Assembly (NCBI GenBank): GCA_000388065.2
Contig: KB932201.1
Direction: 5' to 3' (one strand)
From: Fonticula alba ATCC 38817
Taxonomy: Eukaryota > Protista > Nucleariida
Length of the DNA: 64,000 nucleotides
Below, in pieces: positions 1 to 64,000 of this stretch; position 1 is the stretch's first letter; every line of letters starts with the position of its first letter. Under the pieces are notes generated by a model. It searched no databases. It saw only the letters and a list, made by a program, of their open reading frames with translations, and was not told the DNA's origin. Made by a program: the position numbers and the translations under genes.

Positions 1-3000
1 CGAAGCCATGGTGACCCCACACAACCGTCCGGGCCCTCCCAATCATCACCCGGTCAGTCCCTCGGTTGGGGATCGGCGGCCGCACCGAGGGGTGATGCTT
101 TCATGGAAGATTGTTGTGAGAGCGCGAGCCGGCCCAAACACCTGTACATGGCTGCCCCTTTGCCGTGCGAGGGCGGGGGCGGCGGGGCGCTGNNNNNNNN
201 NNNNNNNNNNNNNNNNNNNNNNNNNNNGGGGGGGGGGGGCAGCACGTCCGGTGAAGGGCTCCCCCCGCTCTGTCGCTGCGCCCGCCTGGAGCCGTCTTCG
301 GGTCCCTCCTTCCTGTGCGGCCGGCGTGCGACCGGACCGGGGTACGATCATCTGGTCGCGCGCCTAAAACACATCAACACAATGTACACATTCCCTCGGG
401 AGTCTCCTCGAGCGTCATCAAATCGGGCAGCCCTGCGGGCCGGGGGAAAAAACAGTCGCTCCAACACGTTCCGCCCCCTGCCGCCACCGCCGGCGCCGGC
501 GCCAGTGCCGCCGCCGGTGGTTCCCCCCTGGACCCCTTCCCCCAAAGAGCCCCCGGCCGAAATCAATAAGCTCGGCCTCTTCTCCCCGTACACATACTTC
601 TGAGACCCTTCCGTATGGCGGTCTCTCCGCCCGCTGGAGTATCCTCCTCGCACAGCAAGGTCGCCCCGTGCTCCCCCGCCCCCGCTCGCTCACCCACCCG
701 CCCCGTTGGATCAAACAAAGGCGGTCCCCGGCCGGCGCCCCTTCCTGCGGAAAAGCACACACGTCCAGCGCCGTGGCGCAGCAGCCAGCACCCCCGCTCG
801 CCCCCTGTATTTACGAGGCGTTGATGCATTCCACACGCCATCAAGCCGGTGTCTTGTCCGGGTGAGGGCCCCGGTAGCTCGCTTCTTCCCTCAGATCTCC
901 GGAATCAGGCTGGCTGCCCTTCCTCTCGCGCTCTGGCCAGCCGCGCTCCACCCTGCCCACCCTTCCCTACAGAGAGGTCGAGGACCACTCCCCCGCGGCC
1001 GCCCCCCCCCCTCGAGTGCAGAGCGGTGTTTCGTCCCCCACCCCGGCCGGCGCCCCCCTCTCGCGCAGACTCGGTTCTTGATCCAACCACCGACGCCGGG
1101 GCCAGCGGGAGGAAAGGGGTAAATACCGATGGGGCGGTGGTCACGGGATGGGTCATGTGCCTTCCGGCTCGAGGCATGACGTGTCGATCACGGACCCCTG
1201 AGACAAGGCCCTTTTCGCCAAGCCCCGTCCATCAACCCCGGCCCTCACAGGTAACCCCGGGGGAGGGGGGGGGATATACATGCGCGCTTTCCCAGAGTCC
1301 CGCCTGTGCCAGCCATCGACGACGCGTGTGCTCAGGACCGGGGAAAAAATAATAGTGCACCGCGAACTCCCTGGAGCCGTCTGCGCCCTGCTGTGGTGTG
1401 GCAAAAATTGGGCCGCGCACTCGTCAGGCTTCGGAAAAAATGACCGGTCCGCCGTCGCCGGGCCCCTGCCGGTGGTCCTTGCTCGTCCGTCCCCCAACTC
1501 AGGATCGGCCTGCGCGTTTTCTTCTTCTTTTTTTTTCAGCGCCCGGCCACCAGGCCCGTGCCGGGACCATCCTCTGGGGGGGGGGATGCGGTGGGCCACT
1601 GTGATGGTGCGAACGGCGAGGGGGGTGGGGTGGCCCGAGGTGTGGGCAGATCCATCGAGTGTGCACGCCCTCCGTCGGGCTGCCTGCTCGCCCACCCGGG
1701 TCCCCGAGTCTTTTGCCAAGGTAACACCGCCGCGCTTGATAAGACCGCATTCTTTCGCCGGAGCCCGACCTCTGGCGGAATGTCTCGACCGCCACAAACT
1801 CCAGGCGGAGGGCCGGGGGGGAGGGGCACACGACAAAAAACGCCTCTTGCTTACAAAGAGCTGGGCACTCAGGGGGGCGCGGCTGGCAGTCGGGTGTGTG
1901 CGTGTGTGTGTGTGTGCACGCCCGTCTCACCGACGAACGTCAGGTCACCCTTCCAGAGGGGGGAGGTAGAGGGGCATGGGGCGGCACGCCGCCGAAAGGA
2001 CCGGAGGCCGGCATTTCAACCGCGGATGTACGCCTTTCTGCCGTCCCCTCCGGGACACACGCCCCAGGTCTCCGCCCATGTGCTAACGCCTGGCTACTGC
2101 GGCTAATGGCCTCGCCCTTCGTCCGCCCGCCCTTCGCCCGCCCGCCCGCACCCCCCCCTCCGGGCGTGTCTTCCTGTGAAAGCGCGCGAACAGGTCTCCC
2201 TGCCAGCGTACAGGCTCCCCAGGCACGACAGAACAGGACCCAGGGGCAGGCGGGGGGGGGTGGGGGCACACAAAAGAAGATGCAGGCGTTCCCCGCCGCC
2301 CGGTGCGAGGACACGCACCAAGATGGAATACCAGATAGTGGGCGCATCACGGAGACGCGGGCAACAGAGGAGACCCAGGGGTGACTTGCCGGGGAGCAGG
2401 GGGGGGGGGGGCAGACCGCCATCCCTCCGTAAACACACATACACACATGCCTTGTTTCCGTCCCTCGGGAGAGGCCGGCATCTCTGCTCCCTCGAGGAGG
2501 AGAGAGCTTGCCAGATGGCAAACGTGTACCCACACCCAGCGCGCGGTGGTTGCGGCACCGCAACGGCGTCGGTCAGACCTGGGGCATGCCTGGGGGGGGG
2601 GGGCGGGGGCTGGCCGAGCACTGCCGCCCGAAGGGCGACGAGGGGCGGGGCAAGAGGACGAGGGGGTCAGTTGCCCCCTGTGTCTGAACTACCATCCGCA
2701 CACCGGCCCACCATGTCTGTCAACTAGGATGTCCCCCCGCTTTCGCCCCCTTCTGCCTGCCCCCCCCCCCCTTGCCCATCCGAGAAAGATGGGGGGAGGC
2801 CTTTTTTCGGACCCCAATGTGCGACTCCGAGGGCCGGCCCTTGCCCGTCACCTCGCCTCACCCCCCCCCCNNNNNNNNNNNNNNNNNNNNNNNNNNNNNN
2901 NNNNNNNNNNNNNNNNNNNNNNNNNNNNNNNNNNNNNNNNNNNNNNNNNNNNNNNNNNNNNNNNNNNNNNNNNNNNNNNNNNNNNNNNNNNNNNNNNNNN

Positions 3001-3861
3001 NNNNNNNNNNNNNNNNNNNNNNNNNNNNNNNNNNNNNNNNNNNNNNNNNNNNNNNNNNNNNNNNNNNNNNNNNNNNNNNNNNNNNNNNNNNNNNNNNNNN
3101 NNNNNNNNNNNNNNNNNNNNNNNNNNNNNNNNNNNNNNNNNNNNNNNNNNNNNNNNNNNNNNNNNNNNNNNNNNNNNNNNNNNNNNNNNNNNNNNNNNNN
3201 NNNNNNNNNNNNNNNNNNNNNNNNNNNNNNNNNNNNNNNNNNNNNNNNNNNNNNNNNNNNNNNNNNNNNNNNNNNNNNNNNNNNNNNNNNNNNNNNNNNN
3301 NNNNNNNNNNNNNNNNNNNNNNNNNNNNNNNNNNNNNNNNNNNNNNNNNNNNNNNNNNNNNNNNNNNNNNNNNNNNNNNNNNNNNNNNNNNNNNNNNNNN
3401 NNNNNNNNNNNNNNNNNNNNNNNNNNNNNNNNNNNNNNNNNNNNNNNNNNNNNNNNNNNNNNNNNNNNNNNNNNNNNNNNNNNNNNNNNNNNNNNNNNNN
3501 NNNNNNNNNNNNNNNNNNNNNNNNNNNNNNNNNNNNNNNNNNNNNNNNNNNNNNNNNNNNNNNNNNNNNNNNNNNNNNNNNNNNNNNNNNNNNNNNNNNN
3601 NNNNNNNNNNNNNNNNNNNNNNNNNNNNNNNNNNNNNNNNNNNNNNNNNNNNNNNNNNNNNNNNNNNNNNNNNNNNNNNNNNNNNNNNNNNNNNNNNNNN
3701 NNNNNNNNNNNNNNNNNNNNNNNNNNNNNNNNNNNNNNNNNNNNNNNNNNNNNNNNNNNNNNNNNNNNNNNGGGGGGGGGGGGGGGGGGGGGGGACAGGG
3801 GAGGTCGCACCATGCGCATGCGCAACACAACTGTCGGCTGACATCTCGCCGCCACCTCCAG

Positions 3862-4608
3862 CCCCGGAGATCCTTCGCCAGTGTGGCTACGGCAAGAGCG
3901 TGGACAACTGGTCGATCGGTGTGATTGCCTATATCCTGCTCTGTGGCTACCCCCCTTTCTATGATGAGGACCAGGCGACCCTGTTCCAGACTATCATGGC
4001 CGGTGTTTTCGACTTCCACGTGGAGTACTGGTCGCACATCAGCGACTCGGCCAAGGATCTCATCCGCCGGCTGCTGACCGTGGATCCGGCCCAGCGCCTC
4101 ACCGCCGAGGAGGCCCTTCGCCACCCGTGGATCGCGCAGGAGGGCGGCTCCGCCAGCAACATCGACATCCATGAGTCCTTCACCACTCAGCTGGCCAAGT
4201 TCAACGCGCGGCGCAAGCTCCGGTGCGTCTTCCTTTCATATCTTGGCCGCTCCCGAGCGACATATGTGCTCCCCTCCTCCCTCCCCCGGAGGAGCACACA
4301 CGCTGACCATCTCCCTCCATGCGTGTCGGCTGTCTTCTGCCTCCTCGCCATCCTCTGCCTCTCCCCTGCCCCTCCCCCGATGCACGTGCAAACGTGTGCC
4401 CTCCCGTCCAATTTTTAACACACACACACACACACACACACACGCACGCACACGCACACGCCTACGCAGTGCGGCCATGAAGACAGTCGCCATGGTCACT
4501 CGCTTGAAGCGCCTGGGTCTGAACGCCGCCGAGGCCACCGCCGACGAGCAGGAGGAGACCTCGGACTCCTCGCCCCTTGGCTCGCCGACCACCGAGTTCG
4601 CGCAGTAA
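3862..4608 (+). CDS. Ca2+/calmodulin-dependent protein kinase, CaMKI-like (3' part; N-lobe presumably in gap 2871-3771)
   Basis: Exon 3862-4222 encodes (A)PEILRQCGYGKSVDNWSIGVIAYILLCGYPPFYDE...SAKDLIRRLL...RLTAEEALRHPWI (kinase subdomains VIII-XI). GTGCGT..CAG intron 4223-4469. Exon 4470-4608 completes the calmodulin-binding helix ARRKLR|AAMKTVAMVTRL and ends at TAA. Confidence 0.9.
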
Positions 4609-4879
4609 ACGCTCTCGGTCCATGGACCAGCCTCCCCTTGCTGCTGGGGCTCCCCCTCCATCTCTCGCCTGCTCGCTTGCCCGCCGCGTTACACGCTCAT
4701 ACTTCCCTTTGGGAGACTCCCCCTCCAAACAGTCACCCTCTCCTCCATTGTGCGGTGCTCCGCCTGATGGCGGCTTGACCCGCGCCCTCGAAGACGGCCG
4801 TATATAGAGCTCACACAAACGCCCGCATGTGCCACCAGCTCATCTCCCCCACCCCCTCGAGCATGGGGAAAATAATAAT

Positions 4880-4885
4880 AATAAA
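4880..4885 (+). terminator. Candidate polyadenylation signal (AATAAA) of the CaMK gene
   Basis: AATAAA within an (AAT)n tract about 270 nt after the stop codon, in otherwise GC-rich DNA. Confidence 0.35.
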
Positions 4886-5523
4886 AAAGACCTCAGAAAG
4901 TGGCCCATCTTTTGCCTTGCGTCCGTCCCCCCCCCCCTCCGCGCACCCCCAGTGCCCCTCTCACGCCCTGAAGCGTTATGCCCGCACACGCGTCTTTCAC
5001 CGTTCTTTGCCCCCCCCCCTCCCCCCCGGAAAGTACGGGGAGAGGGGCACATGCCCAGTCACCGGGCCTAGGCCCGGGCTAGATCCCCGAGACCCCAACG
5101 GATTCGCCACCAGATGGTCCATGATCGTTGGCACCTATATGTTAAACATTGGCGCCTGGTGCCTGGTCGGAACGGGCCCTCCCACCGTGCGGGCGCGCGC
5201 GCGCGCTCCCGCATACAGACTTTCTTCAACGCGCCGCTGCACACTCGTCGCCCCGGCAGGGACAGGGGGGGGGGGGGCCATAGTCGGGCGTGCGCCGGCA
5301 TCCGAGCCGGGCAGGCTCTCCGAGGCCTGAGCAAGCGGCCGGTGGCTGTCTGTCTCTCGGCCCATGAGGGGGTCTGTAGGGAGAGGGGGACAAAGCAAGG
5401 AAGGAAAACGCGCGGTCCAGCCAAATGGAAGGCCCCCGGGTCCTGGGCGGCGAGAGAGGGGCCCCTGGAGGAGGAGGAGGAGGACGACGAGCCGATGGTT
5501 TGTCGACGCAATGGCACCAGGCA

Positions 5524-5555
<32 letters not shown>

Positions 5556-5962
5556 GAATTCGAGCCGCCAAGCGCGCCCCCAGGGCCTCGCTGGCCAACG
5601 GACGGGAACAACCGCCCCTCGCCCCGGCGCGCCGACCCGGGTCTGGCCAGACCGCCCTCCCTGACGCCTCTGCGAACGAAAGTGCTTCCCCGGGAGGGCG
5701 CGGCGCCGGGCTATTTAAAGATCCCTCCTAACCGGTGGGCCCGGAGGGGCGGGCATCGAGCCTCCCCCCCCCCTTCCTGTGACTCGCACACCGCGCCACA
5801 CCCCTACCCTCCTTCCGCCCGTCCGCCCGTCCGCATTCCTGCAGAAACACGCCGCTCTTCCATCTCTCCCCCCCCCCCTCCCCCCTTCCCCTCCCCCCTC
5901 ATCCACGCGCCGCGCCTCCCTCCTCTCGCTCCCCGAGAAAGAGAGCATCACACCCCACAACC

Positions 5963-8900
5963 ATGGCCCGGTCCTCGCACTCCCGCTCGTACGGCGATGC
6001 CGACCGCGAGCGCCGCTCGAGCGCCTACGACTCCGATGGTGGTGAAGATGATGACTACCGCTCGGCCGGCGAGGAGGACGACCTAGATGATGACTACTCC
6101 CCTCGGCGGGGATCCAGCAGCGGTGGGTCCTCCTCGCGCAAGTCCAAGCGTCGGGACCGCGCGCGTGACGACTATGATGACCAGGACGACGACTATTCGG
6201 ATGACGACGCCGAGGAGGACTATGAGGAGGACCAGCACCGGCGCCCTCGCAAGAGTCGCCGTACCACCTCGGCCTCCCTCTTCGAGGAGGATGTCGAGGA
6301 GGCCGATGAGGACTATGAGTCCGATGGCGACCTCAGCGAGGAGGACTACGAGGAGTCGCGCCGGGCCAGCCGGAAGTCCTCCAGCAAGACGTCCAGCAGC
6401 AGGCGCAAGTCCTCCAGCAGGGAGTCCGGCTCGTCTGCCGTGGACAAGGCATCCAGCAAGAAGAAGAAGAAATCCGGCAAGTCGCGCACCTCCAGCCTCT
6501 TTGATGACGCGGCCGATGTCGGTGACTCCGACGAGGAGGATGAGGACTACTACTCCGACGAGCCGGAGGAGGGTCTCTATGATGCTGCCGCCGAGGCTGA
6601 GCAGCGGGCGTCGGCTGCCGCCGCGCGGTGCGTTCCCTGGCCGGCTTAAACTCCCCCACCGCCACTGACTTTGTCCTCTTCACAATCGCCCTCTTACTCA
6701 CACACACGCGCGCGCGCACGCACGCATGCATGCATGTCGATGGCGCCCTTTCTCTCCGTCTCCTTTCTCCTCCTCTTCCCCCTTTGATGGCCGCCCCTCC
6801 CTCCGACCGCCCGACCGCCCGACCGCCCGACCGCCCGACCGCCCGACCACCCATGCCACAGCCAACTCAACCGCGACCACATGCGGCGTGACTATGACAA
6901 CTCGCAGATGACCATCCGTCGACTGGAATCCTCGTACGGGCGCCACGATGCCGAGGACTATGTCGTATCGGACTCCGAGGATACCGGAGATACGCTGCTC
7001 AGCCGGCTGCCGGTTGCCTCCAACAAGCGCCAGCCCAAGCTCTGGAAGGTGCCTTGCATGCGAGGCAAGGAGTTCCTGGCGTGTCGGCAGCTGACGGTCA
7101 AGTCCATTGCTTTCGGCTCGGACGACTTCGTCATCTACAGTGCCGTGGCCACCGAGCGTGGCTGTGGCTACATCTATGTCGAGGGCTACACCAGCCAGGC
7201 GGTCAAGACCGCCTGCGAGGACATCAGCTCCCTGCTGGTCCGGCGCGTGAACCAGGTGGAGATGGTCCCGGTCTCGGACATGACCCAGGTCCTGGAGACC
7301 AAGCCCATCGAGAATACGGAACTGGCTCCGAATGACTTCGTGCGCATCCGGTCCGGCCACCACCGCGGAGACCTGGCCCAGGTCATCCGTGCCGATGACA
7401 ACTCCCTGCGCGTGCATGTGAAGCTTGTTCCACGTATCGATTACTCGAACCTGGCGCGCGATCGCCCAGCCAAGGATGCGGTGCGCACGATGGCATGCGG
7501 GGGGGGGGGGGGGGGGCAGATCCATGGCTTTGACATGGCCGTCTCCCTCCTCCTCTCTCTCCTCCGCTACTTCCTCTACTTCCTCCTTTTTCCTCATGCA
7601 TCCACCTGGTGACTGACCATTTGCCATGCATGGACTTGGGTGTGGGTGTGTGGCTCACGCCTCCACAGAAGCGCGAGCAGTTCCGCCCGCCTCTGCGCTT
7701 CTTCGACCCGGAGGAGATTCGGTGCGTGTGTCTCACGCCCAAAGGGACTCCTCTTTTGCTCACCACTCGAGGACCCTCTCTGGCACTCTTTTTCGCTCCC
7801 CCCCCCCTCCCCCCTTCCCCTCCCTTCCCTCCCTCCTCCCAAAAACTTGCCTCTAATCACCTGGGACGCCTCCCCCTTCTCGATCGCCTTCCCCTCCACC
7901 ACACAGCAAACATGGCCATCACATCCGCAAGACCGAGGATGACCGCTATGAGTTCGCTGGTGAGTACTACTCCAGCAAGGGTCTCCTGCTGAAGATCTTC
8001 AACACCAAGAACCTGGTGCGTCCACTCCCAGCCCATGCCCTGTCATTTGGGGATCTTTCCTCCACCGAATGTGCACCCCTTCGCTTTGCCCCTCTCATCT
8101 CACCTTTCCCATCCCGCTCGCCGATGCAATCCATGTGTCCGCATGCATGTAGATCACCCGCGACGTCAAGCCGACCCTGGATGAGCGCGAGTGGTTCCTC
8201 AAGGCCGAGAAGGGCGAGAGTACGTGAGCCAGCCTGCTGCACGGCTGCCATCCTTGGGCCTCCTTTTGCCTGTGCCATGACCTGCTCGTCTGCTTTCTTT
8301 GGGAACTTTTTTTTCTCCCTCCCCCCCCCCTCCCCCACTCACCCTTCCCTCCTGCCTTCTCCCTGCCCATGCCACACCACACAGTCACCTCGAAGGAGCT
8401 CGCCTCTCTGAGTTCCACCACCGGCGACTCCGGCTCGGACACCATCCAGATCGCGGCCAAGAACCTGCGCATCGGTGACCCGATTATCGTCCTGCGGGGC
8501 GACCTGCGCAATGCCACTGGCTACGTGGAAACCATCGAATCCAGCGGCGCGGTGGCCGTCCGGCTGGAAGTCACCAGCATGGCCGGCGTCGAGTCGGTGG
8601 CCTCGGCCATTGGCATGTCCATCGTCCGGGGCAAGAGCGGGCAGAAGCTCATTCGCACCAAATTCGTGGCCAACCAGCTGCAGAAGTTCTTCCGTAGTGG
8701 TGACAAGGTCAAGGTCATTCGTGGTGGCCATAACAACCAGACTGGTATGTGCATCATCTCGGCGTGGGGTGGCCCTTTTCCCTCTCCGGCATCCCCCGAG
8801 CCGCCAATCCCTTGGATCCTGACCCTCCTCCTGGCCGTGCGTGTGTGCGCGTGTGCGCCATCTGATCGACGTAGGTATTGTGTTGGATGTCCAGGGCGAC

Positions 8901-10532
8901 ATCGCCCGAATCACGACGGATATCCAGCGCACCGAGATCGAGGTCTTCACTCGGGACTTGACCCTGACCAATGAGACGTCGACGTCGCTCTCCTCGGCTG
9001 GACGCTTCCGCCACTTGGATATGGTCCTGCTTGAGTGCGTTTTGCCATTCTCTCTGGCACATGCACGAACATGCTTTTGCCGAGTCCCTCCACCAACTTC
9101 AGTCACCCTTTGCCCGTGCCAACTCACGCGTGGATCTGACATGCTGTGCTGCCTCTGCCTTCCTTTCTCCCCTTCCTTTCTCCCTCCCTCCCTCCCTCCC
9201 TCCCTCCCTCCCTCCCTGCTCAGTGGAACAACCGCAGCTGTTGTGCTGGCCGTCGACGGTCAGCACTTGCGGGTGATCGATCACCGTGGCGTGTCGCGCA
9301 GCGTTGCCGAGAGTGACGTTGTTGCTACGACATCCAACACCAAGAAGTTCGCCCGGGACATTAATGGCGGCCGGATCTCTGTCCGCAGTCAAGTTCGGGT
9401 GCTCGAGGGCCCAAACAAGGTGCGCCCCTCCGATGTCGGTCTACTGCCTCGGTGGTGAGCAGCCCGCGCAGTGGCCAATGTTCATCCTCCGCAATTCCGC
9501 CACATGCTGATGGCCACGCCCCCCCCCCTCCTTGAATTGTGGATCCCCCCGGCTGGTGGTCCTCCCTTTGTCGGGTGGGGCTTGTCTTGCACCAGGACCG
9601 CCAAGCCTCGGTGCTTCACATTTTCAATCAGGCCATCTTTTTGGTGGCCAATGATATTCGCGTCAACTCCGGAGTCTTCACCGCCTACCAGAACCAGGTG
9701 CAGCTCATTCAGGACACCAGCTTCCGGCCGCCGGTTCCCACCGGCCCTCCCGGCATGATGGCTCCCGGTCTCGGGGTTCCTGGCATGATGATGGGCGGTG
9801 GCGGCGGCATGTCTGGTGGAGATCCCTTCCGCGGTCGGCGCGACCCGCTGCTCAACCAGCAGGTGACCATTGTTGGCGGTCTGCACAAGGGAGCGGTGGC
9901 CACCATTCGCCGGGTTCTCCCCCAGGGCGACCGCGTCCGGGTGTTCATCCCCAGCAAGCGTCTGGAGGTGGAGCTCCCGCGGTCGAGCATCCAGCAAGGG
10001 TATGTTCCCATTTCGCCTCCCCCTTTTCTTGTGTCCGCACATGTGCCTTTCGCATGCTGGTCGCCACTCGCTCCGCCATCTCTAACCCCCCCCCCCCCCC
10101 CACACACACACACACAGTCAACAGGTCCGCCCAGGTGGACAGCAGGTGTCCGGCATCGTTCTTCCCTTCCCCGGACAGGCACAGGGATATGGTGCCGGCC
10201 GGTATGGTGGTGGGGCCACTCCCAGCTATGGGGGAGGTGCTACCCCCAGCTATGGCGGCGGCGCGACCCCCTCCTACTCGTCACATGCGCCGATGTATGG
10301 TGCTGGCGCTGGCGGGCCTGGTGGCGGGACTACCCCCTCGTATGGCGCGCCGACCGATTACTATCGGAGCAGCGCCCCCGGTGCCGGCGCCGGCGGGGGC
10401 TCCGCCTACCCGGGTGTTGGTGGCGGCCCGGCGTACCCTGGGCCTGGCGGGAGCTCCGCATATCCCGGGGCCAGTGGCTACGGCGCCGGCAGCGCCAGCC
10501 GGCCCCCTGGCGGTGCCCCTTACCGCCATTGA
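5963..10532 (+). CDS. SPT5: Transcription elongation factor Spt5 (DSIF large subunit), 10 exons, ~1015 aa
   Basis: Exons 5963-6627, 6862-7480, 7669-7721, 7907-8015, 8153-8219, 8385-8744, 8875-9034, 9224-9419, 9596-9999, 10118-10532; all GT..AG and phase-consistent (3048 nt). Acidic N-terminus, NGN domain (PKLWKVPC..GYIYVEG..MVPVSDMTQVL), KOW1 (GDLAQV..KLVPRIDY), further KOWs (FRSGDKVKVIRGGH; VRVLEGPNK; VTIVGGLHKG) and GGGATPSY C-terminal repeats. Confidence 0.96.
6803..6848 (+). repeat. Octamer tandem repeat (CCGACCGC)x5.75 in SPT5 intron 1
   Basis: Read directly; ends 13 nt before the 3' splice junction at 6861/6862. Confidence 0.9.
9181..9217 (+). repeat. (TCCC)n microsatellite forming the polypyrimidine tract of SPT5 intron 7
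   Basis: Read directly, just upstream of the acceptor CAG at 9221-9223. Confidence 0.85.
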
Positions 10533-11735
10533 GCCAATTGCAATGTGTGGTCGCCGCGCCAGAGCGGACACGCTCCCTTGGTGGGGCGCTATCTCTCCCT
10601 GTGGACGATGTACCGCAGCACACCCTCTTCCTGGCAGAGCAGAGATGTGGGGCGGGGAAGGGGAGCCAGCTCTGCTGCGTGTGTCGGGCACATTCTCCAC
10701 TTCCTCCGCTCTTTGAGTGTGGGAAAGACACTTGGGCATTAATTTCCCCGGAACTGTCAGGCGACTCTCCGTGGCCTGCAGCTGATGCAGCTGCCATCTG
10801 TCCACAAGGCATGGTCCCAGAGCACCGGCTCTCCTCCCCCTTCCAGCGATTTATTCTGCCGAGTACTCCTCTCCTCTTCCCGGAGGGGGGGCTACTCCCC
10901 TTTTCCACCAAATCAACGTGCGCCACGCGCCTGACACTCTTGCGTGCACGCTCCCTCCCCCTCCCCTCCTTCCCTCTTGTATTCTTCTCTCCCCTTCCTC
11001 CTTTCACACTTCGGTTGAGACATCCCCCGAAAATATACATATAAACATGCATACATGCGTTCGTGCGTGCACACACACACACACACACCGCACAGGCAAA
11101 CGGGCAGATCCGCAAACAGGCCCCCATGCCCCCCCCCCCCCCCCTTCCTGCCTCCCTGCGTGCCCCTTTCCGCCTTAATAGCCCAAAATCCCGGCACTTC
11201 TCCGAAAAAGAAGGCGGTCAGGGGTGCTCGTCGCAGGGTTACTTAATCGAGACTACAGCATGACTCTGGAACGTGGGGCGTTGGCATGTGGGGGAATGGC
11301 TCCCGGGCATCGGCCGCAATCTGGTGGAGCTGGCCATCTTGTTTTTGGTCCGTCTCTCCCTGCAAGCAGCAGGAGCCCAAGGGCCTCTCTCGGGAAAGGA
11401 AACGGTGGCCTTGCACCACACCACCAAGGTGCGAGGCAAAAGTGGCAAGGCGGCCAATGCAGTGGGACAGACAGAGGAGATGACGGGGCGGACCAACCGC
11501 CCCACCCCCTCCTACTCTCGACGAGAGGGTGGAGGGCCGGCAGGGGGGCATGGGCGTTTCCTCCGGCCCTCCTGCCATAACCACCTCCCTTTCCTTTCTC
11601 CCTTGTCGTCCTGCCAGGTGGCCGTGTTGAAAACGGCGCGCCTTGAGCCTTTCCTCCTGTTCCCCCCTCAGACCCCATCTTTCCTCTCACTCTCCTCCCT
11701 TCCAATCTCCCTTCCCCCCCCCCCCGCCCCACACA

Positions 11736-11765
11736 CACACATACCACTAGCACACATACCACTAG
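11736..11765 (+). repeat. 15-bp tandem duplication (CACACATACCACTAG)x2
   Basis: Two exact copies, 11736-11750 and 11751-11765, about 45 nt upstream of the ATG at 11809. Confidence 0.85.
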
Positions 11766-11808
11766 CACCACCCCGCTCACACTCCGCACAAAGAAGACAC
11801 GGGAAAGC

Positions 11809-14800
11809 ATGGCCAGTCCGACGATGACCGTCGATCAAAAGAACGCGCTCGCCCGCGCACAGGTGAACCTGGATGTCCTCTTGGCCAATGCCACATCTGC
11901 CAAGGCCCAGGCCGGTCGCATGCTCCGGACCGAGGGACAGGGTACCGTTTTCCGCAAGCCGCCATCGGCGATCCTCTTTTGCCCCGATCGTGTGCCGTCT
12001 CTGCAGTGCGCTAATTCTCAGATGTCATGTGGTGATCGCAAAATGGTCAAGACTACCTGAAGCTCGTGGCTTTGGCGGTGTCTCTCGGTGAGACGCTCGG
12101 GGGTTTGCTCCAGACGCATTTCCATGTCCCGGTCCAGCCGTCGGAGGCCAATCTCGGTCCCAATGAGGTGGCCCTCGACCTGGCCAATATCGATGCTCGG
12201 TTTGGCTTGCGCTTTGGTCCGCTCCCGGGCGTGGCTGCCAAGAGCATTCCCCAGCCTGACTACGCCGACGACTCGGAGGAGGCGGCCGACGCTTTGATTG
12301 CGGCAGACGATGCCCATGTCGCTGCCATGGAAGATCCCCTGGGCGCGCGTACCTCCGGTCTTTTGGCCGAACTTGCGGCCCTGCGTTTGGCGGAGGATGT
12401 CGATGTGACGCGACTCCGGTCGGCTATTTCCTATATGGCAGCCATTTCTGGGACTCGGTTTGGCGAGCAGCCCAAGTTTGACGGCGCCCTCCCGTGGAGT
12501 GTTGGCCCGAAGGACACCTCCGTGTCCGGGGACATCGCTGTTCCGAGCTTCACTCTGCCCTGGCTGATGGCCTGCTTTGGCAACGGTGCGTGCATGCCTG
12601 TGCATAGGCATGCCGTTTGCGCGTGTTCCCTTTTCCTGCTGCTTTCAGTCCCTTCCTCCCTCTCCCCCTCTCTCTCTCTCTCTGCCATCTGACACCCTCC
12701 CGCTTTGTCTTCTCCGCAGGCCTGGCGCTCTTTTCCGACGGGCACTTCCATGCGGCCGCACTCGCCCTCGACTCGGTGCTGCTTCTGCTTCGGGCGCTCA
12801 TCTTCCCGGATCTGAGCCTGCTCAGCCTGAATGCCGAGCAGATGCCCATGGTTGACCTTCTGCGTGGCTTGACTGACCCGGTCAAGCGTCGCCAAGCCTC
12901 TGTCTGGCTGGAGGCCGTCCTCTACCTGCGCATTTTTGCCCTTTGGGCTGACACGTACGTCCCTGTCCGAGAGAGAGAGAGAGAGGGAGAGAGAGGAAAA
13001 AACAGCCGACATCAGCCATGCTCATTGCCCTTTGTCAAAGGGGCGAGAGACGGCACGGGGGGCAGGAGATCGACCGTGTAGACATGCAACTCACACTCTC
13101 GCGCCTGCACATGCAGTGACCTTGCTGGCGCTCTCTCCGCCTGCCGAGACTACCTGTCGCTCATGCACTGGGTGTCCTTCGGGTCGCCAACCAGCGACAA
13201 CTCCATCCAGTGTGGCCACGCCTTCACCCTCTTCGAGGAGAATCAAATCGGCGAGTACCCCTGGCTGTACAATGTTCCCCAGCTGGATCGTCCACTGGAG
13301 GGGACTTTCCCTCAGGGCAAGTTCCTGATCCCAGCCACGGACCCGCGGCGGCTGGTCTCCGTGTTGGCGCTTTTCACCCAACTGCTTGCCCTGTCCCAGG
13401 AGCGCGGCAGGTACGTGTCCTGTCCATGCATGTGCCCCTTCGCCTGAGTTACACCTGCTGACCACACACATGCATATACATGGATCTACATGTATGTAAT
13501 TTTATGTATGCACACGCAACCCATGCCCATGTAGCTCCGATCCTCTTCCCCTGTACGCCATGTGTCTGGCTCACGCCCTCCCCTGGCTGCAGTACATCTC
13601 GCTGGACTTCGAGTCGCGCCACGACATGTGGCCCCTGTCGGTTGAACAGGCGCTCGGCATTCTCGAGGCCGGTCTTCAATTGGCCGGGCCGATTCTCGGT
13701 CTGGACCTGATGCAGGACTTTGGCACGGCCCCGGGCTGCCTGGCGCCGCTGGTGACGCAGGTTGCCCTCGAGCGACTCCAGCACACGGGCCGCCACAGCT
13801 TGGCCGAGGAGAGCCTCCAAACGATGACCCTGCTGGCTGGGCTGCGCACTCGTACCGTCCTCTCCCGTGCGGCCTACATGTCCGGCGGTTCGGCCGAACT
13901 GCGCCAGCAGGCCGACAACTGCCGGCTCTTCTTCGCCTTGGCCCTTCTCCGGAGCAACTAGTGCGTCCCTCTGTCCACCCTGTGCCTGCTGTTCGACCTC
14001 TTCCATCCTTCCCCCCCCCCCCCCTCCTCCCTCCGTGCTCACCCTGTGGCGTCCCAGCCCCCTTGCCTCGGCCAACGAGCTGAAGAGCGCCGGACTTCTC
14101 CAGATGGAGTTGGGCACCTCCTCTGCCGACCAGCCCCTGACCTTGGGGTCGGAGGACAGTTGGTGCAGCCTGTTGCAGGCGCACATCCTGTCGGCGGCCC
14201 TGCGCACGGCGGCCTTGGTGCATCTGGCGCAGGTGGATGCCGAAGCCGACGCGGTGCGCCTCGGCCCGGCCACGCTTCCGCCTCTGGTCCCCAGTGACCC
14301 GGCGACCGCCGAGCCGCAGTACTATCTTGCCACGGCCGCGGGGCTGGCTCTGGGCGCCTTCCATGCCTTGACTCGTGCTCTTGGGCGTCTGGCTCCGGGG
14401 GACGCTGCCCCGGCTGCTGGTCGCGTGGATTTGGCCCTGCTACGGGCATCGCTGGCTCATGGGGCGGCCGTGTGCCAGCTGCATCTGGCCCGTGGCGCGG
14501 ACCCGGCGGTCCGACTGGCCGCCCTGGCCCTCGGCCACCGGGTGGTCGCCACTCCTGGGGATGATCTGCCGTATGGGGGCCCCGCGCGTCAGGCCCTGCT
14601 CGCCAGCGTGGCCGACCTCCTGGAGGAAGTCCTGCCGGCTGAGATTGCGGACGCCGACCAACTTGAGACTGTCAATTTGGCGGATCGCGATGGCAATTGG
14701 CTCTTTGTCATCGCCTCCAGCCTGTACCACCTTGGCCTGGCGCATTCGGAGAAGCGCGACGTACGTTGCCCAGTCGCGAGATGGGCCGACCTTGGAACAT

Positions 14801-16355
14801 GGGACCCTGTCACCCACGCATACATGTCCCCGTTCTGTCTTGCCCATGAATGGCAGATGCTGACCTGATGTGCCTTCTTTCTCCGGGGGGGGGGGAGGGG
14901 GCCCTCTCCGACCCTGGCAGATTGCCCGCGCCATTTTCTTTGCCCGGCGCGCGGCCCTGGTGTGCCGCACTTCCGGCGACCTTCCGGACGCCAAGTACCC
15001 CGAGCTGGCGGTCATTCGCCGGTCGGTTTGGTACCTGCTTACCATGCTCCTGACCACGCCAGATGCCGTGTCGCTTGTGGGCTTGCGCAATGACCAGGAG
15101 ACCAATCGGCCGATGGCTGGTGGATTGGCCTCCGCTTGGCGTGCGTGCCTCGCGGCCCAGGCAGCCTGTCATGTCGATGGGGAGCATGCCCATCCGGATC
15201 CTGTGTATGTTTTGCCAGCCTCCGGCGTTTTCTCGTGCCGCATACCATCGCACACGCGGCTCCTGCTTTTTCCTTCTTTTTTTTCCCCCTGCCGCGCCGC
15301 CATCCACATGCGCCGATGCACATGCGCATGGTGCTCCGCAAACTGACACCCATTTGGGGCACGCAGCTTCCATTTCCAGGAGGCCATCATCGAGGCGTCG
15401 CTGGCGTGCCAGTGCTCCTTCGACGGGACTCGCGAGGAGGAGGCCGACCAGCTGCTCCGTGCGTCGGGTCAGCATCTCAAGCAGGCATTCGCCCTGGTGG
15501 CCAAGGCCAAGGCTCCCGGCATGGTGAAGCTTAACGCCTGGCTGGTGGCCACGCATGTGTATATCCTCCTGTTGGTGGCTGCCAGTCCCGGATATTTGGA
15601 GCAGTCAAGCCTGGTGTCCGAAGCCCAGAAGTGCCTGGACTTCATCTCCACCCTGGTGAAGTCGGCCCAGCTGGATGACCGCACCTATGCGGCGCGCGTT
15701 TGGCTCACGGTACGTGGATCGTCACCGCGTGCATCTTACCAGAGCCAGATCGCCTCGCTGTGCCTCGCCCCCCCCCCCCCCCCCCCCGCTAACCGGTCTT
15801 TCCCTCTATCTCCTGCTCCCGGTCTTTCTCCTGCCCCGCCTCCAAATCACATGGGCTCTCAACTCCACCCTTCAGCTGTCCATCCTTGCAGTTGCGCTGG
15901 GGCAGTCGCAGCGTGCCATGGAGCACCTGTCTCTGGCCTCGTCCTTCGCTCCCGGTGGGAATGTGGCCTCGGTGGCGCCGGCCCTGGCGGCCTTGGTTCA
16001 CTCGATGCTGGTGCCGGAGGAGGGTGCCACGCGCATTCGCGGAACGACCGCTTCTCCTGATGCTGGCAGCCCCGAGCTGGAGGGCATCCACCATGGGCCT
16101 GGGGATGAGTCGGCCGCCAGTGTGCGCCTGCGCATCCGCCACTTTGCCGGGCGCCTGACCATGTCCACCGGGGCCGGCATCGACGCGCCTTTCGGCGACA
16201 TCGGCGTGGCCCGGCCGGCTGACGCGGCTCCCAAGCACAAGGCCAGCCTGGAGGCTCAGTCATCGAGCCCCATTCCCCCGAGCAGCTTTATTTCTCTGAT
16301 TCTGGGCTCCGCAGCCAGTGTTTCGACTCTCTTCCCGGTCCCGGTGGTCGGGTGA
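11809..16355 (+). CDS. Large helical/TPR protein, probably TTC7/YPP1-like (PI4-kinase scaffold), 9 exons, ~1120 aa
   Basis: Exons 11809-11941, 12052-12585, 12720-12954, 13117-13410, 13535-13960, 14058-14760, 14921-~15144, ~15367-15709, 15876-16355 give a continuous 3372-nt frame; intron 1 acceptor and intron 7 boundaries are uncertain. SLYHLGLAHSEKRD|IARAIFFARRA...VWYLLTMLLT resembles the TPR pair of TTC7/YPP1/plant NPG1, and VWLT|LSILAVALGQSQRAMEHLSLASSFAP is TPR-like. The gene is well supported; the family call is moderate. Confidence 0.6.
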
Positions 16356-16653
16356 GTGGAATAAGAAGTCGGCATGGTGCATGACCCCGCCTGTGGGTGT
16401 GCACGCCGGTCTCGCGCTGCGTGTATTCCCCTCGCACGCCAGCACGGTCTTCCCCCCTCCTCCTCCTCCTCCTCCGCCGCCGCCCACTTTTCCCTCCCCC
16501 AGGAAGGGGAGGGGGATGCGCATGGCGGCGTGGCAAGGAGGAAAAGCGAGGCTCAACACACGGCCGATTGGAGACCTCCCTCGGTCCAGCTGTTTCTCTC
16601 GAAGGAGGGCGGGAAATCTCCTCCCCCTCCAATAATAATACCCCCTGGGAGGC

Positions 16654-16659
16654 AATAAA
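16654..16659 (+). terminator. Candidate polyadenylation signal of the TPR gene
   Basis: AATAAATAAA about 300 nt after the stop at 16355. Confidence 0.4.
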
Positions 16660-17366
16660 TAAATGCATGTACAAAAAGGGATTCTCCCCCGCGTTCTCCA
16701 ACACACAACGGCGCTCTTTCTCCCCGAGGGAAATGGGACATGGAACGCAAGACGGCTCAGCCGCCGATCGAACTGATCGTTGGCACTTATGATCATGTGG
16801 AAAGATACGCGTGGACGATCCCCTCGCGGCGTCTCCCGCCCGCCCGGAAACGATCTTCTCTGCACCGGGTGGTCGAGAGGACGACGGCGGGGGGCGTGAC
16901 GGGAAACGGGAGGCGGGGGGAGGGGGGGGGGGGGGTTCGCGTGGGGGGGGTACACGCGGGCAGGGGGGTGGGCGAGACCCGGGCAGCAACGCGTGGCCGG
17001 GCCCAGCGCCCGCACACCCCCCGACCCCGGAGCCCAGAGGCACACAGCCCCCGGTGGGAGAGTGGCAGGTGAGGGTTCATAGGGCCCCGCAAGCAAGGCA
17101 ACTCCCGGCCCGGTCCCCTACCATATGCCCCCTGCCCCACTCCTTCCCCCGACTGTCCCAGGTTTCTTGCTGCCCTCTTTCTTCCCGCGTCCCTCTTTCT
17201 CCTCAGATCCCCCCGACTGGCACTTTGTCCCTCTCCTTTCCCCTCCCCCCGTTGCTCCGTCCGCTCCTCCTCCCACCCTCCCTCCCTCCCCGACTCACAC
17301 GCCCCAATCTGCCTTTGCCACTTGCCCAGTGAGCATTACCCCCCGGAATCTCCGACCTTAGGAACA

Positions 17367-19276
17367 ATGGCCCGCTCCCGCCGCGCGAAGCTCGGTACGT
17401 GGCCCTGTGCCATCCAGCCTCCTACCTGCCCCCAAGAGACGATACATGTATATGTGTCGGCACCCCCCGCCAGCCGCGAGTGGCAGACAAGGAGGCCGAA
17501 AAAAAAAAAAGACACCCGCCCTGTGCACCGACCTAACTTGAAGCCCACGGCATGTGTGTCCCCCTCCCGCAGTCTCCCTGACCAACACCACCAAGCGTGG
17601 CCGTGAGCAGAAGGAGAACCTCATTACCGAGATCCAGGAGGCCATCGAGCGCTTCAACAACATCTATCTTTTCTCCGTCGAGCACATGCGCAACACCTTC
17701 CTGAAGGACATTCGTGCCGACCTGCCGGATTCGCGCTTCTTCTTCGGCAAGAACCGCGTCATGTCCAAGGCCTTCGGTGTGGCCCTCTCGGACGAGCCGC
17801 ACCCCGGCCTGGCGGAGATCGGCCGCCGTCTGGTCGGCAATGTTGGTCTCCTGCTGACCAACCGCCCGCACGATGAGATCGTCGAGTGCGTTCCTCCCTG
17901 GTGTCGCCATTTCCCACCTGGCGATGTGTAGCGCATTGCGTGAGCGCGCGCACATGCCCGCGCAATTGCGGATCCCCCTGACCCATGCCTGCACATGTGT
18001 GCTGCCCCTGTCTCTCGCCCCCCCCCCCCCCCCCCCCCCTGCGCCCCCTGCGCCCGACGCATGCCACGAGACAGGATTCAGCTGCTGCTTGTCGGACATG
18101 GATCCTGTGCCTTTTTTCTTCCTTGTGCACGTGTGTCGTGCTCTGATGCGCAGTGGGCCCGACGATCGGCATCGAGGGCGGGAGAGGGAGGGAGGGAGAA
18201 AATATCGCCCAAATGGCGAGCCCGCATTGTTGCATCCATCGGCCCGCAGTGTGTATGCCCTCCCCCCCCCCCCCCCCCCCTGTGTGTTAGCTACTTTGCC
18301 ACCTTCTCCAAGACCGACTATGCTCGCGCTGGTGCCATCGCCTCTGAGACCATCGAGCTGTCCGCCGGTATGTACCCCCCCTCTCTTTCTCTCCCTCTCT
18401 CTCTCTCCCTCTCTCCCTCTCTCCCTCGCTGGGGGGGCATCCATCGAAGCCCTCTGCTTGGCTCTCGCCGCCGTCGCTCGCCCGTCCACATGCTCTGACG
18501 ACCCTCCTCGCTGCGGTGCCTTGGCTGTGCCTTTTTCTTTTCCCCCTTTTGCCGCATCTGTGCACATGCGCACCTCCCTACGATCACAGGCCCGGTTTTC
18601 CGTGGCATCAACCCCGTGGCCCATCCCATGGAGCCCACCCTCCGTCAGCTTGGCATGCCCACCAGCCTTGTTCAGGGTGCGTCATGCTGCCACTGCTCCC
18701 GAGGGCTGCGGTGTCGACCGCTGTGTGTGCGGCCTCTGTGGACCACCTTCTCTAACCCCCCTGCCCACCCACGTGCACACGCCACCCTTCACTCTGCTCC
18801 CCGCCTCCCTTCCACAGGTGTTGTTACCCTCCAGCGCGATTTCACCATCTGCACCAAGGGCCAGGCCATCACCTCTGAGCAGTCCCACCTCCTCGTGCGT
18901 CGTCCATCTTTTGTCAACAAAGGCGCGAGAGAGCATGTACATGTGCATATGTATACACATATGCGTGTGCATGTGCATCTGCTGTCCAGTGCGCCACACC
19001 TCACCGGTTCCTCATCACTGACGCGCGCGCCCGCCCCCCCCCCCCCCCNNNNNNNNNNCCCCCCCCCCCCCCCGTCTCCTGCCCATCGGCCTGCAGAAAC
19101 TCCTCCTCGTCCCGCTCTCGGAGTTCCGCGTCACCCTCCTGGTTCACTGGATCAAGCCCTCTGCCGAGCAGGAGGATGTCGATCGCGCGTCCACCTTCGA
19201 GCTTCTTGTCTCTGAGGACCAGATGCCGGAGACCCTGCGGGGCCTGAGCGCTACCCCCGAGATTGCCAGCTCCTAA
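17367..19276 (+). CDS. MRT4: Ribosome assembly factor Mrt4 (P0/uL10 paralog), 6 exons, 253 aa
   Basis: Exons 17367-17394, 17573-17885, 18291-18367, 18590-18676, 18818-18894, 19097-19276 (762 nt). MARSRRAKL|VSLTNTTKRGRE..IYLFSVEHMRNTFLKDIR..SRFFFGKNRVM..LVGNVGLLLTN..DYARAGAIA..HPMEPTLRQLGMPT..TSEQSHLL|KLL..LSEFRV matches Mrt4 along its length. Confidence 0.96.
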
Positions 19277-19619
19277 AGGGGAGATAGAGAGAGGGGGGGA
19301 CGAGAATATTGCAAGAGCGAGTGTGCGAGCGTGCATGCCTCCTCTGGCTCTCATGACAAGAGGGGGGCAACTGAGCTGCGGCGTGTCCCCTTGCTGGCTC
19401 TCCCCAGGCTCGGGACGCTACAGCCTCGTGTCTTCCAAAAAAAAAATCCCCCCCTCTTTGCGACACGGTGTCGCTCGCCACCACACCACTACCACCGCTA
19501 GAACCACGCGCAATCCCCGTATCATAGCGCCATGCCAGAGGGCCGCTATGTCGCTGCCGTGCGGCATCCGAGAAGGCGGCCTCCCCCGCATGATGTGCCC
19601 CTGTGCTCGCGTTACGAAA

Positions 19620-19625
19620 AATAAA
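19620..19625 (+). terminator. Candidate polyadenylation signal of MRT4
   Basis: AATAAA in an A-rich patch about 345 nt after the stop. Confidence 0.4.
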
Positions 19626-22600
19626 AAACTCCTACACAAACATGTCTTCCCTCCTCTTGCTCGGGGGGGGGGGGGGGGAAGGGGGGACTCCCAGTCTTGA
19701 CAGAAGAGACGACGGGGGAGGGGACACACGGGGCCAGGAGAAAGAAGCAAGCCTTCGCGGCCTGTTGTGGCGTGTAAATATGGGGGGCGGGCGTGTGTGT
19801 CCCTCGCGCTTTTCATTTTATCAAGGGCCTCTCCCAAGTGGGCGCGCGGGGCGGCAGACTGCAGGCATCGAGTCGCGGTGTGATCTACCGAATCGGCCGT
19901 GTGATGTTGACATGTGACCCACGGTGTGGTGTGATTTGGGGTTCTGGTGTCCTGCGGCGGGCCGAGCACTTCACGGGCTGCCTTCCAGCCCGGGACGGGC
20001 CAGGCGCGGAGACGGCGGGGATGAAAGTACGGCCTTGTTCCGGGACGCCACCGGCGGGCCTCGTCGTGCACATTCAAGCGGCCAGGTGCCCCCTGTTGTC
20101 GAGTGAGCACAGGCCGATGAGCCCCCAGGGGCCTGCTACCCCGACCAGCAGCCGGACGAGGGACCGACGTGCGCACAGGCTGCCAACAGCGGTAGGTTCG
20201 AGGGAAAAAACACCACACAGGGCGGCGGGCGGGGGGGGGGGGGGGGGGGAAAAAAACCGGGAAGGGAAAAGCAAAAGGGGGGGGAAAAAAACCCACACAA
20301 CTGACCCGGGGACGGCATTACGACAGGAATGTGAACCCCTCCAAGGCCCGCGAAGCCCGCCTAAAACCTAAAATGAGCGGGAATCTGTACGACCCCGTAG
20401 GGGGGGCGGGGGCGGTACCTCGCCTCCCGGGTCCGTCGCCGCGCCAGAGGGGAGGCGCTGGTATGGGCGAGAGTGGGCGCGGCTCGGCCGGGGGCAGCCC
20501 TGCCGCAGCAAGTCGGCAAGGCCGCCGCGGCCCGTGCACGAATGCCGAATGCCGCGCGGTGCCGGGCATCAGGCTCGCATGGCCAAGAGGTGTGTGCCCG
20601 GGGGGCCCTCGAACCCGGGCAGCCCGGCCTGGGTGCCGTTGAGTGGGCGGGGGGCCCAGAGCGGCCGGCGGGCCTTTTCCACCGAGGTGCCGCCTCGGAT
20701 CGGGTTCTCTGAGAAGGATGTGTATGTTCGTCTGCCGTTATCTTCGCGTCCGGTTGCGGGCCGGCGAGGCCGCTGAAGCCGGTGCACTTTGGCCCCACAT
20801 GCCCCTTGTGTGTCACATCCTGGGAGCCACCCCCCGCCCAACGGCCGGCCGCACTCTGGGCATACCTCTCCGATGGTGCAACCCTCCGGCCGAATTCCTC
20901 TGCCAGCAGGGTTTCACCAGCTGGGAGGTATGTCCCAGAGTGCGGCCGGCTGTCGGAGCACCGGCCCATCTCCCGGTCTGTGAAGAGTCGCGGCGAGGAA
21001 CCGGCCCTCCCTGGCAAGACTTCCCTTGCGTCGACTTGGCGAAGGTGTGCCCGCGTCGGCCGCCAGAGCGCGGGGCGTTCGCGGGGAGGTTGGAACAGCA
21101 TCACACACGAGCGGCGGGCCAGCGGCGGAGGAGCGGCGGACACGGCTCCAGGGCGACGTCCATTGTTATTGCGACGCGGCTGCCTGCCAGTCCCGGAAGA
21201 GCGGCGGCCGGGGGAGCCTGGAATGTGTTCCCCGGGGGCCGGCAGGCATCCTCGCCCGAGGGGTGCGGGCCTTGGTGCCGATGGCCTTGCTGGCCGGCCC
21301 CGCCTCAGGGGGGGGGGGAGACGTGCGTCCGGACACCCAATCCCGGCGCTCTTGGGGCATGCGTCCCCCCCCGTGTGTCCGAAGTGCCCCGGAATGGCGC
21401 ATTCCCCGGGAGATGACGCGTGGGCTGAGCGGCGATATTCAACTATGATTCTCCGGCTCCCGTGGAGTACCTCACCCGGGGGCTGCGGCAGGGCAACAGT
21501 TGAAAAAAGGCAGTGCCGGCGGCGCCCTGCTATGGACGGACCACAGACCCGGGCAGCCGGGCGGGGCAAAGGGAGACACCCTCCCCCCCCCCCCCCCCCC
21601 GCTTTGCCTGTGATAAGCCGGCGGAGGTTAGGGTCCTGCCACCCGGTGGCGTCGTGGGAAGGCCTCCGCCCGAAGTCCCGGGAGAAGGGCCGGCCGCGCC
21701 CAACCAAGGCCGGCGACGGGAGAGAGATGTGGGCACAGGGCCTTTCCCCCTTAATGATCTATTAAATATTGACATTATCACTAGCCTTGGCCCGGAGGGC
21801 GAGGGGAAAAGGGCGACGCTGTTTCGCCGACCGTCCCTCCCCCGCTGCTGCCCGGACCAAGGACGCATCTTGCTCCGCTGCGGTCCGGGCCCGGTAGCCG
21901 GATCCCCGTTTTTTTTCGGGTCCTTTCCCCGCGGCTGCACCCCTGAGGCGCGCCCCTGGGGGCGGGGAGGGGGGGGGGCCGGGGTGGGCGGGCGAGGCGC
22001 CGTGGCGCGCTCTGCGCCTGTGCCCCTCTCCAGCCGGCCGGAGACTGCAGCCGGCCGAGCTGGCCACTTGCTGTCCCCCCCCCCCCCCCCGCCCTCCGCC
22101 CCCTGCTGTGTCCCCGAGAAGGACGCGGACCCGATGAAGACATCTTCCCTGGGGCCGGCTGATGGGAGCCTTTCCCTGCCCCCGCCTCCGCCCCCCCCCT
22201 CCCCGGGCAAGGTCAAGCAGCTTTCCCGCTCCCCAGTCACTGTGCGCCTGCGCCGGCCCCCCCGTCTCGGGGCCGGGCCCGGGGCCGAGTGACCGGTGTG
22301 TGTGCGCGCGGCAATTTCGGGCTGTCCTGGTTCGGCGGGCTCGCCATAATTGCGGGCCCGTGCAGCTCAACGAAAGGTCGGGACGCGGTCCGAAAAGGGG
22401 CGGGGTTATTGTTCCCCCGCCCATCGGCCGGTGGACATCGGCGCCCAACGGGGCGAGGGGCGTGGACGCACATGAATGTGGTACCCATATGCGAGAGCCG
22501 AGCGCACGCCCCGGCGTACTCGCGCACACGCACACACATTCGCAGACAGGGGGAGACCTGGGCGCCGGCGCATACTCTCCCGGCACGGGCGCGCCAAAAG

Positions 22601-24958
22601 GCACATGCATGCTCCCCCGGGCTGTTATTGCAATTCAGGTCAGCAATATACGGCGGCAATCCCGCCGCCGCCTCACATGGAGGCCGGGTCTGCCGGGTTC
22701 ACCGCACGAATGGCCAAGCTTGCTTTGGTGCGGCGCGCATGCTCCATTTTCCAGGCGCCCCCCCCCTGGTGTGGGGTCGGGCCGGGGGGGGGGGGCTAAT
22801 TCGTTCCTGCAACGCGTGCGCAAGTGCGACAGGGCTTGCGCCAGCCGAGGCGTCTGCGCGGGCGCACTCACGCGTTCCAGAAGGAGCCACCGGCTCTCCG
22901 GTGTGTTGGCTACGGGCTCCAGGGGCGCGCGTCGCACCTCCGCCGCACGCCCCAGGGCTGTCGGGGGCGGCTTTGACTGTGTGACGCGCAGTCTGGCTCT
23001 TCCCCGCTCTGTTTGCAGTCCCCTGTGTCCCCAAGGGCCTTCCTATCCGAGGGGGGGGGTCTGCGGCGATTCACCCCTCTGTTCGACCGGGGGGGGGCGG
23101 GGCGGGGCCGGGCGTTCTTTCATTTCACCTCTCAATGGCGGCCGGTTCTGGGAAATTCCACCACCATGGGGAACCTGCCTCTGTGTGGCGTCCCCGGCTG
23201 GTCCGCCCATGGCCTGGGGAGGGCCCGAGCGTTGTTTGTCTCTTGCGCACGGGCCCGGGCCGGTGCCGTCACACCCCCGGAGTGCTCGCGCCCCTGCGGC
23301 CTGCCGCAGAGAGTCCTGCCCGTCCGACATCGCCCTCGCCTCTGGCCCACGCGAATGGGCATGCCTCACATTCGCAGGCCGCATTGGCGGGCAGAGGACA
23401 ATGCCTGGTCAACTGGCTGGTTGTCCCCGCGCCCCCCCCCCCCCCCCCGTCCGTCCGTCCCCCGCAGGGATTCGAGAAAGGGGCGTCCGGTGAGGGCGCA
23501 CCCGGGGCGGGGGATGATTGGGCGGTTCCGCCGAGGCTCCACGGAACGGTTGCAGTCTAACGGGGGCCGAGCACAGCCGGGATGGAGGAAAGGGGGGGCA
23601 ACCAGCCGGGGGGGGGGGGGCGGCTCAAAAGCGCGTGAGGCCGGGTCCCGGCAGGGGCGGGGTTGTCAACACCGCTCCATCCCCAGGCCCGGGGAATGGT
23701 AATTCCAATGAATACGCCAGCGCCGAGCCGACCGCCACATCTCAAGCACAGGCAGGTGCACGCTCGCTTGCGGTCATTCCCGTGCAGGGGGAGAATGCAT
23801 TTGGCTACAGGGATGTGCTCCTTCTCTCTCTCTCTCTCTCCCTCTCTCCCCCTCTCGGTCGACGAACTTTCTTCGTGCCGCGCGCCCTGCGTTCCGCTTG
23901 CGGCCCCGGAGGCTTGTGTCTCCCCCTGCTGTCTTGGGACCACAGGAGCAGGGGCTTAGGGCGGGCGGGCCGGCGGGCGGGCAGGGGGGGAGCACCCGGC
24001 GGCGGCCAACCGCCGCCCCCTGTGTACTGGAGACGGGTGCGTTCCCTCGACGACCATTGGACGCGTCGACCAGCCCCGGTCGGGAGTGTGGCGTCCCAGG
24101 GGGCGGACAGAGGGTGGGGGTGTTGTTGGGGGGCGGGGNNNNNNNNNNNNNNNNNNNNNNNNNNNNNNNNNNNNNNNNNNNNNGGGGGGGGGGGGGCATC
24201 CCCCAGGTGAGCGGAGACGCCGGCCGCCGGCCGCGCCCTAGCACGTTTGGCCAGTTCGATGCGTTGAACGAGGTGTCTCGCCGGCCGGGTGTCGTGCGCC
24301 CTTGGCCCCGGTCTCTGTTTCGTCGCCTCTCGGGGGAGGGTCCCCTGGCTTGGCTGTGGTGCCGGGCGATATATTTGGGCGTGTTTGACTGAAGGCACCT
24401 TGGTGTAAATTTACCGAATTGCATACGTGTATTTTCGCGTACGCATGCCTTTGTATTGGTTCGTCTCCCTCCTCCTCCTCTCTCCTCTCTCCCCCCTCCT
24501 CCTCTCTTCCCCCTCCTCCCTCCTCTGTGTTGTACAGCTCGCCCGCCGCGCTCGTTTTTGTTCCCCCCCCCTTCGCGGCACTCTTCCTTATGTGCTTCTC
24601 TCCCGCTCTTCCTCGCTCTCTTTCTCCGCCTCTTGCCGGTCCTTCTCCGGGAGGGAAAAGGCGCGCGAGGCGGCGGGCCGAGAAAGCGCCCGAAAAGCAG
24701 TCCCAGCACATTGTGCTGGCCTTTGGCACTGTGATTCGCGACCCCCCTTCCTCTTCTTCCTTTCTCCCTGCACCGCCGCAGGCGGCCTTCTCTTGCCCGC
24801 GCCCTGATCCTCCCTCGCCCTTCCCTTCCCCGGCTCCTCCCCTCCGATGCTAACCTATTGTCTCTCTGTTTGCCTGTTCCCCCCCTCCTCCCCCCTCCGT
24901 CGTTCTCTTCTCCTTGTTGCTTAGATTTACACTACCTTCCCGTTTCACTTTTTTCACC

Positions 24959-25728
24959 ATGGATAAGGTTCGTGAGCGCATTGAGAAGCTTAAGCTCGAC
25001 GTCGACGACGCCGTTGAGCGCGCCGAGATTGCCGAGGAGAAGTACCGCGAGGCCACCGAGAAGGTCCGCACTCTCGAGAACGAGAACAAGGTCCTCCTGA
25101 GCAAGATTGCTCTCCTTGAGCAGGTTCGTATCCCACCTTCGCTGTTCTTTCACCGGCTCAGCCCTCCGTCCCTCCCTCGTCTCCTGGAGCCGTAAAACTC
25201 ACCTTTCCGCTCTCCCCCTTCCCCCTTTCTCCCGATGTAGGACCTCGACCGCGCCGAGGAGCGCATCCACGACATGAACGAGACCATCGGCAAGAACGAC
25301 GACGACAGTGCGTACTCCTCTTTGCCCTTTCTCCCCCTCTGCTTGTGGTGGTGGTGGTGGTGGCACGCGCCCCTCCTCTCTCCTTCTCTCTCTTCCTTGC
25401 TCTAACACCTCATCCCTTCTTCTCTCTCTCTCTCTCTTTCTGTCTCTTTCCCACTTCCGTGTGACATCACACAGAGCGCGCCAACTCCGGTCTCCTCAAC
25501 AAGATCTCCCTCCTCGAGCGCGACCTCGAGACCGCCGAGGACAACCTCCGCGACAAGACCGAGCAGTTCCAGGCTGCCGAGCACCGCGCCGACGAGAACG
25601 AGCGCCGCCTGCGCATCCTTGATGGCGAGCGCGAGGCTCTCGAGCGTGAGCTCGACCAGAAGATCGAGGAGAACGCCAAGCTCAAGGCCGAGCTCAAGGA
25701 GTTCAACGACAGCCTCCTCCTCCTCTAA
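24959..25728 (+). CDS. TPM: Tropomyosin, short fungal type (Cdc8/Tpm2-like), 3 exons, 161 aa
   Basis: Exons 24959-25123, 25241-25307, 25475-25728 = 486 nt = 161 aa, the length of S. pombe Cdc8. MDKVRERIEKLKLDVDDAVERAEIAEEK parallels Cdc8 MDKLREKINAARAETDEAVARAEAAEAK. Continuous heptad coiled coil (..NKISLLERDLETAE..). Confidence 0.92.
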
Positions 25729-26699
25729 GCGCCCACGCTTTCCCCTCCTCTCTCTCTCTCTCTCCCTCTCTCCTCCCGCCATGGGGCGTGTATGTATGTG
25801 CTTGAAAGAGACAGACGTGACCAGGCTCTGAGTCTGCGAGAGTGTTCGGTGTGCGGTCTTTGGGGTTGATCTCCTCCCCTCACTGCTCTCTTCCTTTCCG
25901 CCTCGTCCTCTTTTCCTCTCTCTTGCCCCCCCCCCTCGGATGGCACATGCTTCCTCCCCACACCCGACAGAGAAGTAGAGAGAGAGAGAGCCCACAGCTC
26001 GCCGCACTCCTCTCCATGCCCGCGCGCGCCCGTGACGACACATGTGCAGACATTGAGACAGAGAGGAGGCCTGGCCTCGCGCGCGCACATGTCTTGCTCG
26101 CGTGTGCCTTCCTCCTGTTCGTCTGCCCTCTTCTCTCCATGTGTTCTGCGTCCGTGCGTGTGGGTGTGCTGCTGCGTGCGGTGTGGCCGTGTGTGTGTAT
26201 GTATGGTTCACTGCCACGCGCCCGGGGTTCTCTCGCGCGTGTTTTCTCTTTTGTCCTTTTCCCCGACCCACATCCCTCCTCTCCCTCCCCTCCTCCCCTC
26301 CCACACAACATCCTCCCTCCAAAAAATGAGACCTTCTTCTCTCCAGATCCTCTCTCTCTCTCCCCTTAGTCGTCACACGCCCGCGCGTCGTTCCTTCCTG
26401 GCCCTGGGGAAAGGGGGAGTGAGTATGTGTGTGTGTGTGTGTGAGTATGTGTCAGGAGCGATGTATTCTCACTTTGTGGTTGTGCGGGGCCGCGCGCGCC
26501 TGTGCAGCAGCACGCGCGCGCGCTTCCTCCCCCTTGTCGTCCTCAACACCCCACCAGTTCTTCTCTGGATGTTGGATAGCCGGCCTTTATCTCTCTTGTG
26601 TCCCTCTTTCAAACATTAAATTGAACCCGCCAAAAAAGCACCCCTCTTTGTGTGTTCTTTATGCAAATGTCTGTTGTCACTCTCTCCCATGGCCCTCTG

Positions 26700-26730
<31 letters not shown>

Positions 26731-29186
26731 GTGTGCGTGTGTGCGGTGGCAAGTCGGCTTCTATTTGCCCTTCTCTCCTCCCCCTGTGCCTGCGATATCT
26801 TTTCCTATCCATCCGTTGCTCCAAAAGTCCCTAACCGCCAAGAAGAGGAGCGGCTGAGATATGCAGCTCTTTTTTGTCCTGGCGTTCGGTATGATCAATC
26901 AGCGCTTGAAGCTCTGTCACTTGCTCGAGGGCCGAATCTCCCAGCACCTGCGACCATGTCTTCCCCCGGGGGAGGGGAAATGCTTGTCTCTGGATTTTCT
27001 TGCAGAGGCGATCCGGGCAAGGGGCGGGGGAGAGGGCCCGAGGCGGGGACAAATACACAGCACACCAGGCGAAGGGGCCCTTTTGGGTGTGCCCGGGCGG
27101 AACTCGCACGACCGTGGCACCTGGCTTGGCGGCAGGCATCCACAGGAGGGGGTGGGGGGAGTGGGGGGCGGAGGGCAGCCGGGGGTAAGGATGGCCTGTT
27201 GTTCACAGGGACGGGAGTGGGAGCCGCAAAAGAGAATGTGACCTCGCCCGGAGTAGGCAGTCAAACACAAGCAAGCCTGAGCAGGTGTGTGTGTGTGTGT
27301 GTGTGTGTGTGTCTGCGGAGAGGAGGGAAGCGAGCAACTATGCTCAATTGCGGTCGCGGGGAATGAGCAGAGAAACAGCAATGATATGAGAAGACCCGTC
27401 GGATCAGGACCTGTCCCTGACGGCCGGCGTTGAGAACGAGAGCCGGATCCAGACAGGACGGAGACTCCTCGGTCAGTTGGCTGGGCCCGGAAAAAAACGA
27501 CCATGCCTCGCCTGGTTCCTTGCTCCCCCGCCCACACACGGGCGACCGGTGGAGCCAGAGGCCGGAGAGAAGGGGCGGGGGGCGGCGGGGGGGCGGCGGG
27601 GGAGAGGACAACGAACGGCTGAGAGACATTTATGGACATCGCATGTGATAAAATGATCACGCCGAAGTCAAAACACGCGATCCATGCGGGGCACCCCTGC
27701 AGTGTCTATCGGCTGGGCTCTGGTCCCGGAGTTGCTTCGCCCGGCTGGCCAAGACAGGGGGGGGGGGGGCGGGGAGCAAGCAGGGACACCCGTGGCACAT
27801 CACCCACCTTGAGGTGCCCCCACCCTCGCCGGAGGTCGCGGAGAAACGACGCGAGCACCCGAGGCGCGGGTTGGGTGTGGCCACCCGATCTGCCCGGACT
27901 GACCGAGGCTTGTCCCACCGGAGAACACACATGCATCCCTCGCAGCTGTGGCCGATGGCCTTTTTGCTACCAGCCCCCAGGGGCTCATGCGCGCCGCCCG
28001 AGGACTAGCCTGTGCCTTCCTGGGTCTGGGAGGGTGCCATGCTGCCTGAGGGCGAGGGAGGGGCCAGTGGGTGGGGAGCCGTGCGAGATCCGGACCCGGG
28101 CCTCCACGGGCGCGCGAAGGGGCCGGGATGTGGGGGAGGGCCGGGTGCCGAAGCATGTTCACGGACCTGGCGAACGCATGGCTGTCCCGAGTCCCTCCCC
28201 GCCCCCACGTTAGTCGGGGACCTGCACCAGCCACATTTCTGTCCCTTCTGCCCCCCCCCCCCCCCCCCCCNNNNNNNNNNNNNNNNNNNNNNNNNNNNNN
28301 NNNNNNNNNNNNNNNNNNNNNNNNNNNNNNNNNNNNNNNNNNNNNNNNNNNNNNNNNNNNNNNNNNNNNNNNNNNNNNNNNNNNNNNNNNNNNNNNNNNN
28401 NNNNNNNNNNNNNNNNNNNNNNNNNNNNNNNNNNNNNNNNNNNNNNNNNNNNNNNNNNNNNNNNNNNNNNNNNNNNNNNNNNNNNNNNNNNNNNNNNNNN
28501 NNNNNNNNNNNNNNNCCCCCCCCCGCCCCGTTGCGCGCCCCCCTCCGCCGGAGGCTCCGACGCACGGGGGCCTGTATCTCGGGTATATTTTGGCCGAGGA
28601 CCCGCGCTGGACAATTCCGTCGAGCCAGGTCGGGCCGATGCTCGCCGGGGGCGTGTGGGGGTGCCCGGGGTGGGGGACGTGCGGGTGCGTATACGCTCCG
28701 TGCCGGGAAGCACGCGTGTGCAAACTCGCCCGCGCCGGTCCTCGGGCCTCCTCTCGCAAGGCCCTCCCCGACTGGGGATGCCTCCCTCGACTCCAGGGTC
28801 CCCACTGCGCACCTCCACCGGGGGGACACACGCAGACACAGATTCTCACGCGTAGACACACATATATGGGGGGGACTGAGGGCATCTGAGATCTGTGATC
28901 TCGGTTGGCCTCGCTCCCCCCTCTCTGCTGCCCCCCCTCTCCCGACGAGAGCTCGACGCCCCCTCGCCCTCTCTCTCTCTCCCCCCCCCTCCCTCGCTCT
29001 CCCCCTGGTGCTTTCCTCCCTCCCCGCCGGCCCTCTTCGATCGCACGCCGGTATGTTGCCCGGCGACAGCCTGTTCCCCCTGGCCGGCCCGCCTTGCCTC
29101 TTGTGTGTTGCCTGTTTGACTCATGCTTGCGCTTCCCTCCGGGCCCGGCACCTCTTCCTCGCGCTCTGCCGCCAGGAGAATAACCC

Positions 29187-30783
29187 ATGGAGAACATCGA
29201 TGCCATCGACGTGACTGGGCATACCCCGATGCCGGTACGGCACTTCTCGGTCCCGAAGCACTATGAGACGGACCTCGAGTCGGTTCTCATCCCAAACGGC
29301 ATGATCCGCGACCGGTGCGTGCTCACCCGCTCCAGCGCATGTTCCGCCCGGCTGTGTACCTCGCCTGATGATGGCCAGCTCTAACATGCATCATTCTCCC
29401 CTCCCCCATCGCATGTTCTGATGACAGCATTGACCGTCTGGCGCGGAACATCCTCGAGGAGTGCACTCCTCACTCGGAGATCACCCTCCTTTGTGTCCTC
29501 AAGGGAGCTTACCTCTTTTTCTCGGAGATGATCAGCGTCCTGATGCGCTTGAATGTCGACCGCCCGAACCCGGTCCGCATTCATGTCGAATTCGTTCGCC
29601 TCTCCAGCTACGCCAATGACGTCTCCACCGGGCACGTCCGAATCCTCGGCCTCAATTTGGCTGGTCTTTACGGCAAGGTAAGTGCCCCTCTCGCGCGTGT
29701 GGCCGTTGTGACCGTCGCCACCTTTGCTCCTTTTGTGGGACTACATGCACATACCTTTTGCTCCTCCCCCCCGCCCCCCCCCCNNNNNNNNNNCCTCCCC
29801 CTGGCCCCCCGACGTATATCTGCACACACGCTCACATGCACCTCCCTCTCCCCCCAACAAAGCATCTCCTTATCATTGAGGATATCGTCGACACCGGGCG
29901 AAGTGCGATCGCGCTGCTTGAGGAGCTTCGTCGCACGGAGCCCGCATCCGTGCGCTTTGCCTCGCTCCTGCTGAAGAAGTCCCCACATTGGAATGGCTTC
30001 CGGCCGGACTATGTGGGCTTCATCATCCCCGATGCCTTTTTGGTGGGCTACGCGCTGGATTACAATGAGCACTTCCGTGATTTGGACCACCTGTGCATCC
30101 TCAATGACGAGGCCAAGGCCAAGTACCAGGTGTCCTTGACGAGCAATCCGATGGCTGCCCTGCTGATGTCTGGTCAGGCCGCTGCCGTGGCCGGTGTGCC
30201 ATCGTCCTCGGTCTCTGCGCATGGCCTGTCCATAGGCGGGGGGATGGCCGGGTCCGGGGTTGGCGGAGGGGCCACCCTGGCCCACCTGGCCACCGCCTCG
30301 GCTGCCTTTGCTCGTGCCTCCCCCACCCCGGGTGGTGTTACCACCGTTCAGGGTGTCCACCGGACCCTGCTGTCACATGCAGCCGCCGCCATCAAGCCTG
30401 TCGGTTTGGCCACCCTCCCGGTCAGCGTCACACGGTCCCCCTCGCCGATTACCACCTCGCCCATGGCAACCCCTGCGGCTGATGCTCCCGGCGGCGGCGT
30501 CTCGCCCGGTAGCCGGATGACCCCTGGCACCGAAACCGCCCCTGGCGGCGGCGGCGGCACCACCACCGCCACCGTTGAGGACACCGAGATGTCCATGAAC
30601 GAGTCAACCGCCTCGGCTTTGCTACTTCTCCCTTCATCGATGCCGGCGGTTTCCTCCCCCGCCACGGGCACCGAGAACCGCGTCACGGCGCCCACCACCT
30701 TCACTGGACCCACCCTGCTTGGCCCGTCTGTCGCCTCGAGCGCCTCGCGATCCGGCACTCCTGGTGGCGGTCCCGGGGCGTGA
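29187..30783 (+). CDS. HPRT1: Hypoxanthine-guanine phosphoribosyltransferase with a long low-complexity C-terminal extension, 3 coding exons, 432 aa
   Basis: Exons 29187-29314, 29428-29677, 29863-30783. Motifs FSVPKHYETDLESVLIPNGMIRDR, LCVLKGAYLFF, RLSSYANDVSTG, LLIIEDIVDTGRS and FIIPDAFLVGYALDYNEHFRDL. The frame stays open for 217 more codons after KAKYQ. Confidence 0.95.
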
Positions 30784-32106
30784 GCTTCAGTCAGGAGACT
30801 CCTTTGCTCTTCCTCCTGGCCACTTCCGTCGCCCCTCGACCTCCCTTTTCTCCCCCTCCTCTCACCATCCGCCATCCGGCCTTCACATTTTCCTGTCCCC
30901 TGGAATCCGCTCGTGTCATCGTCTTCGCTCCTCCCCCCCTCTCCCTGCCGTGCACTTTGCATCACCTGTATATTATCCATCACATGCGAGACCGCGCCCG
31001 GATCCTCGGCCTTTCCTTCACCCTATTTTACTCTCTCTCTCTCTCTCTCTCTCTCCCCCCCCCTCTCCTCCTCTTCCTCAGCCCCTCTCTTCTTTCTTAA
31101 GAGGAGGGCCTCTCCTGCACTGCAGCTCGCATGTTCTGTGCCCTCCTCCTCCCCCCCCCATCCTCGGTCATGTTCAGCGGGTTTCCTACAAGAAGACCCC
31201 CCCCCCTACACCGACCAGGGTCACTCCTTGTACAGTTATCGATAAAGGAATTACCATCCCCTGCTTTCGTTGCATGTGTGTCATCCCGGCGTTCTTTTCT
31301 CCATTCACCCTCCCTCTCATTCGCTTTTCGCTCTGCCTCCAAATCCGTCGTGTCTTCATTTTCACCGTGCTCTGCCGGGGCGGCATCCAGCGAGAGCATG
31401 ATCGCTCACAGACCGCGGGGCACCCACACGCGGGCGGGGGGGGGGGGGGGGGTAAAGGGGGACGTGCATGTGTACTCCGGCTGGAGCAGATCGAGTGGAT
31501 GCACCCACGGTCACATGATACACATTCGGTTATTTTTCAAATCGTTTCCGTCAGTTGGGTGTTGGTTGTCGCGCGACCTTTGGCCAGCGGGTCTCCAGCA
31601 TGCGCGGCCGAAAACGCATGGAAGTTCTCTTTCACGGCCATTAGGCACATCGTGTAGGTGCGTGCGAATGCACTTGTGTGATCCGCATCTCCCATTGTAG
31701 TCCACCTTTTCCACGCCCCAGCCCTCTCAAAGAAGTGGCCGTGCGCGTGTGCGTGTACGGACGGGGGGGGGGGCGGGGGGGGGGAAAGGGGGGGGACTGG
31801 GGGGGGGGGGGGGGGGGGGGGACATAGGGCCAGGATGAATGTCTTGGTCCGGCGTTCCGGGAAGTGGAAACCGTCTTTTGTTGTGACAAGGACTTCCGGG
31901 TTCCCTTTCCCGGGGGCATTCGAATGGTCATTTTTAGATTGCCCTCCTCCGCGGCGGCCCTCCGCGAGGCCTACCTCCATCACTCTTCTTGGACGCCATT
32001 CCTGCTTTGCCACCCCCTCGCACTCTCTCCGCACGCGGCCCCCTTCCTTCCTCCTCCACTTCCATACCTCCTTGTTCCTCTCCCCTTCTTCCTCCGCTCC
32101 TCCTCC

Positions 32107-32107
<1 letters not shown>

Positions 32108-32175
<68 letters not shown>
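32108..32175 (+). repeat. 68-nt poly(C) run upstream of the condensin gene
   Basis: Longest homopolymer in the window, read directly; its true length may be unreliable. Confidence 0.7.
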
Positions 32176-32243
32176 ACACCCCCCCCCCCCCCACAGAGCG
32201 CGTGCATTGGCCGGGAAGCGCCTCCCCTCTCGCCGCACCGAGG

Positions 32244-35200
32244 ATGACCTCCTTCGATCTCCAGGAGGAAGTCCGTCGCCTCCAGGAGGAGGGCGTGGAT
32301 AACTATTCTGCCACCCACCTAGCCATTCCCGGCTTCTGTGTCTCCGACGACCACAGCCTCGAGGCCCGCCTCAATGGTACGTCCCTGACACCTCTCCCAT
32401 TTGGCAATGTACGCTTTCCAACTTACACCCCCTGCTGTCCTTTCCCCCGGGCTTCCTCTCCCTGTCCGACAGAGCTCGTTGACGTCCTCGAGTCGGATCC
32501 CTGCACCCTCAATGACCACAGCCAATACTGCCTGCTGGCCGTCGTTGTCAAGTATGTCCTGTCGCCTGCCTGTGATCCCCTTAGCCCGATCTGACCAATG
32601 ACGGCCCTCCCCAGGAACCTGGCCGAACTTCGCTCCGAACGGCAGCACCAGGTGTTCGGGATCCTGACTTCGGGTGCGTTGTTTGGCCGTCGCTTTCCCA
32701 TAGCCCACACCTCATGCTGACCCCCCTCCCGTCTGTCGCTTTGTGTGCAGGCATCCGCAAGGGCACCGATGCCGCCAAGTACCAGCTTGCCCTGTCCAAT
32801 CAAACTGCCGGCGAAGCGACTGATGCCTACACAGAGCTCCTGGAACGTCTGCTCTTTCTGGCCCAGTGGGCCATCCGCCTGGTCGAGAACAATTACTCCC
32901 CAGGCGGCGGCACAGGCGCCGGGCCTACCACCGGGGCCGGGTCGGCCGCAACCGGGGGCTCGCGCGCCGGCGCCCGGCCCCGGGGATCTGGCTCTCGGGC
33001 CCAGTCGCGGGCGTCTGGCACCGGGGCCGGGCCCGGGGGTGACCTAACCGGCGCCGAGGCGGCCTGCTTCGCCGAGATCACCCGCATGATGGGCCTCATC
33101 CCCCTGGAGCGCCTTTGGCCGATGCCCCCTCGGCGACGCCTCATTGTCGACCTCCTGACAGCCCCAATCTACTCGCTGTTCGCCCGGCCAACGGCTCTGC
33201 AGCACAAGAGCCTGCGCGGCGCCATGTTCCTGGTTCTGGCCGAGTGCATCATCCGCTACAATCACAACTCCAGTATGTGCCTGCTTGGGCCTGAGTGGTG
33301 TCCTTCCCCCCCCCCCTTTTTTTTTACCCGTACTCTCCGATCATGCTTTCTGACATGGCATTTGCCTTCCCCGCGTGTGCCATGGCGCTTCCCGCAGTGG
33401 CCGTCTCCTCGATCATCCAGCTGCTGACGTACTTCTCTCACACGTCCGAGCCATTGGCCCAGCTCGTGGCCACTCTCGTGGAGAAGGGCAAATGGCACAA
33501 TACTCTCAACGATATTCTCTTGGAAATCTGCCGGCTGAATTTCACCGCGACTCAGGAGAATGTCAAGCACTTTGCTGTCTTCCTCACATCACTGGTGGAG
33601 TTCGCTCCGCATGCGGTTGCCCCACGCCTGCCCTACCTGATTAGCCAGCAGATGGACTCGCCTGTGCGTGGGGATCCTCCTCCTTCTCTGATTCCTCCCC
33701 GCGCAAGCAGATGAGACGCTGACCCCCCCCCCCTCCCCCCCTCTTTCCCCCTTGTGTATGGCGCACTTTGCCCCCCTTTGCAGGCGTACCAAATGCGTCA
33801 GGCCATGGCCGAGGTTATCGGCTGTGTCACCGAGTACCTGTTGAACAATCCCCCCCCGGGATACGACCCCAGCAACGAGCAGGGCGAGGCCACCGGCTCG
33901 GCGCCCTGCGAGCTGTCGGCCACCGAGCAGCTGGTCGATGAGCAGCCGGCCGACGAGGCGAGTGCCCCGTCGGCACCGGACTCGGCCGCTGAGGAGGGCA
34001 CTGGCGAGACTGCCTTGGCTGCATCGTCCCCGCCGGGAGGCGACATCGCGGATCTGATTGTCGATGAGACTGCCGAAGAGGCGGCCACCCCTGGCGAGGC
34101 GGGTGACGGCGAATCCCCCGAGGGCCCCGCGGCCGGCACCATCTCGCCGGCTCTGGCTCTGACCCGATACCAGCGCGATCTGGAGGACTTCCTGCACATC
34201 ATCGAGCAGCGCTTCATGGACACCAGTTCCTTCGTTCGGTCACGCATTGTCCTGTGGGCCGGGCGGCTGATGGGCAATCGCCGGCTGCCGCCGACGCAGC
34301 GGGCTCGCTTCGCCGAGGCTGTCTACAGCCGGCTGATGGATCGGTCGAGCATCACCCGGCGGTCTGGCCTGCAGACCCTATGCCGGCTCTTGGCGCAGGT
34401 GAATGGTCCGGCCGATGTGGCGGTAGTGGCGCGCCATGGCCCGCTGTCGCCGGCTCTGGCCCGCAGCCTTGAGCGCATTGACCAGGTGTTTACCGATGCC
34501 GTGGAGCATGCGGTCCTGATGCTCAACTCGTCCTTCAAGACCGATGTCATCGAGGCCATTTCGCTCATTGTGGCGGCCTGGGAGCATGGGGTGTCGGCCT
34601 CGCGCGCGGCCGCCCGCAGCATGGTGCACCTGGTGTGGGCCCGCCACATTGACCACTCTCCGGCGCCAACCGGGTCGGCGGATGCCGAAGAGTCGGCCGG
34701 GGGGTCTGGATCCTCGGCCTCCGGCAAATCGGTCAAGGATCACCTGGTGGATGCCTACCTGAAGTTGTACTTCTCCCCGTCGCGGGCCCTCGCTCCGCTG
34801 GAGTCCGCGGCGCATGTTGTCCGTGGTCTTTTTGGCTTGGTCAATGAAATGACCTCGGCCGAACTGTCCTCCCTGGAGGAGCTCTTTGTGCTGATCAACG
34901 AGCGCAATGTGTCGGCTCGCACGCAGATCCTCCCACGCGACATGGAGCGTGTTCTTTGGACGTATTTCACATCGTCGCTGCCGGATGCCGGGCCAAATGC
35001 GCCGGATGTCAACCTCCCGGAGTTCCGCCGTTGCTCCATCATCATCCTCAGCATGCTGGCCCACACCCCATCCCAGGCGGCGGATATGTTCCTCCCTCGA
35101 CTGGAGGCCATCAGCCAGGTGGGCCTGGCTGCTGGCCGGCCCGAGTCGATGACCACCACCCCCGCCACTGGCACCGGCATCCTCCCTGAGGATGGCGGGG

Positions 35201-38200
35201 CTCCCCCGATGCCGGGCCCGACTTTGGCGGTGGCCGATCCGCTCTTGGCGCGGTACTCCTGCATTGCCTTGCAGAAGCTCAACCCCAGGCTTACCTCTTC
35301 CAAGCGGCAAATGATTTCGGCCATGGCAGCCGCCGCCTCCTCCTCCTCGGCGGCATCCGGGGCGTCTGGTGCTTCTAAACGCCGGCGGAATGCCTCCAAT
35401 CAAGCCCCGATGAACTTGGGCTTTTCGCGTTTCGCTCCGGACCACTTCCTGGCGCCGCGCCTGGCCGAGATCATCTACGACTTCTCGACCCCGATCAACA
35501 ACTGGTTTGTCCCGACTGCCTCCACCCCTCCTCCCTGCCCCTTCCTCGCGGTCTCTTCTTCTCGCCTTCACTTTCGCTGGGCACCGGTGCCGATGGGGCT
35601 TTTCTTTCCCACTGACACCCCCGCTGCTATGTCCGGCGCTGCTATTGCCACTCTCGGCGATGTTGCCGGTCAGGATGGTTGTGGTCGAACAGGCGATTGG
35701 CTGCGTCTACCAGCTCTTCGAGCATCCCGACATTATCATGGGCCAACTGATCAAGATGATGACGAGCGCGGTGTTTGTTCTCTCCGACCGGCCTGGGTCG
35801 GCCTCGGCCTCGGCCCCGGCCTCGGCCTCGGCTGAGGCACACCTCACCGACGAGCGGGCAGCTCCGAGCACGGACTTGTGCGTTCCCTCCCCCCTCCCTC
35901 CCCCCGGATTGCCGCAGTCCGCCGCCTGCCCCTGTTCCTCCTCCTGCGTCTTCTGACCACCCCTTCCACTCGAGGACAGCACGAATCTTTCGGAGGACTC
36001 GCTCAGCCGCCTGCTCTTTGTGGTTGGCCATGTCGCGCTCAAGCAGATCACTCACTTGGAGACGATCGATCGGAATTGGAAGCGCGCACACTCCGCTGCC
36101 AAGGACCGAGGTACGGGGGCTGTTGTGTTTTTCTTTTCTCCCCCTTTCTCCTCACCGTCCCATGTGTCACTTTGTCTTTTGTTGGTCGACACATCCCTCA
36201 CCATCTCTACCCTGCCTTCTTTTGTCCCCTCCCTCGGCCTCCGTAGCCAAGAAGATCGGCCAGGATGCCAAGCTTCACGATGAGAAGGAGCGCAAGAAGC
36301 GCCAGCGTCAGTCCAAGGGGGATCTCCAGCCGCCCGGCACGCCCGGGGCTCTGCTCAGCTCCAGCGGCAATGACGGGGCCCGTGACTCGCCGGCGGTCGC
36401 GGCTCAGAAGGCTCGCCAGCGCCTGTCTGTCCGGCAGTCGATGCGCAAGTCCGAGGGGCCGGCTGCCGGGATCGAGGATGACCTGGAACAGGTTTCCTCG
36501 ACCGGCAATGCTGAGGATGACTTTGCCGACACCCTGTTGATTGTCCGCGAGGATGAGCTGCTCACCGGGCCGCGCTCGCTGCTGAGCGTCTTCGGGCCGA
36601 TTATCGTGCAGATCTGCCAGCAGAACCGCACCTTTGATGTGCGTACTGGTGCTCTACCTTGGCCCTCCCCCGCGGGGAACTGTCAATCACCCTCTATGCT
36701 TCATTGTTGCTTTGTCTCGCTCCCTCTCTCTGACCATCTTCCCTTCCCTCGTCTCTCTCTCTCTCTCTCTCCCCCTCTTTGCTGCCTGCAGGACGAGGTT
36801 CTCCAGCAGACAGCTGTCTTGGCGCTCTGCAAGTTCATGTGTGTTTCGAGCGACTTCTGCGCCTCGAACCTTCAGCTGCTTTTCACCATCCTGGAGAAGT
36901 CCCCGGACGAGATCATCCGGAGCAACATCGTCCTGGCCGTTGGAGATATGCTCATTTGCTTTAACAAGTGCGCTTCCGAGAGGAGAAAAGAAAGAAGACA
37001 AGCCTGCGACCGTCGCACTCCCCCGCCCTCTCCCGCCCTCCTTGTCCTGTGTCCCTCCCCCCGCGGACTTCGCTAACATGTGCGCCCGCACGCAGCATTG
37101 TCGGTGAGAATATCGAGCACATGTACTATCGCCTGTCGGACCGTTCGCTCACTGTCCGCAAGAACACGCTGATGGTCCTCTCGCATCTGATCCTCAATGG
37201 AATGGTTCGTGCACGATACCGTGGGGGGGGGGGGGGGGGGTGTCACTCCGCTTGTTTCGCGTGGGCCGCCTTTTGCTGATTTGCCTCTCTCCCCCCCTCC
37301 CCCCCTGTCATCTTCCAGATCAAGGTCAAGGGCCACATCGCCGACATTGCTCTGCTCACGCTGGATCCTCATGGCGGAATCTCCTCCCTGGCCAAGGTGC
37401 GCTCCTACCTGCATGTCCTCAGGCACATTGGCCTGCATCTCGCACCGCCTCTCTGACCCTCCTCTCTGGCCCCTGCCCACCCTCTCCAGCTCTTCTTCTC
37501 CGAGCTGGCCACCAAGGATAATTCCATCTACAATAATATGCCAGACATGATCAGCAACCTGGCTCTCGGGAACCGGAATCTCCCGGTCGAGGACTTCCGC
37601 AAGGTGGCGCGCTTCCTGTTGAGCTTCGTCACGCGCGACCGGCAGGCGTCGAACCTGGTGTCGCGCCTGCGTGCCCGGGCGGCCACCGTGGCCACGGACC
37701 GCCAGCGCGAGGACCTGGCCTTCTGCATCAGCCAGCTGGTCAAGGACAAGGCTGCGGCGGATGAGATCATCCGGTCGCTTCTCGGATCGACCGACGCGAT
37801 GGCTGAGGCGGCCGATTCCACCGAGCCAGCCGTGCTGGACCCAGTCACTGGGAGTCTCGACGCCGCTGCTGTCCCGGATGCCGAGACTGATGTTGGTCCG
37901 GCTGCCGGGCTTGCTCTGCCGCTGGTGGAGCCTGGCTCGGGCGTGAGTGACCCGGACATCGGCATCGAGCATGGGCCCGGCAAGAAGCCCAGCCGGTCAG
38001 TGACAATCATCTCGCCGATGTCGGATGATGATGATGACGACGACGACGATGACGACTCCTCGAGCTCTTCCTCCCCGTCGGACTCGGACTTGGACTCGGA
38101 GTCGGACTTGGACTCGGACGCCGAGCCCGGACTTTTGGCCTCCGCCCCGCACCCGATGTCCCCCTCTTTCATGGGCATTCGCCGGGTGCAGGGCCTCGGC

Positions 38201-38605
38201 TCGCCAGTGCCTGTTACCCCAGGCCGCGGATCGGAGGCCATTGCCTCGGCGGCCTTCTCCTTCCAGGCTCGCTCGGCCGCTGCCGGGAGACGCGCCCCCG
38301 GGCTCGGCGAGTGTCCGTCCACAATGCAGCTTCTCCATAGCCCGGCCAATGGGCTGGCGGCTGGTTCACCGCAAACTCCGCTGGTTGGCGGTGCGCACCT
38401 TCTGGAGGCTGGCCTCCTGTCCCCAGGGTCGGGATCAGTGCGCCGGCGTCTGCGTGATCCGGAGTCTCGGCAGAGCATCCTCAATTCCGGCGGTCACCGC
38501 CGGAAGCGGCGTCTCCTCGATCACTCGCCCACCACCACCGAGGAGGATCCGGACGACCAGGCCATGCGCTCGGCCGAGAGCGACGACGAGGAGGATGCCA
38601 ACTAG
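32244..38605 (+). CDS. NCAPD2: Condensin I HEAT subunit CAP-D2/Cnd1/Ycs4, 13 exons, ~1660 aa
   Basis: Exons 32244-32376, 32473-32551, 32615-32673, 32751-33272, 33398-33663, 33784-35504, 35674-35877, 35980-36110, 36247-36638, 36792-36967, 37096-37204, 37319-37396, 37490-38605 (4986 nt, phase-consistent). Hallmarks: LSRLLFVVGHVALKQI, EDDFAD..REDELL..SLLSVFGPII, LALCKFMCVSSDFC..NLQLLFTILE..IRSNIVLAVGDM, VRKNTLMVLSHLILNGM|IKVKG, LFFSELATKDNSIYNNMPDMIS. Confidence 0.95.
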
Positions 38606-39051
38606 CGCATCCGGCCGCAGTGTGAAGGAGAGCACCCCACCGGGGCGCCTCTTTTCCCCTCCTCGACATGGCAAAATATACACACATAGATTTCCAGCAG
38701 CATCCCACACGACAAAATGCAGCCCGCCAAACACTCATGCATGGGCCCACGGATGATGNNNNNNNNNNNNNNNNNNNNNNNNNNNNNNNNNNNNNNNNGG
38801 GGGGGGGGGGGGGGGCGGAGGGGCGGCATTTCAGGCGGGTTTATTTTTTTCGCGGGACACGCGCGCCGGGAGCGGGTGTCACCACACTTTCCAGAAAGGA
38901 CATGGGGTGCTGTGAGGAGGGGAGGAGGGCGCAGGAGGCCACAGACAAAGGCGAGGATCTTTCCCCCGTGGCGACCGCACGCACGCACGCACGCACGCAC
39001 GCATGCGCGCGCGCTCTCCCTCTCCCCCTCGGTCCCTGTGTCGGTCTCTCC

Positions 39052-42000
39052 TCAGTGCATGACAGGGAACTTGTCCAGATCCGAGATGACATCGCGCGCG
39101 GTCATGGAAGCATCGTTGTACTGGATGCGCAGGCGCAGGCGGGGGCTCTCGCCGATCGGGCAGAAGACACGCAGCAGCAGGGGGGACACCTCGCCCGGGG
39201 CCAGCTGGGTGGAGGACAGCGGGCGCATCTGGACCTTCTGCGAGCGATACGGCGCAGCCAGGACCTTCAGATCGGACAGGCCGCCGGCCGACGTGTTCCG
39301 GAGCATGAGCCGAATGTTGAGAATACGGTTGTCGGTGGCATCGACCATGTAGTGCGGCTCGATGGTCATGTCGCCGGCCTGGACGGTCGGGGCAATGGCA
39401 CCGCCGCCGGGGGACGACGGCTGGGCGGCCGGGGCGGCGGTGGCCGGAGTGGAAAGCCCCAGAAGGGCATCGAGAGAGGTGGCCGCCGGGGCACCGGTTG
39501 CCGGGGCAGCGGCGGTCGAGGTGCCGAGGCTCAGCTCCGACAGGAGATCCAGCGCAGCCACACCGGAGGAGCCGGTGGCCGGGGTGGACGAAACCCCGAT
39601 CGGCTCGTCCAAGCCAAGAAGGTCGACCAGGAGGCCACCCGCGGAGGTGGCACCGCCTGCAGCAGCACCACCGACGGCCGGAGCCGCGTCGACAATCCCC
39701 GAGGCATCTGGCGACCGGGGCTGCGCGCTCTGGACCTCGGGGGTGGGCATCGGCTCGGCCAGCTCCCGGCGAAGGGCCTTCATGCTGGCATCGCCGGTGA
39801 AGAGGGCCGAGTATTCGCAAGCGCGCTGCTGAAGCTCGGCATTCGGGCTGCAGCGGAAGGTGTCCAGCATGCTGGCGATGCGGGTCTGCACGGCCTGGTC
39901 ATCGGAGAAGCGGGCCGACAGCTTGAGCAGGGTGTTGAGGACATAGGCGCGGATGGTCTGGCGCGCGGGCAGGGCCGGGACCGCCGGGAAGCGGAGGATC
40001 TCCTCCAGCAGGTCGAGAACCTCCTGCTCGGAGATGGCCTGCTGGCGGCGGGCCTCCTCGGTGGCGGCCGGGGCCCCGTCATCGAGGGACTGCTCGTCAT
40101 CGAAGAGGGCGGCCGAAGTGAAGGAGGGACTCCCATGGACCAGAACGGCGCCATACTCGCCGATGGACCACACGGCGGTGAGGACCAAAGCCGCCTGGCT
40201 GGCGTTCTCCCGGAGGGCGGTATACAGCTTGAGCACGGCGTACGGCTGGAGATCGGGCGACTGCTGGATGAGGGTGATAATCTCGCCGAGGATGTCATCA
40301 CGGACGTAGTTGCCGGCCAGGCGGATGACGCGGATCAGGGTGTCGAGGTGCCAGCGGCGGTTCGGGGCGTAGCGGGCCGACACGGCGGCCAGCTCGGTGA
40401 TGACATGCGGCTTGAGGGCGGGCTCGGCGCGCTCCAGGAAGAGGAGCAGCTCACGCACCAGCGGCCGGACATTGGAGGAGTTCATCAGGGCGAAGGTGAG
40501 ATCCAGGGCGCGGCGACGGATGGACACGTCCGAGTCGTGCAGACACTCGACGACGGTCTTGCGATGGCGCTGGACGGCGGCCGGGTCACGCTGGATGGTC
40601 TGAAGGAGGGTATTGAGGGAGATGTAGCTGCGTGTGTGTGTGGGGATTTCGCGTGCGGGGAGGGGCGTGCATGGCCGAGGTCAGTGGATGTGTGGAGAGG
40701 GGGAAAGAAGGCAAGCGGCCCGAAGCGTACCGGGTGCTGTTATCCTTGCTGTTGGCCAGGAAGCGACCGATGATGTTGATGGCCATCACGCGGAGGCTCG
40801 GTTCGGCCTCGATGGCCATGATGGTGCGAACGGTCTCATAGAGGACCGCGCTGCCGATGTTGCGGGTGGAGGTGGTGTTGGGGGGGGGGGGGAGGGAGGG
40901 GAGTGGATGGGGTGAGAGGGGAGAGGGGGGTGGGGGGGGGAGGGTGGGGGTGGGGATGGGTGATGGGAAGAGGGGGGGGGGGAGGGGGAATGGCATGACG
41001 GGATCGATCACCATGCAGGGGGGGGGGGAGGGTCGTGGTGCAGTATGGCGACAAGCGCGCACCTGAGCCAGGATGTCGCCCATCAGGTCGGAGGACTGGG
41101 GATGGCCAGCGCCAAGGAGGCGGAGCAGGCGGAGGATGCGGATCTGCAGGAAGGGATCGGCGACGCCATCCATGTCGTGCTCATGCGAAGGGGGGCCGGT
41201 GATCAGGGCATTGAGAATGCGAATGATGTGGGCGGTATGCTGGGGAAGGATATGAGGGGGAGGGGGGGGGGGGGGAGAGGGTGTCAGCCACACGACGATG
41301 GGCAGGGGTGCAGGAGGGTGAGCTGGGCAGGGCAGGTGGGTGGGGCTGCCACGGCGGAAGACGCACACTGCGGAAGACGGCAAGCGACTCGGGGCTGATC
41401 ATGCAGAGCTCATGGATGAGGGTGATGCCCGCGAGCAGGGCGCCGTGGTGCTTCTCGTTGAGGACATAGCGGATGGCCTTGGCGGTGAAGCCCTCGGCCA
41501 GGGTGGAGGGGGCGCGGGACACCAGGCGCACAGCGCACAGGTTGGCCTTCTTGCGGATGTAGCCACTGGAGCTGCCCATCAGGCGCTCAACATCGGTGGC
41601 CAGATCGTGGGCCATCTCGGTGGAGGTGATGCTGGCCACGGCGGCCAAGGCCAGACCATTGATGTAGACATTGGAGCTATTCAGGTCGCTGTGGGCACAG
41701 GGTCGGGAGCGGCGCGGGCAGGGGGGAGGAGGAGGGAGGAGTGAGACACTGGGAGACATGCACAAAAGGCGGGCGCGGTGCTGGCGGAACTGATGGAGCG
41801 CGGGGGACGGGGGGGGGGGGCACAGGGGCGCACTTCTTCATCGAGTTGATGGCCAGAGTCAGGACCTCCTGGCTCTCATCCAGGAGCAGAGTAATGCCGA
41901 GGTAGCCGAGGCGCTTGTCGGCAAAGCGCGGGGATGCCAGCAGCTTGACGCACTCAATCTGGCCTGTGAGGCGCGGGGGGGAGGCGGGCGGGACAAAGTC

Positions 42001-42450
42001 AGGACACAAGCAGGGGTAAGGCGGCCTGCCGCGGGGGGAGAGGGAGCGAGCGGACAGATCGGGAGGCATATGCACGCACCCCACTGGGCGGGGTAGCCCA
42101 GCATGTGGATGTAGAGGAGCTTGGCCACATTGCGGTGGCGGTAGTCAGCGTTGTCCTCCTTGAACTGAGTACGAATGAGGGCGGACTCCTTGGCGATCAC
42201 GGCGCGCTCCTCGGCGGCGGTCTGCGGCGAGGGAAAGGGTGTGTGTGTGTGTGTGAGGGAGGGAGGGGACACAGGAGAGAGGTCGACGGCGTGAGCCAGA
42301 GCATGAGGTGGGGGGGAAAGCAGATGGGCCGAAGCAAAAAAAGGGCAAGCGGAGAGGCGCATACTCCCCGGCAGGAGGGCGCACCTTGGAGGAGCGGACC
42401 GAGCGGACCAGGTCCTTGAGGCGAGTGGAGGAGGAAAAAAGGCGGTCCAT
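39052..42450 (-). CDS. AP1G1: AP-1 adaptor complex gamma subunit (trunk + hinge + GAE ear), 7 exons, ~856 aa
   Basis: Minus-strand exons 42450-42385, 42221-42080, 41963-41834, 41688-41367, 41239-41063, ~40888-40731, 40627-39052. [13 protein letters not shown]|[36 protein letters not shown]|[49 protein letters not shown] and a beta-rich ear. The exon 6 acceptor is missing in the assembly (see findings). Confidence 0.96.
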
Positions 42451-45400
42451 GGCTGCGGTGGTGCTCGGGTAGCGTGGCGGAGCCAGAGGGGAGGGGGGGG
42501 GGGAGCTGACGAAGGGGGAGGGAGGAGAAAAGAGGAGGAGGAGGAAGGGAAGCTCTCCCGGCGAGGGGGCAGGCGGGGATTGAGGGGAGGCAGAGGGGGG
42601 CGAGAGGAAGGAGCGGGGCTGTGAGGGTGGAGGAGAGACCGGATCGATCTCGCTGGTGCTCGGGGCTCTGGGAGGGGAGGGAGCCGCCCCAGGGGTGGCG
42701 GCACTTTTTTCTCGCCCCCTCCCCGGGCAGGATCACCCTGGGGAGGGTGTCCGGGCCCGCCCTTCCCTCTGGTCGGCCCCCCCCCCCCCNNNNNNNNNNN
42801 NNNNNNNNNNNNNNNNNNNNNNNNNNNNNNNNNNNNNNNNNNNNNNNNNNNNNNNNNNNNNNNNNNNNNNNNNNNNNNNNNNNNNNNNNNNNNNNNNNNN
42901 NNNNNNNNNNNNNNNNNNNNNNNNNNNNNNNNNNNNNNNNNNNNNNNNNNNNNNNNNNNNNNNNNNNNNNNNNNNNNNNNNNNNNNNNNNNNNNNNNNNN
43001 NNNNNNNNNNNNNNNNNNNNNNNNNNNNNNNNNNNNNNNNNNNNNNNNNNNNNNNNNNNNNNNNNNNNNNNNNNNNNNNNNNNNNNNNNNNNNNNNNNNN
43101 NNNNNNNNNNNNNNNNNNNNNNNNNNNNNNNNNNNNNNNNNNNNNNNNNNNNNNNNNNNNNNNNNNNNNNNNNNNNNNNNNNNNNNNNNNNNNNNNNNNN
43201 NNNNNNNNNNNNNNNNNNNNNNNNNNNNNNNNNNNNNNNNNNNNNNNNNNNNNNNNNNNNNNNNNNNNNNNNNNNNNNNGGGGGGGGGGGGGGGCATCTT
43301 CAGCGATGAGCGCGGCTTGGGGCCGGGGAGACGGCCGCGGGCGCGGGCACCTTGGCATGATGGGCCGGCCCGACAGCGCCGGCCCGAGGAGAAGTGTGGC
43401 TGGAAAACTAGCGGAAATGTTCCGGCGCGGGTGTCGCCCCTCGGGCTCCGGGCCGGATGACTGCGTATTGGATGCCCGTTGGTGCCGAGCCCGTTTTTGG
43501 CTCCCCGCCCCCCTCGAGCACTCGGGCCCTTTTGCCCGGCCTCGGCCGGTGGCCGTGGGGCTGGGCTCGGCTTGGAGTGAGCGCGCGGGCAAGATCCGGC
43601 GGGGCTGTTTCATCATTCGGGAAGCCGGCGGTCTGCCGTCTGTGGCCCGGCCCACCGCCGGGGGGGGTCCGGCCGGCGGGTGGCTGGCCGGAGCCGCGGT
43701 GCGCGCCCCAGGCACCCAGGCTCCCCTGGAGCCAGGAGACTAGGTGTGTCTTGGGGCGTTGGCCCGGCCGGCCGTCGCGCAGCAGCGAGCACTTCGAACA
43801 GGTCAGGGAACATGGCCGGACCGCACTCTGGGCCCTCTCCCTCTCTGTGTGTATCTTCCCCTCTGTTCGGAGCGATGTCGGTTATTCCGCCCGGGGGAGA
43901 GACTGGCCGCCGGCCGGGCGGTGAGCGTTTTCCCGGCTACCGGTGCCCGAGAGGGAACCTTGGCCAGCCCGAGGGCCAAGGAGTCCTCGGCCACCCGGGT
44001 GGGTACGGGGGCGACCGGGGGGGGGGGGGGGGGGGGCTGGGGGGGGGGCATTTCAAATTCGGCCATCCCCTTCTCCACGGGAAAGACCGGCCCGGCTGGG
44101 CCTGCCTTCGGTGGTTGGACTACATGTCCCCCTGGTCCTTCCCCCTCTGCAAGGATGCGCGCTATTGTCACCCAGGGCCGGTCACTGGCGAGGATGGGCC
44201 GCGCCAACGGAGCATGTACCGGGGCATGGATCCTTCGGCCTCGCCCGCTTCGTGTGAAGCATGGGTCATGTGCTCACACATGACCACGGCACGCGACAGG
44301 GCACGAAGGCGGCGCAGGTCGAATCAATAGAATCACATGCCCTTCGCTCCGGTAAAGAGAGCCAGCTGACACAGAGCCATTTCCGCGCGCCCCAGACTGG
44401 TCGAAACCGGCGCCGGGGCATCGCCGGCCGGCCAGCCGGACGGGGCGGGGGGGGGGGGGGGGGGCGGATGTAGGGCAGCACTTCATCGTCGCCCTCGTGC
44501 GACGGGCTGCGATCCCCCCTCCCCCTCCGGAGAGACGCTTGCCTCGCGGCCCTTAAAGAGCCCCCCTCCTCCGGCCAGGGAGGGGATGCGTGTGCGCGCC
44601 CGTGCCACAACCCGCATGCCCCTCTGGGCGCTGTGGGCGCTCTGGGCGCCGAAGAAAGGGCGGTTGTGTGCCCCTTCCCCTGGGCGCTTGAGGCCTCTTC
44701 TCCAAAGCCGGGGGATCAAGCGAAGCGCGCCCCAAGGGCATGCGAGCGGGTTGGAGGCGGGCTGGGGGAAGGGCAAGAGCCGCCTGTGGATGGCGCGGCA
44801 GGAATGCCGGGCGGCCGCGACGTCGACATCGGGTTCTAGCCCGGGTCTCCGACGACAGGGGGCTGGCGTGGGGGGGGGGGGGNNNNNNNNNNNNNNNNNN
44901 NNNNNNNNNNNNNNNNNNNNNNNNNNNNNNNNNNNNNNNNNNNNNNNNNNNNNNNNNNNNNNNNNNNNNNNNNNNNNNNNNNNNNNNNNNNNNNNNNNNN
45001 NNNNNNNNNNNNNNNNNNNNNNNNNNNNNNNNNNNNNNNNNNNNNNNNNNNNNNNNNNNNNNNNNNNNNNNNNNNNNNNNNNNNNNNNNNNNNNNNNNNN
45101 NNNNNNNNNNNNNNNNNNNNNNNNNNNNNNNNNNNNNNNNNNNNNNNNNNNNNNNNNNNNNNNNNNNNNNNNNNNNNNNNNNNNNNNNNNNNNNNNNNNN
45201 NNNNNNNCCCAGGGGACGGCCGTCCTCCGCCACTTGTCGTTGGGCTCCCAAGCCGACGAGCTTGTTCGGACAGCGCGCCGCCGGTCGGGTCTCCCCTGCC
45301 GGACGAGCCGGTGGCACGCGCATGGGCGTGGCCGAGTGGCTGGGCATGTTTGTGCGCCAACGCGACCCTCGGCGGCGACCGGTGCCCGACGCCAACAGGG

Positions 45401-47565
45401 CCGCGACCGGGGACCGGGGCCGGGGCCGGGGGGGGGGGGGAGGGGACACCGGGGCGGCCTGTCACATGCTGGGGGCGGCTTTCCCGGATGCCCGGCCGGA
45501 TATGGCCTGGTACGGGGGCGATCCTCCTGGCCGCCTCCGCGGCCGAGCGCCTGGGGCGGTGAGCCGGGGCCAGTACGTGGCATGCCTGAATGCCCGCCGC
45601 CGGGCGGCCTCCCACCGGACGCGGGGGTCCGCGTGAGTGAAGTCGCGCGCCAAGGACGCCGTCGTGCTGCGGACCGCGGTGACGCCACATTGGTCCGATC
45701 AACAGGCGCGCCGTCGGCCGCCTCTTTGGATCGGCCCGGCCCGGGGGCCCGGCCCGCTGGGCGCCGCCGGCCCCTAGACGGCCGTTGTCGGGGGTGGGGG
45801 AAGGCCCGGGGGCCAAGCGATTGGACGCCCAGGCCGCCTGCGACCGACCGCTGGGCATTTCCCGGTCGGAGAGCTGGCCGGCTCGCTGGCACGCGTGCAT
45901 GTGCAGGCCGCGCCTCCTCCCGGGGTGTACGCAGTTACATGGTGCTGGCGTCGGCACCGGTGGGCGGGGGTGCCTGCGGGGGGATCTTCCCCCGGCCGCG
46001 GCCCGGGCAGAGGCGCCGGCATGCGCCTGCTCCCCGGGTCGCCGCCAGCTGCCAGGCGCTGAGAGCTCCTCCCCAAGTCCTGCCAGATGTCGGGCTCTGG
46101 GGGGCGGGGATGGGCGCCGTGCGCCGGCTCCACACGGCTGCCGTGTCCCCAGCGGCGGGCTCATTTCCAGGTGGACCTGCGAGCTGGGCCGCCGGGGGGC
46201 GGGGGGGCGGGGGGGGCGATGCATTTTGCTGGCGGGACTCGCTATTTCCGGGGCACTTTGAGCGGCCGACCCGCCCGGCCGGCGCACGGGGCCTTGGTTG
46301 GATGTGCGTGTCCCGGCGCTCCTGCCGCCCCTCCTCCCCGCTGCTCGCGCACGATCGTCACGAATGAGGCCGGGGGGCGGGCGGGCGGGCGGGGGGGGGG
46401 TTCGTGCCCGGGAGAGCCATGGGCTGAGGGAGCCCCCAGCCCCTGGTGCGATGCGCGTAATTTCCGGGCTACCTCGCGGTTGTGCTTCTCCGCCCCCCGC
46501 CCCCCGCCCCCCGACCGGCGTCGTCGCCCGGGCGCGGGCTCTGATGCCCGGTCGTGACTCCGGCCTGAGGTTGGGCCATGGGCAGCCGGCGCGTGCGTCT
46601 CCGGCGTGCTCTCCCCGGTGTGGCTCTCCGGCCGGACGCGCCCGTCGCCGAAAGGCATGGTCTTTGTCCCTTTCGCGCGCCCTCCATCCGGGCCCCTCTC
46701 GCCCGCGCGCGAAAGGGCCCGCCAGCCGGCGCATGGTTCCTCCGGGAGCCCGCCGGCCGAGATGCCCACACTCGTACTTGGCCGTGGGCGGCCCTCTCCC
46801 GGCGGACGGGTGCCGGCCCGGTGTAGTACTGGCCGCGGGCTCGTACTCGTGCTCGAACTGTCTGAGAGGGAGGGGGGCGAGCTTGCCGTCCGTTACCACC
46901 TCCCTTCGAGGCCGACCTAGCGGCACAGCCAGCCCTTGCAAGGGGCTGGCCCCCTTGCGCCCGGGACCGAGTGTTCCCGGGCCCCCCCCCCCCCCCCCCC
47001 GCCACCCCGCCGGGGGGCGTGGCGAGTCGCCTCTCATCGCGGGCATATGGACCAGAACGGGATGCCAAAGACGGCCGGGCGGGGCCACGGGCCGCGGCAT
47101 TGGCAGAAGCTTGGTTCCACTGGGACAGGTGCCCGGCCTCAGGGGGGGTGACCGGGGCCCGGGCCGGCGGCCCAGATCGGTCTCGCTCTCCCGGGGCGCG
47201 CCCAAGGTGATCCGGGCCTGCCAGGCATTTTCCCCGGCCGCCGAGTTGAATTGGCAAACCGCCCGGCACCTGCTCATTAATAAATAAACAGGGGCTTCTG
47301 CTGAGCATGGGGCCGCGGCGCTTTTTGCCGCCGCTCGCGCGGCTCCCGCGCCGCCCGCCTTCGCTTCGTGGCGCTTCCCCGAGCGCGATGCGCCCGGTCC
47401 TGGCGGGGCCGGGCCGGCCCGGCGCGCGTCTTCCAGGTCAATGCCGCGAGCGGGCCGCACATTCCAGGGAGTTTGTCCATGTCCATCCCCCGTGCCCTCC
47501 GCCTTGCCCCCTGCTGTGCCCCTTGGCAAATATCCCTGGCTGCAGGGAGGGGCACATGGGGCGAG

Positions 47566-47596
<31 letters not shown>

Positions 47597-48044
47597 CACC
47601 ACGGGACACCTTCTCGCTCGGCCCCCGAACCCGCGCCCAGGCCCGGCCCGCGGTTGTGGTGCGGGGCCCAACGCAGGCGACCGGCCGGGTCGGGCGATGA
47701 CCTCGGCGAGGACACTGGGAGCCGCGAGGAAAGGGCCGTACACGCTGCCCCCCCCCCCTCCCCCCGGGCCATTCTCTTGTCGGCCAGCGTACACCGCGCG
47801 GGGGCGTCGAGGGAGGGGGGCTCCTCAACCGGGGACAAGGCGGAGTCTGCGACTGCGCCGGGGGGGGGGCGCGGGGAACGTGCGGCCCTTCTGCCAGACA
47901 TGCGCGCCCGGGCTGAGCGCGCAAGTGCACAAGGCCACGCGCTCGCACGCGCTTGCCCGTCCGCCACCGCGAGTGTCCGCCCCTCGCGCGAGACACCGAC
48001 GGGGAGACAAGCGTGGGGCCCATGGCAGCGGTCCCCGCCGCCCG

Positions 48045-48091
<47 letters not shown>

Positions 48092-50866
48092 TCCCCCCGC
48101 GTCCCCCCGCGTCTCCCCNNNNNNNNNNCCCCCTTCGGCCCCCCGTCCCCCCGCGTCCCCCCGCGTCTCCCCAGCGACCGGGTTGTGCCGGTTGCGCGGT
48201 CGCCCCAGGCGGCATGGGCACCTCTTGGTCGCACGACCGGCCAGCCCTCGTCTCACTCATCGTTGATGATTGCCAGCCCTGCTCGCGCCGGTCCCCACCC
48301 CGGGGCCCGGCACTCGGCCTCGCGCCGCCCACCTGCGGCCCGGCAGGCGCCGAAGGTGGCGTCTTTCGCGGGCTGGGTGTCGTTGCCTGGCCATTCTGCC
48401 ACGCCACACATGTTCCCCCCCTTTCATCCGGCCTGAGGCTTCCCGGGCGTGGTGCTCCGGGGCACGGAAAACTCAGTGCATGCCACAGGCGACATGTGCC
48501 GCCCGGGCGATCGCTCTCACATGGTCCCCCGGTTCGCCAGCGGCGGCCTCCAATCGGCACGGCGATCGATGCTGGCCGCCCGGCAGCCGGGGCGCATGAC
48601 GTCCCCGGCTGGCCACTTCTCCATGGCCGTCCTTCCCCGCCCCCGGAGGCCGGACTCGTTAAGGCCTGCCCCCATTGGGCGCTTTTCTCCCCCCCCCCCC
48701 CCGTCGACTGGCTGGTCGCCGTCTCGACCCGGGTGGCCTGTTTCTCCCCTCCCCGCGCCCCCATTCCCCGGCACACGTTCCGACATCTTCATGCTTAATA
48801 TCACCACCGTGGGCACACGGCGCTGGCGTCTCTCCGGAACCCCGTCCTGCCGGGGGGGGGACGGGGGGAAGTGCGATTGCCCGGCCTTTTCTCGGCGGCC
48901 AGCCTGGGGGGCGGTTCCCGGGAATGAGATGTGTCAAGAAAGTATGGACTGCCCCTGTGTCCCCCCCCGCCCCCCGCCCCACGCCCGGCGCCCGGCGCCC
49001 GGCGCCCAGCACCCCGACTCTGTGGCTCCCTCTGCTTCCGGGCCAGCATTGTCCGGGCATGTGGGTCTGAGTATGTGTGTGCATGTGTGTATGCGTGTGA
49101 CATCGTGGGCAATATGCAGCCTGAGCCCCATCCCCCAGGCGGCCGGGCGGGCGATGCGCCTGCCGAGCGCCCACACGCCGCCGCCCCACGCACGTACGCG
49201 CGCGCGCGCGCGCGCCCGCCCGCCCGAGACCGCCCGCAGGAGCCCCCGAAAGCAGGGGCCCCGGCCCCGGGGAGGCGAGCCGCGCACTTTCTCACAGTCC
49301 TGCCCCCCTCCTGGCCCTCGGAAGAGAAAAGTGCAGGGGGAGGGGGGGGGGCACGGGGGCACGGGGGCGCGAGGCGCGAGGCTGTAATTACTGTGGCACC
49401 GACCAGGCATGGCAGGGCAGGGCCTCGACGGGCAAACAAACTCGTGCCGCGCCACTTCGCATGCGGCAGTCCGTCCCTCCTGGCCTCGCGCGATCCGGTG
49501 AATGCGCGCGCGCACACGCGTACACATGCGCGCTCGCGAACTGGCCCATGTGTGGCCGACGCATTGGCTCGACGGGGTGGATCGCGCCGGCTCTCGTGCT
49601 CCGGCGGTGACGGCCGCCCGGACGGCCCGGCGCCCGGTCCTGAAGCCGGACGCTCCTGCGGGAGGGGGCCCGGCCACATCGGACGCCCCGGCCCAGCGTG
49701 TTTGTTCAGGAGGAGGAGGAGGAGGAGGAGACGCCGGACGCGCGGAGGGCCGCACACGCACGCCCCCAGAAGGCCCGTACAAGGTGTCAGATTGGCAGGC
49801 GCTGGTCGGGGCCGATGTGAAACAGCCTCACCTCCTTCCAATGTTTACCGGTGCCCAGGGCCCCCTCCCTCCCGGGCAGGTGACCGGCTCCACCGATGTG
49901 TGTGCGCGCGTGTGCGTGCGTCCAACGACCGGTGGGGGGGGGGGGGGGGNNNNNNNNNNNNNNNNNNNNNNNNNNNNNNNNNNNNNNNNNNNNNNNNNNN
50001 NNNNNNNNNNNNNNNNNNNNNNNNNNNNNNNNNNNNNNNNNNNNNNNNNNNNNNNNNNNNNNNNNNNNNNNNNNNNNNNNNNNNNNNNNNNNNNNNNNNN
50101 NNNNNNNNNNNNNNNNNNNNNNNNNNNNNNNNNNNNNNNNNNNNNNNNNNNNNNNNNNNNNNNNNNNNNNNNNNNNNNNNNNNNNNNNNNNNNNNNNNNN
50201 NNNNNNNNNNNNNNNNNNNNNNNNNNNNNNNNNNNNNNNNNNNNNNNNNNNNNNNNNNNNNNNNNNNNNNNNNNNNNNNNNNNNNNNNNNNNNNNNNNNN
50301 NNNNNNNNNNNNNNNNNNNNNNNNNNNNNNNNNNNNNNNNNNNNNNNNNNNNNNNNNNNNNNNNNNNNNNNNNNNNNNNNNNNNNNNNNNNNNNNNNNNN
50401 NNNNNNNNNNNNNNNNNNNNNNNNNNNNNNNNNNNNNNNNNNNNNNNNNNNNNNNNNNNNNNNNNNNNNNNNNNNNNNNNNNNNNNNNNNNNNNNNNNNN
50501 NNNNNNNNNNNNNNNNNNNNNNNNNNNNNNNNNNNNNNNNNNNNNNNNNNNNNNNNNNNNNNNNNNNNNNNNNNNNNNNNNNNNNNNNNNNNNNNNNNNN
50601 NNNNNNNNNNNNNNNNNNNNNNNNNNNNNNNNNNNNNNNNNNNNNNNNNNNNNNNNNNNNNNNNNNNNNNNNNNNNNNNNNNNNNNNNNNNNNNNNNNNN
50701 NNNNNNNNNNNNNNNNNNNNNNNNNNNNNNNNNNNNNNNNNNNNNNNNNNNNNNNNNNNNNNNNNNNNNNNNNNNNNNNNNNNNNNNNNNNNNNNNNNNN
50801 NNNNNNNNNNNNNNNNNNNNNNNNNNNNNNNNNNNNNNNNNNNNNNNNNNNNNNNNNNNNNNNNNC

Positions 50867-52656
50867 CTCCCCCTGACCCCTTCGACCTTCGCTCCTGTCA
50901 GCTTCCCCCGGGCTTTAGCTTGGAGAGCATCCCCCCTCTCACCATCAAGGCCTTCCTGCATGAGTCTTTCGTCACGGTGTCCGTCCGTCCGGATTCCACC
51001 ATCGAGCGTCTGTCGGACATCATTGCCGAGGCCTTCATCAAGCACTTTCCGTACGGATCCCGAATCACCCGCTCACTTCCCATCCCCTCCCCGGCCGCAC
51101 TGCTTGTGTGCCAGCCCACTTTTCTTTTCACTCACTCACACACACACACTCACACTCACACACGCGCATACACTCGCCTTCCTCCGCGATCCCCTTACTC
51201 TTGACCTTTTTTCTGACGGACAAAATAGGAACATCCCCTCCTTCTCCTGCTCGGCTCTGCTGGATGAGGCCCTCGTCCCGTTGCAGTTTGCCGATCTGGC
51301 TGGTCATGTCCTGTCCAACGGGTCCATCCTCCGAGTGGTCCCGATCCCGCTGACCTCGCTCGATGCCACCAGCCCCGGAGCCCTGGGCGTCGCTCGGGTG
51401 TCCACCGCGGCCATGATGGCCCCCTGCAAGGATGCCCCACCGACCACGGCAGTCGTGTCGTCGTCGTCGTCGTCGGCGTCGTCGATGACGACCACGATGG
51501 CGGCCAGCGCCAGCGCCAGCACCAGCGCCGCCGCCACCGGGCTCTCCATCGACAAGGATGTTCCCCCTTCTGGCGAGGAGTCCCCCACCTCGGAAACCGA
51601 TGACACCACCACCTCCACCGCCTCCTCGACCGTGACCACCTCTTCCATGACCACCGAGTCCTCGGACCAGCCACCGGCCAACTTCAATCCCGCCGCCCGG
51701 CGAGGCTCGCAGCTGCTCTTCCAACTGGGCTCCAATGCCGCCATGTCCACCAACCTCAAGGACTATGACCTGGTCGAGAATGGCCCCCTCCCGCCGGCGG
51801 CCGCGGCCGCCCCGGCTACCGTTCTCTCGGCCGGCTCCTCCCTTGGCAGTCTGCTGGAGGAGGACTCGCCTTCCATCCTGGCCATTGAGCTGGAGACCCA
51901 CGTCGAGCAGGGCCCCCCCTCGACCGGCGCCGCTCCGGTGGCTCCCTCGGTCGTGCCTGCCGCCGGCGCCGCGGCCGCGACTCCTTCCTCGGCCGCCACG
52001 CCGGCCAGCCCCAATCATGCGGTCCTGGCCAACCTCTTCTTCGATGATCAGGAGCTCTACAATGCCCTGCGCAACCGGGCCTTCTTGCGCTCGTTCGCCG
52101 AGTTCTGCGAGTTCCAGTACTGCCTGGAGCCGGTGCTCTTCTGGATGGACACCGAGGCCTTCCAGTTCCTGGCACGCGCGCAGGATGCCCGCGATCTGCA
52201 AGTCGGCCGCCTGGTCAAGATGGCCGCCTGGATTCAGGCCCATTACATCGACCCCGAGGGGCCGCTCCGCTTGAATATCCATTCGAATGCCCTGTACGTG
52301 CTCTTCCGGTTCTCGCCTGTGCTCCCTTCTCTCCCGGGAGCGGGACCCCCATGGCCTCGCACCCGCCCATGCGGTGGGTCGCACTTGTCCCAGCTACCCC
52401 ATGGCCCTAACCATGCATCCTTGGCTCTCCTCGCCTCCCTTGCGCGCCTTGTCCATCACAGGGCCACCATTTCGGCTCCCTTCACCACCTCCTCGCCTCC
52501 CCGGGCCGATGGCTTCCACAATGCCCAAGCCCGCATGTTCTCGGTCATCCGTGATGTGCTCCTCCCGCAGTACATTCGAAGCCGGTTCTACCGGGATCTC
52601 GAGCGACGCATTCGTCGGGGTGCGTCCCTGTTGCTCTGCATGCCTCTGCCGGTTCC

Positions 52657-52699
<43 letters not shown>

Positions 52700-55600
52700 C
52701 CCCCCCCACGGTCACCGGTTCTGCCTTGCCACATGCCTCCCACTGACACTGCTCCCTCCCTCTTGCTGCTCTCCCTGGCAAAGATCCCACTTCCTATCAG
52801 CAGGCCTACGTGGAGAACATCGGCGAGCACTTTGCCAGCCTCCTGCGTGCCGAGGACTCGTGGTCGGTCTCTTGGAAGAAAATCCCCGCTCCCAAGCCGG
52901 CCCCCGATGCCCGGGCCAGCGCCGCCAACAGCCTCCCCCCCGTGGCACCAGTGTACAACGAGTCGCCGGAGCAAATCCTCTCGATTGTCCTCCGCCGGTA
53001 CTGGCCCGAGGCTCCCTTCCCTCGGTTGTACTTCCTGGAGCGCCAGCGCGTCCTGGTGCAGAAGCGCCAGCAGCAGATCCAGCTGATCCGTCGGCTGCGG
53101 AAGTTCTTCGGGGACCAGCCGATGCTCGATTCGATTGTCAACATCTCGCCCATGCGTTACTCGGCTGGACCGAATGCCGGCGGCATGCTCGATGCGGCCG
53201 GGCGCTCTTCCTCGGCCCTCTTGTCGCCCTCCAGTTCGGGCCGCGTGGCGGCCACGCACTTTGCCAGTTCCTCGGCTCTGCCGCTGCTCGGGTCCGGGTC
53301 CAGCCTGTCGTTGGATGACGGGTCCCAGGTGACGGCCTCCTCCTCCAGCGCTTCCATCGCCATGGCCGGCACCGGTGTCGGTGCTGCGCCGGCCGCCACC
53401 GCTGCTGCCGCTGCATCTGGCACGGCCTCCGGCTCCGGGGGGGAGGCCACCTCCGGGGCCGCCGGTCCCAACCTCAATTCGACCCTTCGCCTGGCGGAGG
53501 GCGGCAAGAGTGTCACCAATGGCTCGGCCCGTTCGGTCAGCCTTAGCATGGGCGTCCGGCCGACGCCCTCCGGGGGCGGCAGCGGCAGCGGGGCCCCAGG
53601 CTCGGGACTCAACCTCGGCTGGGGCATCACCAGCTCCCTGTCGGTGGACAGCTTCGATGACCTGCTGAATGGCATTGCCAACACGCCGATCATGGGCCAG
53701 CGCGCCGGGCCGGGGGCCCTGCGGCCGGCTTCCGGCTTTGGTCCCTACGATTTGCAGATGTCCTACAGCCACTCGAGCCACGAGCTGAATGCCCATCCGT
53801 CGCTGGCCGGCGGTGCTGGCGGTGCTGGCGGTGGTGCTGGCAGCGCTTCCGGCGACCGATTCATCAAGATGCGCCGGGCGGAGAAACTCCAGGACTTCTT
53901 CGGCGACAAGCTCCCCTCGCATGCGCTGGCCGACCAGAAGATCCACCGGCCGGAAAACTTTGCCGCGGTGGATCTTTCCCGCGAGGACCAGGACTCCACG
54001 GATCCGCTGGGCACATCGCACCACCAACAGTCCAAGGCCGGGGCCTCGTCCACGCGCTACCTCGGCCAGTTTGGCCTCTTTGCCGAGGAGGGCGGTGCTG
54101 CGGGCGGCTCCGGCTCCGGCGGCGGCTCCGGCGGCCGGGGGCAAAATGTCCTCGGACCACGCGACATCTTGGCCCCGGCACCCACGTCGAACATCCTCAC
54201 CTCCGAGGAGCGGCGCATCCTCATGAAGCGCTCGCGCAAGTTGAACCGCGTTCTTGGCAATCCCATTGGCGAGGAGTTCCTCCTGGAAACGGCCACCGCT
54301 GCGGCTCTCGCTGCTCAGCAGCAGCCAGCCTCCACGGTCACCGCCGCCGGCGCCGGAAGCACCGATGGCCATCATCCCTCTCACCATCGCGGCCCATCGC
54401 CCCTCGGGAGCCTTGGCCGTGCCGCCTCCACCGAATCATGCCCCGGCTCGCCGCCGCCCCTGGCCATGTTCGTTCTCTTTCCCCATGCCGTCTGCCTCCC
54501 TTGCCGGGGCCTCCGCGCTTTTTTCCCTCCTCTTCCTCTTCCTCTTCCTCCTCTTGTCTCCACAGCCCTTGGTTGGTGCCCTTCCTGACCCCTCCCCTTG
54601 TTGCTGGTCTCACGATTGCTCCCCTTCTTGCGGCGTCCTGCTCTCGGTCATGTGCTTTTGTCCTACAATGGCAGGAACGTTCGTCGCAACACCGACCCCC
54701 TGGGCCGGACGCTGACACACGAGTCGATTGCCATTTCGGCGTCTGGGATGATCCCGGCCGGGGTGGATGGCAGCAACCCGGCCACCTACTTCGGCTCGAC
54801 CACCTCCTTGTCGATGCACCACTCGGCTTCGGCTGGAACCCTGCGCGGGGGGAATTCGCCTGGACCAGACATCCTTGGCCATGCGCAAGTTGGTTTGTGT
54901 GATTCCCCGGCTGGGGGCTCCTCCTCGATGGGTGGCACCCCGGTGGCCATGGGCCTTCCGCCGGTCACCGGCACGGGCCAGCACACCGGCTCGCCCACTT
55001 CCCTCGCCTCGGGACTGGCGGCCCCGGCCGGTGGCCAGCTGTTGTCGTCGTCTTCCTCACAGCAACTTGGCTACCTTGCTCCACCAGGCACCATGACCCG
55101 GGCCCCCTCGTCGATCATTGTCGGATCCGGCGTGACCACCATCGGCGGGCTGGCGACGCTCCCCTCGCCGGAGCCCCTGGCCTCGGACTTCCTGTCTTCC
55201 CGGCGGAGCACCTTCTTCAGCACCACGCAGGGGCTCGGCTCCGGCATCGGTGGCACTGCCGGGGGGTCTGCCTCGGCCGGTGGGGCTGGCATTGATGACA
55301 TCGATGCCGGGGCCCTGCTCATGGCCACCGTGTCCTCGGACGAGGAGGATGATGATCCGTACCAGCGCAAGGAGTACCGCCTGCGCAAGCTGTCCAAGCT
55401 CCAGGAGTTCCTCGGGGAGCGCCTCAACCGACAGCTACTGGAGTCCCAGCAGATCATCCCTCGGCCGCACATGTCGCCGGAGGAGCGCCGCGCCCAGCAG
55501 AAGCGCCTGCGTAAGTTGGCCAGCGTCTTTGGGCATCATCCCCCCGCTCCGGGGGAAGGACCGACCGATGACTTCCCCGCCGATCAGATGGCCTTCCTGC

Positions 55601-56949
55601 AGGACTCCTCCTCCAGCGGGGATCTGTCAAGTTCGCTGCTCATCCACCCGTCCGATCCGCTGGAAGTGCGCAATTCCAAGTCCATCCGGGCACTGGCCTT
55701 CCTGGTGGACAATCAGGATGACAGTGAGCTGGATGACTTCTTCAAGCGCATTGCCGATCTCGAGCTGGAGGATTCATCGTCAGCCGCGGCTGCCGTCGCC
55801 ACTGCGGATGTCTCCTCGCCGGTGGATCCGGCTCGTGCGCGCCAGGCGCGTCAGAAGAAGTTGAAGAAGCTTCAGCGTTTCTTCGGTGAGACCTTCAGTG
55901 AAGAGGTGATGGTATGTATTTTCCCCCGGTCTCCTTCTTTCTCTCTCTCTCTCCCCCCCCCTCTCTCTCTCTCCCCACCGGTGCCACACGTTTTTGCCCA
56001 CTTCCCTCCCGTCGTCCTCCCTCTCAGGGGGAAGGGAGGGCGGCGGTTCTGCGTGGCTGCTGGTTTCTCTTTTCCCTCCCTTTCCAAAGTTTTCTCTTCT
56101 TCCTCCATCTTCCTTTGTTGGGTTTCCTCCTTCCCCTCCTTCCCCTCCTCCCCCCATCTGCCTCTTTCCTCTTTTCCGCATGACCTTCGTATCACCTTTC
56201 GTCGTCTTCCTGTCGTCCCGCGAGATTGTAGTCACTTGGCCTGTGGACGTGTGAGTATGTATGTATGTGCGTGCGTGCGTGTGTGCGTGTGTGCGTGTGT
56301 GCGTGTGTGCGTGTGCGTGTGTCTGCGTCTGTGTCTGCAGGCACATATGCATGTTGAAATGATCGCAAGCGTCAAGTGGGCGTTTGCTTTCCTGTGTGCC
56401 AATGTGCGGCCACATTGCGTTATTTATGTGTAAGTGTGGGCGGGCGCATTGTGTGTCTGAGCGCAAGCATCCGTGGCATCATATGCAGAGCCTGCTCGGC
56501 GAGACATCGTGTTGAATTCTGGCCATGTGCGAACGATGTCTTCTGCTGCAGCCCCTGGCTCCTGCTATGTGCCTGGGTGCCAGAATGCGATGTACCTATC
56601 CCCGCTGGCCTCGCAGAGAGAAAAAAAGAGGAAGACAGAGAGAGAGAGAAAGTGAGAGATAGTTGGAGAGAGAGAGAGGGCGCGAGCACACGCACGCGAT
56701 CTTTCCTCCTCCATATGGGGAGTATGCTGAGAGTGCCCGGTTGTGCGTGCCCGCCTGTTTAGTTGTCGGCCTCTGGCTGATGGCCAGGTCCCTTTCGGAC
56801 TTTTGCTGTGCTGTGCCGACTGCTCGGGCAAATGATCCTGCGGTTGACTTGCTTCCCTCTCCTCTTCCCTCTCCTCTCCTCTCTCTCTCTCTCTCTTTCC
56901 GTCTTTCCTCATATCCCCCTCCTGTTGTCCGGCGAAGAGTGACGCCTGT

Positions 56950-57007
<58 letters not shown>

Positions 57008-58432
57008 GCCAGTTGTGATATGCATTTCTCACAAGACCCACTGCGCCTCTGCCTGCTTCTCTCCTGGCCAGGTTGTTGCCGCTGCCCAGCCATCATCGAG
57101 TCACACCGTCACTCTGTCGCTACACCATGCCAGCCCATCAGCCGGGAGGGTGCCGATCCCCCTTGTCATCTCTTCCTCGACATGCGGTTTCGACGGTCTC
57201 CCTCCCGGGATCACCTCTCCCGAGGTGGAGACATCTCCCTGAGATGACGCGCCCTCCAAAGGGGCGTCGCCTCTCCTCCACCCCCGCCAACCTTGTGCGG
57301 AAGGACATGGGAGAACGTCTGTGGGCGTGTGGTTCTCTCACCCTTCGCTTGAAAGGGGGGAATTGGCTGATTGGGGCCGCGACCGTGATGGCGACTGGGC
57401 AGCAACACGACTGCGCATCCTCTCCCCCTCCTTATCCCTCCTTCTCCCTCCTTCTCCCTCCCCCCTCCTTCCCCCCTCCCTCCCCCCTCCCTCCCCTTCC
57501 TCCACTCAAGCGGTAGATTGACATTCTCCGGGTTCTTCCCGCTTTCTCCGAAGAACAAGTACAATCTCTTCGAAAACATTACTCAGACCATCGCCCGGAC
57601 GATGGAGACCGCCAGCGGCGCCGATGCCCAGGCCATTCTCGAGGACATGGAGGATCTCAAGGTCCGGGTGATCCGACGCCTCAGCATCGCCTCGTCGCAG
57701 CACAATTCCTCCAACGAGACCACATCCTTGGCGGGCTCCTACAAGTCGTCGGCCCTGTCGGCCGCCGCCTTGACCGACACGTCCCTGGAGACGTGTGCTC
57801 TTCTTTCAGACCCCGATTATCGGACTCTCGCATCGGAGGATAACCACCGGCGGACATCCAGTCAGGCCCCCCCCTCGCCGCATCCCTTCCCCCCAGCTCG
57901 CCGGCGCCCACTCCCCCTGGCGGATGATGCCAGCAGCGTGGCCTGCAAGTGCGGCACTCTCTATCGCGATGGCAGCACCTCGGATGGCGGGGCCGCCCGG
58001 TGTGTGGCCTGCGGCCCTGCTTCGGGTCCGGGGGCGGTCGTCACCGGCACCGGAGCCGGCAGCGACCGCGGGCCGGTGTCCCACAACGGCGGCGGCGGCG
58101 GCGGCACCACCAGTGTCACCTCCGGCGATGAGGGGGACCTGGATGCGGCCGGCGCCTCGGGCGTGGCCACCGTGGCCCGCCACCCCTCGACCGGCTGCTC
58201 GGCATCCTCCCTGTCGCACTTGGACGCCGCGTCGGCCCTCTCGCCCGATCGCCGCCCGCGTGTGCACTCCCCCGCCGGCGCCGGCTCCACGATGGCCAGC
58301 TTGACGTCCGATATCCCCAGCGACATGGCCGACTCCTTCGATGGCGGCATTTCCTCCTCCTCGCTCGGTGACCTCGATGGTGATGCGGATTTCGAGGATG
58401 CCACCTCTGATTCGACGGACAGTGATGTTTGA
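50867..58432 (+). CDS. Uncharacterised >1,700-aa RGS-domain protein with N-terminal beta-grasp-like domain and repeated KLxxFFG-type motifs (5' end in gap 49950-50866)
   Basis: Exons <50867-51050, 51229-52293, 52462-52619, 52784-54467, 54675-55911 and probably ~57554-58432, all phase-consistent. RGS box: FLRSFAEFCEFQYCLEPVLFWMDTEAF..AAWIQAHYIDPEGPLRLNIHS..FHNAQARMFSVIRDVLLPQYIRSRFY. Linkage of the last exon across a 1.6-kb intron is less certain. Confidence 0.8.
56955..57005 (+). repeat. (CA)~25 microsatellite in the long intron of the RGS gene
   Basis: Read directly. Confidence 0.9.
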
Positions 58433-58923
58433 CATCGGGGGGTCCTTCCTTCCCTCCCTCCCCCTCCCCCCTTCCCCCCCCCCCTCTCTCTCTCTCTCAT
58501 GCGACGGCAGGAGCGACCACGTGCGGCGTGCGTGTGTTGATCTGCGCTGCGTGGGTCGGCGTGTATGTGCATATCTGCAAGCAAGCGCAGGAGCAGCATT
58601 GCCCTTCTTTGCCCCGTCTCCCCTCTCCCCTCCCCTCCCCCTCCTTTGCTTCTTTCCTCTCCGCGCCACACATGCACGCACGACGCACAGACACGCCAGT
58701 CGCCCTTCTTGTGAACCCTTTCCCCCGGACGATGTCCTGTCGATCGTGCCTGTGCGCGCATGCGCATATAGGCCCGTCCTTGTGATTTCTCGACCCCTTG
58801 AGAGGTCTTCTCCCCCCCCCCCTCCCCCTTTCGCTGTCGCTTCCTCTCTTCTCGCCCACTTCTCCTGATAAGACGCTTCTCATGTGTGCCTCCTCGGCCA
58901 AAGATCTGCGACTTCGACTCAGG

Positions 58924-58929
58924 AATAAA
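58924..58929 (+). terminator. Candidate polyadenylation signal of the RGS-domain gene
   Basis: AATAAA about 490 nt after the stop at 58432. Confidence 0.35.
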
Positions 58930-60724
58930 ACTCTCACATTTGCCTTCGTCTTCGTGGGGCATGGGAAAATGTCACAAACATGGCAGCGCGCGCGCGCGCG
59001 CACGCGCTCGCACGGCAGGAGGGGCGGGGACATGACGCAGGCACATGCGGCTGCTCTCCGCTGGGTCTGGCCCTTTCTCCGGCTATTTTCCGACAACGAC
59101 ACCAGCCCCTCGGTCCGGGTGCTGACTCCCGGCAGCCCGCCTCCCGGTTGTTTGCGTCGGGCGCCACTTGTGCCTTGCATCGGGCCAGGAACTGGCGCCG
59201 TGTCCCCCGGGCGGCCGCACATTCCGGCACAAAGAGGCAACATGGCACCGGGGGGCGTGTGTTGCTTTTGTTTGCGGTTTGTCCCTCGTGTTGTCTTTTG
59301 GCGGCGCGACAGGAAAAAGTGTGGGAACTCGCGCCAGGCCAATCACATGTGACATCGCATGACCATGCTCCCATTCGGGCAATTGGTGTTGGAGCAGGGT
59401 TGTTGGCGATCTTGTGGCCAGCCCCCTTGCCCAATGGGGGGGGGCGCGCGCAGGCAGGGAAGTCGAGGCCTGGGGTCAGCGTGAGAGGGCCACGGTCGGC
59501 CCCCGGCCCACGCCCGGCCCCCTTGATCTCTCCCTGAGACTCGGCAACCGGTTGCCCGTCCAGACAACAGCCCCGTAGCCAGTGGGATGGGGCGCGCGAG
59601 GCCGCGGGCGAGGCGGACCTGGGCCAATTTTCGGGCGCATCGATGTGTCCCCAGCATTGGCCAGGACATGTGTGAGAGAGAGAGAGAGAGGGCGCGCGAG
59701 GTGTGTTCTCACAAATGTGTGACCGGTTCCCGGCGCTGGCGCGAGGCGCCGGGCCCGAGCGTCCCCCCCCCCCCCCTCCCCCCGCCGCCCCGGCAACTTC
59801 CTCCGGAGCCAGGCGAGTGGTAATGCAATTGGCCACTAACCCAGAGCAGGTGGAGGCTGCCACAGGGAGCGCAGGGGCCTCCGGGCGTCGGAGGAAGGCC
59901 GGGAGGCCCGCCCCTGGGCAGGGACGAGTTACATCCCTGCCGGTTTGGTGATATTAGTGCGTCTTCGGGTCCGGGGATGTTTGCGGACGCGGTGGCGCAT
60001 GTTGTCCCCCTCCCGCCCCCCGGGGGGGGGGGGGAACCGCCCTGGGTGCATGCGCTGTTTACAGATCCCCATAGGTGAGTGTGTCCCGAAAAGCGCGCAC
60101 CGATGAAAGGGTGCGGAGCCTGCGTGGGAGCTGGTTTTACGTACAAAGAAGGCACATACACACACACACACACATGCACACGCACCGTGCCTCCTCTTTG
60201 ACCGAGTGTTGGCTGGGCGTCCCCCGGCGGCGCAAGCTCCTTCGCGGTAGGGGCACAATTTTTCGAGGCTCTCAGGAATGCGCCCCCAGGGTATGGGGCT
60301 TCACCGGGACCCGCCTGGAAGGCGCGTTGTGCGATGATCGTGCCCCGGTCGTGTGCCCTCGCCGCCTCGTTTGCCGGCTCATCAGGGGTACCCCCCCCCC
60401 TCTCCCCGGTTCGGACTGCCCGTGTTGGTCGGGCCGCGGGAAAGGGTGCTGTCTCTCACGCGAGCGCTTGGGCGCGCGGTGAAGTTTCCCCTTCAGGAGT
60501 TGGATGTCGGCAGTCCGGTTCCCTGGAAGGCTGCCAGCCTCTCGGTCACAGCACATATTAGTACGCTCCCATGTGCGCGAGTGGGCGTGTGGACATGCTT
60601 GCGTGAGGGCGTGCGTGTGCGTGCCCCCGAGCCCGGGTCCGGGCGCCCTGATTGACAGGGGGATTCCCCCACCAGGAGCGTCACCCCCATTTCGGCATCG
60701 GTTGCTGCGAGTGTGCTTCGGCAA

Positions 60725-60783
60725 GGGGCGGGGGCGGGGGCGGGAGCGAGGGCCGGGGGCGGGGGCGGGGGCCGGGGCGGGCG
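60725..60783 (+). promoter_or_regulatory. Array of GC-box-like GGGGCG units (also G-quadruplex-prone)
   Basis: Repeated GGGGCG/GGGGGC units about 150 nt upstream of a consensus TATA box; function is inferred only. Confidence 0.35.
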
Positions 60784-60932
60784 GAAAGGAATCGAAACCA
60801 GATGGGTCCGCGCCCGGGCGGAGGACCTCCCAGGCCCGGCGGCCTCCTGAGTGGGCTTGCCTGCTTGCGCGCCCCCCCGTCCCTGCCCCCTGACGCACAG
60901 AGCCCCAAGCGGCTGGCCCAAGCGCGGAGTCC

Positions 60933-60940
60933 TATAAAAG
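60933..60940 (+). promoter_or_regulatory. TATA box (TATAAAAG)
   Basis: Consensus TATAWAWR in GC-rich DNA, about 125 nt upstream of the ATG at 61062. Confidence 0.6.
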
Positions 60941-61061
60941 AAACACCGGCGGGGGCGTGTCGTGGTCGATGGTTCGACAGCTTGCCCCGATCGCATCAAC
61001 TTCCCCCTCTTCAGCGCCCCCGTCTCTCCCCTCCCCCCCCCCCCCCTCCAGCTCGTCCACC

Positions 61062-61415
61062 ATGTACCCCAACTACCCTCCTCCCCATGGCTACCCCCAC
61101 GGCCACGGCTACCCCCCGGGTGCCGGCTACGCTCCCCCTCCCGGTACCGGCTACCCCCCGACTGTTGGCTTCCAGCCGGTTGGTGCCCCCCCGCCGCCGG
61201 TGTACGGCGCTCCGGTCCATGCGTACCCCGCCCCGCCGCCGGTTGTCGTGACCACCTCCCGCTACCCGGCCCCCCCGCCGACTGTCGTCTACACCAGCCC
61301 GGCCCCGGTCACCTACACCACCGGCTACCCTGTCGCTGGTCCCTGCTACACCACCACCACCACCTACATCAAGCCCTCCAAGCACCACCGCTACCCCCCC
61401 TGCGGTCGCTACTAA
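61062..61415 (+). CDS. Small Pro/Tyr/Gly-rich low-complexity protein, 117 aa, no coding intron
   Basis: CACCATG start context. MYPNYPPPHGYPHGHGYPPGAGYAPPPGTGYPP...HHRYPPCGRY*. C-ending codon bias (TAC, CCC, ACC) like the other genes; upstream TATA box and AATAAA at 61874-61879. Confidence 0.75.
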   Translation: MYPNYPPPHGYPHGHGYPPGAGYAPPPGTGYPPTVGFQPVGAPPPPVYGAPVHAYPAPPPVVVTTSRYPAPPPTVVYTSPAPVTYTTGYPVAGPCYTTTTTYIKPSKHHRYPPCGRY

Positions 61416-62232
61416 GTGCATGTAGGGCAAGCGGGTGAGAGTGTTGCTCCCCCCCCCCCCTCTGAGAGCGAGTGTGTGTGTGTGTGAGAGAGAGAGAGAT
61501 AGTGCCTCCCTCCGTGCCTCTCTCTCTCTGTGTCTCATCACACCATCCCTTGGGGGTTTGTCCGTCACATCATGTTACACCACCTCGTCCATTCCATGGT
61601 GGCGTCTGGCAGTGGGAAAGGATGCTCCCTTGCCTGCCTTTCGCTGTCTTTTGTAACCCCTCCCCCCAAGTGTGACACTCAAGGGGCCGGGATGGACAAA
61701 GGAGCAGGGTGTATGCCCGCCTGTGTACTATATATCCCCCCTCCGATGTGCGAGGCCTTTCCCTGTGTGTTGCCAGTTCCTCCCCTCTTTCTCTCTCCCC
61801 CTCCCCCCCCCCCTCTCTCTCCCCCTTGCTCCATGCGCCTGTGAAGAGGTGTCTTTTCCCTCTCGAGAAAAATAATAAAAACATACAAATCCTCCGCCGT
61901 TCCATCGTGCTTCCCCTTTTTTTAGTCTTGTTCGTGCTTATTTTTTCCCCTCCCTCCGCTGCCCACTTCACAAATGGAGCACGCCTCATTTGCACCGAGG
62001 CAAAACACGCACCAAATCCACCGACCCACCCCTCCCGCTCGAACTCACGCCCGCCCGTCGACCGTGCCATCTACAAGTGTGGATCTGTCTGTGGGAGTTG
62101 CTTGCCGCGCCCGGTGTGACAGTATGCGTGTTGGTTCGCCTCTCCGCCCGAGCCACTTGAAACCCATCCATACCCATGTTCCTCTGCCCTCCTCTCTTTC
62201 CCTCCCTCTCTCTTTCTATCAAACAATTCTAT

Positions 62233-63758
62233 TCAAACGGGCATCTGAGATGCTTGCAGCTGAGCATCGGCAACGCCGACAGTCGCCTCCTGCAGCGGGG
62301 GAGCCGGATGTCCATGCCCCTCGTCGAAGGAGTTGGCCACTGGGGGGATGGGCCCGTTGGTCTTGGGCAACTCCGACATGGTGGGGTCCACTTGGTTGGC
62401 GCCGGGCAGCATCTGGTCGAAGATGGACAGGGCGAACTTCTGACAGACGGCCTTGGCAAACTGCACACCACGGTGGGAGTTCCCCCGGGCGTCCAGGCGC
62501 GGAGACCACACAGCCAAACCCATCACCTTCATACATGGACGTGCAAGCGAGCCCAAGGGCGTGTGGGCGTGTGGGCGTGTGCATGTGTGAGAGAGAAAGA
62601 AAAGGAGCGAAAGAGGACGGAAGAACCCCCAAGCAGAGGCGGGGTGCGGCTTGAATGCATGTGCATGAGGGGAGGCCCTGGCCACGGGGCAGAAATGAGG
62701 AAAGACGCACGTTTGGCACACAAATGAAGATGGCCCCGGAGACCCCACTCTTGGCTGGCAGGCCGGTGGTGCAAGCCCACTCGCCCGATGAGTCGTACAT
62801 GCCGCAGGAAAGCAGCAACTGCAAGCAGGACTTCGTCGTCTCCTGGGAGATGACGCGCCTGCGAGTGCCAGACCATGGGCGAGGCAAAGGAGAGGGACAG
62901 GCGCGGTTAGATATTCCACCGAAATGGACGCCCCGACGCGGGAGGGACACCGAGATAAATGCTCCCACACGACCCCCCCCGCTCAAAGGAAACGCACTCG
63001 CAGGTGAGCGGCGACACCCCGCCGTTGCTCAGGGTCGAGGCCATGGCTGCCAGAGTGCGCACGTCCACTTCCAGAGCACACGCGCGCAGGTACAGCTCAA
63101 GGGTGGCCTTTACGTCGGCATTCTCGGGAAGGGCACCGACACTTTTCTGTCAGTTGGAAGAGGGAGCCGAGGGTACGGGGAGGTCGAGAGGAAGACAGAC
63201 GAGGAAAGAGCGACAAAAAGGCAGAGGGGGGGAGGGGGGGGGGGCACACCTTCGGNNNNNNNNNNNNNNNNNNNNNNNNNNNNNNNNNNNNNNNNNNNNN
63301 NNNNNNNNNNNNNNNNNNNNNNNNNNNNNNNNNNNNNNNNNNNNNNNNNNNNNNNNNNNNNNNNNNNNNNNNNNNNNNNNNNNNNNNNNNNNNNNNNNNN
63401 NNNNNNNNNNNNNNNNNNNNNNNNNNNNNNNNNNNNNNNNNNNNNNNNNNNNNNNNNNNNNNNNNNNNNNNNNNNNNNNNNNNNNNNNNNNNNNNNNNNN
63501 NNNNNNNNNNNNNNNNNNNNNNNNNNGCGACAAAAAGGCAGAGGGGGGGAGGGGGGGGGGGGGGGAACGGGGACTGTCGCCAAAGGGAAAAACCGCCAAA
63601 CCCCAGAAGGGGGGCCCCGGGGGAAACCTGAAGGGGGGGGGGGGCCAATTTCGCACCAGCCGCCCGGGGTCCGGCCGGGAAACCGGGCGGGTTGAGGGGG
63701 GGGGAGCCCAACCACGGGTGGGGTTAAAGGGCCGGAGGAGCCGGCGCACGGTCAGCAA

Positions 63759-63800
<42 letters not shown>

Positions 63801-64000
63801 CGGGGGCGCGTGGGAGAGAGGGGGGGGAGAGAGGGGGGGGGGAGGGGGGGGATGGGAAACAGAAACACCGTGACGGAAATGGGCGGCGAGGAGGGGGGGG
63901 GTGGGGGGGGGGCGCACTGGAAAGTGTCGATGATGTAGTGGATGCGCCTGGAGGAGCGCCAGTTCGACCGGATCAACGAATGGGCCGTGATGGCCCCGGC
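62233..64000 (-). CDS. GLS: Glutaminase (GLS/GlsA family), 3' part; continues beyond the window
   Basis: Minus-strand exons >64000-63918 (AGAITAHSLI..IHYIIDTF), one missing or garbled exon near 63256-63720, 63146-62998 (ATLELYLRACALEV..MASTLSNGGVSPLTCE), 62858-62711 (RVIS..LLLSCGMYDSSGEWACTTGLPAKSGVSGAIFICVPN) and 62526-62233 (VMGLAVWSPRLDARGNSHRGVQF..). The CGMYD, GLPAKSGV and SPxLDxxGNS motifs are diagnostic. Confidence 0.93.

What the first reader, a model, noticed from the sequence alone, without database searches (positions are those of the whole stretch)
53086..55911. Six spaced (K/R)L..(F/V)(F/L)G helices in two alternating types: candidate undescribed signalling scaffold
Seen, embedded in about 900 aa of disordered S/G/A linker: (1) IRRLRKFFGDQP 53086, (2) KMRRAEKLQDFFGDKLP 53866, (3) LTSEERRILMKRSRKLNRVLGNP 54196, (4) YRLRKLSKLQEFLGERL 55375, (5) MSPEERRAQQKRLRKLASVFGHH 55471, (6) RQKKLKKLQRFFGETF 55849. 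Copies 2+3 and 4+5 form matching pairs: an FFG/FLG type followed by an [ST].EERR...KR.RKL..V(L/F)G type. The copies are conserved as protein but not as DNA, which implies selection. I know of no named domain for this motif. Inference: multivalent docking helices, functionally analogous to GoLoco motifs, so one protein could combine a Ras-like input, a G-alpha-binding RH domain and a repeated effector-binding array.
Basis: partly seen in the sequence, partly recalled or inferred. Interest (0 to 1): 0.78.

Follow-up and report, generated by a model that had tools for sequence, protein, structure and literature searches.

The report
Conserved six-helix tail of a fungal-lineage RGS protein
The six spaced helix motifs are real and are the hallmark of an unnamed protein family, found from the amoeba Fonticula to chytrid, zoopagalean and mushroom-forming fungi, that joins a G-protein "off-switch" domain to six short basic helices whose binding partner is unknown.

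Summary
Observation confirmed. All six motifs are at the stated coordinates, in one frame.

They lie in one annotated protein, Fonticula alba H696_00451 (1742 aa, "RGS domain-containing protein"). The exons join in phase.

A profile of the six copies found 216 proteins at E<=0.001 among 1.84 billion, most with 5-6 matched stretches. These are true relatives with one layout:
- ubiquitin-like N-domain and canonical RGS domain;
- six helices in fixed order, each with its own signature, core K-L-x-x-hydrophobic-[F/L]-G;
- an acidic C-terminal helical region.

The two alternating types hold family-wide. Named members are nucleariid, chytrid, sanchytrid, Olpidium and Zoopagomycota. Basidiomycota keep motifs 3-6 without the RGS domain.

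Pfam, PDB and the literature searches name nothing for the tail.

Function is untested. My best reading is a multivalent array of capped docking helices. GoLoco, GBA and SIRK-type G-protein peptides were tested as memberships and not met. The "Ras-like input" is not supported: the N-domain is a ubiquitin-like beta-grasp closest to the Par3 N-terminal domain.

Verdict: a real, conserved, apparently undescribed module.

The parts
50902..51352 (+). N-terminal ubiquitin-like (beta-grasp) domain, aa ~20-110 of P0001. It is split by an intron at 51051-51229. The annotated first exon (49841-49897) lies across an assembly gap, so the true N-terminus is uncertain.
   Evidence: Exon map. Sub-threshold Pfam PF10407 at aa 47-106. 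In relative P0093 the matching residues 24-130 have pLDDT above 90 and match Par3-NTD at Z 12.8.
52028..52619 (+). RGS domain (aa ~336-478), split by intron 52294-52462.
   Evidence: Pfam PF00615: 46.1 bits, cut-off 23.9, E 7.7e-12. PDB phmmer hits RGS2 and RGS5. Exon map.
52784..53049 (+). Post-RGS helical extension leading into motif 1.
   Evidence: Aligned to family profile positions 93-460 together with the RGS domain. The equivalent region of P0093 (300-404) is helical with pLDDT 85-95.
53050..53112 (+). Motif 1 helix (type A), ends R-R-L-R-K-F-F-G; Gly codon at 53110.
   Evidence: Family signature KEKKL.KFFG.RP.
53842..53904 (+). Motif 2 helix (type A), ends E-K-L-Q-D-F-F-G followed by ..LP; Gly codon at 53902.
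   Evidence: Family signature K.KK.EKL..FFG..LP..Q.
54196..54258 (+). Motif 3 helix (type B), with an N-cap box T-S-E-E-R-R and ending R-K-L-N-R-V-L-G; Gly codon at 54256.
   Evidence: Family signature N.L..EERR.L.KR.KKL...LGE.
54468..54674 (+). Intron (GTTCGT...GGCAG, 207 nt) between the exons carrying motifs 1-3 and motifs 4-6. The junction is in phase (AT|G = Met).
   Evidence: The junction peptide is present in P0001.
55354..55416 (+). Motif 4 helix (type A), ends S-K-L-Q-E-F-L-G-E-R-L; Gly codon at 55414.
   Evidence: Family signature KL.KL..FLGERI. Single-sequence AF2 gives a helix with pLDDT 73-79.
55471..55533 (+). Motif 5 helix (type B), with an N-cap box S-P-E-E-R-R and ending R-K-L-A-S-V-F-G followed by ..PP; Gly codon at 55531.
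   Evidence: Family signature RPLT..EK....KR..KLER.FG..PP. The AF2 helix ends one residue before the Gly, pLDDT ~78.
55681..55773 (+). Weakly conserved helical segment between motifs 5 and 6.
   Evidence: Two helices in the single-sequence AF2 model, residues 127-154. Similar segments are seen by eye in relatives.
55825..55887 (+). Motif 6 helix (type A), ends K-K-L-Q-R-F-F-G; Gly codon at 55885.
   Evidence: Family signature K..R...L.KL.KFFG.
57554..57680 (+). Start of the last exon: conserved acidic C-terminal helical region that follows motif 6. It is reached across a 1642-nt intron (55912-57553).
   Evidence: Exon map. Family profile segment 640-878 aligns to aa 1257-1513. In P0093 helices 711-762 have pLDDT 82-93. 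The 60 aa after motif 6 carry a median net charge of -5.

Best explanation
The six motifs are the defining feature of an unnamed, ancient protein family of the fungal lineage (nucleariids plus fungi). The family layout is: ubiquitin-like N-domain, canonical RGS domain with a helical extension, six short basic alpha-helices in fixed order, and an acidic C-terminal helical region. Each motif is a pre-formed helix of about 18-24 residues. It ends exactly at an invariant Gly cap; types 3 and 5 also start with an S/T/D-x-E-E capping box. On its last two turns it shows a compact knob of Lys(-6), Leu(-5) and two hydrophobics (-2, -1). Disordered linkers of very variable length separate the helices. 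Most likely (inferred, not shown) the helices are multivalent protein-docking sites. They would hold one or several partners near the RGS GTPase-activating domain, and an A-type plus B-type pair would be the working unit. The partner is unknown. Heterotrimeric G-protein subunits are the leading candidates by context only. The module can work without the RGS domain, since Basidiomycota keep motifs 3-6 and the C-terminal region alone.
For: Shown:
- The motifs are non-random.
- A profile of the six copies finds 216 proteins at E<=0.001 and 68 at E<=1e-10, mostly with 5-6 stretches.
- 73 of 151 retrieved proteins have exactly six copies, downstream of an RGS domain.
- Each position has its own conserved signature, and Fonticula keeps these (G.RP, G..LP..Q, LGE, FLGER, G..PP).
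- A family profile built without Fonticula matches P0001 at E 1.1e-99 over all parts.
- Over 790 copies: K at -6 in 96%, L/I at -5 in 98%, F/L at -1 in 96%, G at 0 in 99%. This is far stricter than composition alone needs.
- In the AF2 model of relative P0093 every helix stops within two residues of the Gly. Helix pLDDT is 70-89 and linker pLDDT is under 50. The Fonticula piece gives helices at motifs 4-6.
- Spacing varies 33-317 aa while order is fixed.
- Basidiomycota match only profile positions ~545-855.
- One metagenomic relative (P0005) repeats the m4-m5 pair, reaching 12 copies.
- The Fonticula genome has at least four G-alpha loci.
Inferred: docking function, partner identity, scaffold role.
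Against: - No partner was tested, and co-folding was not available.
- The motif fails the published GBA pattern (1 of 158 proteins).
- There is no GoLoco hit.
- The SIRK peptide scores only -4.2 bits against a family median of 25.6.
- Motifs 1 and 6 adjoin confidently folded helices, so at least these two may be structural.
- Helix pLDDT up to 86 could mean that the helices pack against the core. The tool returns no contacts, so I could not check this.
- The helices are strongly basic (+3 to +6), which also fits lipid or calmodulin binding.
Confidence: 0.5

Rival explanations
1. Intramolecular assembly. The six helices, the post-RGS extension and the acidic C-terminal helices fold back on one another or on the RGS domain. 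They would form a discontinuous helical domain or an autoinhibitory lid, so they would not be free docking sites.
For: In the AF2 model of P0093, motif 1 is continuous with a high-confidence helical extension and motif 6 with high-confidence C-terminal helices. Isolated motif helices reach pLDDT 85-86, and pTM is 0.58 although 180 residues have pLDDT under 50. Basic helices (+3 to +6) face an acidic C-terminal region (-5). Conserved hydrophobics at +3 and +8 after the Gly suggest that each unit is a small helix-turn-helix.
Against: Linkers vary from 33 to 317 aa and are predicted disordered. Basidiomycota keep only motifs 3-6 without the RGS domain. Pair units can be multiplied to 12 copies. 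No solved fold matches the tail.
Confidence: 0.22
2. Electrostatic membrane anchors. The basic helices bind acidic phospholipids and together hold the RGS protein at the plasma membrane next to G-alpha, as the N-terminal helices of small RGS proteins do (general knowledge).
For: Net charge is +3 to +6 per 18-mer, against -1 for linker controls. 46% of the tail's K/R residues are concentrated in the helices. The context is an RGS protein that must meet membrane-bound G-alpha.
Against: Mean hydrophobicity is about 0.1 and the hydrophobic moment only 0.19-0.36, low for lipid-binding helices. Near-invariance of K(-6), L(-5) and G(0), and position-specific signatures kept from nucleariids to fungi, are more than lipid binding usually demands.
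Confidence: 0.15
3. Calmodulin (or another EF-hand protein) binding sites. Six basic amphipathic helices with bulky anchors would make the RGS protein calcium-regulated.
For: The helices are basic, 18-24 residues long, and carry L and F anchors. Only the general character of calmodulin targets supports this (knowledge, not tested).
Against: The hydrophobic residues cluster at the C-terminal two turns rather than spanning 10-14 residues. No IQ or other calmodulin-binding family was hit in Pfam. This idea was not tested directly.
Confidence: 0.08
4. Chance pattern in low-complexity sequence, or an artefact of a wrong gene model.
For: The tail is S/G/A-rich. The annotated N-terminus spans an assembly gap.
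Against: 6 observed against 0.008 expected. More than 200 relatives carry the same ordered array. Exon junctions are in phase and the layout is collinear in other species.
Confidence: 0.01

Closest known systems
RGS12 / RGS14 (RGS domain + ubiquitin-fold Ras-binding domains + GoLoco helix motif)
   Same: One protein joins a canonical RGS domain, a beta-grasp domain and short helical peptide motif(s) in a disordered C-terminal region.
   Different: The order differs: here the beta-grasp comes before the RGS domain. The beta-grasp is closest to Par3-NTD and ubiquitin, not RA/RBD. There are six motifs instead of one. There is no GoLoco match, and GoLoco is reported only in metazoans and choanoflagellates (PMC3971589). 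G-alpha binding was not tested.
GBA (G-alpha-binding-and-activating) motif of GIV/Girdin, DAPLE, NUCB1/2; consensus psi-T-psi-x-[D/E]-F-psi (PMC4760084)
   Same: Both are short helices with the hydrophobic spacing L-x-x-F-psi. GBA motifs sit in regulators of heterotrimeric G proteins and dock in a groove on G-alpha (PMC10943482).
   Different: The family has Lys (96%) where GBA has Thr or Ser. It has no conserved acidic residue before the Phe. A Gly follows invariably. The published search pattern hits 1 of 158 family proteins.
SIRK/SIGK G-beta-gamma-binding peptides (SIRKALNILGYPDYD, PMC3608556)
   Same: In register, SIRK shares R(-7), K(-6), I-L-G at -2 to 0, and P at +2.
   Different: SIRK has Ala instead of Leu at -5. 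Its score against the family matrix is -4.2 bits (family median 25.6), and 4.6% of shuffles do as well. This is a weak lead only.
Arrays of L-x-x-L-L type helices in disordered regions (e.g. nuclear-receptor coactivators), general knowledge
   Same: Both have several short amphipathic helices with a psi-x-x-psi-psi core, flanked by basic residues, spaced by disordered linkers, each with its own flanks. The resemblance is in how they may work: multivalent docking into a groove.
   Different: The proteins and cellular setting are unrelated. Here Lys(-6) and a Gly cap are invariant, and the number and order of helices are fixed.
Par3 N-terminal domain / Net1-Dnt1 N-terminus (PF10407)
   Same: The N-terminal beta-grasp of the family model matches Par3-NTD at Z 12.8 (83 of 84 residues, rmsd 2.0). 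Two members give sub-threshold PF10407 hits.
   Different: Sequence identity is 18% and the Pfam scores are below the cut-off. Self-association was not tested.

Membership tests
RGS domain (Pfam PF00615) | Profile match above the curated cut-off | tested here: met
   46.1 bits against a cut-off of 23.9, E 7.7e-12, aa 349-469 of P0001. Relatives score 51-77 bits.
RGS domain (Pfam PF00615) | RGS helical fold | tested here: met
   Tested on the model of relative P0093: RGS3 and RGS4 at Z 13.3, rmsd 1.6-2.1, 115-122 residues aligned. Foldseek probability 1.00 to RGS1 and RGS16. The Fonticula domain itself was not folded.
RGS domain (Pfam PF00615) | G-alpha-contacting Asn residues. Their role in RGS4 is from general knowledge. 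| tested here: inconclusive
   In the alignment to RGS2, the Asn of ..E-I-N-I-D.. is kept (..R-L-N-I-H..). The Asn of ..E-E-N-I-E-F-W.. is Pro in Fonticula (L-E-P-V-L-F-W), while the family consensus keeps E-N. GAP activity was not tested.
GoLoco motif (PF02188) | Profile match | tested here: not met
   No hit in P0001 at E up to 10, nor in 19 relatives.
GBA motif | [quoted passage not shown] | tested here: not met
   1 of 158 family proteins has any match, and none of the six Fonticula copies does. Position -6 is Lys in 96% of 790 copies.
SIRK/SIGK-type G-beta-gamma hot-spot peptides | Sequence likeness to the selected peptide | tested here: not met
   -4.2 bits against the family matrix; 913 of 20,000 shuffles score as well. 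Binding itself cannot be tested here.
Ras-association / Ras-binding ubiquitin-fold domains | Profile match, or best structural match to RA/RBD | tested here: not met
   No RA/RBD Pfam hit. The best structural matches are Par3-NTD, Rad60 SLD2 and ubiquitin. Plexin ubiquitin-like domains appear only lower in the list, at Z 9.6-10.1.
Unnamed 'six KL-x-x-FFG helix' RGS family (defined here) | Six ordered helices with position-specific signatures after the RGS domain, plus an acidic C-terminal helical region | tested here: met
   A family profile built without Fonticula matches P0001 at E 1.1e-99 in three collinear segments. Fonticula keeps the position-specific signatures.
Any family with a solved structure (tail only) | Sequence-profile or fold match to the tail | tested here: not met
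   The motif profile and the family profile hit only RGS domains or nothing. Fold searches matched only the RGS and beta-grasp parts. The tail was not folded and searched on its own.

The most novel reading that the evidence does not exclude
The K-L-x-x-psi-psi-G helices are a new, fungal-lineage class of G-protein-subunit-binding motif. This would be the Holomycota counterpart of GoLoco and GBA motifs, which are known only from animals and their close relatives. The protein would then be a two-function regulator: its RGS domain switches G-alpha off, while its six helices capture G-alpha-GDP or G-beta-gamma. Basidiomycota would keep the capture module as a separate protein.
Probability: 0.2. 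Interest if true: 0.85.

Novelty: new variant of a known kind. Interest (0 to 1): 0.62.

Why it matters
RGS proteins are the main brakes on heterotrimeric G-protein signalling, and the modules attached to them decide where and on what they act. This module is conserved from nucleariid amoebae to mushrooms, yet Pfam has no model for it, every named member I looked up is 'hypothetical', 'uncharacterized' or labelled only as RGS-domain-containing, and my literature searches found no paper on it. It gives a clear sequence handle (a profile and six signatures) for a whole family. It also gives a short list of residues to mutate. If the helices bind G-protein subunits, fungi would have their own non-receptor G-protein regulators. 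GoLoco motifs are reported only from animals and choanoflagellates (PMC3971589).

Tried and rejected
- Word-index protein searches with the exon-5 ORF, with the RGS-bearing ORF and with aa 1265-1460 of P0001 found only the Fonticula protein itself. The second one supplied the full-length record.
- ESM Atlas, twice: no usable hit.
- Motif profile against PDB sequences: only chance-level hits, E above 1.
- Own-genome search with the motif profile found only the six copies. The DNA pattern for K-L-x-x-F-F-G gave 5 hits against 2 for the control, two of them ours. The three others have no basic helix upstream. So this is not a genome-wide motif in Fonticula.
- GBA pattern: rejected.
- SIRK likeness, recalled from memory and then checked against a paper's sequence: rejected as evidence.
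- GoLoco, WH2, IQ, villin headpiece and RA/RBD: no Pfam hits.
- Literature searches for the motif, for Fonticula RGS and for chytrid RGS found nothing on this tail.
- Fold searches with the 774-residue model matched only the RGS and beta-grasp domains.
The full-length sequence used is the database record P0001, which matches the exon translations.
Full report
**What is at the site.**
The window is GC-rich eukaryotic DNA with short GT-AG introns. They lie in frame 1 of the + strand at 53086, 53866, 54196, 55375, 55471 and 55849. Anchored on their Gly, they align without gaps. Leu(-5) and Gly(0) are invariant, basic residues fill -6, -7, -9 and -10, and two hydrophobics sit at -2 and -1. Codon choice differs between copies.

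**Is it more than chance?**
No shuffle out of 20,000 reached 6. The bare core L..[FV][FL]G gives 6 against 0.09. Nearly half of the tail's Lys/Arg sit in the 13% of its length just upstream of the six glycines.

**One gene, one protein.**
A word search with the RGS-bearing ORF returned the annotated protein H696_00451 of Fonticula alba. It is 1742 aa and labelled 'RGS domain-containing protein' (P0001).

Mapped back, its exons are 49841-49897, 50902-51050, 51230-52293, 52463-52619, 52784-54467, 54675-55911 and 57554-58429. Motifs 1-3 lie in the fifth exon and motifs 4-6 in the sixth. The intron between them (54468-54674) joins the exons in phase.

P0001 is the database's own record, and it agrees with the exon translations. 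The first annotated exon lies across a run of N, so the true N-terminus is uncertain.

Pfam finds only the RGS domain (46.1 bits, aa 349-469) and a sub-threshold match of aa 47-106 to PF10407. It finds nothing in the tail.

**Relatives.**
Word-index searches found no relative. I therefore used the single exhaustive search, with a profile of the six 33-residue windows (alignment A3).
- It returned 216 proteins at E<=0.001 and 68 at E<=1e-10 out of 1.84 billion.
- Most have 5-6 matched stretches, and one has 11.

Read directly, the top hits share one layout: an N-terminal domain, an RGS domain, six motifs in the same order, then an acidic helical C-terminus. Of the 151 proteins, 73 have exactly six copies by a simple rule, and 76 have an RGS domain detectable from the Fonticula one. 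Many of the rest are fragments.

A family profile built from 54 members without Fonticula (A4) matches P0001 at E 1.1e-99. The match has three collinear segments covering N-domain + RGS + motif 1, motifs 2-3, and motifs 4-6 + C-terminus. Fonticula is thus a true member; its linkers are simply much longer (spacings 264, 118, 317, 39, 118 aa against medians 65, 70, 90, 46, 102).

**Who has it.**
The 30 hits I could look up are all 'hypothetical', 'uncharacterized', unnamed or labelled only by the RGS domain.
- With the RGS domain: Paraphysoderma, Synchytrium, Olpidium, Rhizophlyctis, Amoeboradix (sanchytrid), Fimicolochytrium, Geranomyces, Gorgonomyces, Coemansia and Piptocephalis.
- Basidiomycota (no RGS match by phmmer from the Fonticula RGS domain): Coniophora, Cytidiella, Somion, Rhodosporidiobolus, Pleurotus, Marasmiellus and Exobasidium.

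The Basidiomycota proteins match only profile positions ~545-855, that is motifs 3-6 and the C-terminus, with no RGS part.

No Ascomycota or Mucoromycota member turned up among those named, but most hits were not looked up.

In Fonticula itself the motif profile finds only these six copies. The K-L-x-x-F-F-G DNA pattern is not enriched elsewhere.

**Anatomy of the motif.**
Each of the six positions has its own conserved signature over 73 six-copy proteins:

| Motif | Family signature |
|---|---|
| 1 | KEKKL.KFFG.RP |
| 2 | K.KK.EKL..FFG..LP..Q |
| 3 | N.L..EERR.L.KR.KKL...LGE |
| 4 | KL.KL..FLGERI |
| 5 | RPLT..EK....KR..KLER.FG..PP |
| 6 | K..R...L.KL.KFFG |

Fonticula keeps these details.

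Over 790 copies, -6 is Lys in 96%, -5 is Leu/Ile in 98%, -1 is Phe/Leu in 96% and 0 is Gly in 99%.

Leaving out the core, flank profiles group motifs 2, 4 and 6 together and motifs 3 and 5 together (20-23 bits against 4-15). One metagenomic relative repeats the m4-m5 pair several times, reaching 12 copies. An A+B pair therefore looks like the unit of duplication.

**Predicted structure.**
The AF2 model of relative P0093 (774 aa, 54-row alignment) has mean pLDDT 75 and pTM 0.58.
- It gives a beta-grasp at 26-126.
- It gives an RGS domain and a helical extension up to motif 1, all at pLDDT 85-98.
- The motif helices are 381-404, 441-458, 511-527, 581-596, 620-637 and 686-703.
- The glycines are at 405, 459, 529, 597, 638 and 705, so each helix stops within two residues of its Gly.
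- Helix pLDDT is 70-89 and linkers are under 50.
- C-terminal helices 711-762 have pLDDT 82-93.

The Fonticula piece 55300-55911 folded alone also puts motifs 4-6 in helices.

The S/T/D-x-E-E start of types 3 and 5 reads as a helix N-capping box. That is an inference from general knowledge.

The helices carry +3 to +6 net charge but are weakly amphipathic (moment 0.19-0.36, mean hydrophobicity ~0.1). Linkers are slightly acidic, and the 60 residues after motif 6 carry about -5.

**Comparison with known things.**
- The RGS domain is canonical. The family profile hits RGS18, RGS4, RGS1 and RGS2 at about 1e-20. Fonticula's own domain is nearest RGS2 and RGS5. The fold matches RGS3 and RGS4 at Z 13.3. 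In the RGS2 alignment one of the two Asn I checked is Pro in Fonticula, while the family keeps Asn.
- The N-domain's best structural match is the Par3 N-terminal domain (Z 12.8), then SUMO-like and ubiquitin domains. That is no support for a Ras-binding reading.
- For the tail there is no Pfam, PDB-sequence or fold match.
- GoLoco: no hit. A survey reports GoLoco only from metazoans and choanoflagellates (PMC3971589).
- GBA motif: the L-x-x-F-psi spacing is shared, but the published pattern hits 1 of 158 family proteins (PMC4760084).
- SIRK peptide (sequence from PMC3608556): -4.2 bits against a family median of 25.6, and 4.6% of shuffles score as well.
- My literature searches found no description of this tail.

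**How it most likely works.**
Shown: a fixed-order array of six capped helices that present a near-invariant Lys-Leu-x-x-hydrophobic-hydrophobic-Gly patch. The array has been kept since before nucleariids and fungi split. It tolerates very different linker lengths and survives without the RGS domain in Basidiomycota.

Inferred: the helices are multivalent docking sites for one or more proteins (confidence about 0.5). G-protein subunits are the leading candidates only because of the RGS context; Fonticula has at least four G-alpha loci and about eight RGS loci.

Rivals: folding back onto the protein's own core or C-terminal helices (0.22), electrostatic membrane anchoring (0.15), and calmodulin binding (0.08). 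The structure tool returns no contacts, so I could not separate the first rival from docking.

**Verdict.**
I rate it a new variant of a known kind: an RGS scaffold with a new, conserved helix-array module. Interest 0.62.

Noticed in passing
window ~49950-50870: A run of N (assembly gap) lies inside the 5' part of the gene. The annotated model jumps from 49841-49897 to 50902 across it, so the first 19 residues and the true N-terminus of H696_00451 are doubtful. Relatives have 25-170 more residues before the beta-grasp.
   Followed up: partly
window 55912-57553: The last intron is 1642 nt, against 164-207 nt for the four internal introns that do not span the assembly gap. It holds a GT/GC-rich microsatellite at about 56270-56340 and long pyrimidine tracts. 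It might hide an unannotated exon or another feature.
   Followed up: no
window 52650-52705: There is a pure C tract of about 45-50 bases inside the intron between the RGS exon and the exon carrying motifs 1-3.
   Followed up: no
window 52100-52115 (RGS exon): In the conserved E-N-x-x-F-W segment of the RGS domain, Fonticula has Pro instead of Asn (L-E-P-V-L-F-W). The family consensus and human RGS2 have Asn. This might weaken or alter G-alpha contact.
   Followed up: partly
protein P0064 (family member, unnamed source): One family member has a dual-specificity phosphatase domain (PF00782, 2e-21) fused in front of the RGS domain and the six motifs.
   Followed up: no
proteins P0005 and P0039 (metagenomic family members): These are RGS-less proteins with 12 and 9 motif copies. 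In P0005 the extra copies come from repeats of the motif 4 + motif 5 pair; P0039 shows an internal duplication. In P0005 the pair behaves as a duplicating unit.
   Followed up: partly
window 2001-4000: GC drops to 0.37 in this 2-kb block, as in the block that holds the N run at 50-52 kb. It is probably another assembly gap.
   Followed up: no
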